Below, one piece after another: positions 1 to 32,000 of a DNA stretch of 32,000 nucleotides; position 1 is the first letter of the stretch, and each line of letters starts with the position of its first letter. The stretch is taken from positions 1,560,001-1,592,000 of the forward strand of contig NZ_CP047931.1 of assembly GCF_014280175.1 (NCBI RefSeq), written 5' to 3'. This DNA comes from Synechococcus sp. A15-28. GTDB lineage: Bacteria; Cyanobacteriota; Cyanobacteriia; PCC-6307; Cyanobiaceae. Made by a program: the position numbers and the translations under genes. Under the pieces are notes generated by a model that saw only the letters and a program-made list of their open reading frames with translations, was not told the DNA's origin and did no database searches.

Positions 1-1
1 G

Positions 2-433
2 CCTCAGCTCGTGGCCCTGCTGAGCCATGTGCTTCAACAAAGCATGAGCAGCCGGATCAGACCTGACTCACTTCAACGGCTCCCGGGTCTGGTGAAAGCG
101 GAATCCGAGCTCAGCCGGCAGCTGGCCAGCGGAGTGGTTGATTCTTTCCTGGATCTATCCAGAACCACCGGCAGCCGGCTGGGCCAGCGTGATCAGACCC
201 TGAATCAACTCGGCACCGACGCGCTGGACCGGTTCTGGGAAGAGCTGGCCAGGGTGTTGGATGACGGAACCGTGCTGGAGCGAAGCCAGACGCTGCTGGC
301 ATCTTTTCTGGAGGATCTCAAGCGCTCCAGCTTCCGTCAGCTGCGTGACCAGGGGGGAGTGGATGACTTGATCAACGAACTCGACGGACTGAATTTCAGC
401 CCTTCAACTGGTTCTGCCAGACCTCAGGCTTGA
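2..433 (+). CDS. 3' part of a hypothetical protein CDS, open to the left window edge
   Basis: Frame is open from nt 2 (PQLVALLSHV...) to the stop at 431-433. GC-rich third positions match the neighbouring genes. No motif recognised. Confidence 0.4.
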   Translation, partial: PQLVALLSHVLQQSMSSRIRPDSLQRLPGLVKAESELSRQLASGVVDSFLDLSRTTGSRLGQRDQTLNQLGTDALDRFWEELARVLDDGTVLERSQTLLASFLEDLKRSSFRQLRDQGGVDDLINELDGLNFSPSTGSARPQA

Positions 434-749
434 AGCCGACGAGCACCTGCCCCTCTGATGTCACCACAAACGGTCGCTTGATCAAACGGCCGTCTGCGGC
501 CAAGGCATCGAGAGCTTCGTCATCGCTCATCGCCTTGACCACTGCTGCCCCGAGGGCCCGGTAACTCTGACCGCTGGTATTGAACAGGGGTCGGCGTCCT
601 TCGAACTGTTCCATCGCTGCTGCGAGCAAAGAACGAGACGGTGGATCAGCCGTGATATCGATCACGACATGGTCGATGTCGTTCTCCTTGAGCCAGGACA
701 GCGCTTTCCTGCAGGTGCTGCAGCGGCTGTAGCTGTAGGCCTGAAGCAT
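396..749 (-). CDS. ArsC/Spx/YffB-family glutaredoxin-like protein
   Basis: 117-aa ORF. N-terminal YSRCSTCRKALSWL redox motif and C-terminal GRLIKRPF are typical of the ArsC/Spx family. Confidence 0.8.
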   Translation of the reverse strand: MLQAYSYSRCSTCRKALSWLKENDIDHVVIDITADPPSRSLLAAAMEQFEGRRPLFNTSGQSYRALGAAVVKAMSDDEALDALAADGRLIKRPFVVTSEGQVLVGFKPEVWQNQLKG

Positions 750-760
750 TCCTGCAGGGA

Positions 761-1120
761 TCAGCGACCGAAGAGAGATTTGATCGCGCCGATCAGGCTG
801 TTGGAACCTTTGCCGACACCCTCTGCAGGACGTGTGCGAACGGTTACGTCCCCGTTCACCGTGGTCCTGCAGCTGAGACGGAAACTGGCAGGACGATCAG
901 CCAGATAAATCTCTTCCACATCGCTGCGGGGAGAGAGGTTGGACTGTCCTTCCACCACTTCCATCACGCAGGTTCCGCACTGGCCGACGCCACTGCAGTT
1001 GTTGAGGTTGTTGACACCGTTGTATGGGTTGATCCCGGCATCGAGGGCCGCCTTGCGGAGGTTCGCGCCTTCAATGCATCCAACCTGCTGGCCTTCCTGC
1101 TCGAATCGGATGGTGGGCAC
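761..1120 (-). CDS. 2Fe-2S ferredoxin-fold iron-sulfur protein
   Basis: 119-aa ORF. Cysteine cluster C-x5-C-x2-C (NCSGVGQCGTC) plus a distal LSCR cysteine. Confidence 0.7.
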   Translation of the reverse strand: MPTIRFEQEGQQVGCIEGANLRKAALDAGINPYNGVNNLNNCSGVGQCGTCVMEVVEGQSNLSPRSDVEEIYLADRPASFRLSCRTTVNGDVTVRTRPAEGVGKGSNSLIGAIKSLFGR

Positions 1121-1191
1121 GGGTCGTACGGAATCTCAAGTGCGCACCAACCTACAAGCATCCGACCATGGATCTGCCGGTGGGCTGAGAA

Positions 1192-1701
1192 TCAATTGGC
1201 CGCTCGGATGCACTGGTCGAGAAGTGGAGGGACGGCATCCGCATCTCTCCAGCCGCTGACTGCAATGGAACGCCCTTCAAAACTTCGGTAAGTCCGGAAA
1301 AACTCAGCAACCTCCTCCAGTTGAGAAGGCGCAATTTGACGAATGCTGTGGATGTCCCGCTGACCAGGGTCTGCCTCAGGAACGCAGAGCAGCTTCGCGT
1401 CGTCGACGTTGTCTTCTCTGAGGTCGAGCAGACCAATGGGACGTGCACGAAGCAAACAGCCGGCGAACGTGGGCTCGGCCATGATCACCATCGCGTCCAA
1501 GGGAGCTCCGTCAGGAGCCAGGGTGTTGGGAACGATCCCGTAGTCGAAGGGGTAACGGATCGAGGAATGGAGAACCCGATCCAGACGCATGACTCCAGAG
1601 GAGTGGGAATAGCTGTATTTATTGCGGCTTCCAGCGGGAATCTCCACCAGAAGGTTGATCAGGCCTGAAGACGGTGAGGGGGACAGGCGGCTGAGATCCA
1701 T
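1192..1701 (-). CDS. Family I inorganic pyrophosphatase-like paralogue with a degenerate active-site signature
   Basis: 169 aa. LVEIPAGSRNKY, YPFDYGIVP and DDAKLLCV align to the family I PPase core. However, NKYE is NKYS and DGDPLD is DGAPLD. Confidence 0.8.
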   Translation of the reverse strand: MDLSRLSPSPSSGLINLLVEIPAGSRNKYSYSHSSGVMRLDRVLHSSIRYPFDYGIVPNTLAPDGAPLDAMVIMAEPTFAGCLLRARPIGLLDLREDNVDDAKLLCVPEADPGQRDIHSIRQIAPSQLEEVAEFFRTYRSFEGRSIAVSGWRDADAVPPLLDQCIRAAN

Positions 1702-1975
1702 TGCGATCGAGGGCAGTTGGTATCAGCCGCGAGGGCAGCGGTCCACGGTCTGAGATCACAGCAAGCATCGGAGCTGTGACGCTGAGAAGAGCGATCGTCA
1801 GGCCGGCAAGAGCGAGGGACGGTGAACCCGGACTGAATGGTTCTTCTTGCTCGTCGTGGGACGACGCTTCGTTTTGAGACGACTGGGCTGGGTCTGAAGC
1901 CATGGCCTGGAACACGCTCGGGCGCGCTCGCTTCCATTCACAAACAACAGATCGATTCTGTCACTGATCCTGGCC

Positions 1976-2440
1976 TCACGCAGCGGGCCTGTCCTGCCGG
2001 TCGCGATGAGCCTTGAGATCCGACATCGGGCGGTCCAGCCCCTCAAGGTGGGAGCGGATCCCCTTCAACTCATCGAGGATGGCACCCAGCATCTGCTGGG
2101 TAGCGGTGGACGGTGAGTTAAGGACCTCAACCGTGACCTCCTTAATACGGAGCACATCCTTGGCGAATCGTGCCACCTCATTGGGATGAAACAGCAGCGG
2201 ATCTTTTTGATCACTGCGATATTCAGGATTCAGCTTCCTGGGATTGAACGGGGGATTGAGATTGCGTGGATCGGTATTGGTGTAGCGATAAACCGAAGCT
2301 CTCGAACGATTCAGAGATTTCTGGACTTCGTCAATACCAACCAGGGCTTCGGCATCCGAGGAAGCCGCGGCCTGTTCGAGGGCAATTTCCACCGATGATT
2401 GAACGTGGGAAGACACAGATTCAACCGAGCGAGGAAACAT
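1976..2440 (-). CDS. Conserved hypothetical protein with a putative helix-turn-helix
   Basis: The ORF-track start at 2572 lies 14 nt from the divergent proS start. The internal ATG at 2440 (MFPRSVES...) is preferred. The segment GIDEVQKSLNRSRASVYRYTN reads as an HTH. Confidence 0.5.
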   Translation of the reverse strand: MFPRSVESVSSHVQSSVEIALEQAAASSDAEALVGIDEVQKSLNRSRASVYRYTNTDPRNLNPPFNPRKLNPEYRSDQKDPLLFHPNEVARFAKDVLRIKEVTVEVLNSPSTATQQMLGAILDELKGIRSHLEGLDRPMSDLKAHRDRQDRPAA

Positions 2441-2586
2441 GAGACGACCCTTGGACAGCCTGGACTGAGCGGACGGTAGCAGCTGAGACTCAGGTCGCAC
2501 AGTGGTTTTCGCAGGGGTCAGACAGTTATATGATCGGCATATTCCAGGATCAGTGATAGCTTCTCTGGCCATCTGAAAGTACGGCT

Positions 2587-4368
2587 ATGCGCGTCTCCCG
2601 CCTGATGCTGGTGACGCTGCGCGATGTGCCAGCCGAAGCCGAAATCAAGTCCCACCAGCTGCTGCTGCGTGGAGGTTTCATCCGCCGTGTGGGCTCCGGG
2701 ATCTACGCCTATCTGCCGATGATGTGGAAGGTGCTGCAGCGCATCACAACGATCATCCGAGAAGAGATGAATCGTGCCGGGGCACTGGAAACACTCCTGC
2801 CTCAGCTGCATCCTTCGGAGCTCTGGCAACGCAGTGGGCGTTGGCAGGGATATACCGCCGGCGAAGGAATCATGTTCCACCTGGAGGATCGCCAGGGGCG
2901 TGAGCTTGGTCTGGGGCCCACCCATGAAGAGGTGATCACCAGCCTTGCCGGCGAGCTGCTGCGTTCCTACCGACAGCTCCCTGTGAACCTGTACCAGGTT
3001 CAGACCAAGTTCCGGGATGAAATTCGCCCCCGTTTTGGCCTGATGCGGGGGCGTGAATTCATCATGAAAGACGCCTATTCCTTTCACGCCGACGAAGCGG
3101 ATCTGCAGGCGACCTACGCAGTCATGGACAGGGCCTACAAACGTATTTTCGAGCGCTGTGGCCTGAAAGCTGTGCCGGTGGATGCCGACAGCGGCGCCAT
3201 CGGTGGTGCCGCTTCGCAGGAATTCATGGTTACGGCGGAGGCCGGAGAGGATCTGCTTCTGATCAGCGACGACGGTGCCTACGCCGCCAACCAGGAAAAA
3301 GCGGTGTCACTCCCTGACGAGGTCACTCCCCTGAGCCCGGCTTCACTGAGCTGCCTCGAGACCCCTGGGCAGACCTCGATCGACTCCCTCTGCTCCGCCC
3401 AGGGCTGGCAGCCGGGGCAGCTGCTGAAGGTGCTGCTGCTGCTGGCCGTTCTGGAGGATGGCCAACAGCAACCTGTGCTGGTGTCCCTCCGGGGAGATCA
3501 GGACCTGAATGAGGTGAAGCTGGTCAATGCGTTGAGTCGCCACTTGGAACAGGGCGTCCTCGACTGCCGCCCGATCACCGCTGACGATCTTCAACGTCAG
3601 GGGGTCACCGGCATTCCCTTCGGTTACATCGGTCCGGATCTGGCCGATGCGGTGCTGAGCGCTGCCTCGAGCTGGACGAAGACCTTTCTTCGCCTGACGG
3701 ACACCACAGCGGCGGCGTTGGACCAGTTCCACTGCGGCGCCAACGTCATGGACCAGCACCGCAGCCACTGCAGCTGGAATGAACTCGGTGGTGTCCCGGA
3801 GGACAAAGACCTGCGCAAGGCCCGTGCGGGTGAGCGTTGCGTTCACAACCCCGACGCCCGGCTCCAGGAGAAGAGGGGCATCGAGGTGGGCCACATCTTT
3901 CAACTGGGGCGCAAATACTCCCAGGCCCTCGACAGCTGCTTCACCAACGAGAACGGCCGTGATGAACCGTTCTGGATGGGTTGCTACGGCATCGGTGTGT
4001 CACGCCTCGCCCAGGCAGCCGTGGAGCAGCACCACGACGATGCCGGTATCCGCTGGCCCGCTGCGATCGCTCCCTATGAAGCCATTGTGGTGATCGCCAA
4101 TATCCAGGATCAGGGGCAGACCGATCTCGGTGAATCCGTCTACACAACACTGCAGCAGGCGGGCATCGATGTGTTGCTGGATGATCGTAAGGAACGCGCC
4201 GGCGTGAAGTTCAAAGATGCCGATCTGATCGGCATCCCCTGGAGGGTGGTCATCGGCCGTGAAGCCGCCGAGGGCAGCGTGGAATTGGTTCAACGATCCA
4301 ACCGCGAGATGCGGAAACTGCCCCACGGCGAAGCGATCGACGAACTGATCAAGGCCCTGCGCCCCTAA
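2587..4368 (+). CDS. proS: Prolyl-tRNA synthetase (class II, bacterial type with insertion/editing domain)
   Basis: 593 aa. MRVSRLMLVTLRD start, FRDEIRPRFGLMRGREFIMKDAYSF (motif 2 region), GCYGIGVSRL (motif 3 region). Confidence 0.95.
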   Translation: MRVSRLMLVTLRDVPAEAEIKSHQLLLRGGFIRRVGSGIYAYLPMMWKVLQRITTIIREEMNRAGALETLLPQLHPSELWQRSGRWQGYTAGEGIMFHLEDRQGRELGLGPTHEEVITSLAGELLRSYRQLPVNLYQVQTKFRDEIRPRFGLMRGREFIMKDAYSFHADEADLQATYAVMDRAYKRIFERCGLKAVPVDADSGAIGGAASQEFMVTAEAGEDLLLISDDGAYAANQEKAVSLPDEVTPLSPASLSCLETPGQTSIDSLCSAQGWQPGQLLKVLLLLAVLEDGQQQPVLVSLRGDQDLNEVKLVNALSRHLEQGVLDCRPITADDLQRQGVTGIPFGYIGPDLADAVLSAASSWTKTFLRLTDTTAAALDQFHCGANVMDQHRSHCSWNELGGVPEDKDLRKARAGERCVHNPDARLQEKRGIEVGHIFQLGRKYSQALDSCFTNENGRDEPFWMGCYGIGVSRLAQAAVEQHHDDAGIRWPAAIAPYEAIVVIANIQDQGQTDLGESVYTTLQQAGIDVLLDDRKERAGVKFKDADLIGIPWRVVIGREAAEGSVELVQRSNREMRKLPHGEAIDELIKALRP

Positions 4369-4393
4369 AGTCCCGCTCAATATTCCCCAACCC

Positions 4394-4819
4394 ATGATCT
4401 CCGCCCTGGCCCGACTGATCCAGCAACTGTCCAGGGCAGCGGTCGCCCTGGTCCTCGGCCTGAGTCTCCTGCTGACCGCCTGCAGCGGTGATGCCGAGGC
4501 TCGTCTCACCGGCGATTACGTCGAAGACACCGTTGCCGTGGCCCATAACCTGCGCGAGGTCATCGATCTGCCGCAGGATGCCGCCAACAGGGGTGACGCG
4601 GAATCCGAGGCCAGGGCATTGATCAACGATTACATGTCCCGCTACCGGCCCCAACCCCGGGTGAACGGCCTCAGCTCCTTCACCACGATGCAGACCGCCT
4701 TGAACTCCCTGGCCGGTCATTACGCCTCCTACGCCAACCGCCCCCTGCCGGAGGCCCTGCACGACCGCATCGCCAAGGAACTGGGCAAAGCTGAGAAGGC
4801 CGCTGTCCGCGGAAGCTGA
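4394..4819 (+). CDS. psb27: Photosystem II assembly lipoprotein Psb27
   Basis: 141 aa. Lipobox LLLTAC; TGDYVEDT, LINDYMSRYRP and SFTTMQTALNSLAGHY are characteristic of Psb27. Confidence 0.9.
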   Translation: MISALARLIQQLSRAAVALVLGLSLLLTACSGDAEARLTGDYVEDTVAVAHNLREVIDLPQDAANRGDAESEARALINDYMSRYRPQPRVNGLSSFTTMQTALNSLAGHYASYANRPLPEALHDRIAKELGKAEKAAVRGS

Positions 4820-4829
4820 GCAACGGTTT

Positions 4830-4856
4830 GCGGTGAGGTCTTTGACAGACCACCGC
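4830..4856 (+). terminator. Imperfect hairpin downstream of psb27 (possible terminator, no U-tail)
   Basis: GCGGTG(AG)GTCT-ttgac-AGACCACCGC starts 11 nt after the psb27 stop. Confidence 0.3.
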
Positions 4857-4905
4857 TGGTTCCGACATAGTCGCAGATTGTGCAGATTCGCGGCTTCGGG
4901 CCGCA

Positions 4906-6225
4906 GTGTCATTGGCCAACGTTGTCGTCATCGGAGCTCAATGGGGTGACGAAGGAAAGGGAAAGATCACCGATCTCCTCAGTCGCTCCGCCGATGTGGT
5001 GGTGCGCTATCAGGGCGGTGTGAATGCAGGGCACACGATCGTCGTTGACGACCGTGTGCTGAAGCTTCATCTGATCCCTTCCGGAATCCTTTACCCGGAC
5101 ACGATCTGCCTGATCGGATCCGGCACTGTCGTGGATCCGAAGGTGATGCTCGGTGAGCTGGACATGCTCATCGCCAATGACATCGATATCTCAGGGTTGC
5201 AGCTGGCCTCCACGGCCCACGTGACCATGCCTTACCACTGCCTGCTGGATCAGGCGATGGAGAAGCAACGCGGTGACCGAAGGATCGGCACCACGGGTCG
5301 GGGAATCGGTCCCACCTACGCCGATAAATCCCAGCGCAGCGGGATCCGTGTGATCGACCTGCTGGATGAAGCGCGGCTGAGGGAACGCCTCGAGGGACCT
5401 CTCCGGGAGAAGAATCAACTGCTGGAGACGATCTACGGCGTCGACCCCCTCGATCCCGAGGCGGTAATCAAGGAGTACTTGGGCTACGGCAAGCGCTTGG
5501 CTCCCCATGTGGTGGAGTGCACCCAGGCCATTCATCAGGCGGCCCGCGACCGCAAGAACATTCTGTTCGAAGGTGCCCAGGGCACTCTGCTGGACCTCGA
5601 TCACGGCACCTATCCCTACGTCACCTCCTCTAATCCAGTATCCGGTGGGGCCTGCATCGGTGCCGGTGTGGGACCCACCCTGATCGACCGGGTGATTGGC
5701 GTGGCCAAGGCTTACACCACACGCGTCGGCGAAGGGCCTTTCCCGACGGAACTCAGCGGCCGACTCAACGACCAGCTCACCGAGCGAGGCGGCGAATTCG
5801 GAACCACCACGGGACGACGACGTCGCTGCGGTTGGTTCGACGGCGTGATCGGCCGCTATGCGGTTCAGGTGAACGGCCTGGACTGCCTTGCCGTCACCAA
5901 GCTGGATGTGCTGGATGAATTGGATGCCATCCAGGTGTGCGTCGCCTACGAGCTGGACGGGGAACGCATCGAGCATTTCCCCAGCAGCGCCGAGGATTTT
6001 GCCCGCTGCACCCCGATCTTCGAGACCCTTCCCGGCTGGCAGTGTTCCACCGAGGACTGCCGCAAGCTCGAGGATCTCCCGGAGGCGGCCATGGCCTACC
6101 TGCGCTTCCTCGCTGACCTGATGGAGGTGCCGATTGCAATCGTCTCCCTCGGTGCCAGCCGCGACCAGACCATCGTTGTGGAGGACCCGATCCACGGGCC
6201 CAAACGGGCGCTGCTCAGCGCCTGA
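4906..6225 (+). CDS. purA: Adenylosuccinate synthetase
   Basis: 439 aa, GTG start. [15 protein letters not shown]-loop, [30 protein letters not shown]. Confidence 0.95.
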
Positions 6226-6263
6226 TCCGCCGGAAGCCATACTGCGGGCTCCGTGTTCCGTCC

Positions 6264-7271
6264 GTGATGACCCGCTTCCCCGGCAGCTGCAGCCTCGATG
6301 TGGTGGGCATCGGTAACGCCATCGTGGATGTTTTGGTGCAGACCGATGACAGCTTTCTGACGGAACACGGCCTCCAGAAGGGCGGAATGGCCCTGATCGA
6401 TGAACAACAGGCTGAGACCCTGTACACCGCCAGTGGTCCCGGACTGGAAACCTCCGGAGGTTCCGTGGCCAACACCATGGTGGGAATTGCCCAGCTCGGT
6501 GGGCGAGCCGGCTTCATCGGTCGGGTGCGCAATGACCAGCTCGGCGGCATCTTCAGCCACGACATCCGTGCGGTCGGAGCCCGTTTCGACACACCTGCGG
6601 CCACCACGGGAGCCACCACGGCCCGCTGCCTGATCTACGTCACCCCCGACGCGGAACGAACCATGTGCACGTTCCTCGGGGCCTCCACCCAGTTGGAGCC
6701 CGATGATCTCGACCTCTCGATGGTGCGCGACACCAAGGTGCTGTACCTGGAGGGCTACCTCTGGGACAGCCCGGCCGCCAAGCGTGCCTTCATCGCCGCG
6801 GCGGAGGTATGCCGTGAGGCCGGTGGCCAGGTCGCCCTTTCGCTCTCAGACGGCTTCTGCGTCGACCGCCATCGCGATAGCTTCCTCGAGCTGGTGAATG
6901 GTCATGTGGATGTTCTGTTCGCCAATGAGGTGGAGATCAAGTCCCTGTACGAAACCGATGATTTCGAAACCGCCCTGGAGAAGGTGGGCGGTTGCTGCTC
7001 TGTGATTGCCATCACCCGTGGAGGGGAGGGATCTGTGGTGCTCAGCGGCGACCAACGCTGGAACATCGGCATCTTCGGCCTGGGGGAGCTGGTGGACACC
7101 ACAGGGGCCGGAGACCTCTACGCCGGCGGATTTCTGCACGGTTACACCCAGGGAGAATCCATGGAGCGCTGTGGTCAGCTGGGGGCCCTCTGCGCCGGGC
7201 AGATCGTCACTCAGCTGGGGGCCCGTCCCCAGGTATCCCTGCGGGATCTGGCTGCGGCCCATCTGAACTGA
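6264..7271 (+). CDS. PfkB-family carbohydrate/adenosine kinase
   Basis: 335 aa. DVVGIGNAIVDVL N-terminus and the DTTGAGDLYAGGFL PfkB signature. Confidence 0.85.
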   Translation: MMTRFPGSCSLDVVGIGNAIVDVLVQTDDSFLTEHGLQKGGMALIDEQQAETLYTASGPGLETSGGSVANTMVGIAQLGGRAGFIGRVRNDQLGGIFSHDIRAVGARFDTPAATTGATTARCLIYVTPDAERTMCTFLGASTQLEPDDLDLSMVRDTKVLYLEGYLWDSPAAKRAFIAAAEVCREAGGQVALSLSDGFCVDRHRDSFLELVNGHVDVLFANEVEIKSLYETDDFETALEKVGGCCSVIAITRGGEGSVVLSGDQRWNIGIFGLGELVDTTGAGDLYAGGFLHGYTQGESMERCGQLGALCAGQIVTQLGARPQVSLRDLAAAHLN

Positions 7272-7584
7272 GCTGCTCCAAAGCCCAGTCGCCATAGCCG
7301 GCGGAGGCCTCCGCCGGCCAGGCCAACCATTCAGGGGTGTCGTAGCTGTGCATCTCCATCACGGCCTCCTGCAGCCTCTGCAATTGATGGGTGCTTGTTT
7401 TAAGCAGCAATTGCACCTCCGTCTCACGCTGGAGCTCACCTTTCCAGCGGTACAGCGACTGGAGTGGCTGCAAGGAGACACAGGCCACCAATCGGCGTTC
7501 CAACAGAGCCTCGGCCAGGGCCTCCGCCCTGGCCAGATCCCCCTCCGTGGTCAGCACCAGCATCAGAGGCGAGGGGTCAGCCAT
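7207..7584 (-). CDS. cutA: Divalent-cation tolerance protein CutA
   Basis: 125 aa. LVLTTEGDLARAEALAEALLERRLVACV...YRWKGE...HSYDTPE matches the CutA1 layout. Its 3' end overlaps the convergent kinase gene by 65 nt. Confidence 0.75.
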   Translation of the reverse strand: MADPSPLMLVLTTEGDLARAEALAEALLERRLVACVSLQPLQSLYRWKGELQRETEVQLLLKTSTHQLQRLQEAVMEMHSYDTPEWLAWPAEASAGYGDWALEQLSSDGPQPDPAGIPGDGPPAE

Positions 7585-8389
7585 CAGCGCAGGGACGTTG
7601 AGGGCTCTGAATCCGCTTCATCAGGCTGACTTCACTCTCCACAGTCTCCACACCTGCGGGGGAGTCAGGACGACGCAGCATCAGCAGCCGCAGGTTCAGA
7701 TCCGCCGACAGACCGCGCCAAAGGCGCTCCGTGACACCACCCGATTGCCGGCAGATCACATCCGTGATCCGCCAGCGGCGACAGAGGGCCCGTTCGATCG
7801 CGCCGGCACAGGCCCCCTGCAGCGGCCGGACCACCGCCAGCTGATCCGGCGGCAATCCGGCCGCCAGCGCCGCCCGGAGACCATCTGCGGAGGGGAGACA
7901 ACGGGCATAGACCTCGGCGCCCACCGCGACGGCAGCACTGTGCACGGCAGGAAGGTGCCGCCCCCCCAGAGCCAAAAGCAGACGCCGGCCGTTGAGATCG
8001 ATTCCTGCCAGGTCACCGATCTGATTCAGCAGCTGCACAGCACCTCCATGCTCCAGCGGCCGTTGCAGCCGCAGCAGGGGCTGGCGGCACTCGGCACAGG
8101 CCCGGGCCAGATCCGTGCTGATGCGCACTGCAAAGGGGTGGGTCGCATCAATCACCCAGCGAAAGACATCACCCCCCTTCAGAGCAGCCTCGATGGCCTC
8201 CTCACCCTGGAGTGGTCCGACAGCGATCCGATCCAGATCAAGCCCGGCATAGGCGCGGGCGGCGGATGGGGTCACCACACTCACCTCAACCCGCCATCCA
8301 TGCCGCAGGAGAGTTGCCGCCAAAGGTGGGCCCTCACCGGTCCCCGACAGCAACCAGATCCGCCCCTGGCCATTCCCCCGACCTTGCAT
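7577..8389 (-). CDS. cobK: Precorrin-6A/cobalt-precorrin-6A reductase (CobK/CbiJ)
   Basis: 270 aa. IWLLSGTGEG, VIDATHPFA, CRQSGG and LRLLMLRRP are typical of CobK. Overlaps the cutA start by 8 nt. Confidence 0.8.
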   Translation of the reverse strand: MQGRGNGQGRIWLLSGTGEGPPLAATLLRHGWRVEVSVVTPSAARAYAGLDLDRIAVGPLQGEEAIEAALKGGDVFRWVIDATHPFAVRISTDLARACAECRQPLLRLQRPLEHGGAVQLLNQIGDLAGIDLNGRRLLLALGGRHLPAVHSAAVAVGAEVYARCLPSADGLRAALAAGLPPDQLAVVRPLQGACAGAIERALCRRWRITDVICRQSGGVTERLWRGLSADLNLRLLMLRRPDSPAGVETVESEVSLMKRIQSPQRPCADG

Positions 8390-8418
8390 CAGGATGACCC
8401 CCGTTGACGGTGTAAGCC

Positions 8419-8862
8419 ATGAACCACTGCGTGCTGGAAGTAGAGGTGATCGACGCGCCGACGGTTCGTTACACCCAGGACAACCAGACCCCCATCGCCG
8501 AAATGCAGGTTCGGTTCGACCCGCTTCGGGAGGGCGATCAGCCCGGTGAACTCAAGGTGGTGGGATGGGGAAATCTGGCCCAGGAACTTCAGAACCGCGT
8601 TCAGGTGGGCCAGCGGCTGATGCTGGAAGGTCGCCTGCGGATGAACACCGTTCCGCGCCAGGACGGGATGAAAGAGAAGCGTGCGGAATTCACCCTGGCG
8701 CGCATGCACCCAATCGGTCAGGGGCAGGCATCCACTCCGAAACCACAGCAACAGCAACCCTCGCCAACGGCAGCTGCTGCTCCACCAGCCAAAGCGGAAC
8801 CTGAGGCCGCAAGTTGGAATGCCGCCCCCCTGGTGCCGGATACGGACGAGATTCCGTTCTGA
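8419..8862 (+). CDS. ssb: Single-stranded DNA-binding protein
   Basis: 147 aa. OB-fold N-terminus (VRYTQDNQTPIAEMQVRF...VGWGNLA), low-complexity P/Q/A linker and an acidic tip ending DEIPF. Confidence 0.85.
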   Translation: MNHCVLEVEVIDAPTVRYTQDNQTPIAEMQVRFDPLREGDQPGELKVVGWGNLAQELQNRVQVGQRLMLEGRLRMNTVPRQDGMKEKRAEFTLARMHPIGQGQASTPKPQQQQPSPTAAAAPPAKAEPEAASWNAAPLVPDTDEIPF

Positions 8863-8864
8863 GC

Positions 8865-9083
8865 TCACTGCGCGCTGGACTCCTCCTCCAGCTCGGCGAC
8901 CCTGGTCAGCATCTGGCCGAGTTCCCGCTCCAGTGCTGCCAGGTCCAGGCGCAGTTCAGGCCAGCGCCCTCCATCGATCTGCTGCAGCAACCAGGCGCGA
9001 TCGGCGTCCAGTTGCTGCAGCACAGCGTTGAGATCCTCGGGGGAAGGTCCGGACACGTTCAGCACAAGCCTGCACCGCCCCAT
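8865..9083 (-). CDS. Small hypothetical protein
   Basis: 72-aa ORF that exactly fills the gap between ssb and the next gene. Host-like codon bias. No motif recognised. Confidence 0.4.
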   Translation of the reverse strand: MGRCRLVLNVSGPSPEDLNAVLQQLDADRAWLLQQIDGGRWPELRLDLAALERELGQMLTRVAELEEESSAQ

Positions 9084-9127
9084 CCTGAAGGCCGGGAGGT
9101 CACAATGGCGTCCTTGCCTCGGCGTCG

Positions 9128-9664
9128 ATGAAAGATCTGTTGTCTCCCGGCAGCCTTGTCACCGTTGGCGGTGGCGTTCTCACCGTGGTGGGTGGCGTGG
9201 CTTACGCCACCGGAAGCGCCAACCTGAGCCTGCCAACCATCTTTTACGGAATTCCGATTCTGCTGGGGGGCCTGGCGCTGAAGTCATCGGAACTTCCTCC
9301 CGCCAGACGGGTCACCCCAAAGACGCAGCTGAAGACGGAACGAGAACAGGCGGCACCCGAGCTGGGCAAGCTGCTGGGGGATGTGACCCGTTGGCGCTAC
9401 GGGCAGAAGGCCCATCTGGAATCGTCCCTTGAGGCTCTCAAGCTCTGGGATGAGGACAACCCACCTTCGCTGACAGAAATCGAGGAGCTGTCGTCCGATG
9501 CGGGCTATGGCCTGCGGCTTCGATTTGAAGGCAACGCCGTCCCAATGGATCGCTGGGAAGAGAAGCTGGATCGTCTGGGCCGTTTTTTCGCCGAGGGGAT
9601 GAGGGCGGAACTGAGCGCCGTTGATCAAACCTGTTTCGATCTGAAGCTGCTGCCTGATGCCTGA
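9128..9664 (+). CDS. Conserved hypothetical membrane protein
   Basis: 178 aa. Two N-terminal hydrophobic helices ([17 protein letters not shown]; [14 protein letters not shown]) followed by a soluble domain. 8-nt overlap with argB. Confidence 0.65.
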
Positions 9665-10538
9665 GCCGATGCAATCCGGGGACGATGCCCTGAGGGTGTC
9701 GGTGCTGAGTGAAGCGCTGCCGTACATCCAGAGGTTCTCTGGGCGCCGCATCGTGATCAAGTACGGCGGTGCAGCCATGGCCCATGCCGAACTGCGCGAG
9801 GCGGTGTTCCGGGATCTCGCCCTGCTGGCCTGTGTCGGAGTGCAGCCGGTGGTGGTGCATGGAGGTGGCCCGGAAATCAACCAATGGCTCAAACGCCTGG
9901 AGATCCCTGCCGAATTTCGCGACGGCCTGCGGGTCACCGATGCCGACACGATGGATGTGGTGGAGATGGTGCTGGTCGGGCGGGTCAACAAGCAGATCGT
10001 CAACGGACTCAACCAGCTCGGAACGCGGGCCGTCGGCCTGAGCGGCAGCGACGGCAGGTTGGTGGAGGCACGCCCTTGGGGCGACGGCAGCCATGGGTTG
10101 GTGGGTGATGTGGCCCGCGTCAACCCGGATGTGCTGGAGCCTCTGCTGGAACGCGGCTACGTGCCGGTGATCTCCAGCGTTGCCGCCACCCCGGATGACG
10201 GCCGCGCTCACAACATCAACGCCGACACCGTGGCCGGCGAGCTGGCGGCAGCTCTCGAGGCCGAGAAGTTGATCCTGCTCACCGACACCCCTGGGATCCT
10301 GAAGGATCGGGACGATCCAGATTCTCTGATCCGTAAGTTGCGCCTCTCGGAGGCCCGTCAACTCATCGATGATGGTGTGGTGGCCGGTGGGATGACCCCG
10401 AAGACCGAGTGCTGCATTCGGGCCCTCGCACAAGGCGTTTCAGCAGCTCACATCGTCGATGGACGGGTGCCCCATGCTCTGCTGCTGGAGGTGTTCACCG
10501 ACGCCGGCATCGGCACGATGGTGGTGGGACGCGGCTGA
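9657..10538 (+). CDS. argB: Acetylglutamate kinase
   Basis: 293 aa. [32 protein letters not shown]. Confidence 0.95.
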
Positions 10539-10541
10539 AGC

Positions 10542-11612
10542 GTGAACGAGCAACAGGCTCCGCTGGACCTCACGGCCGCTGAAACCGCACTGGAACGCGG
10601 CGACTACGGCCAGTGCCTGGAGCTGTTGACCCCGTTGGCGGAAGCACGGCCCCTACCGGATCCCGAGGGGGCCAGAGTCCGGCTGTTGATGGTCACGGCC
10701 CTGATGGGTCGGGGGCAGGACCAGGAGGCCCTCACCATCTGTCAGCTGCTGAGCCGTTCCGGTGAACCACAGCTCCGCCAGCAGGCCCGCCAGTTGCTGA
10801 CAATCCTCGAAGCCCCCTCGTTGGACCGTCCGGAGCGGTGGTCCATGCGGCTTCCGCCCCTATCGATCCAGGCCAGTGGCGACGCCGCGCCGCTGCCGGC
10901 CCGACGACGTCACTCGCGCAAACCGCCGCCGCCACCGCCGCCGCCACCGCCGCCGCCCACAGGCCCCACCCAGGCTCCAGCCCTGGGGTTCGCCGTCCTG
11001 GTCACCGCCGTGCTGCTGGCCCTGACCGTGGTTCTCAGCGGTTGCGTTCATATGCAGGCCGACCTCACCAGCCCAGCACCGGATCGCCTGCAGCTCACCT
11101 GGGAGATCCAGAGCAGCACAGACCAACTCCTTCCCTGGCAGCAACGGTTTGAAAAGAAGCTGGAGCCGCTCCGGTCCGATCTGACGCTGGACCATCCCCA
11201 TCCAGGGGCTCAGCGGATCACCACCGCAGCCCTGCCATCGGCGACCTTCCGATCAACTCTTATCCAGGCCCTTGCACTCTTGAGCAACAGTGCCGGGATT
11301 GACCTGCCTCCCCCTCAGATCCGGCTGATCGAGCGCAACTGGCTTGTCGGAGTACAGCAGCGATTGAGCCTGCGCCTGGATCTCGATCAACTGCCTGAGC
11401 TGCCTGGCTTTGATCTGGCCCTTGAACTGAACCAAGGGCAAGTGAGCCAAACCCTTCATGGGGGGGAGTCCATCGACCTTGAGGTCAGAAGCTGGCGTTG
11501 GAACCCTCTGGGCCTGGGCAGCCTTGTGGTGGCGGTTCTGCTGCTGCTGAGTCTTCTGCTGCAGGGGGTTCGACGCCGTCTCGGATTCGGGTTCCCGGAA
11601 CTCCCCTCCTGA
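10542..11612 (+). CDS. Hypothetical protein with a TPR-like N-terminus, poly-proline tract and two TM segments
   Basis: 356 aa, GTG start 4 nt after argB. Run of 12 Pro, then TM helix FAVLVTAVLLALTVVL and C-terminal TM LGSLVVAVLLLLSLLL. Confidence 0.65.
   Translation: MNEQQAPLDLTAAETALERGDYGQCLELLTPLAEARPLPDPEGARVRLLMVTALMGRGQDQEALTICQLLSRSGEPQLRQQARQLLTILEAPSLDRPERWSMRLPPLSIQASGDAAPLPARRRHSRKPPPPPPPPPPPPTGPTQAPALGFAVLVTAVLLALTVVLSGCVHMQADLTSPAPDRLQLTWEIQSSTDQLLPWQQRFEKKLEPLRSDLTLDHPHPGAQRITTAALPSATFRSTLIQALALLSNSAGIDLPPPQIRLIERNWLVGVQQRLSLRLDLDQLPELPGFDLALELNQGQVSQTLHGGESIDLEVRSWRWNPLGLGSLVVAVLLLLSLLLQGVRRRLGFGFPELPS
10923..10958 (+). repeat. (CCG/CCA)12 trinucleotide tract encoding Pro12
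   Basis: ccgccgccgccaccgccgccgccaccgccgccgccc read directly from the sequence. Confidence 0.95.
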
Positions 11613-11613
11613 C

Positions 11614-13857
11614 CTACAACTCCAGCGGATCAGGGTCCACAGCAAGAGCCACACCGCGGGGAAGTTCGTCCCAGAGGGTCTGTCCAGGGGGAAGCGGCAG
11701 TGCGGAGCCCACCGGACCATGGAGCAGCAACTGCCAACGGCTGCGCCTAGCCACCCGTGCCACCGGGGCTGGCGCCGGCCCCAGCAACCACCAGCCACGG
11801 TCGCGACAGAGAGGTCGAACCCGCTCCGCCAGAACCGATGCGGCCGTGGCTGTGGCGCTGGCGGACTCACCGGACAACCGCAGCAGACAGGCGCGGCTGA
11901 ATGGAACCAGCCCCGCCTCCCGCCGCAACTGCTCCTCCTGGGCCAGGAAATCTTCGTAGCGGCCATCCACCAGGTGGCGAATCACTGGATGGTCCGGGCA
12001 GTAGGTCTGCACCAGCACCTGACCGGGGCGTTCCCCCCGCCCGGCGCGACCCGCCAGCTGCATCAGCAATTGCAGAGCCTGCTCGGAGGCCCGTAAATCG
12101 GGCCGGTGCAACAGGCCATCGGCTGCCAGCACCGCCGCCAGCGTCACCTGGGGAAGGTCCATGCCCTTGGCCAGCATCTGGGTTCCGATCAACACATCCG
12201 CCTCGCCGGAGGCAAAGCGATCCAGCAAGCGTCGGTGCCCATCACGGCCGCCGGTGGAGTCCCGGTCGAAGCGAAGCAACCGCAGCCCGTCCAATTCCCC
12301 AGCGAGCAACTCCATGACCCTCTGGGTTCCAGCGCCAAAGGGTTTGAAGGCGGTGGATCCGCAATGGGAGCAGCGGTTGCCGATGTCATCCCGGTGATCA
12401 CACCAGTGACACCGCAGCCACTCACGACCGCCGGAACCGCGATGGACCGTGAGCGCCACATCACAGTTGGGGCACATCACCACCTCCCCGCAGCTGCGGC
12501 ACCCCAGAAACGGGCTGTAGCCCCGTCTCGGCACCAGAATCACCGCCTGTTCCCCCTTCTCCGGCAGCGCCGCCAACCGCTCCATCAGCGGACGACTGAT
12601 CAGTCGACGGTGGCCATCGGCAAGCTCATGCCGCATGTCCACCACATGGACCGGAGGAAGGGACTGCTGGGAGATCCGCTGGGTCAACCGCCCCAGATGC
12701 AATGGCCCATCGGGACGAAGTTGCACCCAGCTGTCCAGGGATGGGGTGGCGCTGCCCAGCACCAGACGCCCACCATCAGCACCGATCCGATCGAAGGCCA
12801 GATCCCTGGCGTGATAACAGGGCATCGGGGCATCCTGCTTGTAGGAACTGTCGTGTTCCTCATCCAGCACCACCAACCCCAGCGGCGTCAGTGGAATGAA
12901 CACCGCGGAGCGCGTTCCCACCACCAGCAACGGCTGATCGGGCTCCAGGCAGCGGCGCCACACCTGGAGGCGCTCCCGATCACGACATCCGCTGTGATAT
13001 TCGAGAACCCTGGAGCCGAAGCGGCGCCGACACCGATCCACCAACTGCGGAATCAGGCCGATCTCTGGGGTGAGCATCAGCACGTGACGGCCGGCCGCCA
13101 ACTCCTGCTCCGCCAACTGCAGGTACACCTCCGTCTTGCCGGAACCGGTGATGCCCCAGAGCAGCATCCCCTCTCCATCGGGAACGGCCTTGAAGCACTG
13201 CATCACCTGCTCCTGCTCGCGGGTGAGGGGCCTGGCGGCCTCCAGCGGAGTGGTGGATGACGGGCCTGCGGACTGGATGCGCCGCTCCCGGCGAACCCAG
13301 CCCTTCGTTTCCAGGGAACGGACCATCGCGGGGCTGAACCCCGATGCTTCCAACGAGCGCTGCCACAGTCCTGCCCCTGCGGCATCGAGCGCACCGAGAA
13401 GATCCTGCTGACGGGGAGTGAGGCTGGGAGTGGGCTCAGGAGGCTGCACCCGCTCCACCCACAACAGGGCACGCCCCTCCGAAAGGGAGCGAGCCTGGCC
13501 CAGCCAACCGGGGGGAAGGGCCGCTTTCAGCGTCCGGAACACGCTGAGATGACAGCGCTCAGCCACACCCTCAAGCCAGAGGCGCCACCGAGGGTCCACA
13601 GCCGCCCGCTGAATGAGACGCTCCACCGCCTGCACCTTGCCGGGCACCGTGGAATCCGGAGCTGGAGTGCGCTGGGAGACCACCAGTCCATGCAGAGGTC
13701 GGCCCCTCAACCGCACCCGCACCAGATCGCCCGCCTTCAATCCAAGGGTCTGATCGGCGCTGTAGGTGAACGTGCTGCCTTCACGCCCAGCCTCGAGCCA
13801 GACCTCAACGAGGTCAAACGGCGCGTCAGCTGGGTTGCAAAGGCCTGAAAACTTCAT
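11614..13857 (-). CDS. priA: Primosomal replication restart helicase PriA
   Basis: GITGSGKTEVYL Walker A, LDEEHDSSYKQ, and Cys-rich zinc region CRSCGEVVMCPNCDVALTVH...CHWCDH...CSHCGS. The longest ORF runs to 14007. I prefer the ATG at 13857, because the sequence upstream is AT-richer and looks intergenic. Confidence 0.85.
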   Translation of the reverse strand: MKFSGLCNPADAPFDLVEVWLEAGREGSTFTYSADQTLGLKAGDLVRVRLRGRPLHGLVVSQRTPAPDSTVPGKVQAVERLIQRAAVDPRWRLWLEGVAERCHLSVFRTLKAALPPGWLGQARSLSEGRALLWVERVQPPEPTPSLTPRQQDLLGALDAAGAGLWQRSLEASGFSPAMVRSLETKGWVRRERRIQSAGPSSTTPLEAARPLTREQEQVMQCFKAVPDGEGMLLWGITGSGKTEVYLQLAEQELAAGRHVLMLTPEIGLIPQLVDRCRRRFGSRVLEYHSGCRDRERLQVWRRCLEPDQPLLVVGTRSAVFIPLTPLGLVVLDEEHDSSYKQDAPMPCYHARDLAFDRIGADGGRLVLGSATPSLDSWVQLRPDGPLHLGRLTQRISQQSLPPVHVVDMRHELADGHRRLISRPLMERLAALPEKGEQAVILVPRRGYSPFLGCRSCGEVVMCPNCDVALTVHRGSGGREWLRCHWCDHRDDIGNRCSHCGSTAFKPFGAGTQRVMELLAGELDGLRLLRFDRDSTGGRDGHRRLLDRFASGEADVLIGTQMLAKGMDLPQVTLAAVLAADGLLHRPDLRASEQALQLLMQLAGRAGRGERPGQVLVQTYCPDHPVIRHLVDGRYEDFLAQEEQLRREAGLVPFSRACLLRLSGESASATATAASVLAERVRPLCRDRGWWLLGPAPAPVARVARRSRWQLLLHGPVGSALPLPPGQTLWDELPRGVALAVDPDPLEL

Positions 13858-14096
13858 TAAGGTGAGAATGTTGACTATGTATTGGTCAACACTGCGCTCG
13901 ATCCAGAGGGAAGACACGCAGTCTGAAGTCAGGGCCATGGTCCTGCCACTTCGACCGGTCTGAGACCACCCCGGACGGCACAGAACCCTGATCCAAGAGA
14001 CCACCAACGGTCACCGCCACAGTTTTCCATTGATCACCAGCGACATTCTTCAACGCGGCTCTGCCGTTGAGATCTGAGTTGCTTGGACGTCGTCAG

Positions 14097-14122
14097 GGTC
14101 TTCCTTCCCATGAAGGAAGACC
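14097..14122 (+). promoter_or_regulatory. Perfect 11-bp stem / 4-nt loop hairpin in the rpoD leader
   Basis: GGTCTTCCTTC-ccat-GAAGGAAGACC, ending 50 nt upstream of the preferred rpoD ATG. Confidence 0.6.
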
Positions 14123-14172
14123 TCGGTCATGGGTGCTGTTCTCCGTCTTCTCGTCTTCTCGCGTCATTGACC

Positions 14173-15575
<1,403 letters not shown>

Positions 15576-15576
<1 letters not shown>

Positions 15577-15600
15577 GAGCTGGCTGAGCCTCAGGGCTCC
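15576..15600 (+). terminator. Palindromic GC-rich element directly after the rpoD stop
   Basis: GGAGC-tgg-CTGAG-c-CTCAG-g-GCTCC. No U-tail. Confidence 0.3.
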
Positions 15601-15769
15601 ATTCCCGGCAGCAACTTGACCAGCAGCCAGACGCAGAGAATGATCGCCACCAGCACGTAAGCCTCGTTCACTGCACCACCCCGGGAGGCCCCAGTCTGGC
15701 AAGAATTCCCCCATCACATAAGTACAACTGCACCTATCGGGGCTGCCCTCGCCGCCGTATAAGAGTGAA

Positions 15770-15834
15770 GAGGGAATTGAGACGCCCTCCTCACACGGAA
15801 GAGATCAAACCCTGGCGCAAACCGGGGTTTTTTT
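15770..15834 (+). ncRNA. yfr1: Yfr1-like small RNA
   Basis: CCUCCUCACAC at 15786-15796 matches 10 of 11 positions of the cyanobacterial Yfr1 core ACUCCUCACAC. A 5' stem GAGGG/CCCUC precedes it. A 9-bp terminator stem (AAACCCUGG/CCGGGGUUU, 15807-15830) with a U7 tail follows. TATAAG at 15758-15763 is a -10 candidate. The 5' end is inferred. Confidence 0.6.
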
Positions 15835-15883
15835 CTGAATGGCTATGCGGTCATTCACTGAGCAGAGCAACTCCAACCGGTGT

Positions 15884-16333
15884 TCACTCCTCGAAATTCT
15901 CCGTGAACTCCTGAAAGGCCCGCTTGAGCCGCTCCACCGGTGTTTCTTCCAAGGGGCATTCCTGGGAGGTCTGGGTTGCGTAAGCCTGCAGGAGCATCCC
16001 GTCGGGTTCGAGAACCGATGCCACAGCATGTTTGAACAACACCACGTTGCTCTGAGGAGTGAGTCCGCTGAGGAAGGGGGCCAACGTGAAGCCTTCGGTG
16101 GCGCCTTCCTTCCCTTGCACCCGCCGGGGACGGATCAACTGATAAGCGGGCTGACCATCACTGTCGGTCGTGGTGCGCAACCGTGCCATCAGCAGATCAC
16201 CACTGCTCAACAGCAGCAAACGGATCGTGCCCTCCGCCATCAGGGGCAGCCGGGGCTCTTCCGGGGAACCATCGGATAATGAGGAACTGGACAACGTGGA
16301 TTGGCGTACACCGTTCACAACTGGACCTGGCAT
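15884..16333 (-). CDS. Conserved hypothetical protein
   Basis: 149-aa ORF with host-like codon bias. Alternative start at the ATG at 16240 (MAEGTIRLLLL...). No motif recognised. Confidence 0.5.
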   Translation of the reverse strand: MPGPVVNGVRQSTLSSSSLSDGSPEEPRLPLMAEGTIRLLLLSSGDLLMARLRTTTDSDGQPAYQLIRPRRVQGKEGATEGFTLAPFLSGLTPQSNVVLFKHAVASVLEPDGMLLQAYATQTSQECPLEETPVERLKRAFQEFTENFEE

Positions 16334-16459
16334 ACGTCAAAGGGTTAGAGGTGACAATGTTACGCACTATTCACAGAGCCTTGATCCACCGCAGCTGCTT
16401 CACATTCACGGTGTGGGAGACCTTGAGTCCGTAGTCTGGGCGGCTGATTCGCCCGCTTC

Positions 16460-17413
16460 ATGGCTCTCACCGAACTGCGCATCGCCTCACGACGCAGCCA
16501 GCTGGCCATGGTGCAGACCAACTGGGTCAAGTCGGAACTGGAGAAGGCCCATCCGGGCTTGAAGATCACTGTTGAGGCCATGGCCACCCAGGGCGACAAG
16601 ATCCTGGATGTCGCCCTGGCCAAGATCGGCGACAAGGGCCTGTTCACCAAGGAACTGGAAGTCCAGATGCTGGTGGATCGTGCAGACATCGCCGTCCACT
16701 CCCTCAAGGATCTCCCAACCAACCTTCCCGAAGGCCTGATGCTCGGCTGCATCACCGAACGGGAAGACCCCGCTGACGCGCTGGTGGTGAATGCCAAGAA
16801 TCAGGCCTACAAACTCGAGACGCTTCCCGAAGGAGCGGTGGTGGGAACCAGTTCCCTGCGCCGCCTGGCACAGCTCCGGCACCACTACCCGCACCTGATC
16901 TTCAAGGACGTGCGGGGCAATGTGATCACCCGACTGGAGAAATTGGACCGCGGCGATTACGACTGCCTGATCCTGGCCGCCGCTGGACTCGGCCGCCTTG
17001 GCTTCGCCGATCGGATTCACCAACTGATCCCTGGCGACATCTCCCTGCACGCCGTTGGACAGGGAGCCCTTGGGATTGAATGCGTGGAGGGCAAGCCTGA
17101 AGTACTGGAGGCGATCAAAGTGCTGGAGCACAGCACCACCTCCCGTCGCTGTCTGGCGGAACGTGCCTTCCTGCGGGAGCTGGAGGGCGGTTGCCAGGTG
17201 CCGATCGGCGTCAACAGCCAGATCAACAACGATGAGCTCGTCCTCACGGGGATGGTGGCCAGCCTCGATGGCAAGCGTCTGATCCGTGATCAAGCCAGTG
17301 GTGCTGCAAATGAGCCCGAGTCCATCGGTATCGAACTGGCCGGCAAGCTCAAGCAGCAGGGCGCAGGGGCCATCCTGAAGGAAATCTTCGACGAGGTCCG
17401 CCCTGAAGCCTGA
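16460..17413 (+). CDS. hemC: Porphobilinogen deaminase (hydroxymethylbilane synthase)
   Basis: 317 aa. [39 protein letters not shown]. Confidence 0.95.
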
Positions 17414-17911
17414 TCAGCCCTGAATCTGCAGCGGTGTCCCCACCTCAACAACATCAAAGAGTTCACGGATGTGGGCGTTGAGCATGCGCACACATCCGAG
17501 GCTGACCGCCGCCCTGGTCCTGACCCAATGGGGCCAGGGTGTGCCGTGAATCCCGAATTCACCGCGATCACCGCGATGGAAACCGAGGTAGCGATCGCCG
17601 ATCGGGCTTGACGGTCCCACCAGCTTGCGGGGTTTTCCCCCCTTGGTGGAAAGGTACACGGGGTTGGTCTGCTTCGAGAGGATGGAAAAGGTCCCCTTGG
17701 GTTTCGGCGTCCGGGGATCGCCGATGGCGACAGGCCATGGCCCCCAGCGCTGCCCTGCTCGGACCACCGTGATCTGTCGCTGCTCTAGATCGAGCACGAT
17801 CCTGGTGTCGGATGGCTTCCGCAGAGCCAGCTCCTGGGCCGCCACGGGCGCCATCAAGCCCGCGGAGGCGACCATTCCTGCAACAACAGCAGCAGCAGAG
17901 ATCCGCTTCAA
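17414..17911 (-). CDS. Secreted L,D-transpeptidase (YkuD/ErfK family)
   Basis: 165 aa. Signal peptide ending APVAAQE. Catalytic IHGT...SLGCVRM motif. Confidence 0.8.
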   Translation of the reverse strand: MKRISAAAVVAGMVASAGLMAPVAAQELALRKPSDTRIVLDLEQRQITVVRAGQRWGPWPVAIGDPRTPKPKGTFSILSKQTNPVYLSTKGGKPRKLVGPSSPIGDRYLGFHRGDRGEFGIHGTPWPHWVRTRAAVSLGCVRMLNAHIRELFDVVEVGTPLQIQG

Positions 17912-18061
17912 GACTCATGAGACCCGCTTGTCTCAAGCTATGCAGACTCGAGTGGAAAATCAGCACAAAAGCTGTTTTAGCGGCGTTTTTAAGATTTTCT
18001 CCGGCCTGACCGACAAGACGACTGAGACAGGTCCACCGGTTGATCCTTTTACGCTCATGCC

Positions 18062-18952
18062 ATGACCTCCCTGGCAGATCCCACCTCAGCCGGCAGCCCG
18101 CACCTGCCTCGATTGCTGAGCGGCACAGAACGCGAGGCAGCCATGGAACGGCTGAGCGTGGAGTTCGCCGCCCTGAGCAGCAGCAAACGCGCTTTCCTGC
18201 GGGCAGCCTGGATTCTGCAACGCCAGGGGGTCCTGGTGGTGCGTCATGTCGTGCCCCCAGAGCCCCTGAAAGCCATCAACGCCGAGGTGAATCAACTGCT
18301 GGCGCAGTTGGACGCGGGGAAAACCAAACAGCTGGCCTCCAAGGCCATCCTCAACCTGCCGAACAAGCGACGGATCAAGGGCTACGAGAACTTCGTGGAT
18401 GCTGAACAAGCCGTCATCAACCACCGGGTGAACAGCCCGGATGGCCGCAGCGGCAGCGATGCCGGCATGGTGGACATCTTTCATCCGGAGCGCCTCAGTG
18501 AGGCCATGGCGGAATGGGTGACGACCTGCCTGCACGAGTGCCTGATCAGCCGACTGCTGCTGGCCTCATCGCTGCTGCCGATGCGGGTGAAGTGCCGCAA
18601 CCTCTACATCAACCGCGGCGTGCGGGACACCCGGGGTTACCACTGCGACGGCCGATCGCAGAAGTTCAAGTCCTTCGTCTTCCTGACGGACGTTCGGGAC
18701 CTCAGCGATGGACCCTACTGCTACGTCCCTGTCACGCACCGGGATCGACGTTCCTGGAAACGCAGCAGCCAGTTCAATGAAGCCAATGGCCTCAACCGGC
18801 ATGAATACAGCCAACTGCAGGGGCTTGATGCTTTGCCGCTGTTGGCAAAGGCCGGAGACATGGTGATCTCCAGCCAACGGGGTGCCCATCGCGGCCATCC
18901 CCAACAGCCTCAGGCCAAACGGGCAGTGCTGGTGAACATGTACCAGCGCTAG
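18062..18952 (+). CDS. Fe(II)/2-oxoglutarate-dependent dioxygenase, PhyH-like
   Basis: 296 aa. YHCDG (HxD) and a distal GAHRGH histidine with spacing compatible with a PhyH-type facial triad. Family-level call only. Confidence 0.55.
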   Translation: MTSLADPTSAGSPHLPRLLSGTEREAAMERLSVEFAALSSSKRAFLRAAWILQRQGVLVVRHVVPPEPLKAINAEVNQLLAQLDAGKTKQLASKAILNLPNKRRIKGYENFVDAEQAVINHRVNSPDGRSGSDAGMVDIFHPERLSEAMAEWVTTCLHECLISRLLLASSLLPMRVKCRNLYINRGVRDTRGYHCDGRSQKFKSFVFLTDVRDLSDGPYCYVPVTHRDRRSWKRSSQFNEANGLNRHEYSQLQGLDALPLLAKAGDMVISSQRGAHRGHPQQPQAKRAVLVNMYQR

Positions 18953-18975
18953 AGGCGGGGACCCTCAGTGGTGGA

Positions 18976-19563
18976 TCATTCCACCAGCTTGGAGTCGATC
19001 TCAGCCATGTAGCGCGCTTCGCAGCCTTTGATGATCTCCACCGCCTTCTCCGTGCCGAAGAATCCATTCACGCTGCAGGTGCCGGGCTTCTTGAGGTCCT
19101 TGTAGTGCTCCCAGTAGTAGGTGGTTTCCTTCTTCCAGTGCTCGCCGAGGTCTTCGAAACTCTTGATGTGATCCATCCGCTTGTCGTCGGCAAGCACGGC
19201 GATCACCTTGTCATCCACATCACCACCATCGTCGAAGGTCATCACGCCGATGATGCGAGCTTCAACGATGGAGCCGGGAACCAATGGCTCAGTGACGTTG
19301 ACGATTTCAATGTCGAGGGGGTCGCCGTCTTCATCCCAGGTGCGGGGAATGCAGCCGTAGGCGAAGGGGTAAGCCAGGGAGGAATAACCGACACGATCCA
19401 GCTTCAGATGGCCGGTTTCCGTGATCAGCTCGTACTTGTTGATCGTGTTGGAGTTGAGCTCCACGATCGTGTTGAGGCGAAGTTCGGCTTCATCAGCGAA
19501 GGCCGGCAGCACATGCAGCAGGTTGGGCATGCTGCGGCTTGGAGCTTTATCGAGGTTGGCCAT
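18976..19563 (-). CDS. ppa: Inorganic pyrophosphatase (canonical family I)
   Basis: 195 aa. NKYE, the DGDPLDI signature, DDGGDVDDKVIAV and HYKDLKK are all intact. Confidence 0.9.
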   Translation of the reverse strand: MANLDKAPSRSMPNLLHVLPAFADEAELRLNTIVELNSNTINKYELITETGHLKLDRVGYSSLAYPFAYGCIPRTWDEDGDPLDIEIVNVTEPLVPGSIVEARIIGVMTFDDGGDVDDKVIAVLADDKRMDHIKSFEDLGEHWKKETTYYWEHYKDLKKPGTCSVNGFFGTEKAVEIIKGCEARYMAEIDSKLVE

Positions 19564-19687
19564 TGATGGCGGACGACAGCGCCGGGATCCTACGGGCAGC
19601 CCGACCGATCCCTGGAGCGAGACCGCTATGGCACGAAATCTTCAATATAAATTCACTTAATTAACCCGATATCGTGCCGGCCATGGA

Positions 19688-21202
19688 TCAAGTCCTCTGC
19701 AGGGCCTGAACCTTGCCTATCACATGCTGCAGAAAAGCCGTGCTGTCCAGTGGACGTCCTGAGACCTGGAGCACAAGATCCTCTGCGTTCAAGGCGCGAC
19801 CCACCGGATGCACATGCCGCCGCAACCAACCCAGCATCGGCGTGATGTCACCGCTGGCGACATGGTCCTCAGGGGCGCCGATCTCGGTGGCCATCGCTTC
19901 GCTCAACTGGGCACTGATCAGATGTCCCAGCAGATAGGAGGGGAAGTAGCCGAACAGGCCTTCGCTCCAGTGCACGTCCTGCAGACAGCCCTCTGAATGA
20001 TTGGAGGGCGTGACGCCGAGCATGTCGCGGTAGCGGCGGTTCCACTCCGCCGGCAGATCCGCCACCTCGAGCCCTTGCTCCAGCAGGGCGATCTCGAGAT
20101 CCGTCCGAATCAGGATATGGAGGCCATAACTGAGCTCATCGGCCTCGACGCGATTCAGGCCCGGCGCCAGAGGGTTCATGGCTTGCCAGAGATCCTCGGC
20201 CCCATCGAGGGGCGCACCGACCTCGGCGAATTGCGTCCACCACTGCTCCGCGAAAGGACGGCTGCGGGCCACCCGGTTTTCCCAGAACAGCGACTGACTC
20301 TCGTGCACAGCCATGGACGTCGCCTGACCGAGGGGCCAGGCAAACCATTGATGACTTTGATCCGGCAAACCCTGTTCGTAGAGGGAATGCCCCCACTCAT
20401 GGGCCGTCGCCAGAAAACAGGACAGGGGCTGCCCCCTCACCACCCGGGTGGTGATGCGGTAGTCGGCTGGCCCCAATGTGATGGAAAAGGGATGGGGCGA
20501 ACGTGCCACGCAGGTGATTGATGGATCGCGACCCCAGCTCTTCAAAAGCTCGTCACAGAGATGCTGCTGGGCCGTCTCCGGCAGGTCCCAGCTAGCGGTT
20601 CTGGAGCGGGGAGACGAGGCGCTCTCTGCCACCAGTTCCGGCAAGGCCTGGCGCAGGGGGGCGAACACCTCCTGCAGACGCGTGAGGCTGAGGTCTGGCT
20701 CAAAGGGCTGCGCCAGGGTTTCCCAGCAGGACCGGGGCTCGGCCAGTTGACGGGCCTGCTCCTGCCGCAGCTGGATCAAGCTCTGCAACGCCGGCGCGAA
20801 CTGGGAGAAGTCAGCCGCGGCCCGGGCCTGTTGCCACTGGTTGTAACCATTCGCTTTGGCGGTGGCGAGGGCCGCCACCAGAGCGGGATCCAGGGATTGC
20901 TGGCGGCGCAGATCCTCTTCCAGCAGATCGAGATTGCGCCCCCGCGGGCCATGGTCATCGGTGTCTGTCTGCAGGTTCCATTCCTCACGGGCTGCATTGA
21001 TGAGCTCGGCGTAGTGCGCGGAGCTCTGCCGGGCATGCAGCTGGGTCGCCAGCAGGGTCAGCTGCTCCCCACGCCAGGCAGCACCACCACTGGGCATGCG
21101 GGTGTTCTGATCCCAGTAGAGGGTGCTCTGGATCGACCCGATGATCTGGGTTTCCCGCAGATGCTCACCGAGACGACTCCAGGCCGGTGACGCGGGCAGC
21201 AT
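19688..21202 (-). CDS. M32 carboxypeptidase (carboxypeptidase Taq family)
   Basis: 504 aa. AHEWGHSLYE (HExxH), VHESQSLFWEN, NRVEADELSYGLHILIR, DVHWSEGLFGYFPSY. Confidence 0.9.
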   Translation of the reverse strand: MLPASPAWSRLGEHLRETQIIGSIQSTLYWDQNTRMPSGGAAWRGEQLTLLATQLHARQSSAHYAELINAAREEWNLQTDTDDHGPRGRNLDLLEEDLRRQQSLDPALVAALATAKANGYNQWQQARAAADFSQFAPALQSLIQLRQEQARQLAEPRSCWETLAQPFEPDLSLTRLQEVFAPLRQALPELVAESASSPRSRTASWDLPETAQQHLCDELLKSWGRDPSITCVARSPHPFSITLGPADYRITTRVVRGQPLSCFLATAHEWGHSLYEQGLPDQSHQWFAWPLGQATSMAVHESQSLFWENRVARSRPFAEQWWTQFAEVGAPLDGAEDLWQAMNPLAPGLNRVEADELSYGLHILIRTDLEIALLEQGLEVADLPAEWNRRYRDMLGVTPSNHSEGCLQDVHWSEGLFGYFPSYLLGHLISAQLSEAMATEIGAPEDHVASGDITPMLGWLRRHVHPVGRALNAEDLVLQVSGRPLDSTAFLQHVIGKVQALQRT

Positions 21203-21666
21203 CCGATGCGGTTGAGGTCTTTCAGGACCTTAACGAGATCCACCGGAACGGGACTGGCAGGGCACCCGTCACTCGAGCCATCCTGGAGTTGTCGCGTCCG
21301 AACCGCATGCGCCGACTGCTGATGTCCACGACCCTGGCTCTGGCCCTCCCCCTGGCGCTGTGGCCGCTCAAATTGATCTACCGCCAGCCAGGGGCCAAGG
21401 CCTGATCAACGGGCCTCGTCGTCAGCGGTCTGATCGGCACTGGCGTCTTCCCCCTCCGCATCCGACTGGTTCTGACGCAGTCGCTTCAACCAGCGGCCGT
21501 AGGCAACGGTGCGGTCATCGTCACTGCCATCGGTGACGCGTTCCGAGAATCCTTCAAAAGGTGGTGTCGATCGATCCTGCACAGGGTGTGGGCGGGGACT
21601 TCACCGCATTGTGCGCTGGAGTGAACAACAGGTTTCTGCAGGCCACGAAATCCTGATAACGCAGGA

Positions 21667-22092
21667 TCAACTGGAGGAGGTCTCCAGGCGACAACGCTGA
21701 CGCTCATCGCAAAGAGTGCGCAGATCGGGACGGCGTGTGAGTTGCAGCCGACGGTCGGCCCAGACGCCGTACAACCAGTTCACAAGGCCGGAAAGAACGG
21801 GCCAGCGGGTGGGTGCGTACAACCATCCCAGCCCGATCAATCGATAGGCCTCACGGAAGACAGCGACATCGCGCAGCACCTCTCCGGCTCCGGTGATGGC
21901 ATGGATGCGACCCATGGCTTCTTCGTAGCTGATGCCCTGGTGGGACTCCGGGTCGTAGTCCATGGCATCGATGTCGATGAAGCCCAGGGAACCCAGGCGA
22001 TCCCTACCCCTGAGGAAGGTGACTTCCCGCACGCAAAGCGGGCAGCCCCCGTCAAAGAGCACGGTGAGCTCAGGAGAAGCAGACCTCGTCAT
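21667..22092 (-). CDS. DCC-family thiol-disulfide oxidoreductase (DUF393-like)
   Basis: LFDGGCPLCVREV motif. Preferred start is the ATG at 22092, which forms an ATGA overlap with the stop of the upstream Cys-rich ORF. The longest ORF runs to 22335. Confidence 0.75.
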   Translation of the reverse strand: MTRSASPELTVLFDGGCPLCVREVTFLRGRDRLGSLGFIDIDAMDYDPESHQGISYEEAMGRIHAITGAGEVLRDVAVFREAYRLIGLGWLYAPTRWPVLSGLVNWLYGVWADRRLQLTRRPDLRTLCDERQRCRLETSSS

Positions 22093-22379
22093 TCCCGACG
22101 GCAGTAACCGCCACCCACGTTGATCCATTGCGGTGGGCAATCGCGACCCTGACGGGGCTGCAGCTGCTCGACGCGACGCCCAAAACTGCAGCAGCGGCCG
22201 TTGCGGGTGTAGGCATAGCCGATGGGACAGTCGTCGCTGAGCCTTGGCACCACACGCTGGCCAGCGGCAGGCACTGGCTCGAGCAGCAGCAGACCAAAAA
22301 CCGTGATGAGTCGCAGCGAAGTGATCGTGGAACAACCGGCAGCGTGCGCCACAAACTTAAGGAGATCAGCGTTCGGCAT
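22089..22379 (-). CDS. Small secreted cysteine-rich protein (hypothetical)
   Basis: 96 aa. Signal-like LRLITVFGLLLL followed by 6 Cys (DDCPIGY, GRCCSFG, RDCPPQW, GYCRRE). Its stop overlaps the DCC gene start (ATGA at 22089-22092). A GTG alternative start lies 9 codons in. Confidence 0.5.
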   Translation of the reverse strand: MPNADLLKFVAHAAGCSTITSLRLITVFGLLLLEPVPAAGQRVVPRLSDDCPIGYAYTRNGRCCSFGRRVEQLQPRQGRDCPPQWINVGGGYCRRE

Positions 22380-22384
22380 CCGCC

Positions 22385-22564
22385 ATGGCCATGCAGCAGG
22401 TTCTTCACCAGCTCGAGCTGGCCACCCACGGCCAGGGATTCACACGACTGGACAACCGGATCAACCAATGGCTCGGTGGCACCGGGCTCTGGCAGGGAAT
22501 GCTGCATCTCAGCTGCCTTCACACCAGCTGCAGTCTAGCTATCAAGCTCTCGTATATAAACTGA
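22385..22564 (+). pseudogene. 5' fragment of a UPF0047/YjbQ-family gene, truncated at the island junction
   Basis: 59-codon ORF, below the ORF-track cutoff: MAMQQVLHQLELATHGQGFTRLDNRINQWLGGTGLWQGMLHLSCLHTSCSLAI|KLSYIN*. It aligns by eye to the YjbQ N-terminus (..RGF..20 aa..LLHLLLQHTSASLTLNEN). Similarity ends at about 22543, where G+C also drops. Confidence 0.6.
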
Positions 22565-22573
22565 CCGATAGCT
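22537..22573. repeat. 7-bp inverted repeat AGCTATC-N23-GATAGCT at the host/island junction, enclosing TATATAAA
   Basis: Read directly from the sequence. The left arm coincides with the last YjbQ-homologous codons. Confidence 0.6.
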
Positions 22574-22586
22574 TAGATCCCAGTTG

Positions 22587-22603
22587 TTGCAGTGGATCTG
22601 CAA
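22587..22603. promoter_or_regulatory. Palindrome TTGCAG-N5-CTGCAA upstream of the RHH gene (candidate operator)
   Basis: Perfect 6-bp arms, ending 39 nt upstream of the ATG at 22643. Confidence 0.4.
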
Positions 22604-22642
22604 GCCTGCCAAAACGTAATCGAACCCATTTCGGTCCGATTC

Positions 22643-22795
22643 ATGTCCCGCAGATCACTGAGTGTTGAAGGCAAGCGCGAAGTGCGCCTCAGTGCCGACG
22701 TTGATCAGCGCCTGGCTCAGCGCGTCGATGCTGTCGCCAAGGCCACCAACAGCACCCGTGCAGAGGTGGTGCGTGCTGCGCTGCGAAAGCTCTGA
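22643..22795 (+). CDS. Ribbon-helix-helix (CopG/Arc-like) DNA-binding protein
   Basis: The 50-aa version starts at the ATG at 22643; the track ORF starts at a GTG at 22592. KREVRLSADVDQRLAQRVDAVAKATNSTRAEVVRAALRKL has the beta-strand/helix/helix RHH pattern. Confidence 0.65.
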   Translation: MSRRSLSVEGKREVRLSADVDQRLAQRVDAVAKATNSTRAEVVRAALRKL

Positions 22796-22802
22796 CAGAG
22801 AA

Positions 22803-22837
22803 AGACCCCTTAGCGGATGCAACCGCTTGAGGGGTCT
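22803..22837 (+). terminator. Long GC-rich hairpin after the RHH gene
   Basis: AGACCCCT-TAGCGG-atgcaa-CCGCTT-g-AGGGGTCT, about 13 paired positions. No U-tail. Confidence 0.4.
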
Positions 22838-22866
22838 GTGCGTTCGAACAATTTCTCGTCTTAATT

Positions 22867-25284
22867 GTGACCACCACCAGGCCAGTAGATGGCCCCGCAG
22901 GGACCATCTACGAGTTCTCCCCACACCAACGAGTATTTCGCGATCCAGAGACCTCTGAGCTGCTCACAGAGCACGCTGACACCACCAAAAAGGGTTTTGG
23001 TAAGACCAGGTTCCTCAAAGGTCCAGGCCCTAATGGTTGGCCGATCTTCAATTTTGAAGGCGTCTCCACCTATCTGGAGGAGTTACGGAGCCTTGGAGAC
23101 CCTGACCCTGACTTTCGATGTGTCTACGAATTTCCTGATCTCATCGACGCACAGGCTGCGGTTGAGATCCGGCAGCAAAACGCCTTCTGCCAGCCGCACC
23201 ATGCTCAATCCCATCAGGAAATGGTGCTGCGATACCAAGACCTCAGATATCGAGGTGCATGGTGCTGTTATTACATCACTCCTGATCGTCCCGATGAGGA
23301 AGAAAAGGCTCTCCGCCATCAAAAGGCGGCAATGGAAGGCGGGCTGCTGCTTCTGATCGTTAAAAGCCACCAAGAGCCGTTATTTGTGGTTAAGGCAGAC
23401 AAATGCCGGTGGTTAGGCGTTGATCAAAACCCATTTTTCAGAGGTCAGATCGGACGGATCTACCCCCGCGATCGCGGCCGATACATGACCGAGCTGTATC
23501 ACCTCTGCGACTATTCCCTGCTTAGCGATCCTGAGTTTCAGCAGGCCTCTCTACTTGATGACGATGACCGCGAAACGCTCCTGCTGAGGGGTGCATCTCA
23601 CCCTGAGCAAACGGATGAATACTGGCTTCGCAAACGCTGGGCTGAGCCAACAGTCGCCTACTGGAACACTGAGCGCTTACTACAACGCGGCAATTTCCTG
23701 ACAGAGGCTCTTAGCACCCAAATCAGGGCCAATCACTCTGGCCCTTCGAAGTGGGACATCTTCACTGGCACTCATTGGCAGGAGCAGAACACCCACGATG
23801 TGGTGAACGCTCTCCAAGAGGAGTTTTACGTTCGCAACGAGTGGAGCAGTCGCGATCTTCGTGACCTCAGCAGCGACCGTTCACAACTACGTCGTGGCGT
23901 TGCCAGCGCTATTCCCAAGCCGAGCCGCAGGTTGCTGCCATTCCTGAACACCTGTCTCGATCTCGACAGCAGGGAGTGCATCAAGCACTCACCAAACAAT
24001 GGCAACCGTTTTGTTCTGCGCCTGAACTACGAGCCAGGAGATCGCGAACCGAAAAAGATCAAAGCCTTCCTTCTGGATCGTCTTGGTGATCCTGAGCTGG
24101 TTGAGATGTATCGGGCCTTTGTTTGGCATTGCCTGACTGGACGAAGCCTGAAGGCATTTCTGGAGATCACTGGCCCAGCCCACACCGGCAAAACAGTGCT
24201 GACGAATCTGATCATTGCCATCGTCGGCGTCATCAACACCGTCAGTTGTGATCTGAGCCAGCTCGAAGATTCCAAGAGTCGTTTTGAGAGCCATCGCCTC
24301 TCTGGCAAAAAGCTGGCTGTCTTCAGCGAATCACAGGACTACAAGGGCACAGGGGAAATGCTCAAAGCCCTCACAGGTCGCGACCGCATCCGCGCAGAGA
24401 AAAAGAACAGCAGCGAAGACTGTGACTTCACCTATGGGGGTGTTGTCGTCCTCACCGGCAATAGCTCGGTGAATTTCAAGGATGCCTCTGCTGCAATCAA
24501 CAATCGGCGCCGCAGCTTGTTCGTTGAAAAGGTCATCGACTTCAAGGATGAGCGGGTGATGTGCGAAGACGACGGAGAAGGCAACTGGCGCGGTGAGCTG
24601 GTGCCAGAGCTGTCAACGATGGTGAATTGGGTTCTGGATATGGATCCGGCTGATGCCATTAGGGCAATGAGCCGCAACCTGATATCAGAGACTCGGCGTA
24701 ATGCAGCCAAGCAATCACTGCTCGACTCCAACCCTCTCGCTGCGTGGGCAAACGAGCGCTTGGTTTACGACTCCATGCTCAAGTCGGACGGCAAGCCATT
24801 GCATGCCCAAGGCGTTGGAAACCTCAAATCCGATCCTCAAACCCACCTCCTAACCAACTACCGGAGCTGGCTTGAGGCCAATGAAACTGGCGAGGCTCTC
24901 ACCACCAAGACGTTCAAAAGGGCGCTGGTGGAGATGCTGCAAGGCATCGGCATCCCATTGCCACCAGGACCGCTGGATAAGGGTCAGTACCGCATCGATG
25001 GCAAAGGCAGCGTGGTGCCGTTCCTCCGCTTTCGTCGTGCTGACGATGCTGCTGACCATCCAGGGGTGATTGATGCAGCTTTCAACGTGCAAACGGTTCG
25101 CGAACGATTCGCAAACGCCAAGACCCCAGTAGCAAACGGATCAAACGGATCAAACGGTTCTGAAGAGGTTTCTGCTCATAGAGGTTCAGAACTTTTCCAA
25201 AACACCCACCAAGTGGGGGGAACATATGCCTGGGACCAGGAATCTGACTTTTCTCCAGACACTGGTGATGGTGAAGGCGGCTAA
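22867..25284 (+). CDS. P4/D5-family primase-helicase (SF3 NTPase) with an unassigned ~400-aa N-terminal region
   Basis: 805 aa, GTG start. Walker A ITGPAHTGKT (24172-24195), Walker B-like KKLAVFSES, LKALTGRDRIRAEKK...VVVLTGNS, as in the phage/plasmid primase P4-family C-terminal domain. Confidence 0.85.
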   Translation: MTTTRPVDGPAGTIYEFSPHQRVFRDPETSELLTEHADTTKKGFGKTRFLKGPGPNGWPIFNFEGVSTYLEELRSLGDPDPDFRCVYEFPDLIDAQAAVEIRQQNAFCQPHHAQSHQEMVLRYQDLRYRGAWCCYYITPDRPDEEEKALRHQKAAMEGGLLLLIVKSHQEPLFVVKADKCRWLGVDQNPFFRGQIGRIYPRDRGRYMTELYHLCDYSLLSDPEFQQASLLDDDDRETLLLRGASHPEQTDEYWLRKRWAEPTVAYWNTERLLQRGNFLTEALSTQIRANHSGPSKWDIFTGTHWQEQNTHDVVNALQEEFYVRNEWSSRDLRDLSSDRSQLRRGVASAIPKPSRRLLPFLNTCLDLDSRECIKHSPNNGNRFVLRLNYEPGDREPKKIKAFLLDRLGDPELVEMYRAFVWHCLTGRSLKAFLEITGPAHTGKTVLTNLIIAIVGVINTVSCDLSQLEDSKSRFESHRLSGKKLAVFSESQDYKGTGEMLKALTGRDRIRAEKKNSSEDCDFTYGGVVVLTGNSSVNFKDASAAINNRRRSLFVEKVIDFKDERVMCEDDGEGNWRGELVPELSTMVNWVLDMDPADAIRAMSRNLISETRRNAAKQSLLDSNPLAAWANERLVYDSMLKSDGKPLHAQGVGNLKSDPQTHLLTNYRSWLEANETGEALTTKTFKRALVEMLQGIGIPLPPGPLDKGQYRIDGKGSVVPFLRFRRADDAADHPGVIDAAFNVQTVRERFANAKTPVANGSNGSNGSEEVSAHRGSELFQNTHQVGGTYAWDQESDFSPDTGDGEGG
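25090..25157 (+). repeat. Five copies of CAAACG[G/C], the last three as a 9-bp tandem, inside the 3' end of the primase-helicase gene
   Basis: Copies start at 25090, 25112 (variant), 25133, 25142 and 25151. The tandem encodes NGSNGSNGS. Confidence 0.8.
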
Positions 25285-25286
25285 AC

Positions 25287-25354
25287 CCGTTTGAACCGTT
25301 TGTTGAGTAGGGAAAAGGGTTCTCAGCCGCAGGAACCCGTTTGGCAACCGTTTG
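25287..25354 (+). repeat. Four copies of CCGTTTG (consensus AACCGTTTG) in two pairs; reverse complement of the 25090-25157 repeats
   Basis: Copies start at 25287, 25296, 25337 and 25348, immediately after the primase-helicase stop and 117-184 nt upstream of the kinase-WYL ATG. Confidence 0.8.
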
Positions 25355-25470
25355 GCTCAGCTCATGACGTGGAGGCTGACTAATGCAACATCAGTTGCCT
25401 TGGTTATTCGCAGCAAGGACAAGCCATTTTTTTGCTGCATGCTCAGGATGCAGACATCTTGCATTTATTC

Positions 25471-27528
25471 ATGGCTGCCGCCCTGCGCTGCCATCTGCTG
25501 ATTGGACCGCCAGCCAGCGGGAAGACCACCATTGCGACGCTTCTTGCGCCGCTGCTGGATGCGGAGCTGCTCTCCACGGATCGGATCCGTGATGAACTCT
25601 ATGGCGACCCGATGATCCAGGGCCACTGGCATGAGGTGGAGGATCGGCTACACGCGGAGATTCAGGCGAGCGTGGCGGCAGGGCGATCGGTGTTGATCGA
25701 TGCCACCCATGCTCAGAGGCCCTGGCGTTTGGCGCTCACCCAGCGGCTGGAGTTGGACAGGCCGGTGGAGTGGATCGGTTGGTGGATGCGCACCCCACTT
25801 GAGGTGTGCCTGGAGTGGAACAAGCGGCGCGAGCGCCAGGTGCCCGAGCTGGTGGTCCAGCAATTTGCAGCAGCCTTGAACGACCGCGACTTTCAACCCT
25901 CTCGCAGTGAAGGCTTTGCGGTTCTGGTGGATTACAACCCCGCTGCAGACGGTGATCCAGCCAAGGAGCTTGCTGCAGAAATCTCGCGGCTCAATAAGCG
26001 CATCTCAGCTGCCCGCAATCGCGAGCAGGCCAAGGAGCTCCACTGCTACTCACGATTGTTGGACCTGGAGCGACTGCTCCATCTGCTGCAACTTCTCAGC
26101 CGCTATCCGGGTCTTAGCGCTGGCGATGTCACCACCCGAGCAGAGCTGGAGGCAATCTGCAATCCACTGCCGGAAGGGGCGATGGCCCAACGGGCTGCGG
26201 CCTACCTCTCTCGCCTGCGCGGCGAGTGCTATTGCGATGTGGATGCCCTGGAGGCAGATCTCCTTTGGCTCCAGAGCCAGGGTTTTCTCGATGCCGCGCC
26301 AACGCAACAACCCATTGAGCCACCCCCTGCCCCAGAAAACCTGGGTGGGCTGAACCTGGGCGGCTGGCCTCCGATGGCCGACCGAAGCGTGTTTATTCGG
26401 GTCTTCAGCCTGCTGCGCTATCTGTTGCATCACCCCTTTAATTGCGAGAAGGGAGTGCGACTGCAGGAGCACCTGATCAGCCAGCTCGGCGGTGTCTACA
26501 TGCCAGGTGAAGCCGGCACCCTGCGCAAGGACGTGGAGCGCATACTCACCCCCTATGGCTTTCGCACCCGCAACGACAATGTGCGCCACGGCTACGGCCT
26601 AGGTACTGCGGTGCTCTCGGCAGCGCGGCTGCGGGAAGTGCACCAGGTGGTGAGCCAGGCAGTCTCCCGTCTTGGTGATCCCACAGCTCAGGACTTGCTC
26701 GCAGAGCTCGATGAGCGACTTCGGTGGGGAGGTGTACTGAGGGAGCACGAGCCACCGGTAAGGGTCTTTGCGAATCGTTCGATCGTGCACCCCGATCTGG
26801 TGCGCCGAGATTCTCTTGCGGTACCAGCACAGGCAGAAAAACTTGAGGCTGCAATCTCATTGCGTCAGAGGGTGTTGTTGGAGCGCTTCTCCGATGCGGC
26901 CACATTCGGAGAGGAATCAAGAGAACCGATCCACGTATGGCCCATACAACTGCTCTTTCACAACATCGGTTGGTATTTGGCTTTTGAGGATGACGCTGTC
27001 GGCTACGAACGGGGCCTGATCCGTACAGAACGTTTGGACCGGCTGGCACTACGTCAGGTTGAAAGCGGCTTCCAACGCACGCCGGAGCAACGTGTTGCTG
27101 GAGTCCTTCGGCTTACTCGTCTGATGGAACTCAGCGGTGGCATCTACCTCGGCAAGGACGCTGCTTCGCAAGAACAACTAAGCACTGCACAACCAGACGA
27201 ACTAGCCAAACTACTAATCACCGTCCGCTTTCGTTGTACATCTCGGGCTTACAATTTCTTGAGAGAAGGTTTGCAGCGATATCCACTCAATCAGATACGA
27301 ATGTCGAAGCCGTTAACCAGTGATCAATGGTGCCACAGATCTAAAGCACCGCTTGTACTGACTCCATTTCCAGACGATAGCCACCCTTACCCTATGGAAC
27401 TAGACCTCCCGCCATGGACAGTTGCACGAGATGTCGACTTTCGCCGCTGGATTCTTGGCTGGGGCTCTGAAATTATTGTTGAGACTCCCACAGGCTTTGC
27501 TCAGGAAATTCGCTTGCAAGTGCAATGA
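25471..27528 (+). CDS. Fusion protein: P-loop kinase (AAA_33/PNK-like), HTH region and WYL domain
   Basis: The track start at 25432 is a TTG, so the ATG at 25471 is preferred. LLIGPPASGKTT (25504-25530) plus LIDATHAQRPWR kinase-like core. ERLLHLLQLLSRYPGLSAGDV is HTH-like. IHVWPIQLLFHNIGWYLAFED...IRTERLDRL is the WYL signature (GWYLAF at 26968-26985). Confidence 0.8.
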   Translation: MAAALRCHLLIGPPASGKTTIATLLAPLLDAELLSTDRIRDELYGDPMIQGHWHEVEDRLHAEIQASVAAGRSVLIDATHAQRPWRLALTQRLELDRPVEWIGWWMRTPLEVCLEWNKRRERQVPELVVQQFAAALNDRDFQPSRSEGFAVLVDYNPAADGDPAKELAAEISRLNKRISAARNREQAKELHCYSRLLDLERLLHLLQLLSRYPGLSAGDVTTRAELEAICNPLPEGAMAQRAAAYLSRLRGECYCDVDALEADLLWLQSQGFLDAAPTQQPIEPPPAPENLGGLNLGGWPPMADRSVFIRVFSLLRYLLHHPFNCEKGVRLQEHLISQLGGVYMPGEAGTLRKDVERILTPYGFRTRNDNVRHGYGLGTAVLSAARLREVHQVVSQAVSRLGDPTAQDLLAELDERLRWGGVLREHEPPVRVFANRSIVHPDLVRRDSLAVPAQAEKLEAAISLRQRVLLERFSDAATFGEESREPIHVWPIQLLFHNIGWYLAFEDDAVGYERGLIRTERLDRLALRQVESGFQRTPEQRVAGVLRLTRLMELSGGIYLGKDAASQEQLSTAQPDELAKLLITVRFRCTSRAYNFLREGLQRYPLNQIRMSKPLTSDQWCHRSKAPLVLTPFPDDSHPYPMELDLPPWTVARDVDFRRWILGWGSEIIVETPTGFAQEIRLQVQ

Positions 27529-27569
27529 GACAAAAGCTGTTGCTTAGCCCTTAATTTGGATTGTCAATT

Positions 27570-28712
27570 TTAAACGAAACGATTCAAGACCTGGTCGATG
27601 GGCTTGGCAAACTCTTTCTCTTGTTCCTGCAGAGCGAAGCTGCTGTTGGCTTGCAGGATACGTGAATTGAAACCCGGCAGACCTTTTACCTCAGCGTAAC
27701 TCTTGCAACCTGATCTGCAAATCTCAGCAATTATGGGCTTTTGCAGGATATTGTGCCAGTGCTCAAATCCTTGCACCTGCGAAGACATAGACTTGTAAAT
27801 TTGACCTCTTAATTCGAGAAGCTTACTAAATATTTGATCTTTGCTGAGCGGCGCTCCAATTGTCTTCGTAGAACTACTCTTTTGAATGCTGTCACTTTCA
27901 CGAATTAACTGCTCTTGACCATGTCCAGCCATAGAAGAATTCACTACGGCTGCCATGACTTCTCTCCTGGCTTGCTCTACACTTACGAGCAACTCTTCTT
28001 TTATTTCCTGAATCTGATCAAGCATTCGATCTTCGCTCTCTTCGATTACTCCTGACAATATTTCCATATGGATCCTGCCTTCGGCGTCGCCTCTATCGTC
28101 TTCAGATGTTGATTCAGTTATAGGATGTGGCTTTAAATTGCAAAGTTCTCGGTACCGATTTAGCTCTTCTTGTGAAGCGGTAATTATCCGAAAGCTGAAC
28201 CTCGAAACGTCTTCACTGTTAGACAGGGCGATCGTTTCAACGAGAGGCGCCAGTAACTTGCTGAGCTCAAATACTCTTAGGGCGATTGCTGCATACAAAT
28301 TGTTGAATTGCTCTTCTGCCTCACCTTGCGGCACGAGGTGGCCGGCCGAGTCCCTTGCAGCCCGCAGAGAAATGGCTAAGCCTCTAAATTCCGAAAAATA
28401 AAATGCAAGCGCCTTCCGCTTATGAACCTCTAGACCTAGGCGATTCTCCCTCCCTGCTGAGCGTATATTTTTAATTAAATTAGTGGTACGCTCGTTGCAA
28501 TTTTTGTCTTCATAGTATATCTCCCACCATCCTGCAGTGCTGCTCAGATCAAGGTCTTTGTTGGACGTGACGGCCTCTAGGATGTATTGAATATCATCAA
28601 GCTTGTCAGCGTATACGGTGTCTGTCTTTAAGCAGATATAACTTAAAAAACAAAGCCACTTATAAACTTCCCCAATCTGTCGTCCGAGGATAGGATTAAT
28701 GATGTGATTCAT
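27570..28712 (-). CDS. Hypothetical 380-aa protein with an N-terminal HEPN-type Rx4H motif, acidic coiled middle and possible HRDC/HhH-like C-terminus
   Basis: Clean ORF in markedly AT-richer DNA. LRAARDSAGH (R120-H125, nt 28338-28355) is followed by an EAEEQFNNLYAAIALRVFEL helix, as in DUF4145/Abi-type HEPN domains. The C-terminal similarity to HRDC is weak and by eye only. Confidence 0.7.
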   Translation of the reverse strand: MNHIINPILGRQIGEVYKWLCFLSYICLKTDTVYADKLDDIQYILEAVTSNKDLDLSSTAGWWEIYYEDKNCNERTTNLIKNIRSAGRENRLGLEVHKRKALAFYFSEFRGLAISLRAARDSAGHLVPQGEAEEQFNNLYAAIALRVFELSKLLAPLVETIALSNSEDVSRFSFRIITASQEELNRYRELCNLKPHPITESTSEDDRGDAEGRIHMEILSGVIEESEDRMLDQIQEIKEELLVSVEQARREVMAAVVNSSMAGHGQEQLIRESDSIQKSSSTKTIGAPLSKDQIFSKLLELRGQIYKSMSSQVQGFEHWHNILQKPIIAEICRSGCKSYAEVKGLPGFNSRILQANSSFALQEQEKEFAKPIDQVLNRFV

Positions 28713-28774
28713 TGTGCAAATGCGGCGTCGGATGAGATGAGATTGCCTTGCATGTTGTTTATGGTCATGGATTG

Positions 28775-29461
28775 CTATTGTGACTCAATCCCTTTCAGGT
28801 TGAAACTCTTGTCTGTATCTGATTGAAGTGTTTTTGCTGCACTACAAATGCTTCCTGCGAGCAACCAGGCCTGCGCTCCTGGAATTACAGACATAGCAAT
28901 GCTTATAGCGAGCGATGCTGACATTGCTTGTGTCGCAGCGCAGCCTGCATCCTTTAGGGATTGAATAAAACAACCTCGACTATTCAGGGGTGAATTCTTC
29001 ATGCCGCACTCTTGATCACGAAGTATGCTCCAAGAAATTGTTAGCAACACTGCAAGCGCTCCTGCTTCAAGGCAATGTTTGGTAATGTCCGTAGCCACCC
29101 CGGGGGCATGCAGCGCATCAATTCCTCCGTCTAATTGGGCTCGCCCTATGTCGACCGCGCTTATTGGATCGGCGCCTCGACTTCTGTTCCAGCTGGCGGT
29201 TTCAAACTGCCAGCCCTGCTCAGCTGTTCCCCCGTGAGCCTGAGGCCACCAATGGCTGAGGTCCTTGTCAGATAGCCAGCTACGGATCGCTTCTTCAGGT
29301 TTTTGACTGCGTAGTAGTAGCTCTGGCAGCTGGCCCTGTAGTTCGGCGCCATGGGCAGATAAGCGCTCTTTGAGAACCGCTACGGAGCTTGGATCTACAA
29401 ACTGCTCGCACAGGCGCGTGATGAAGCCTGAGGTGAGTCCAGTAGAAAATGGCCTGTTCAT
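28775..29461 (-). CDS. Hypothetical membrane protein (soluble N-terminal half, 2-3 C-terminal TM helices)
   Basis: 228 aa. Hydrophobic GALAVLLTISWSIL and SASLAISIAMSVIPGAQAWLLAGSICSAA. Its start forms an ATGA overlap with the stop of the upstream ORF. Confidence 0.7.
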   Translation of the reverse strand: MNRPFSTGLTSGFITRLCEQFVDPSSVAVLKERLSAHGAELQGQLPELLLRSQKPEEAIRSWLSDKDLSHWWPQAHGGTAEQGWQFETASWNRSRGADPISAVDIGRAQLDGGIDALHAPGVATDITKHCLEAGALAVLLTISWSILRDQECGMKNSPLNSRGCFIQSLKDAGCAATQAMSASLAISIAMSVIPGAQAWLLAGSICSAAKTLQSDTDKSFNLKGIESQ

Positions 29462-29970
29462 GCGGATTGCCTGCTAAGGGCTACTCCACCTAGTAGATGA
29501 TTCAGGTTGACCCCCGCATCAAACGCGGCACTGTGAAGATCCGAGCGTTGTTCCTCGCTGAGTCCGTCCCAGAAGGCATAGGCCAGGTCGATCGATGCCT
29601 TACCGAGGCCAACTACACCGATCAGGCTGAGAGGAAAACCCAACCAGGGGAACACCAGAAGCACCACGCTGAAAACCGCACTTACGGCTGCTCCCTGCTT
29701 AGTGGTTTCCCAGACGCTCGCCACAATTGCCTGAACTTGGGTTCTCCGATCTATCTCGCCGCGCTTGCGCATGGCTTCAGTTCGGAGACCCGTTAGCAAG
29801 GCTTGGTAGATGGCGAACACGAGCATTCCGCCAACGGTGCTTTCGCCAACGAATTCACCACCGGTCAGCGTGCCACGGTTCCCGTTGAGATCGATGGAGG
29901 CCAAGCCGGCCATTGGTGCAATCTCCCAGCCAGCGCGTGGAATCCGGTAGGGGTCGCGTTCTCGGGACAT
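29458..29970 (-). CDS. Hypothetical membrane protein (about 3 TM helices)
   Basis: 170 aa. Hydrophobic VGGMLVFAIYQALLTGL and AAVSAVFSVVLLVFPWLGFPLSLIGVVGLG. No family recognised. Confidence 0.7.
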   Translation of the reverse strand: MSRERDPYRIPRAGWEIAPMAGLASIDLNGNRGTLTGGEFVGESTVGGMLVFAIYQALLTGLRTEAMRKRGEIDRRTQVQAIVASVWETTKQGAAVSAVFSVVLLVFPWLGFPLSLIGVVGLGKASIDLAYAFWDGLSEEQRSDLHSAAFDAGVNLNHLLGGVALSRQSA

Positions 29971-30076
29971 GGTGGTCGTTTCGTCTGGGGAGCTTTTTTA
30001 AGTGTTGCTTGCCCGTAAGCCGATGCTCAGTTCTTCGTGCGAATAACTAATGGATGGTCTGCATCACTCAGTTTTC

Positions 30077-30838
30077 TCAGAGCCAAGAAACCGTGTCTTG
30101 AGTTGGTTCTTCGCTAATGCGGTGAGGGCAGATTTCGGCAAGGCGGCAGAAGCGGCACTCGTTAGTAGATGGGGATGGCTCAGGTTGTAGCCCAACTGTG
30201 AGGCTCAACAAATCTGACAACTGTTGTTGGAATGCCACCCCGGCTTCGGGTGCAGGGATTTCAACTCGATCTCCATTCGCATACACCAATTCACCGCAGG
30301 GTGGATGTTGGACGCCCTCCAGTGCATTGGCATATGGCGCTAAGGCCATATACGTAAGGACTTGGGCACGATCTTTGCCGCGTGGGCGACCTGTTTTTGC
30401 ATCCGAGATAACCCCTGGCATGGAGTCTGTCTCGCTGACCACCACATCACACTGCCCATGGATGGTGACACCGTCCTTGCTACGTAGGCGTAAGGCGTTC
30501 TCCTGCTCAACATGAACGATTCGTCCCTTGTCTGAGTGGGTCCGAGCAACGGCTTGGAGTAGCCGTTCATGCTTGGTCACCCAATCACCCGGGACTCCTG
30601 AAGATTTGGGCGTGCAGTAATTGACCTGAAGGAAGAGATTGAGAAGACAATGCCTTTCGCCTGCCAAGTACGGAGCCAGCCAAGTGACATGGCAATAGCG
30701 CTCTTGACGTTGTTCCAGACTTAATACTTGGGACTTCAATTTTCTGTTTTCGAGGGCCAGGTCAAGATGCCAGCGACTTGTGAAGTCGGAGCTTCTTCTC
30801 GTGCGAACAACGGATTGAGGTCGAGGAATATGCGCCAT
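30077..30838 (-). CDS. Cas4-like PD-(D/E)XK nuclease with a C-terminal Fe-S cysteine cluster
   Basis: 253 aa. GQCDVVVSE...ISDAKTG (D...DxK), RAQVLTYM (QxxxY) and CRFCRLAEIC (CX2CX5C, nt 30128-30157), as in Cas4/AddB-type nucleases. Confidence 0.75.
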   Translation of the reverse strand: MAHIPRPQSVVRTRRSSDFTSRWHLDLALENRKLKSQVLSLEQRQERYCHVTWLAPYLAGERHCLLNLFLQVNYCTPKSSGVPGDWVTKHERLLQAVARTHSDKGRIVHVEQENALRLRSKDGVTIHGQCDVVVSETDSMPGVISDAKTGRPRGKDRAQVLTYMALAPYANALEGVQHPPCGELVYANGDRVEIPAPEAGVAFQQQLSDLLSLTVGLQPEPSPSTNECRFCRLAEICPHRISEEPTQDTVSWL

Positions 30839-30937
30839 CTAAAGATCCAAGAGAGTCGAGATATGTCTTTCCATGCCTTGTTCAGTGCTGCACCGGGGCT
30901 TGCCGTTTACTTCCGGAAAAAGAGTTTTTATTGATGG

Positions 30938-31135
30938 ATGTTGGTTGAAATCACTTCGGTGGCGCCGGGCTTGAAGAGGTCATTTGCAGCACTGTTTCAA
31001 CCTTCTACTGGTATTGATGAACTGGCTTCAAGGGGCTTTGGGATCGGTCGATGGCGCAGCCTGAGGCATCACCTTGAAGCCGGAACCGTCCTTCAAGGGC
31101 GAGAGCTTCCTTCTGTGATGGCCGCGGCCAGCTAG
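30938..31135 (+). CDS. Small ORF upstream of the PLD gene (hypothetical, or a frameshifted N-terminal piece of it)
   Basis: 65-aa ORF. Its 3' end (31078-31135) overlaps a stretch where the PLD reading frame is also open. Confidence 0.3.
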   Translation: MLVEITSVAPGLKRSFAALFQPSTGIDELASRGFGIGRWRSLRHHLEAGTVLQGRELPSVMAAAS

Positions 31136-31155
31136 AGATCTTCCTGGATGACCTC

Positions 31156-31794
31156 GTGCGCGAGGGCGGGTCTCCGCAGTTGATGGCAATGGTGCTTGAG
31201 CACCTGGCCGATCAACGAGAGGCTCTACAGCGGGAGCGCGATGGCTGGAGCTTTGTGTGGTCGGGACCTGAGCCTGCCCATGCCAAGACAGCTGACACTT
31301 TCGCCACAGTGGATCAGCTCATCCAACAGGCACAGACGAGCCTCCTGATCGCGACTTACAACATCGGCCTCTCCAATCAGTTTCAAGAGCTGTTGGAGTC
31401 AATCGCGGACCGGCTAGGCAGCGGCCAGCTTCAGCGGGTGGAGTTGTTCTTTCATCCGATTCAGATCGCCGATCGCCTGGGCTCCGATCCACTGCGAATG
31501 ATCCGGCAGTGGTTCGACAAGGAGGTGTGGCCTTGGCCGGCCAAGCCACTCATATACGTCGATCAAAGACTGTCTTCAGGGGCTGCTGAGCGCTGCTGTC
31601 AGCACGCCAAGGTTGTTGTCGCTGATGCCGACACAGAACAATCGAGCGCTCTTGTCACTAGTGCCAACTTCAGCGAGGCGGCGCAGCGCCACAACTTCGA
31701 AGCCGGTTGGCTCGTTCGAGAACCGTGGCGCGCTGATCAGGTGGCCAAGCACTTCCGCCAGATGGTTGCGGAGGGGTTGTTCCTCCAGGTCTGA
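31156..31794 (+). CDS. Single-HKD phospholipase D-family protein (Nuc-like nuclease family)
   Basis: 212 aa, GTG start (alternative ATG at 31183). HAKVVVAD (31603-31626) followed by LVTSANFS matches HxK(x)4D...(G/T)SxN. Confidence 0.8.
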   Translation: MREGGSPQLMAMVLEHLADQREALQRERDGWSFVWSGPEPAHAKTADTFATVDQLIQQAQTSLLIATYNIGLSNQFQELLESIADRLGSGQLQRVELFFHPIQIADRLGSDPLRMIRQWFDKEVWPWPAKPLIYVDQRLSSGAAERCCQHAKVVVADADTEQSSALVTSANFSEAAQRHNFEAGWLVREPWRADQVAKHFRQMVAEGLFLQV

Positions 31795-31813
31795 GGCTGA
31801 GCGGATTTCAGCC
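31795..31813 (+). terminator. Short hairpin directly after the PLD stop
   Basis: GGCTGA-gcggatt-TCAGCC followed by a T-containing tail. Confidence 0.3.
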
Positions 31814-31847
31814 CTTGTGCTGTTACAGGTTCAACCACCGTAGACTT

Positions 31848-32000
31848 ATGGAACAAGCGGTTGGATGCGTGTTGTCTTCGCCTGATTGCCCTCTGAACCC
31901 AGTTCGTTGGCTCGCCTATTACCGGGTCAGTACAGATCGCCAGGGAAACTCCGGTCTGGGCCTCGAAGCGCAGCGGGCCAAGGTTGAAGTCATGGCTTCC
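31848..32000 (+). CDS. Serine recombinase (resolvase/invertase-type catalytic N-terminus), truncated by the window edge
   Basis: My own translation: MEQAVGCVLSSPDCPLNPVRWLAYYRVSTDRQGNSGLGLEAQRAKVEVMAS. YxRVSTxxQ with the catalytic Ser, plus GLEAQR, are hallmarks of the family. The frame is open to nt 32000. Confidence 0.75.
   Translation, partial: MEQAVGCVLSSPDCPLNPVRWLAYYRVSTDRQGNSGLGLEAQRAKVEVMAS

Follow-up and report, generated by a model that had tools for sequence, protein, structure and literature searches.

What does a WYL-type regulator gain from an N-terminal kinase, and on which molecules would the fused protein act? This question is raised by a plus-strand gene in a 32,000-nucleotide stretch of the Synechococcus sp. 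A15-28 genome (here called the window), for which a sequence-only reading had proposed a PNK/AAA_33-type kinase followed by an HTH-WYL-C-terminal extension. The frame is open without interruption from a TTG at 25432, or an ATG at 25471, to 27528, and its product is WP_186586483.1, an "AAA family ATPase" of Synechococcus sp. A15-28 (100% identity). The GenBank entry QNI42983.1 uses the TTG start and names the protein "WYL domain-containing P-loop containing NTP hydrolase." The ATG is the better start, since the N termini of homologs align there and a -10-like hexamer at 25444-25449 falls downstream of the TTG. The gene and the domains of its product are as follows.

25471..27528, plus strand: kinase-wHTH-WYL-WCX gene, 685 aa (open reading frame, Pfam, PADLOC, PDB profiles, AF2/Foldseek)
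Residues 1 to ~185: PNK-like kinase
Residues ~191-360: wHTH region
Residues ~361-450: helical linker
Residues ~451-537: WYL beta-barrel
Residues ~538-685: WCX

The N-terminal domain matched Pfam AAA_33 (PF13671) within residues 8-135 (69.8 bits; cutoff, 27; E=3.8e-19) and the PHROG "polynucleotide kinase" family (E=7e-10), and the family profile matched the kinase domain of C. thermocellum Pnkp (CthPnk; 4gp6/4gp7; E=2e-9). A structure was predicted with AF2 from an alignment of 110 diverse sequences and was confident (pLDDT 85.5), while an earlier run with 28 close homologs had given a pLDDT of <50 in the WYL region. The kinase domain of the model, with pLDDT >90 throughout, was aligned by Foldseek to 4gp6 (TM 0.74-0.76; rmsd, ~3 Å; E=3e-9). 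G17, K18, D37, R40, D77, R86, and R120 are invariant among the 110 sequences, which range down to 28% identity, and the Walker A residues G12..G17-K18-T19, D37/R40, D77, and R120(/R122), all invariant or nearly so, align with CthPnk residues. CthPnk and the phage T4-type PNKs are the best matches by sequence, fold, and PHROG, and the P-loop Lys/Ser-Thr, the Asp-x-x-Arg general-base motif, the DxT Asp, and two of the three lid arginines of CthPnk are conserved in the kinase-WYL family. The CthPnk counterparts are D38/R41 for D37/R40 and D78 for D77. The place of the third lid arginine is occupied by W116. Unlike CthPnk, the kinase-WYL protein contains neither a phosphatase nor an adenylyltransferase domain, and in the loci examined there was no phosphatase domain and no Hen1-like or ligase neighbor. 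TIGR04075, which describes the Pnkp of Pnkp-Hen1 RNA repair, was matched by the kinase part alone with 29.9 bits against a cutoff of 750, which places the protein outside that equivalog. The fold is present and its catalytic residues are intact. Judged from this residue set, the kinase is likely to be catalytically competent. Its substrate may well be a polynucleotide, and the searches ranked polynucleotide and tRNA kinases above small-molecule kinases every time; the fold, however, also occurs in small-molecule kinases such as those for gluconate, shikimate, and APS and does not by itself establish a polynucleotide substrate.

By profile and model, the C-terminal ~500 aa are a PafBC-like wHTH-WYL-WCX module. 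The PADLOC WYL model matched residues 451-681 (E=1.2e-11). Among 12 family members, Pfam WCX matched 11 (best, 5.5e-6) and Pfam WYL matched 8; taken alone, the window protein is under both Pfam thresholds (WCX, 15.7 bits versus a cutoff of 23.9). The family profile also matched the WYL and WCX regions of PafC/PafBC (PafC WCX, E=0.003), and Foldseek aligned the AF2 model over ~400 columns to full-length PafB/PafC (9fnd_X/Y; E=2-4e-8). The WYL region is predicted to form a five-strand barrel; W501, Y502, R521, and R524 are invariant across the 110 sequences, and the triplet W501-Y502-L503 is conserved. A wHTH and a C-terminal WCX are thus found in one chain, which is the layout of WYL transcription factors. 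PafBC (6sj9, 7p5x, 9fnd), with its order of wHTH, WYL beta-barrel, and WCX, is the best solved structural match over residues ~190-685, yet the kinase-WYL protein is a single chain with an extra N-terminal kinase and ~180 extra HTH/linker residues. The domain proposal made from the sequence is borne out by Pfam, PADLOC, PDB profiles, and Foldseek, and at the level of sequence and model the gene is confirmed as a real fusion of an RNA/DNA-end-type kinase with a WYL-type sensor-regulator.

The architecture itself, which the sequence-only reading did not recognize, proved to be neither unrecognized nor unique, since hundreds of cyanobacterial proteins have the same layout and already carry database labels ("WYL domain-containing protein," "predicted kinase," "YafY"). 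Searching other genomes for the fusion returned full-length relatives that form about 167 clusters at 50% identity (E<=1e-30), mostly of 670-740 aa. The family is apparently restricted to cyanobacteria, and its named members come from the Nostocales, the Oscillatoriales, and the picocyanobacteria. Some members are carried on plasmids or are present in two copies in one genome, and few named marine Synechococcus strains have the gene. The picocyanobacterial members, including the A15-28 gene, form a separate clade located in variable islands, and the surroundings of the gene differ among all genomes sampled. Pattern scans of genomes and metagenomes with a generic P-loop pattern gave at least 19 and at least 34 relatives, respectively, mostly kinase only, with few full-length proteins. 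The C-terminal module had no match in viral contigs. The kinase also has a stand-alone paralog, which belongs to the syntenic core. Our literature search found no description of a kinase-WYL fusion, and the list of WYL fusions of Makarova et al. 2014 contains no P-loop kinase fusion. Cluster 36 ("WYL") of Shah et al. 2018 (PMC6546367) is described as HTH-WYL, with 11 members, cyanobacterial and type III associated (e.g., Nos7107_4284). Compared by description alone, it may be the kinase-WYL family, although no kinase domain is mentioned in the paper and its members are assigned mainly to subtype III-D; the loci described here are Cmr (III-B).

In filamentous cyanobacteria, the neighborhoods of the fusion are those of CRISPR systems. 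All seven independent filamentous (non-picocyanobacterial) loci had the kinase-WYL gene in or beside a type III-B (cmr) CRISPR-Cas locus, and a CRISPR array lay directly downstream of the gene in 5 of the 5 loci checked. The GGDD motif is kept in every associated Cas10 and HD is absent, and the annotation within +/-10 kb includes neither a CARF nor a SAVED effector. The family gives the impression of an integral but overlooked part of cyanobacterial type III-B loci with a cyclase-competent Cas10. A TIGR03985 CRISPR-associated protein that adjoins the gene in one locus (L062) was considered as a member of the same family and was placed outside it, because the likeness is limited to the WCX-like tail. 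No cas genes were found near picocyanobacterial members. The 32-kb window has no homologs of cas10, cmr, cas1, or cas2 and no CRISPR array, and there was no Rfam match in its 22- to 32-kb part. Because the other clade is CRISPR linked and the window holds neither cas genes nor an array, the window gene is a relative of a type III accessory-gene family that is not CRISPR associated within the visible 32 kb.

The Cas10 findings bear on what the kinase might phosphorylate. In a NadR-like enzyme-regulator, the kinase would act on a small molecule or signaling nucleotide, and the same metabolite, bound at the WYL domain or the kinase site, would co-regulate DNA binding; the substrate could be a nucleoside, a nucleotide, or a breakdown product of cyclic oligoadenylate, such as 5'-OH A2>p. 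The retained GGDD, the lost HD, and the lack of an annotated CARF or SAVED effector within +/-10 kb are consistent with this idea, as is the match of the fold to gluconate, shikimate, and APS kinases. Also encoded in cyanobacterial type III-B loci is Csx3', which joins a Csx3 ring nuclease to a kinase/transferase domain (PMC7371418), and Shah et al. list a cluster 35 "Csx3-AAA" (PMC6546367). Like the kinase-WYL protein, Csx3' is a cyanobacterial type III-B accessory in which a signal-binding domain is joined to a P-loop kinase-like domain, but its sensor is Csx3/CARF-like rather than WYL and an HTH is absent. We nevertheless consider a NadR-like role unlikely, given that polynucleotide and tRNA kinases outrank small-molecule kinases throughout and that picocyanobacterial members retain all invariant residues without a nearby type III system.

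In the window, core genes stop at ~22.3 kb, and the kinase-WYL gene lies inside an island, with a P4-type primase on one side and DrmC on the other. Its neighbors are listed below.

22592-22795, plus strand: CopG-type RHH gene (Pfam RHH_1), part of the island entry module 22592..25284
22867-25284, plus strand: P4-family primase/DUF5906 gene (Pfam DUF5906, TIGR01613 primase_Cterm, PHROG DNA primase 2.6e-32)
25090..25354, no strand assigned: six copies of the iteron-like repeat A[A/C]CCGTTTG, straddling the primase stop codon
27570..28712, minus strand: 380-aa "HEPN-motif" protein, convergent with the kinase-WYL gene and 41 nt from its stop codon
28775..29461, minus strand: 228-aa protein with C-terminal TM-like segments, no family match, 4-nt overlap with the 170-aa ORF
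29458..29970, minus strand: 170-aa protein with a strong TM-like segment, no family match
30077..30838, minus strand: Cas4-like PD-(D/E)XK nuclease gene, first gene of the minus-strand block, whose true start may be TTG 30739

The Cas4-like protein matched Pfam PDDEXK_1 (1.1e-8) and the PADLOC/TIGR Cas4 models (2e-10 to 9e-10, under the TIGR cutoff). The A[A/C]CCGTTTG repeats occur six times in the window against 0.33 expected, with two copies inside the primase gene. The earlier reading had taken 25287-25354 as the DNA target of the regulator; this did not hold, as the repeat is absent upstream of 23 of the 23 other family members examined. Since the repeats are absent at other family loci and are clustered around the 3' end of the primase gene, they more likely belong to the primase element.

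Could the gene have a housekeeping role in picocyanobacteria, as a regulator or a kinase, and lie beside an island by chance? Strong purifying conservation, the stand-alone kinase paralog in the syntenic core, and a GC content of 0.588, which is nearer the core value of 0.622 than those of its neighbors are, would agree with such a role. Nonetheless, the gene is part of the island, with the P4-type primase on one side and DrmC on the other; its neighborhood varies across all sampled genomes, it is sparse among named marine Synechococcus strains, certain members lie on plasmids or occur twice in a genome, and the non-picocyanobacterial members are CRISPR linked. A housekeeping role is therefore highly improbable, and the island position and the CRISPR-linked relatives agree with the defense-related context that had been proposed from the sequence.

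An asymmetric element, GTYATTCGCA, is conserved family-wide upstream of the kinase-WYL gene and is also present upstream of cas10. Its consensus is cGTCATTCGCAyGA, and it is located ~32 nt upstream of the -10 box at both the kinase-WYL and the cas10 promoters, with additional copies 235-285 nt upstream of cas10. The 6-mer TGCGAA/TTCGCA is the most enriched upstream 6-mer in each of two independent clades (10 of 13 loci and 6 of 7 loci; backgrounds, ~0.9 and ~0.6); the enrichment was counted on the same upstream regions in which the element was discovered, and the independent evidence consists of the cross-clade replication and a Nostocales-only matrix. Matches to the element pattern are concentrated, with 17 of 52 falling within 0.7% of the DNA, and a -10-like TAnnnT is found at +32/33 from the element in 7 of 13 sites (P=2e-7). 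A palindromic operator was ruled out, because the element is asymmetric and always directed towards the gene. With the Nostocales-only matrix, the best three matches in the window were at the promoters of the kinase-WYL gene, the Cas4-like gene, and the string of 170-, 228-, and 380-aa genes.

25398..25421, plus strand: operator-like site A, core GTTATTCGCA at 25403-25412, 58 nt upstream of ATG 25471
30029..30052, minus strand: operator-like site B, core GTTATTCGCA at 30038-30047, 67 nt upstream of the 170-aa ATG (29970)
30793..30816, minus strand: operator-like site C, core GTTGTTCGCA at 30802-30811, 62 nt upstream of the in-frame TTG 30739

Site B has the top matrix score in the window (20.7; null 95th percentile, 17.6) and is followed by AACACT at +31 (GCAACACTT from +29). 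Site C has the second score (19.3; null second-best 95th percentile, 13.5); under the mechanical ORF call, it is within the 5' end of the Cas4-like gene. Site A, followed by the -10-like cAGGAT at 25444-25449, is third, and its score of 14.7 does not reach 17.6, the 95th percentile for the null maximum. The exact 10-mer GTTATTCGCA has only two occurrences in the window. The composite operator-N29-33-AACACT was found just three times in ~750 kb, once at the 170-aa operon of the window and twice upstream of cas10/cmr2. In other picocyanobacterial loci, sites also precede neighboring genes, namely, a STAND-TPR gene (L001), a LysR gene (L002), and downstream ORFs (L030). From its sequence and placement, we infer that the element is a candidate operator bound by the kinase-WYL protein at these promoters; alternatively, another factor could bind it, or it could be part of the promoter. 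PafBC, which single-stranded DNA activates, works through a promoter element whose orientation matters. The putative element of the kinase-WYL family resembles that of PafBC in being asymmetric and at a fixed distance to the -10 box, but it lies ~32 nt upstream of the -10 box rather than directly adjoining it. The context also differs, being a CRISPR/defense island and not a DNA-damage regulon, and identity to PafBC is only ~15%.

The element also bears on the 380-aa gene, to which the sequence-only reading had linked the kinase. The convergent arrangement and the 41-nt gap were correctly described. The R120-D-S-x-x-H125 motif of the 380-aa protein (Rx4-6H type) does not vary among 15 homologs with identities as low as 35%; the family comprises 22 clusters (90% identity), and the GC content of the gene is low (0.446). 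The protein had no Pfam, NCBIfam, PADLOC, PHROG, or PDB-sequence match and no match in viral contigs. When the primase, 380-, 228-, and 170-aa, Cas4-like, DrmC, and RHH proteins, together with the 22 homologs of the 380-aa protein, were compared by BLAST with 65 loci of the kinase-WYL family, no matches were obtained. The proposed link survives in one respect, the operator-like element at both promoters, and fails in another, as gene adjacency is not conserved across these 65 loci. A narrower form of it, in which the kinase-WYL protein is a dedicated antidote or healer of the adjacent HEPN-motif RNase in an antitoxin-like pair, is very unlikely. In its favor, the genes converge with 41 nt between them, RDSxxH is invariant across the 380-aa family, an operator-like site precedes the string containing the 380-aa gene, and the longest contig listed is exactly 31,473 bp for both one 380-aa homolog and one kinase-WYL homolog. 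However, a 380-aa homolog was absent from all 65 loci that hold family members, the 380-aa family has 22 clusters at 90% identity versus 167 kinase-WYL clusters at the coarser 50%, the dominant partner of the kinase-WYL family is type III-B Cmr, and the HEPN fold of the 380-aa protein is putative, with no profile match. Type III-B Cmr cleaves RNA, and its products have 5'-OH ends. Because the element is present at both promoters and the ancestral partner, Cmr, is RNA cleaving, the original idea that the protein senses, heals, or antagonizes 5'-OH RNA remains plausible.

On balance, we consider it somewhat probable that the protein is a ligand-responsive regulator of the PafBC/BrxR/CapW class that acts on an adjacent immune module and is fused to an intact PNK-like kinase. 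The family would be an old cyanobacterial one that in filamentous species is a built-in component of type III-B (Cmr) loci; in picocyanobacteria, the gene would survive as mobile-island cargo with the same element and without cas genes. The A15-28 protein would most likely bind the three predicted sites and so control itself and the adjacent minus-strand cassette of a Cas4-like nuclease, two membrane proteins, and a HEPN-motif protein, presumably by either activation or repression. Its WYL domain may sense single-stranded nucleic acid or oligonucleotides that arise from infection or from an RNA-cleaving effector, and the kinase may phosphorylate the 5'-OH ends of such RNA or oligonucleotides. 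The effect of phosphorylation would be either to process or quench the signal or to heal or mark RNA that has been cleaved.

If healing were the whole function, the protein would be a dedicated RNA/DNA end-healing enzyme whose wHTH-WYL-WCX part serves as a single-stranded nucleic-acid tether, like the WYL domains of PIF1 helicase and Cas13d-WYL1, without a transcriptional role. CthPnk, PSTK, and phage PNKs are the closest matches to the kinase, and the association with RNA-cleaving type III-B systems fits such a role; moreover, according to a preprint (bioRxiv 10.1101/163188), WYL domains can be accessory single-stranded nucleic-acid binders. Against this stand the conservation of the complete PafBC-like layout, wHTH included, and the orientation-specific DNA element with fixed -10 spacing that accompanies the gene in both clades; in addition, no 3'-phosphatase or ligase partner was seen in any locus examined. 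We regard end healing alone as an improbable function.

A more elaborate version of the regulator reading is speculative, and we hold it as doubtful. Here, the protein would be an immune signal processor: the WYL domain would sense certain molecules, the fused kinase would convert or extinguish those same molecules, and the PafBC-like module would pass the result to transcription of the immune operon. The sensed molecules would be 5'-OH RNA fragments or linear oligoadenylates after type III-B firing, and in CRISPR-less picocyanobacteria a HEPN-type effector would supply them. Such an arrangement would form a self-resetting feedback between RNA-cleavage products and immunity expression, and the feedback loop, with its operator, could transfer from CRISPR-Cas to unrelated cassettes.

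For the ligand-responsive regulator of an adjacent immune module, which we favor, the wider setting is as follows. WYL regulators (PafBC, BrxR, CapW, DriD) are emerging as common switches in bacterial damage and defense responses. To our knowledge, the ligand is known for few defense-linked WYL regulators. A WYL switch joined to an intact PNK-type enzyme throughout a large, conserved family strongly hints at the signal chemistry, that is, at 5'-OH nucleic-acid ends or oligonucleotides, and offers a handle tractable by experiment. Since marine Synechococcus that lack CRISPR have kept both the gene and the cis-element, new regulated cargo can be nominated from the predicted operator. The Cas4-like nuclease, the two membrane proteins, and the HEPN-motif protein are a candidate new defense cassette in an ecologically major phototroph. 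The arrangement resembles that of BrxR, CapW, and Sll7009, where an HTH-WYL gene adjoins, and often is divergent from, the immune operon that it presumably controls, although those regulators are ~300 aa long and lack an enzymatic domain. Regulation of a CRISPR system by a WYL protein has a precedent among cyanobacteria in Sll7009 (PMC4012209). At three kinase-WYL loci (L027, L065, and L002), the element sites likewise lie in the shared intergenic region.

The reading frame of the kinase-WYL gene is open throughout, from 25432 (TTG) or 25471 (ATG) to 27528 on the plus strand. It encodes 685 aa, and the identical protein of Synechococcus sp. A15-28 is named "AAA family ATPase" in RefSeq and "WYL domain-containing P-loop containing NTP hydrolase" in GenBank. 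The N-terminal ~170 residues matched Pfam AAA_33 (69.8 bits; threshold, 27). When a family profile was compared with solved structures, the kinase domain of Clostridium thermocellum Pnkp (CthPnk; 4gp6/4gp7) was recovered at E=2e-9 and outranked the tRNA kinase PSTK. Bacterial Pnkp and PSTK were also top-ranked in NCBIfam, both far under their equivalog cutoffs, and PHROGs assigned the kinase part as "polynucleotide kinase." The C-terminal part matched the PADLOC CRISPR-associated WYL model (E=1.2e-11), and, among solved structures, a C-terminal-only family alignment (A3) found PafC and PafBC. Of 12 family members, 11 matched Pfam WCX and 8 matched Pfam WYL. A first AlphaFold model, built from 28 close homologs, did not resolve the WYL region; a second, built from 110 sequences down to ~30% identity, had a mean pLDDT of 85.5 and placed a five-stranded barrel at residues 466 to 535. 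With Foldseek, the top matches to this model fell into two classes, CthPnk (TM 0.74, E=3e-9) and full-length PafB/PafC of the PafBC-RNA polymerase complex (~400 aligned columns, E=2-4e-8). Predicted viral structures, often phage polynucleotide kinases, matched the kinase domain alone. These sequence and fold matches establish that the kinase plus HTH-WYL-C-terminal architecture proposed in the sequence-only reading is correct.

The architecture had been presented as unrecognized, and here the reading did not hold. When 1.84 billion cluster representatives were searched exhaustively, 167 clusters had E<=1e-30, most of them 670 to 740 aa long and aligned end to end. Existing labels for these proteins are "WYL domain-containing protein," "putative kinase," and "predicted kinase/YafY." Named picocyanobacterial members come from Synechococcus, Cyanobium, and Vulcanococcus; those of the Nostocales/Oscillatoriales include Nostoc, Anabaena, Calothrix, Scytonema, Cylindrospermum, Microcoleus, and Moorena. 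Some of the genes are plasmid borne, and some genomes carry two copies. Picocyanobacterial and other sequences separate cleanly into two clades; identity is 28 to 36% across the clades and 45% or more inside either one. All domains have diverged to a similar degree, and the whole fusion is therefore old. The finding is real, and the gene belongs to a widespread but uncharacterized cyanobacterial family of the WYL defense-regulator kind. Two contigs from metagenome-assembled genomes deposited as Bradyrhizobium ivorense and Bordetella parapertussis (L004 and L005) carry picocyanobacterial-type kinase-WYL genes and look mis-binned; L004 is almost the same as a Cyanobium-type locus, with a LysR gene 95% identical to the Cyanobium-type one.

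In the 110-sequence alignment, the invariant or near-invariant residues are Walker A G17 and K18, D37, R40, D77, R86, N117, and R120 of the kinase and W501-Y502-L503 and R521/R524 of the WYL part. HMMER aligned D37/R40, D77, and R120/R122 with their CthPnk counterparts, which we take to be D38/R41, D78, and R120/R123; the third lid arginine is W116. Judged by these residues, the kinase domain is almost certainly active, and it is most like polynucleotide and tRNA 5'-kinases. A NadR-like regulator with a small-molecule or oligoadenylate kinase fits less well than a nucleic acid kinase joined to a transcription factor. Picocyanobacteria also encode a stand-alone kinase paralog of ~190 aa, 45 to 50% identical and in conserved core synteny; in marine Synechococcus (L014, 9953-10531; L015, 9941-10516) it has the same P-loop and D/R motifs as the fusion. 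The kinase-WYL fusion is an accessory gene distinct from this paralog. The stand-alone gene reads WIGWW in L014 and WTGWW in L015 and adjoins a 148-aa gene, and psbA lies nearby in L015.

Outside the picocyanobacteria, a type III-B module (cmr2/cas10, cmr3 to cmr6, and a sixth gene) lay within 10 kb of the family gene in 7/7 independent loci. The family gene is immediately divergent from cas10 in Cylindrospermum PCC 7417, a NIES-4074 plasmid, and Calothrix PCC 6303, is the last gene of the cmr operon in Microcoleus (90-nt gap), and is upstream of and codirectional with cmr2 in Rivularia. It shares the locus without adjoining cmr2 in Anabaena PCC 7108 (~3 kb from cas10) and in a Tolypothrix-type genome (cmr2 ~9 kb downstream). 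In all five loci examined, the family gene is directly followed by a CRISPR array, and the 36- to 37-nt repeats of these arrays are related. Each of the six associated Cas10 proteins retains the GGDD cyclase motif and lacks an N-terminal HD motif. Annotation shows neither a CARF nor a SAVED effector within 10 kb of the family genes in these loci. A housekeeping role for kinase-WYL fits this setting less well than defense regulation. Cas10 occurs in a short form (521 to 576 aa) and a long form (1,043 to 1,124 aa), and the sixth cmr-operon gene encodes 517 to 542 aa with no family match (L024 to L027, L064, and L065). Directly downstream of the kinase-WYL gene in L062, 12209-13711 encodes a 500-aa TIGR03985-family "CRISPR-associated protein" that has only a WCX-like C-terminal tail in common with kinase-WYL, suggesting that this locus has another accessory protein of the WYL/WCX type.

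Published WYL fusions include Cas3, exoRNase, Mrr, HNH, SF1 helicase, AbiGII nucleotidyltransferase, BRCT, and TerB, and kinase is absent from that list (Makarova et al. 2014, PMC4012209). Cyanobacterial type III accessory cluster 36, "WYL / HTH-WYL" (Nos7107_4284), of Shah et al. 2018 (PMC6546367) may be the kinase-WYL family. A literature search of partial coverage returned no account of the kinase fusion, of an operator for it, or of its occurrence in picocyanobacteria that lack CRISPR, which is absence of evidence only. This analysis adds a type III-B origin for the family, three window sites of a predicted operator, and the nomination of a four-gene cassette as probable regulon.

In the window, core genes (PriA, a group-1-like sigma factor, HemC, Ppa, M32 peptidase, and DCC1) stop at ~22.3 kb, and an island (22400-32000) begins directly after the DCC1-like gene. 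It opens with a CopG-type RHH gene and a P4-family primase (DUF5906), followed by these features:

25471-27528, plus strand, kinase-WYL gene
27570-28712, minus strand, 380-aa HEPN-motif gene
28775-29461, minus strand, 228-aa gene
29458-29970, minus strand, 170-aa gene
30077-30838, minus strand, Cas4-like PD-(D/E)XK gene
31156-31794, window edge, DISARM DrmC gene (PADLOC E=1.8e-135)

GC content falls to 0.45 to 0.48 at 27 to 29 kb. No tRNA or integrase was found within the window, and the far boundary and remaining DISARM genes lie beyond its edge. Neither a cas10/cmr/cas1/cas2 homolog nor a CRISPR array was found in the window, nor an Rfam element at 22 to 32 kb, and the window's neighbors of kinase-WYL had no homolog in any of the 65 fetched family loci. 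The DrmC reading frame covers just positions 50 to 261 of the best PADLOC model, and a 65-aa frame (30938-31135) lies directly upstream in another frame; the DrmC N terminus may be truncated or frameshifted, or its start may be unlike the model's.

The neighborhood differs in each other picocyanobacterium sampled; neighbors include a 1,562-aa DUF4062-AAA_16-TPR STAND protein, GmrSD with a 1,816-aa DEAD/MZB helicase, and an AcrVA2-like gene amid small unknown genes. A LysR-type (HTH_1) gene is upstream of kinase-WYL in the Cyanobium-type loci L001, L002/L003, L004, L009, L010, and L023. The pair is mostly divergent and adjacent, with head-to-head element copies in the common intergenic region, and may be a two-gene module.

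The repeats at 25287-25354 had been put forward as the WYL target. A[A/C]CCGTTTG occurs six times at 25090-25354, significantly above the 0.33 expected in the window, two copies being inverted within the primase 3' end and four direct after its stop (25285-25354). It was missing upstream of 23/23 other family members; we rejected it as a family binding site and read it instead as iteron-like repeats of the primase element, which may be the replication origin of this P4-type element. Short tandem repeats CAAACGGAT and GCAAACGATTC also occur here, at 25089-25157.

An unbiased count of 6-mers in the 200 nt upstream of family genes, performed separately for each clade, returned TGCGAA/TTCGCA as the top 6-mer in both independently: 10/13 picocyanobacterial loci (background, 0.9) and 6/7 other loci (background, 0.56). 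Extended, the consensus reads cGTCATTCGCAyGAG in Nostocales and GTYYTTCGCAG in picocyanobacteria. A degenerate 10-mer pattern matched 52 times in 753 kb, and 17 of these matches fell within the 5.25 kb immediately 5' of family genes. In L025, L026, L027/L065, and L062, additional exact copies lie 235 to 285 nt upstream of the cas10/cmr2 start codon and are oriented towards it. As a noncircular test, a 24-nt matrix built from 13 Nostocales/Oscillatoriales sites alone was scanned over both strands of the full window. All three top-scoring matches fell within the island (null 95th percentiles, 17.6 for the best match and 13.5 for the second best):

30029-30052, minus strand, operator-like site, score 20.7
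30793-30816, minus strand, operator-like site, score 19.3
25398-25421, plus strand, operator-like site, score 14.7

The element cores stand at similar distances upstream of start codons: 58 nt for the kinase-WYL ATG, 67 nt for the 170-aa ATG, and 62 nt for an in-frame TTG (30739) in the Cas4-like gene, from which a 220-aa product would start; the mechanically called ATG (30838) would put the 30793-30816 site within the reading frame. The element is asymmetric and always oriented towards its gene. A -10-like TAnnnT (mostly TA[A/G]GAT) stands at exactly +32/33 in 7/13 Nostocales/Oscillatoriales sites (binomial P=2e-7), and the window's kinase-WYL promoter has cAGGAT at +31. Only three copies of the composite element-N29-33-AACACT exist in ~750 kb; one precedes cas10 (L025), one cmr2 (L062), and one the window's 170-aa operon. 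Picocyanobacterial sites also precede STAND-TPR (L001), LysR (L002), and GHKL-like (L007) genes and, in L030, a string of small reading frames and a T5orf172-like gene.

These sequence patterns are read most economically with the wHTH-WYL-WCX module as a PafBC/BrxR-type transcription factor and the element as its predicted cognate site. Besides its own gene, kinase-WYL would control an immune module next to it. In filamentous cyanobacteria this module would be the cmr operon, and in picocyanobacteria it would be island cargo that varies; here the Cas4-like/170/228/380-aa cassette is the probable regulon. The fixed phasing of element and -10 suggests that kinase-WYL interacts directly with RNA polymerase, as PafBC does.

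Cmr and HEPN RNases cut RNA to leave 5'-OH ends. Because the ancestral partner Cmr does so, and because the neighboring HEPN-motif protein possibly does so too, we infer that the kinase phosphorylates 5'-OH RNA or oligonucleotide ends. Such phosphorylation would serve to process or end the WYL ligand, or else to repair or mark RNA that has been cut. A pure end-healing enzyme with WYL as a nucleic acid tether fits less well than the regulator reading. So does a dedicated antidote to, or healer of damage by, the HEPN-motif protein: the cis-element common to the two promoters supports it indirectly, but the convergent gene order, whose 41-nt gap was correctly noted, is not kept, with 380-aa homologs in 0/65 family loci. 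Cyanobacterial type III-B loci offer a parallel in the Csx3 ring nuclease fused to a kinase/transferase domain (PMC7371418).

The Rx4H motif reported for the 380-aa protein was borne out and is invariant in 15 homologs. Its family comprises 22 clusters, all "hypothetical" and with no known-family match; SLR[AS]ARDSxxH is invariant among them, and a C-terminal region, FEHWHNILQKPIIAEICR..., is conserved. One homolog and one kinase-WYL homolog appear to have a 31,473-bp contig in common. In an uncultured cyanobacterium (L011, 1641-4148), the family gene is broken into 479-aa and 352-aa reading frames beside an IS5-like transposase and flanked by element copies; a pseudogene or a frameshift introduced by sequencing is probable.

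Follow-up and report, generated by a model that had tools for sequence, protein, structure and literature searches.

Three conserved genes in a Synechococcus defence island: a membrane-protein pair linked to a probable HEPN-like protein

Among the major primary producers are the picocyanobacteria of marine and fresh waters, which live under heavy phage pressure and of whose intracellular defences, to our knowledge, few have been described. In a stretch of 32,000 nucleotides of Synechococcus sp. A15-28 (hereafter the window), three consecutive genes, named here A, B and C, lie among defence genes. An earlier note, made from the letters alone, had taken them for a candidate abortive-infection system in which two membrane proteins are paired with a HEPN-motif protein. 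The question raised by this locus is whether the three genes form one system or whether separate genes have come to lie side by side.

Layout, conservation and base composition of the genes

Gene A (29458..29970, minus strand) encodes a membrane protein of 170 aa, gene B (28775..29461, minus strand) a protein of 228 aa and gene C (27570..28712, minus strand) a soluble, all-helical protein of 380 aa. The three same-strand ORFs were thus present as first read, and the ATGA at 29461-29458 was confirmed as the stop codon of A overlapping the start codon of B. At the A15-28 locus, B and C are indeed separated by 62 nt (28713..28774, minus strand); between loci this gap ranges from 62 to about 320 nt, so that the description of the genes as a tight unit holds for A-B and fails for B-C. 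The B-C spacer contained no consensus promoter or terminator, and over the whole cassette, scanning for promoters, terminators and repeats gave nothing above chance. Since each gene has many homologues and all three are under purifying selection (dN/dS 0.10-0.20), it was concluded that A, B and C are real, conserved genes.

Gene A is far better conserved than B or C. Its homologues form more than 300 clusters at 60-92% identity and were present in 123 species genomes; the family alignment has a mean column identity of 70%, dN/dS is about 0.1 and the N-terminus carries the invariant motif RDPxRIPxAGxExAPxAGLAS. The homologues of B form 88 clusters, with a dN/dS of 0.17-0.20. Multi-pass hydrophobicity had been attributed to both proteins. 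In A, hydropathy analysis revealed one strong hydrophobic hairpin (aa 89-127, Kyte-Doolittle peak of 2.3) and one weak segment (aa 44-62); B combines a conserved, soluble N-terminal domain (aa ~16-116) with only moderately hydrophobic helices in its last 100 residues (aa 129-206, peaks of 1.5-1.7), so that the attribution had to be corrected. As anticipated, neither protein could be assigned to a recognised family: A and B had no match in Pfam, PADLOC, NCBIfam or PHROGs, and PDB sequence-profile searches with their alignments returned nothing. A paralogy signal between A and B was weak (E = 9e-4, probability 23%).

The cassette had also been described as the most AT-rich DNA of the window and clearly foreign. 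For a GC content of 0.60 in the whole window, we obtained 0.58 for A, 0.57 for the 5' half of B, 0.47 for its 3' half and 0.45 for C, the B-C spacer being similar to C. The low GC is thus restricted to C and the 3' half of B, a tract that is confined to the loci carrying all three genes. Furthermore, the GC content of C was 0.45-0.51 at every locus examined, although the copies are only 49-91% identical. As this low value is stable across diverged loci, it gives no sign of a recent arrival, and foreignness was over-read from the base composition.

Association of A, B and C across genomes

The A-B-C order was found again in six other distinct loci (L001, L004, L006, L007, L097 and L005, the last being a short contig on which B is incomplete), but the expected co-occurrence of the trio proved not to be obligatory. 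Gene A stands alone in 72 of the 80 species-representative genomes. B, where present, always overlaps or abuts A, and at least seven loci carry the A-B pair but no C (L008, L013, L069, L086-91). In L086 and L088, B directly abuts a gene encoding a kinase-WYL fusion protein; in L087, an unrelated ORF of 73 aa occupies the slot of C, and no degraded C was detected in the spacer between B and the kinase-WYL gene. The B proteins of loci lacking C remain close (84-85%) to those of trio loci, from which it follows that C was lost on two or more independent occasions. In turn, C was encountered without A-B in L092, L101 and L104-108. The C homologues lacking A or B were 37-46% identical to C, to which more distant relatives are added; all four of the distant relatives whose contexts were viewed lack A and B. 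Co-occurrence wherever any component is found, as in an obligate three-gene operon, was therefore not observed. At this step, it was concluded that A, B and C do not constitute one obligatory unit and that C is linked here to a separate A-B pair.

The explanation that we prefer, with a probability of about one half, is that of a composite locus lying in a defence island (DISARM DrmC, Cas4-like nuclease, kinase-WYL), and not of one system. Within it, A and B would be picocyanobacterial membrane proteins forming a pair of their own, coupled in translation.

The same data bear on the possibility, which we regard as unlikely, that A, B and C, perhaps together with the convergent kinase-WYL gene, make up one new multi-gene abortive-infection system, whose membrane pair would sense infection or act as a second effector and would control C as a HEPN-like RNase. 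The conserved gene order, the translational coupling of A and B, the presence of the kinase-WYL gene beside most A-B loci and the defence-island setting all speak for it, and so does the joint divergence of B and C: from one pair of loci to the next, the identity between the B copies follows that between the C copies almost one to one (Spearman 0.86), and the low-GC tract takes in C and the 3' end of B. The identities of A and kinase-WYL follow a different pattern, kinase-WYL tracking A. In addition, the C homologue of L101, which is 37% identical, is preceded by an unrelated pair of overlapping membrane-protein genes, one for a 178-aa DUF697 protein and the other for a protein of 286 aa. The co-divergence and the L101 pair hint at a real coupling to membrane proteins, which the composite reading underplays. 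However, such a system is difficult to reconcile with a mostly solitary and much more conserved A, with the survival of A-B after repeated losses of C, with C genes lacking A and B, and with the variable B-C spacing.

Several other identities were considered for the membrane proteins and rejected. A is not a DUF697/YcjF-like membrane protein, as it has no PF05128 match in Pfam and its family aligned to the DUF697 protein of L101 with an hhalign probability of 1.4%; the idea that A and B are diverged versions of the L101 pair was likewise rejected. A holin function for A-B was discarded, the lysozyme genes of related loci being 3-5 kb away and non-adjacent, and A being mostly solitary.

The island and its neighbours

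In the window, the core genes end at about 22.4 kb and the GC content falls at a P4-type primase/helicase gene (DUF5906; 22867..25284, plus strand), which marks the edge of the island. With defence genes around, this substantiated the mobile-island context that had been proposed, and the WYL, Cas4-like and PLD neighbours were likewise identified. The first of these (25432..27528, plus strand) is convergent with C and encodes a protein of 698 aa in which, according to profile matches, a polynucleotide-kinase-like P-loop kinase (AAA_33) is fused to WYL and WCX domains; it adjoins the A-B(-C) block in L004, L006, L007, L086-89 and L097-99. A Cas4-like PD-(D/E)XK nuclease gene (30077..30838, minus strand; Pfam PDDEXK_1, 1.1e-8; PADLOC Cas4, 2.4e-10) lies 106 nt upstream of A on the same strand and was found upstream of A elsewhere only in L006. 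The PLD-family nuclease gene (31156..31794, plus strand; Pfam PLDc_2) corresponds to DISARM DrmC (PADLOC PDLC02613, E = 1.8e-135).

With DISARM, the cassette shares its surroundings and nothing more: the drmC gene is located on the opposite strand, 1.2 kb away from A, while A, B and C match no Drm model, and DrmC is missing from the other A-B(-C) loci. More generally, against the named anti-phage systems of PADLOC-DB v2, A, B and C matched no family at E <= 1, the outcome that the earlier note had expected. Some defence systems pair an effector with membrane proteins, such as the transmembrane effectors of CBASS or type III CRISPR and the Zorya-like membrane anchors. The present locus resembles them in having genes for small multi-pass membrane proteins next to one for a putative nuclease, all within a defence island, but none of the 5027 PADLOC models recognises A or B, A is mostly solitary and highly conserved, and the cassette contains no signalling enzyme such as a cyclase.

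It is also possible, with rather little probability in our opinion, that A-B are ordinary picocyanobacterial membrane proteins residing beside an integration hotspot and that C is a selfish toxin or addiction gene with no antiphage role. The strong conservation of A would fit such a scheme, as would its partial synteny, observed within sublineages (a cyAbrB-like conserved gene lies 3-7 kb away in 15 loci), its variable flanks, which include a giant adhesin gene, the P4-type primase of the island, and the sparseness of the C family, whose clusters mostly have one to three members. On this point, C recalls the HEPN-MNT (type II/VII) toxin-antitoxin systems, as a possible HEPN RNase toxin whose surroundings are those of mobile elements or defence genes, but the genes flanking C, in the window as at all related loci, include neither a minimal nucleotidyltransferase nor any recognisable antitoxin, and no cognate antitoxin-like partner is evident.

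Furthermore, the relatives of C adjoin bona fide defence genes and not replication or partition genes. In about ten neighbourhoods judged by eye, one relative has DarT-Macro immediately upstream, that of Halomonas sp. H5 is followed by PLDc_2, DUF2971 and AbiTii, another has DndB, PAPS_reduct and SNF2 nearby, and DUF488 and DuOB upstream, as well as a DO-GTPase2 nearby, were also encountered. The three genes are absent from the INPHARED phages, which led us to reject a phage origin; the PLSDB plasmids, searched with C and two of its distant relatives (P0234 and P0262) and not with A or B, contained none either. The absence from these collections gives no sign of a plasmid-addiction role. One C homologue was found on an IMG/VR contig that resembles a cellular island or a prophage. 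At the contig break that recurs upstream of the low-GC C homologues, tRNA and Rfam scans detected nothing.

WYL proteins have been described as defence regulators (PMC4012209). Like the BrxR/CapW-like members of this group, the kinase-WYL protein possesses WYL and WCX domains and its gene joins the A-B block at most loci; unlike them, it is about 700 aa long, with an N-terminal polynucleotide-kinase-like P-loop domain, and being convergent it has no promoter region in common with the cassette. A more speculative scheme, to which we give quite low credence, would unite A, B, C and kinase-WYL in a new four-part picocyanobacterial abortive-infection module. A-B would detect envelope or injection events and release or activate the HEPN-like RNase C, and kinase-WYL would sense either a nucleotide signal or the pieces of RNA so produced; it would then either regulate the locus or re-phosphorylate the 5'-OH ends, rendering the arrest reversible. 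If this were true, the L101 pair would make a membrane duo plus a C-type HEPN protein a general modular design.

Gene C as a probable HEPN-like protein

According to the definition of PMC3710099, HEPN domains are made of two alpha-hairpins, helices 2 and 3 being separated by an insert; their motif ends helix 3, and a second conserved acidic residue, often within Ex3[KR], is located in helix 2. As RNases, they act without metal and generate 2',3'-cyclic phosphate ends. The AlphaFold2 model of residues 1-200 of C (pLDDT 88.3, pTM 0.88) predicts that the N-terminal domain (aa 1-195; 28128..28712, minus strand) contains helices 7-29, 32-51, 96-124 and 130-164, that is, two alpha-hairpins forming a four-helix bundle. 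In the corresponding insert (aa 52-95), the least conserved stretch of the domain, the model shows a beta-hairpin (65-75) and two helices, one of them short. The RDSAGH motif (aa 120-125; 28338..28355, minus strand) would be placed at the end of helix 3, which stops at residue 124 in the model. The predicted topology therefore agrees with the published HEPN description, and the motif noticed in the letters is a conserved Rx4H standing at the correct place of a modelled four-helix bundle. As four-helix bundles are common, the argument depends on topology and motif together.

In the full-length model, the N-terminal domain is followed by a long, acidic central helix (aa ~210-262; 27927..28085, minus strand), probably a coiled coil, which is flanked by low-confidence linkers and is poorly conserved among close homologues. 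The C-terminal helical domain (aa ~291-376; 27585..27842, minus strand) is predicted with a pLDDT of 89-96. It is the most conserved part of the family, ahead of the N-terminal domain: the domain (LR..IY....GFEHWHNILQKPII... in C) is common to all distant relatives, and its HMM gave matches in 49 distant proteins. An assignment of this domain to HRDC was not borne out by any search, with no Pfam match at E <= 1 and no relevant PDB profile match; HRDC was also absent from the Foldseek matches listed for full-length C, the likeness being by eye only.

The conservation of the motif was then followed from close to distant sequences. The homologues of C form 22 clusters, and the profile search added sparse distant relatives, recruited above all via the C-terminal domain. 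None of the 21 close homologues deviates at R120 or H125. After adding five relatives at 18-21% identity, these two positions remained invariant, together with D40, D55 and E108, and among 22 N-domains at 11-22% identity R120 and H125 were the sole invariant columns. Moreover, 29 of the 36 full-length distant relatives carry R[NHD]xxxH between residues 90 and 175 (26 in the RNxxxH form), for a chance expectation of 0.55 on average and 4 at most in 1000 shuffles. D40, which belongs to helix 32-51, is retained by all of 25 sequences, the most distant at 18% identity, but it is not part of an Ex3[KR] and it varies in the wider, less reliable N-domain alignment.

In direct similarity searches, neither C nor its relatives matched a recognised HEPN significantly, whether by profile or by structure. 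C had no match in Pfam, PADLOC, NCBIfam or PHROGs, and PDB sequence-profile searches with the alignments of C, of its N-domain and of its C-domain gave nothing. Comparison of 41 distant relatives with the family libraries yielded nothing usable, the PADLOC matches being isolated and at chance level; one relative showed a weak HEPN_Swt1 match (E = 0.0089). Foldseek, run with full-length C and its N-domain against the PDB and with the N-domain against BFVD, found nothing below E = 0.1; the best E values were 0.17 to 0.7 and the top matches were non-HEPN proteins (She2p). The hhalign comparison of the N-domain with three Csm6 HEPN domains from related loci was negative, which is uninformative given the divergence of HEPN domains.

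Without any statistical match to a HEPN, with RNA-binding helical She2p as the best weak structural match and with the C-terminal domain as its best conserved part, C might be taken for a coiled-coil nucleic-acid-binding or scaffold protein, such as an island regulator, whose Arg and His serve binding or structure; this is very unlikely, as the persistence of R and H alone, in canonical form and structural position, is typical of catalytic and not of structural residues.

Thus, the model and the motif indicate that C is probably a new, unannotated relative of the HEPN-type RNA-cutting defence proteins, which elsewhere usually stands alone. The stand-alone HEPN abortive-infection proteins and ribotoxins (AbiD/F, AbiJ, AbiU2, AbiV, RloC/PrrC-type and Swt1-like HEPN) have been catalogued in PMC3710099. 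C shares with them a modelled all-alpha four-helix bundle with a helix 2-3 insert, an invariant R-[D/N]-x3-H closing helix 3, and a family of rapidly diverging single genes scattered in defence islands; D40 may correspond to the acidic position of their helix 2. It differs from them in that it matches none of these families by profile or structure, in its architecture (a HEPN-like domain, a long acidic coiled coil and a novel C-terminal domain of about 90 aa), which is absent from Pfam, NCBIfam and PADLOC, and in its linkage, in this lineage, to two orphan membrane proteins.

Within the composite reading, C would represent a sparse, previously unannotated family that in other bacteria is present as a single gene within defence or mobile-element neighbourhoods; context and motif make it probably a candidate stand-alone HEPN-type abortive-infection protein. 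In such a mechanism, C would dimerise or oligomerise via its coiled coil and, once triggered, its R120/H125 site would act as a metal-independent RNase cutting cellular or phage RNA. Growth would then be arrested in the manner of an abortive-infection protein or a toxin, and the C-terminal domain would serve to recognise the trigger or to bind a nucleic acid. B and C have long been inherited as a pair in one lineage, between the slowly evolving A and kinase-WYL genes. In view of this joint inheritance, A-B may modulate or localise C there, and the C family as a whole would need neither.

Should C prove inert, all that would be left is an island with another three conserved hypothetical genes. 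Should it instead be an active HEPN RNase, C would define a new, unannotated branch of the superfamily with an unusual combination of domains. This branch extends to Halomonas and many uncultured bacteria, where it is found near DarTG, Dnd-like and Abi genes. In picocyanobacteria, the evolutionary picture would be that of a fast-evolving B-C unit recombining between two slow flanks, A and kinase-WYL.

Gene layout and island context

Analysis of the ORFs confirmed the three minus-strand genes reported in the earlier note, with identical coordinates and lengths: A (29970-29458, 170 aa), B (29461-28775, 228 aa) and C (28712-27570, 380 aa). The stop codon of A overlaps the start codon of B in the sequence ATGA, and a 62-nt spacer separates B from C. 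A hypothetical protein of Synechococcus sp. A15-28 has the same sequence as the C product (100% identity). A, B and C are real genes: many homologues were found for each (22 clusters for C, 88 for B and more than 300 for A), and pairwise dN/dS values were between 0.10 and 0.20.

As expected in the earlier note, none of the three proteins matched a PADLOC model; searches of Pfam, NCBIfam, PHROGs and the PDB sequences were also negative. The N-terminus of the membrane protein A carries an invariant motif; further along, hydrophobicity is weak in a segment at aa 44-62 and strong in a hairpin at aa 89-127. The soluble N-domain of its partner B (aa ~16-116) is well conserved and is followed by moderately hydrophobic C-terminal helices of poor conservation. 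A weak likeness between A and B was confined to the hairpin (hhalign E = 9e-4, probability 23%).

Core genes (proS, purA, argB, priA, a sigma factor, hemC, an M32 peptidase) fill the window from position 1 to about 22,400 and end with a DCC1-like gene (21667-22335). The island starts at about 22.5 kb, where GC declines, within a boundary region (22400-25284) that includes the first island gene, a P4-type primase/helicase (DUF5906; 22867-25284). It is followed by a 698-aa plus-strand protein (25432-27528) combining a polynucleotide-kinase-like P-loop kinase with WYL and WCX domains (kinase-WYL), by C, B and A, and by a Cas4-like PD-(D/E)XK nuclease (30077-30838, minus strand), which precedes A on the same strand at a distance of about 100 nt. 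The last gene in this order (31156-31794, plus strand), noted earlier as a PLD nuclease, does encode a PLD protein and is more exactly the DISARM protein DrmC (PADLOC PDLC02613, E = 1.8e-135). The match begins at position 50 of the model, and the remaining DISARM genes probably lie past the window end at 32000. Neither tRNA nor integrase was found in the window. In Synechococcus lacustris Tous (L006, 6694-7359), a Cas4-like nuclease of 73% identity likewise precedes A by about 100 nt on the same strand; the other A-B loci carry a divergent 144-157-aa gene in that place instead.

Protein C as a probable HEPN protein

The AlphaFold model of full-length C (pLDDT 74) describes a soluble, all-helical protein in three parts: an N-domain (aa 1-195) and a very confident C-terminal domain (aa 291-376), with a long acidic helix (aa 210-262) flanked by disordered linkers between them. 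When modelled alone (pLDDT 88.3, pTM 0.88), the N-domain displayed helices at 7-29, 32-51, 96-124 and 130-164, with an insert at aa 52-95. The first four HEPN hallmarks (PMC3710099), which comprise two alpha-hairpins as a four-helix core, an insert between helices 2 and 3 and a motif ending helix 3, are found in this predicted structure; the fifth, an acidic residue in helix 2, could arguably be D40, which does not form an Ex3[KR] motif and varies in the wider, less reliable N-domain alignment.

The motif residues R120 and H125 are invariant among 21 C homologues. With C as the profile, only 52 proteins were retrieved when 1.84 billion representatives were searched exhaustively, most of them recruited through the C-terminal domain. 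Among the 36 full-length distant relatives, 29 contained R[NHD]xxxH at aa 90-175 (RNxxxH in 26 of those 29); residue shuffles used as null averaged 0.55 and never exceeded 4. When the close family was aligned with five relatives of 18-21% identity, the invariant columns were L28, D40, D55, E108, R120 and H125; in a 22-sequence alignment of N-domains (11-22% identity), only R120 and H125 were invariant.

Profile and structure searches gave no statistical match of C to a recognised HEPN. Foldseek, proposed in the earlier note, returned no HEPN from the PDB with C, the best match (E 0.17) being She2p, an RNA-binding helical protein, and the N-domain had no match in BFVD. Profile searches of the PDB returned no match, hhalign was likewise negative with Csm6 HEPN domains taken from related loci, and HEPN_Swt1 gave one weak match (E = 0.0089) in one C relative. 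When the motif and fold evidence is set against these missing matches, C appears to "work like a HEPN", and its membership is probable rather than proven.

The consensus of the C-terminal domain (L..LR..I...M....F..WHNILQ.PI...) resembles HRDC by eye; Pfam and PDB profile searches gave no match for this domain, and no HRDC was among the Foldseek matches listed.

Distribution and evolution of the three genes

Six further distinct loci have the A-B-C order: L001 (with L002 and L003), L004, L005 (a short contig with partial B), L006 (S. lacustris), L007 and L097 (with L098). A and B overlap in every trio locus, with a B-C gap of 62 to ~320 nt. The distributions of the three families are nested rather than coextensive.

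In a scan of one genome per species, A was present in 123 species of Cyanobium and Synechococcus-type picocyanobacteria. Among the best 80 of these loci, B was found in 5 and C in 2; in 72, the stretch downstream of A, which spanned 1 kb or more and mostly 10 kb, was devoid of B. Solitary A has different flanks in different loci. In Synechococcus sp. BO 8801 (L022, 65-9940), the gene of a 3291-aa cadherin/Big_9 (Ig) adhesin ends 25-60 nt before solitary A, and in 15 loci A has a cyAbrB-like gene of high conservation (80-98% identity) at a distance of 3-7 kb; this suggests that A borders a chromosomal hotspot. A was not found in IMG/VR, nor A, B and C in INPHARED phages, nor C and two of its distant relatives in PLSDB plasmids.

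C is missing next to A-B in L008, L013, L069 and L086-91. Of these, L086 and L088/89 (Synechococcus sp. LA31) have 15-26 nt between the B stop and the end of kinase-WYL, which is convergent; in L087, an unrelated 73-aa ORF occupies the C slot, and no C remnant was found between B and kinase-WYL. The larger conserved backbone around A-B (L088/L089, L001, L004, L086, L087) consists of a ~1170-aa RNase H-like superfamily-1 helicase, a 148-aa gene, A, B, (C), kinase-WYL, a 184-aa gene, a 350-aa gene and a 425-aa VWA protein, with MazEF, SNF2 and DUF4011-helicase genes nearby. An AlkB-like 2OG-Fe(II) oxygenase with a 291-aa partner is frequent in C-less loci (L013, 11184-14369; L069, 11450-12965; L086, 8948-10370; L090, 8236-14572). 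L013 and L090 also contain Csm6-HEPN and RAMP (type III CRISPR) genes, and in L013 a 205-aa ORF overlaps the B stop at the place of C.

C was also found without A-B. One homologue (40% identity) is located after DUF488 and DuOB genes, and 46%-identical homologues are carried by 40%-GC contigs with a DO-GTPase2 gene nearby. Four independent assemblies of a 40%-GC organism (L094, L095, L096, L100) each break 300-450 nt upstream of the C homologue; their first 300-460 nt contained no long ORF, tRNA or Rfam match. Four distant relatives with readable contigs are single genes, adjoining respectively DarT-Macro, PLDc_2/DUF2971/AbiTii (Halomonas sp. H5), DndB/PAPS_reduct/SNF2 and an IS605 transposase. 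On the 66.8-kb IMG/VR contig L101 (= L103; 2115-7191), two DUF488 genes and DuOB precede a membrane pair, a DUF697 protein (178 aa) overlapping a 286-aa protein of no assigned family, and then a 37%-identical C homologue. Neither membrane protein is related to A or B, and the locus represents a second "membrane duo plus C" of non-homologous make-up. A Rad52-family gene lies downstream of this homologue.

Over the six trio loci, B-B and C-C identities were nearly equal pair by pair (91/91, 81/80, 77/76, 50/49; Spearman 0.86), whereas A (78-94%) and kinase-WYL shared a slower, different pattern. B-C thus behaves as a unit that evolves fast and is inherited jointly, with a conserved flank on either side. 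Furthermore, B shows 84-85% identity between the C-less loci L087 and L088 and the trio loci L004 and L001; the latter two differ from each other by 66% in B and 70% in C. We infer from these values that C is older than the L001/L004 split and was lost at least twice.

The very low GC attributed to the whole cassette holds for C (0.45) and the 3' half of B (0.47), but not for the 5' half of B (0.57) or A (0.58), the whole window being at 0.60. In all other trio loci, the GC of C is 0.46-0.51 and that of the background 0.60-0.68, even though identity among the C copies is only 49-91%. Low GC is thus a stable trait of C and no evidence of recent arrival, contrary to its earlier reading as a sign of foreign DNA. 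Within B (29461-28775), GC3 falls from 0.55 in the 5' half to 0.37 in the 3' half. The GC of the 3' half is lower in five of the six distinct trio loci, and C-less loci exhibit no such drop; this restriction to loci with C suggests a recombination boundary inside B.

The three-gene system put forward in the earlier note is weakened by this distribution: solitary A and the solitary wider C family are the best arguments against an obligatory system. The best argument for a real functional link of C-type proteins with membrane partners is the long B-C linkage together with the L101 arrangement.

Proposed function and relation to known systems

C may form oligomers through its probable coiled coil, and upon a phage-derived trigger its R120/H125 site would cut RNA, leading to growth arrest. 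Binding of nucleic acid, or of the trigger, might be the task of the C-terminal domain. As for A-B in this lineage, the pair may act as a tether or gate for C, or have an independent membrane function. Ligand-sensing WYL proteins regulate defence loci (PMC4012209), and kinase-WYL may regulate the locus; alternatively, owing to the likeness of its kinase part to the Pnkp kinase domain (AAA_33; bacter_Pnkp 1.6e-7; phrog_505 7e-10), it may act on 5'-OH RNA ends. In most related loci it is convergent with the A-B(-C) block, and its identities track A, not B or C.

Membership of the cassette in a PADLOC system, HEPN-MNT or DISARM was rejected, as there was no PADLOC match, no nucleotidyltransferase neighbour and no Drm match. 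The closest known kind for C is that of stand-alone HEPN abortive-infection or ribotoxin proteins. Unlike these, C matches no profile, combines the coiled coil with a novel C-terminal domain and shows a linkage to two orphan membrane proteins that is lineage-specific. That a defence island contains a HEPN-like gene will not surprise the specialist. The C family is nevertheless well delimited and unannotated, with a strong catalytic-type signature, and it is found in ecologically important hosts.
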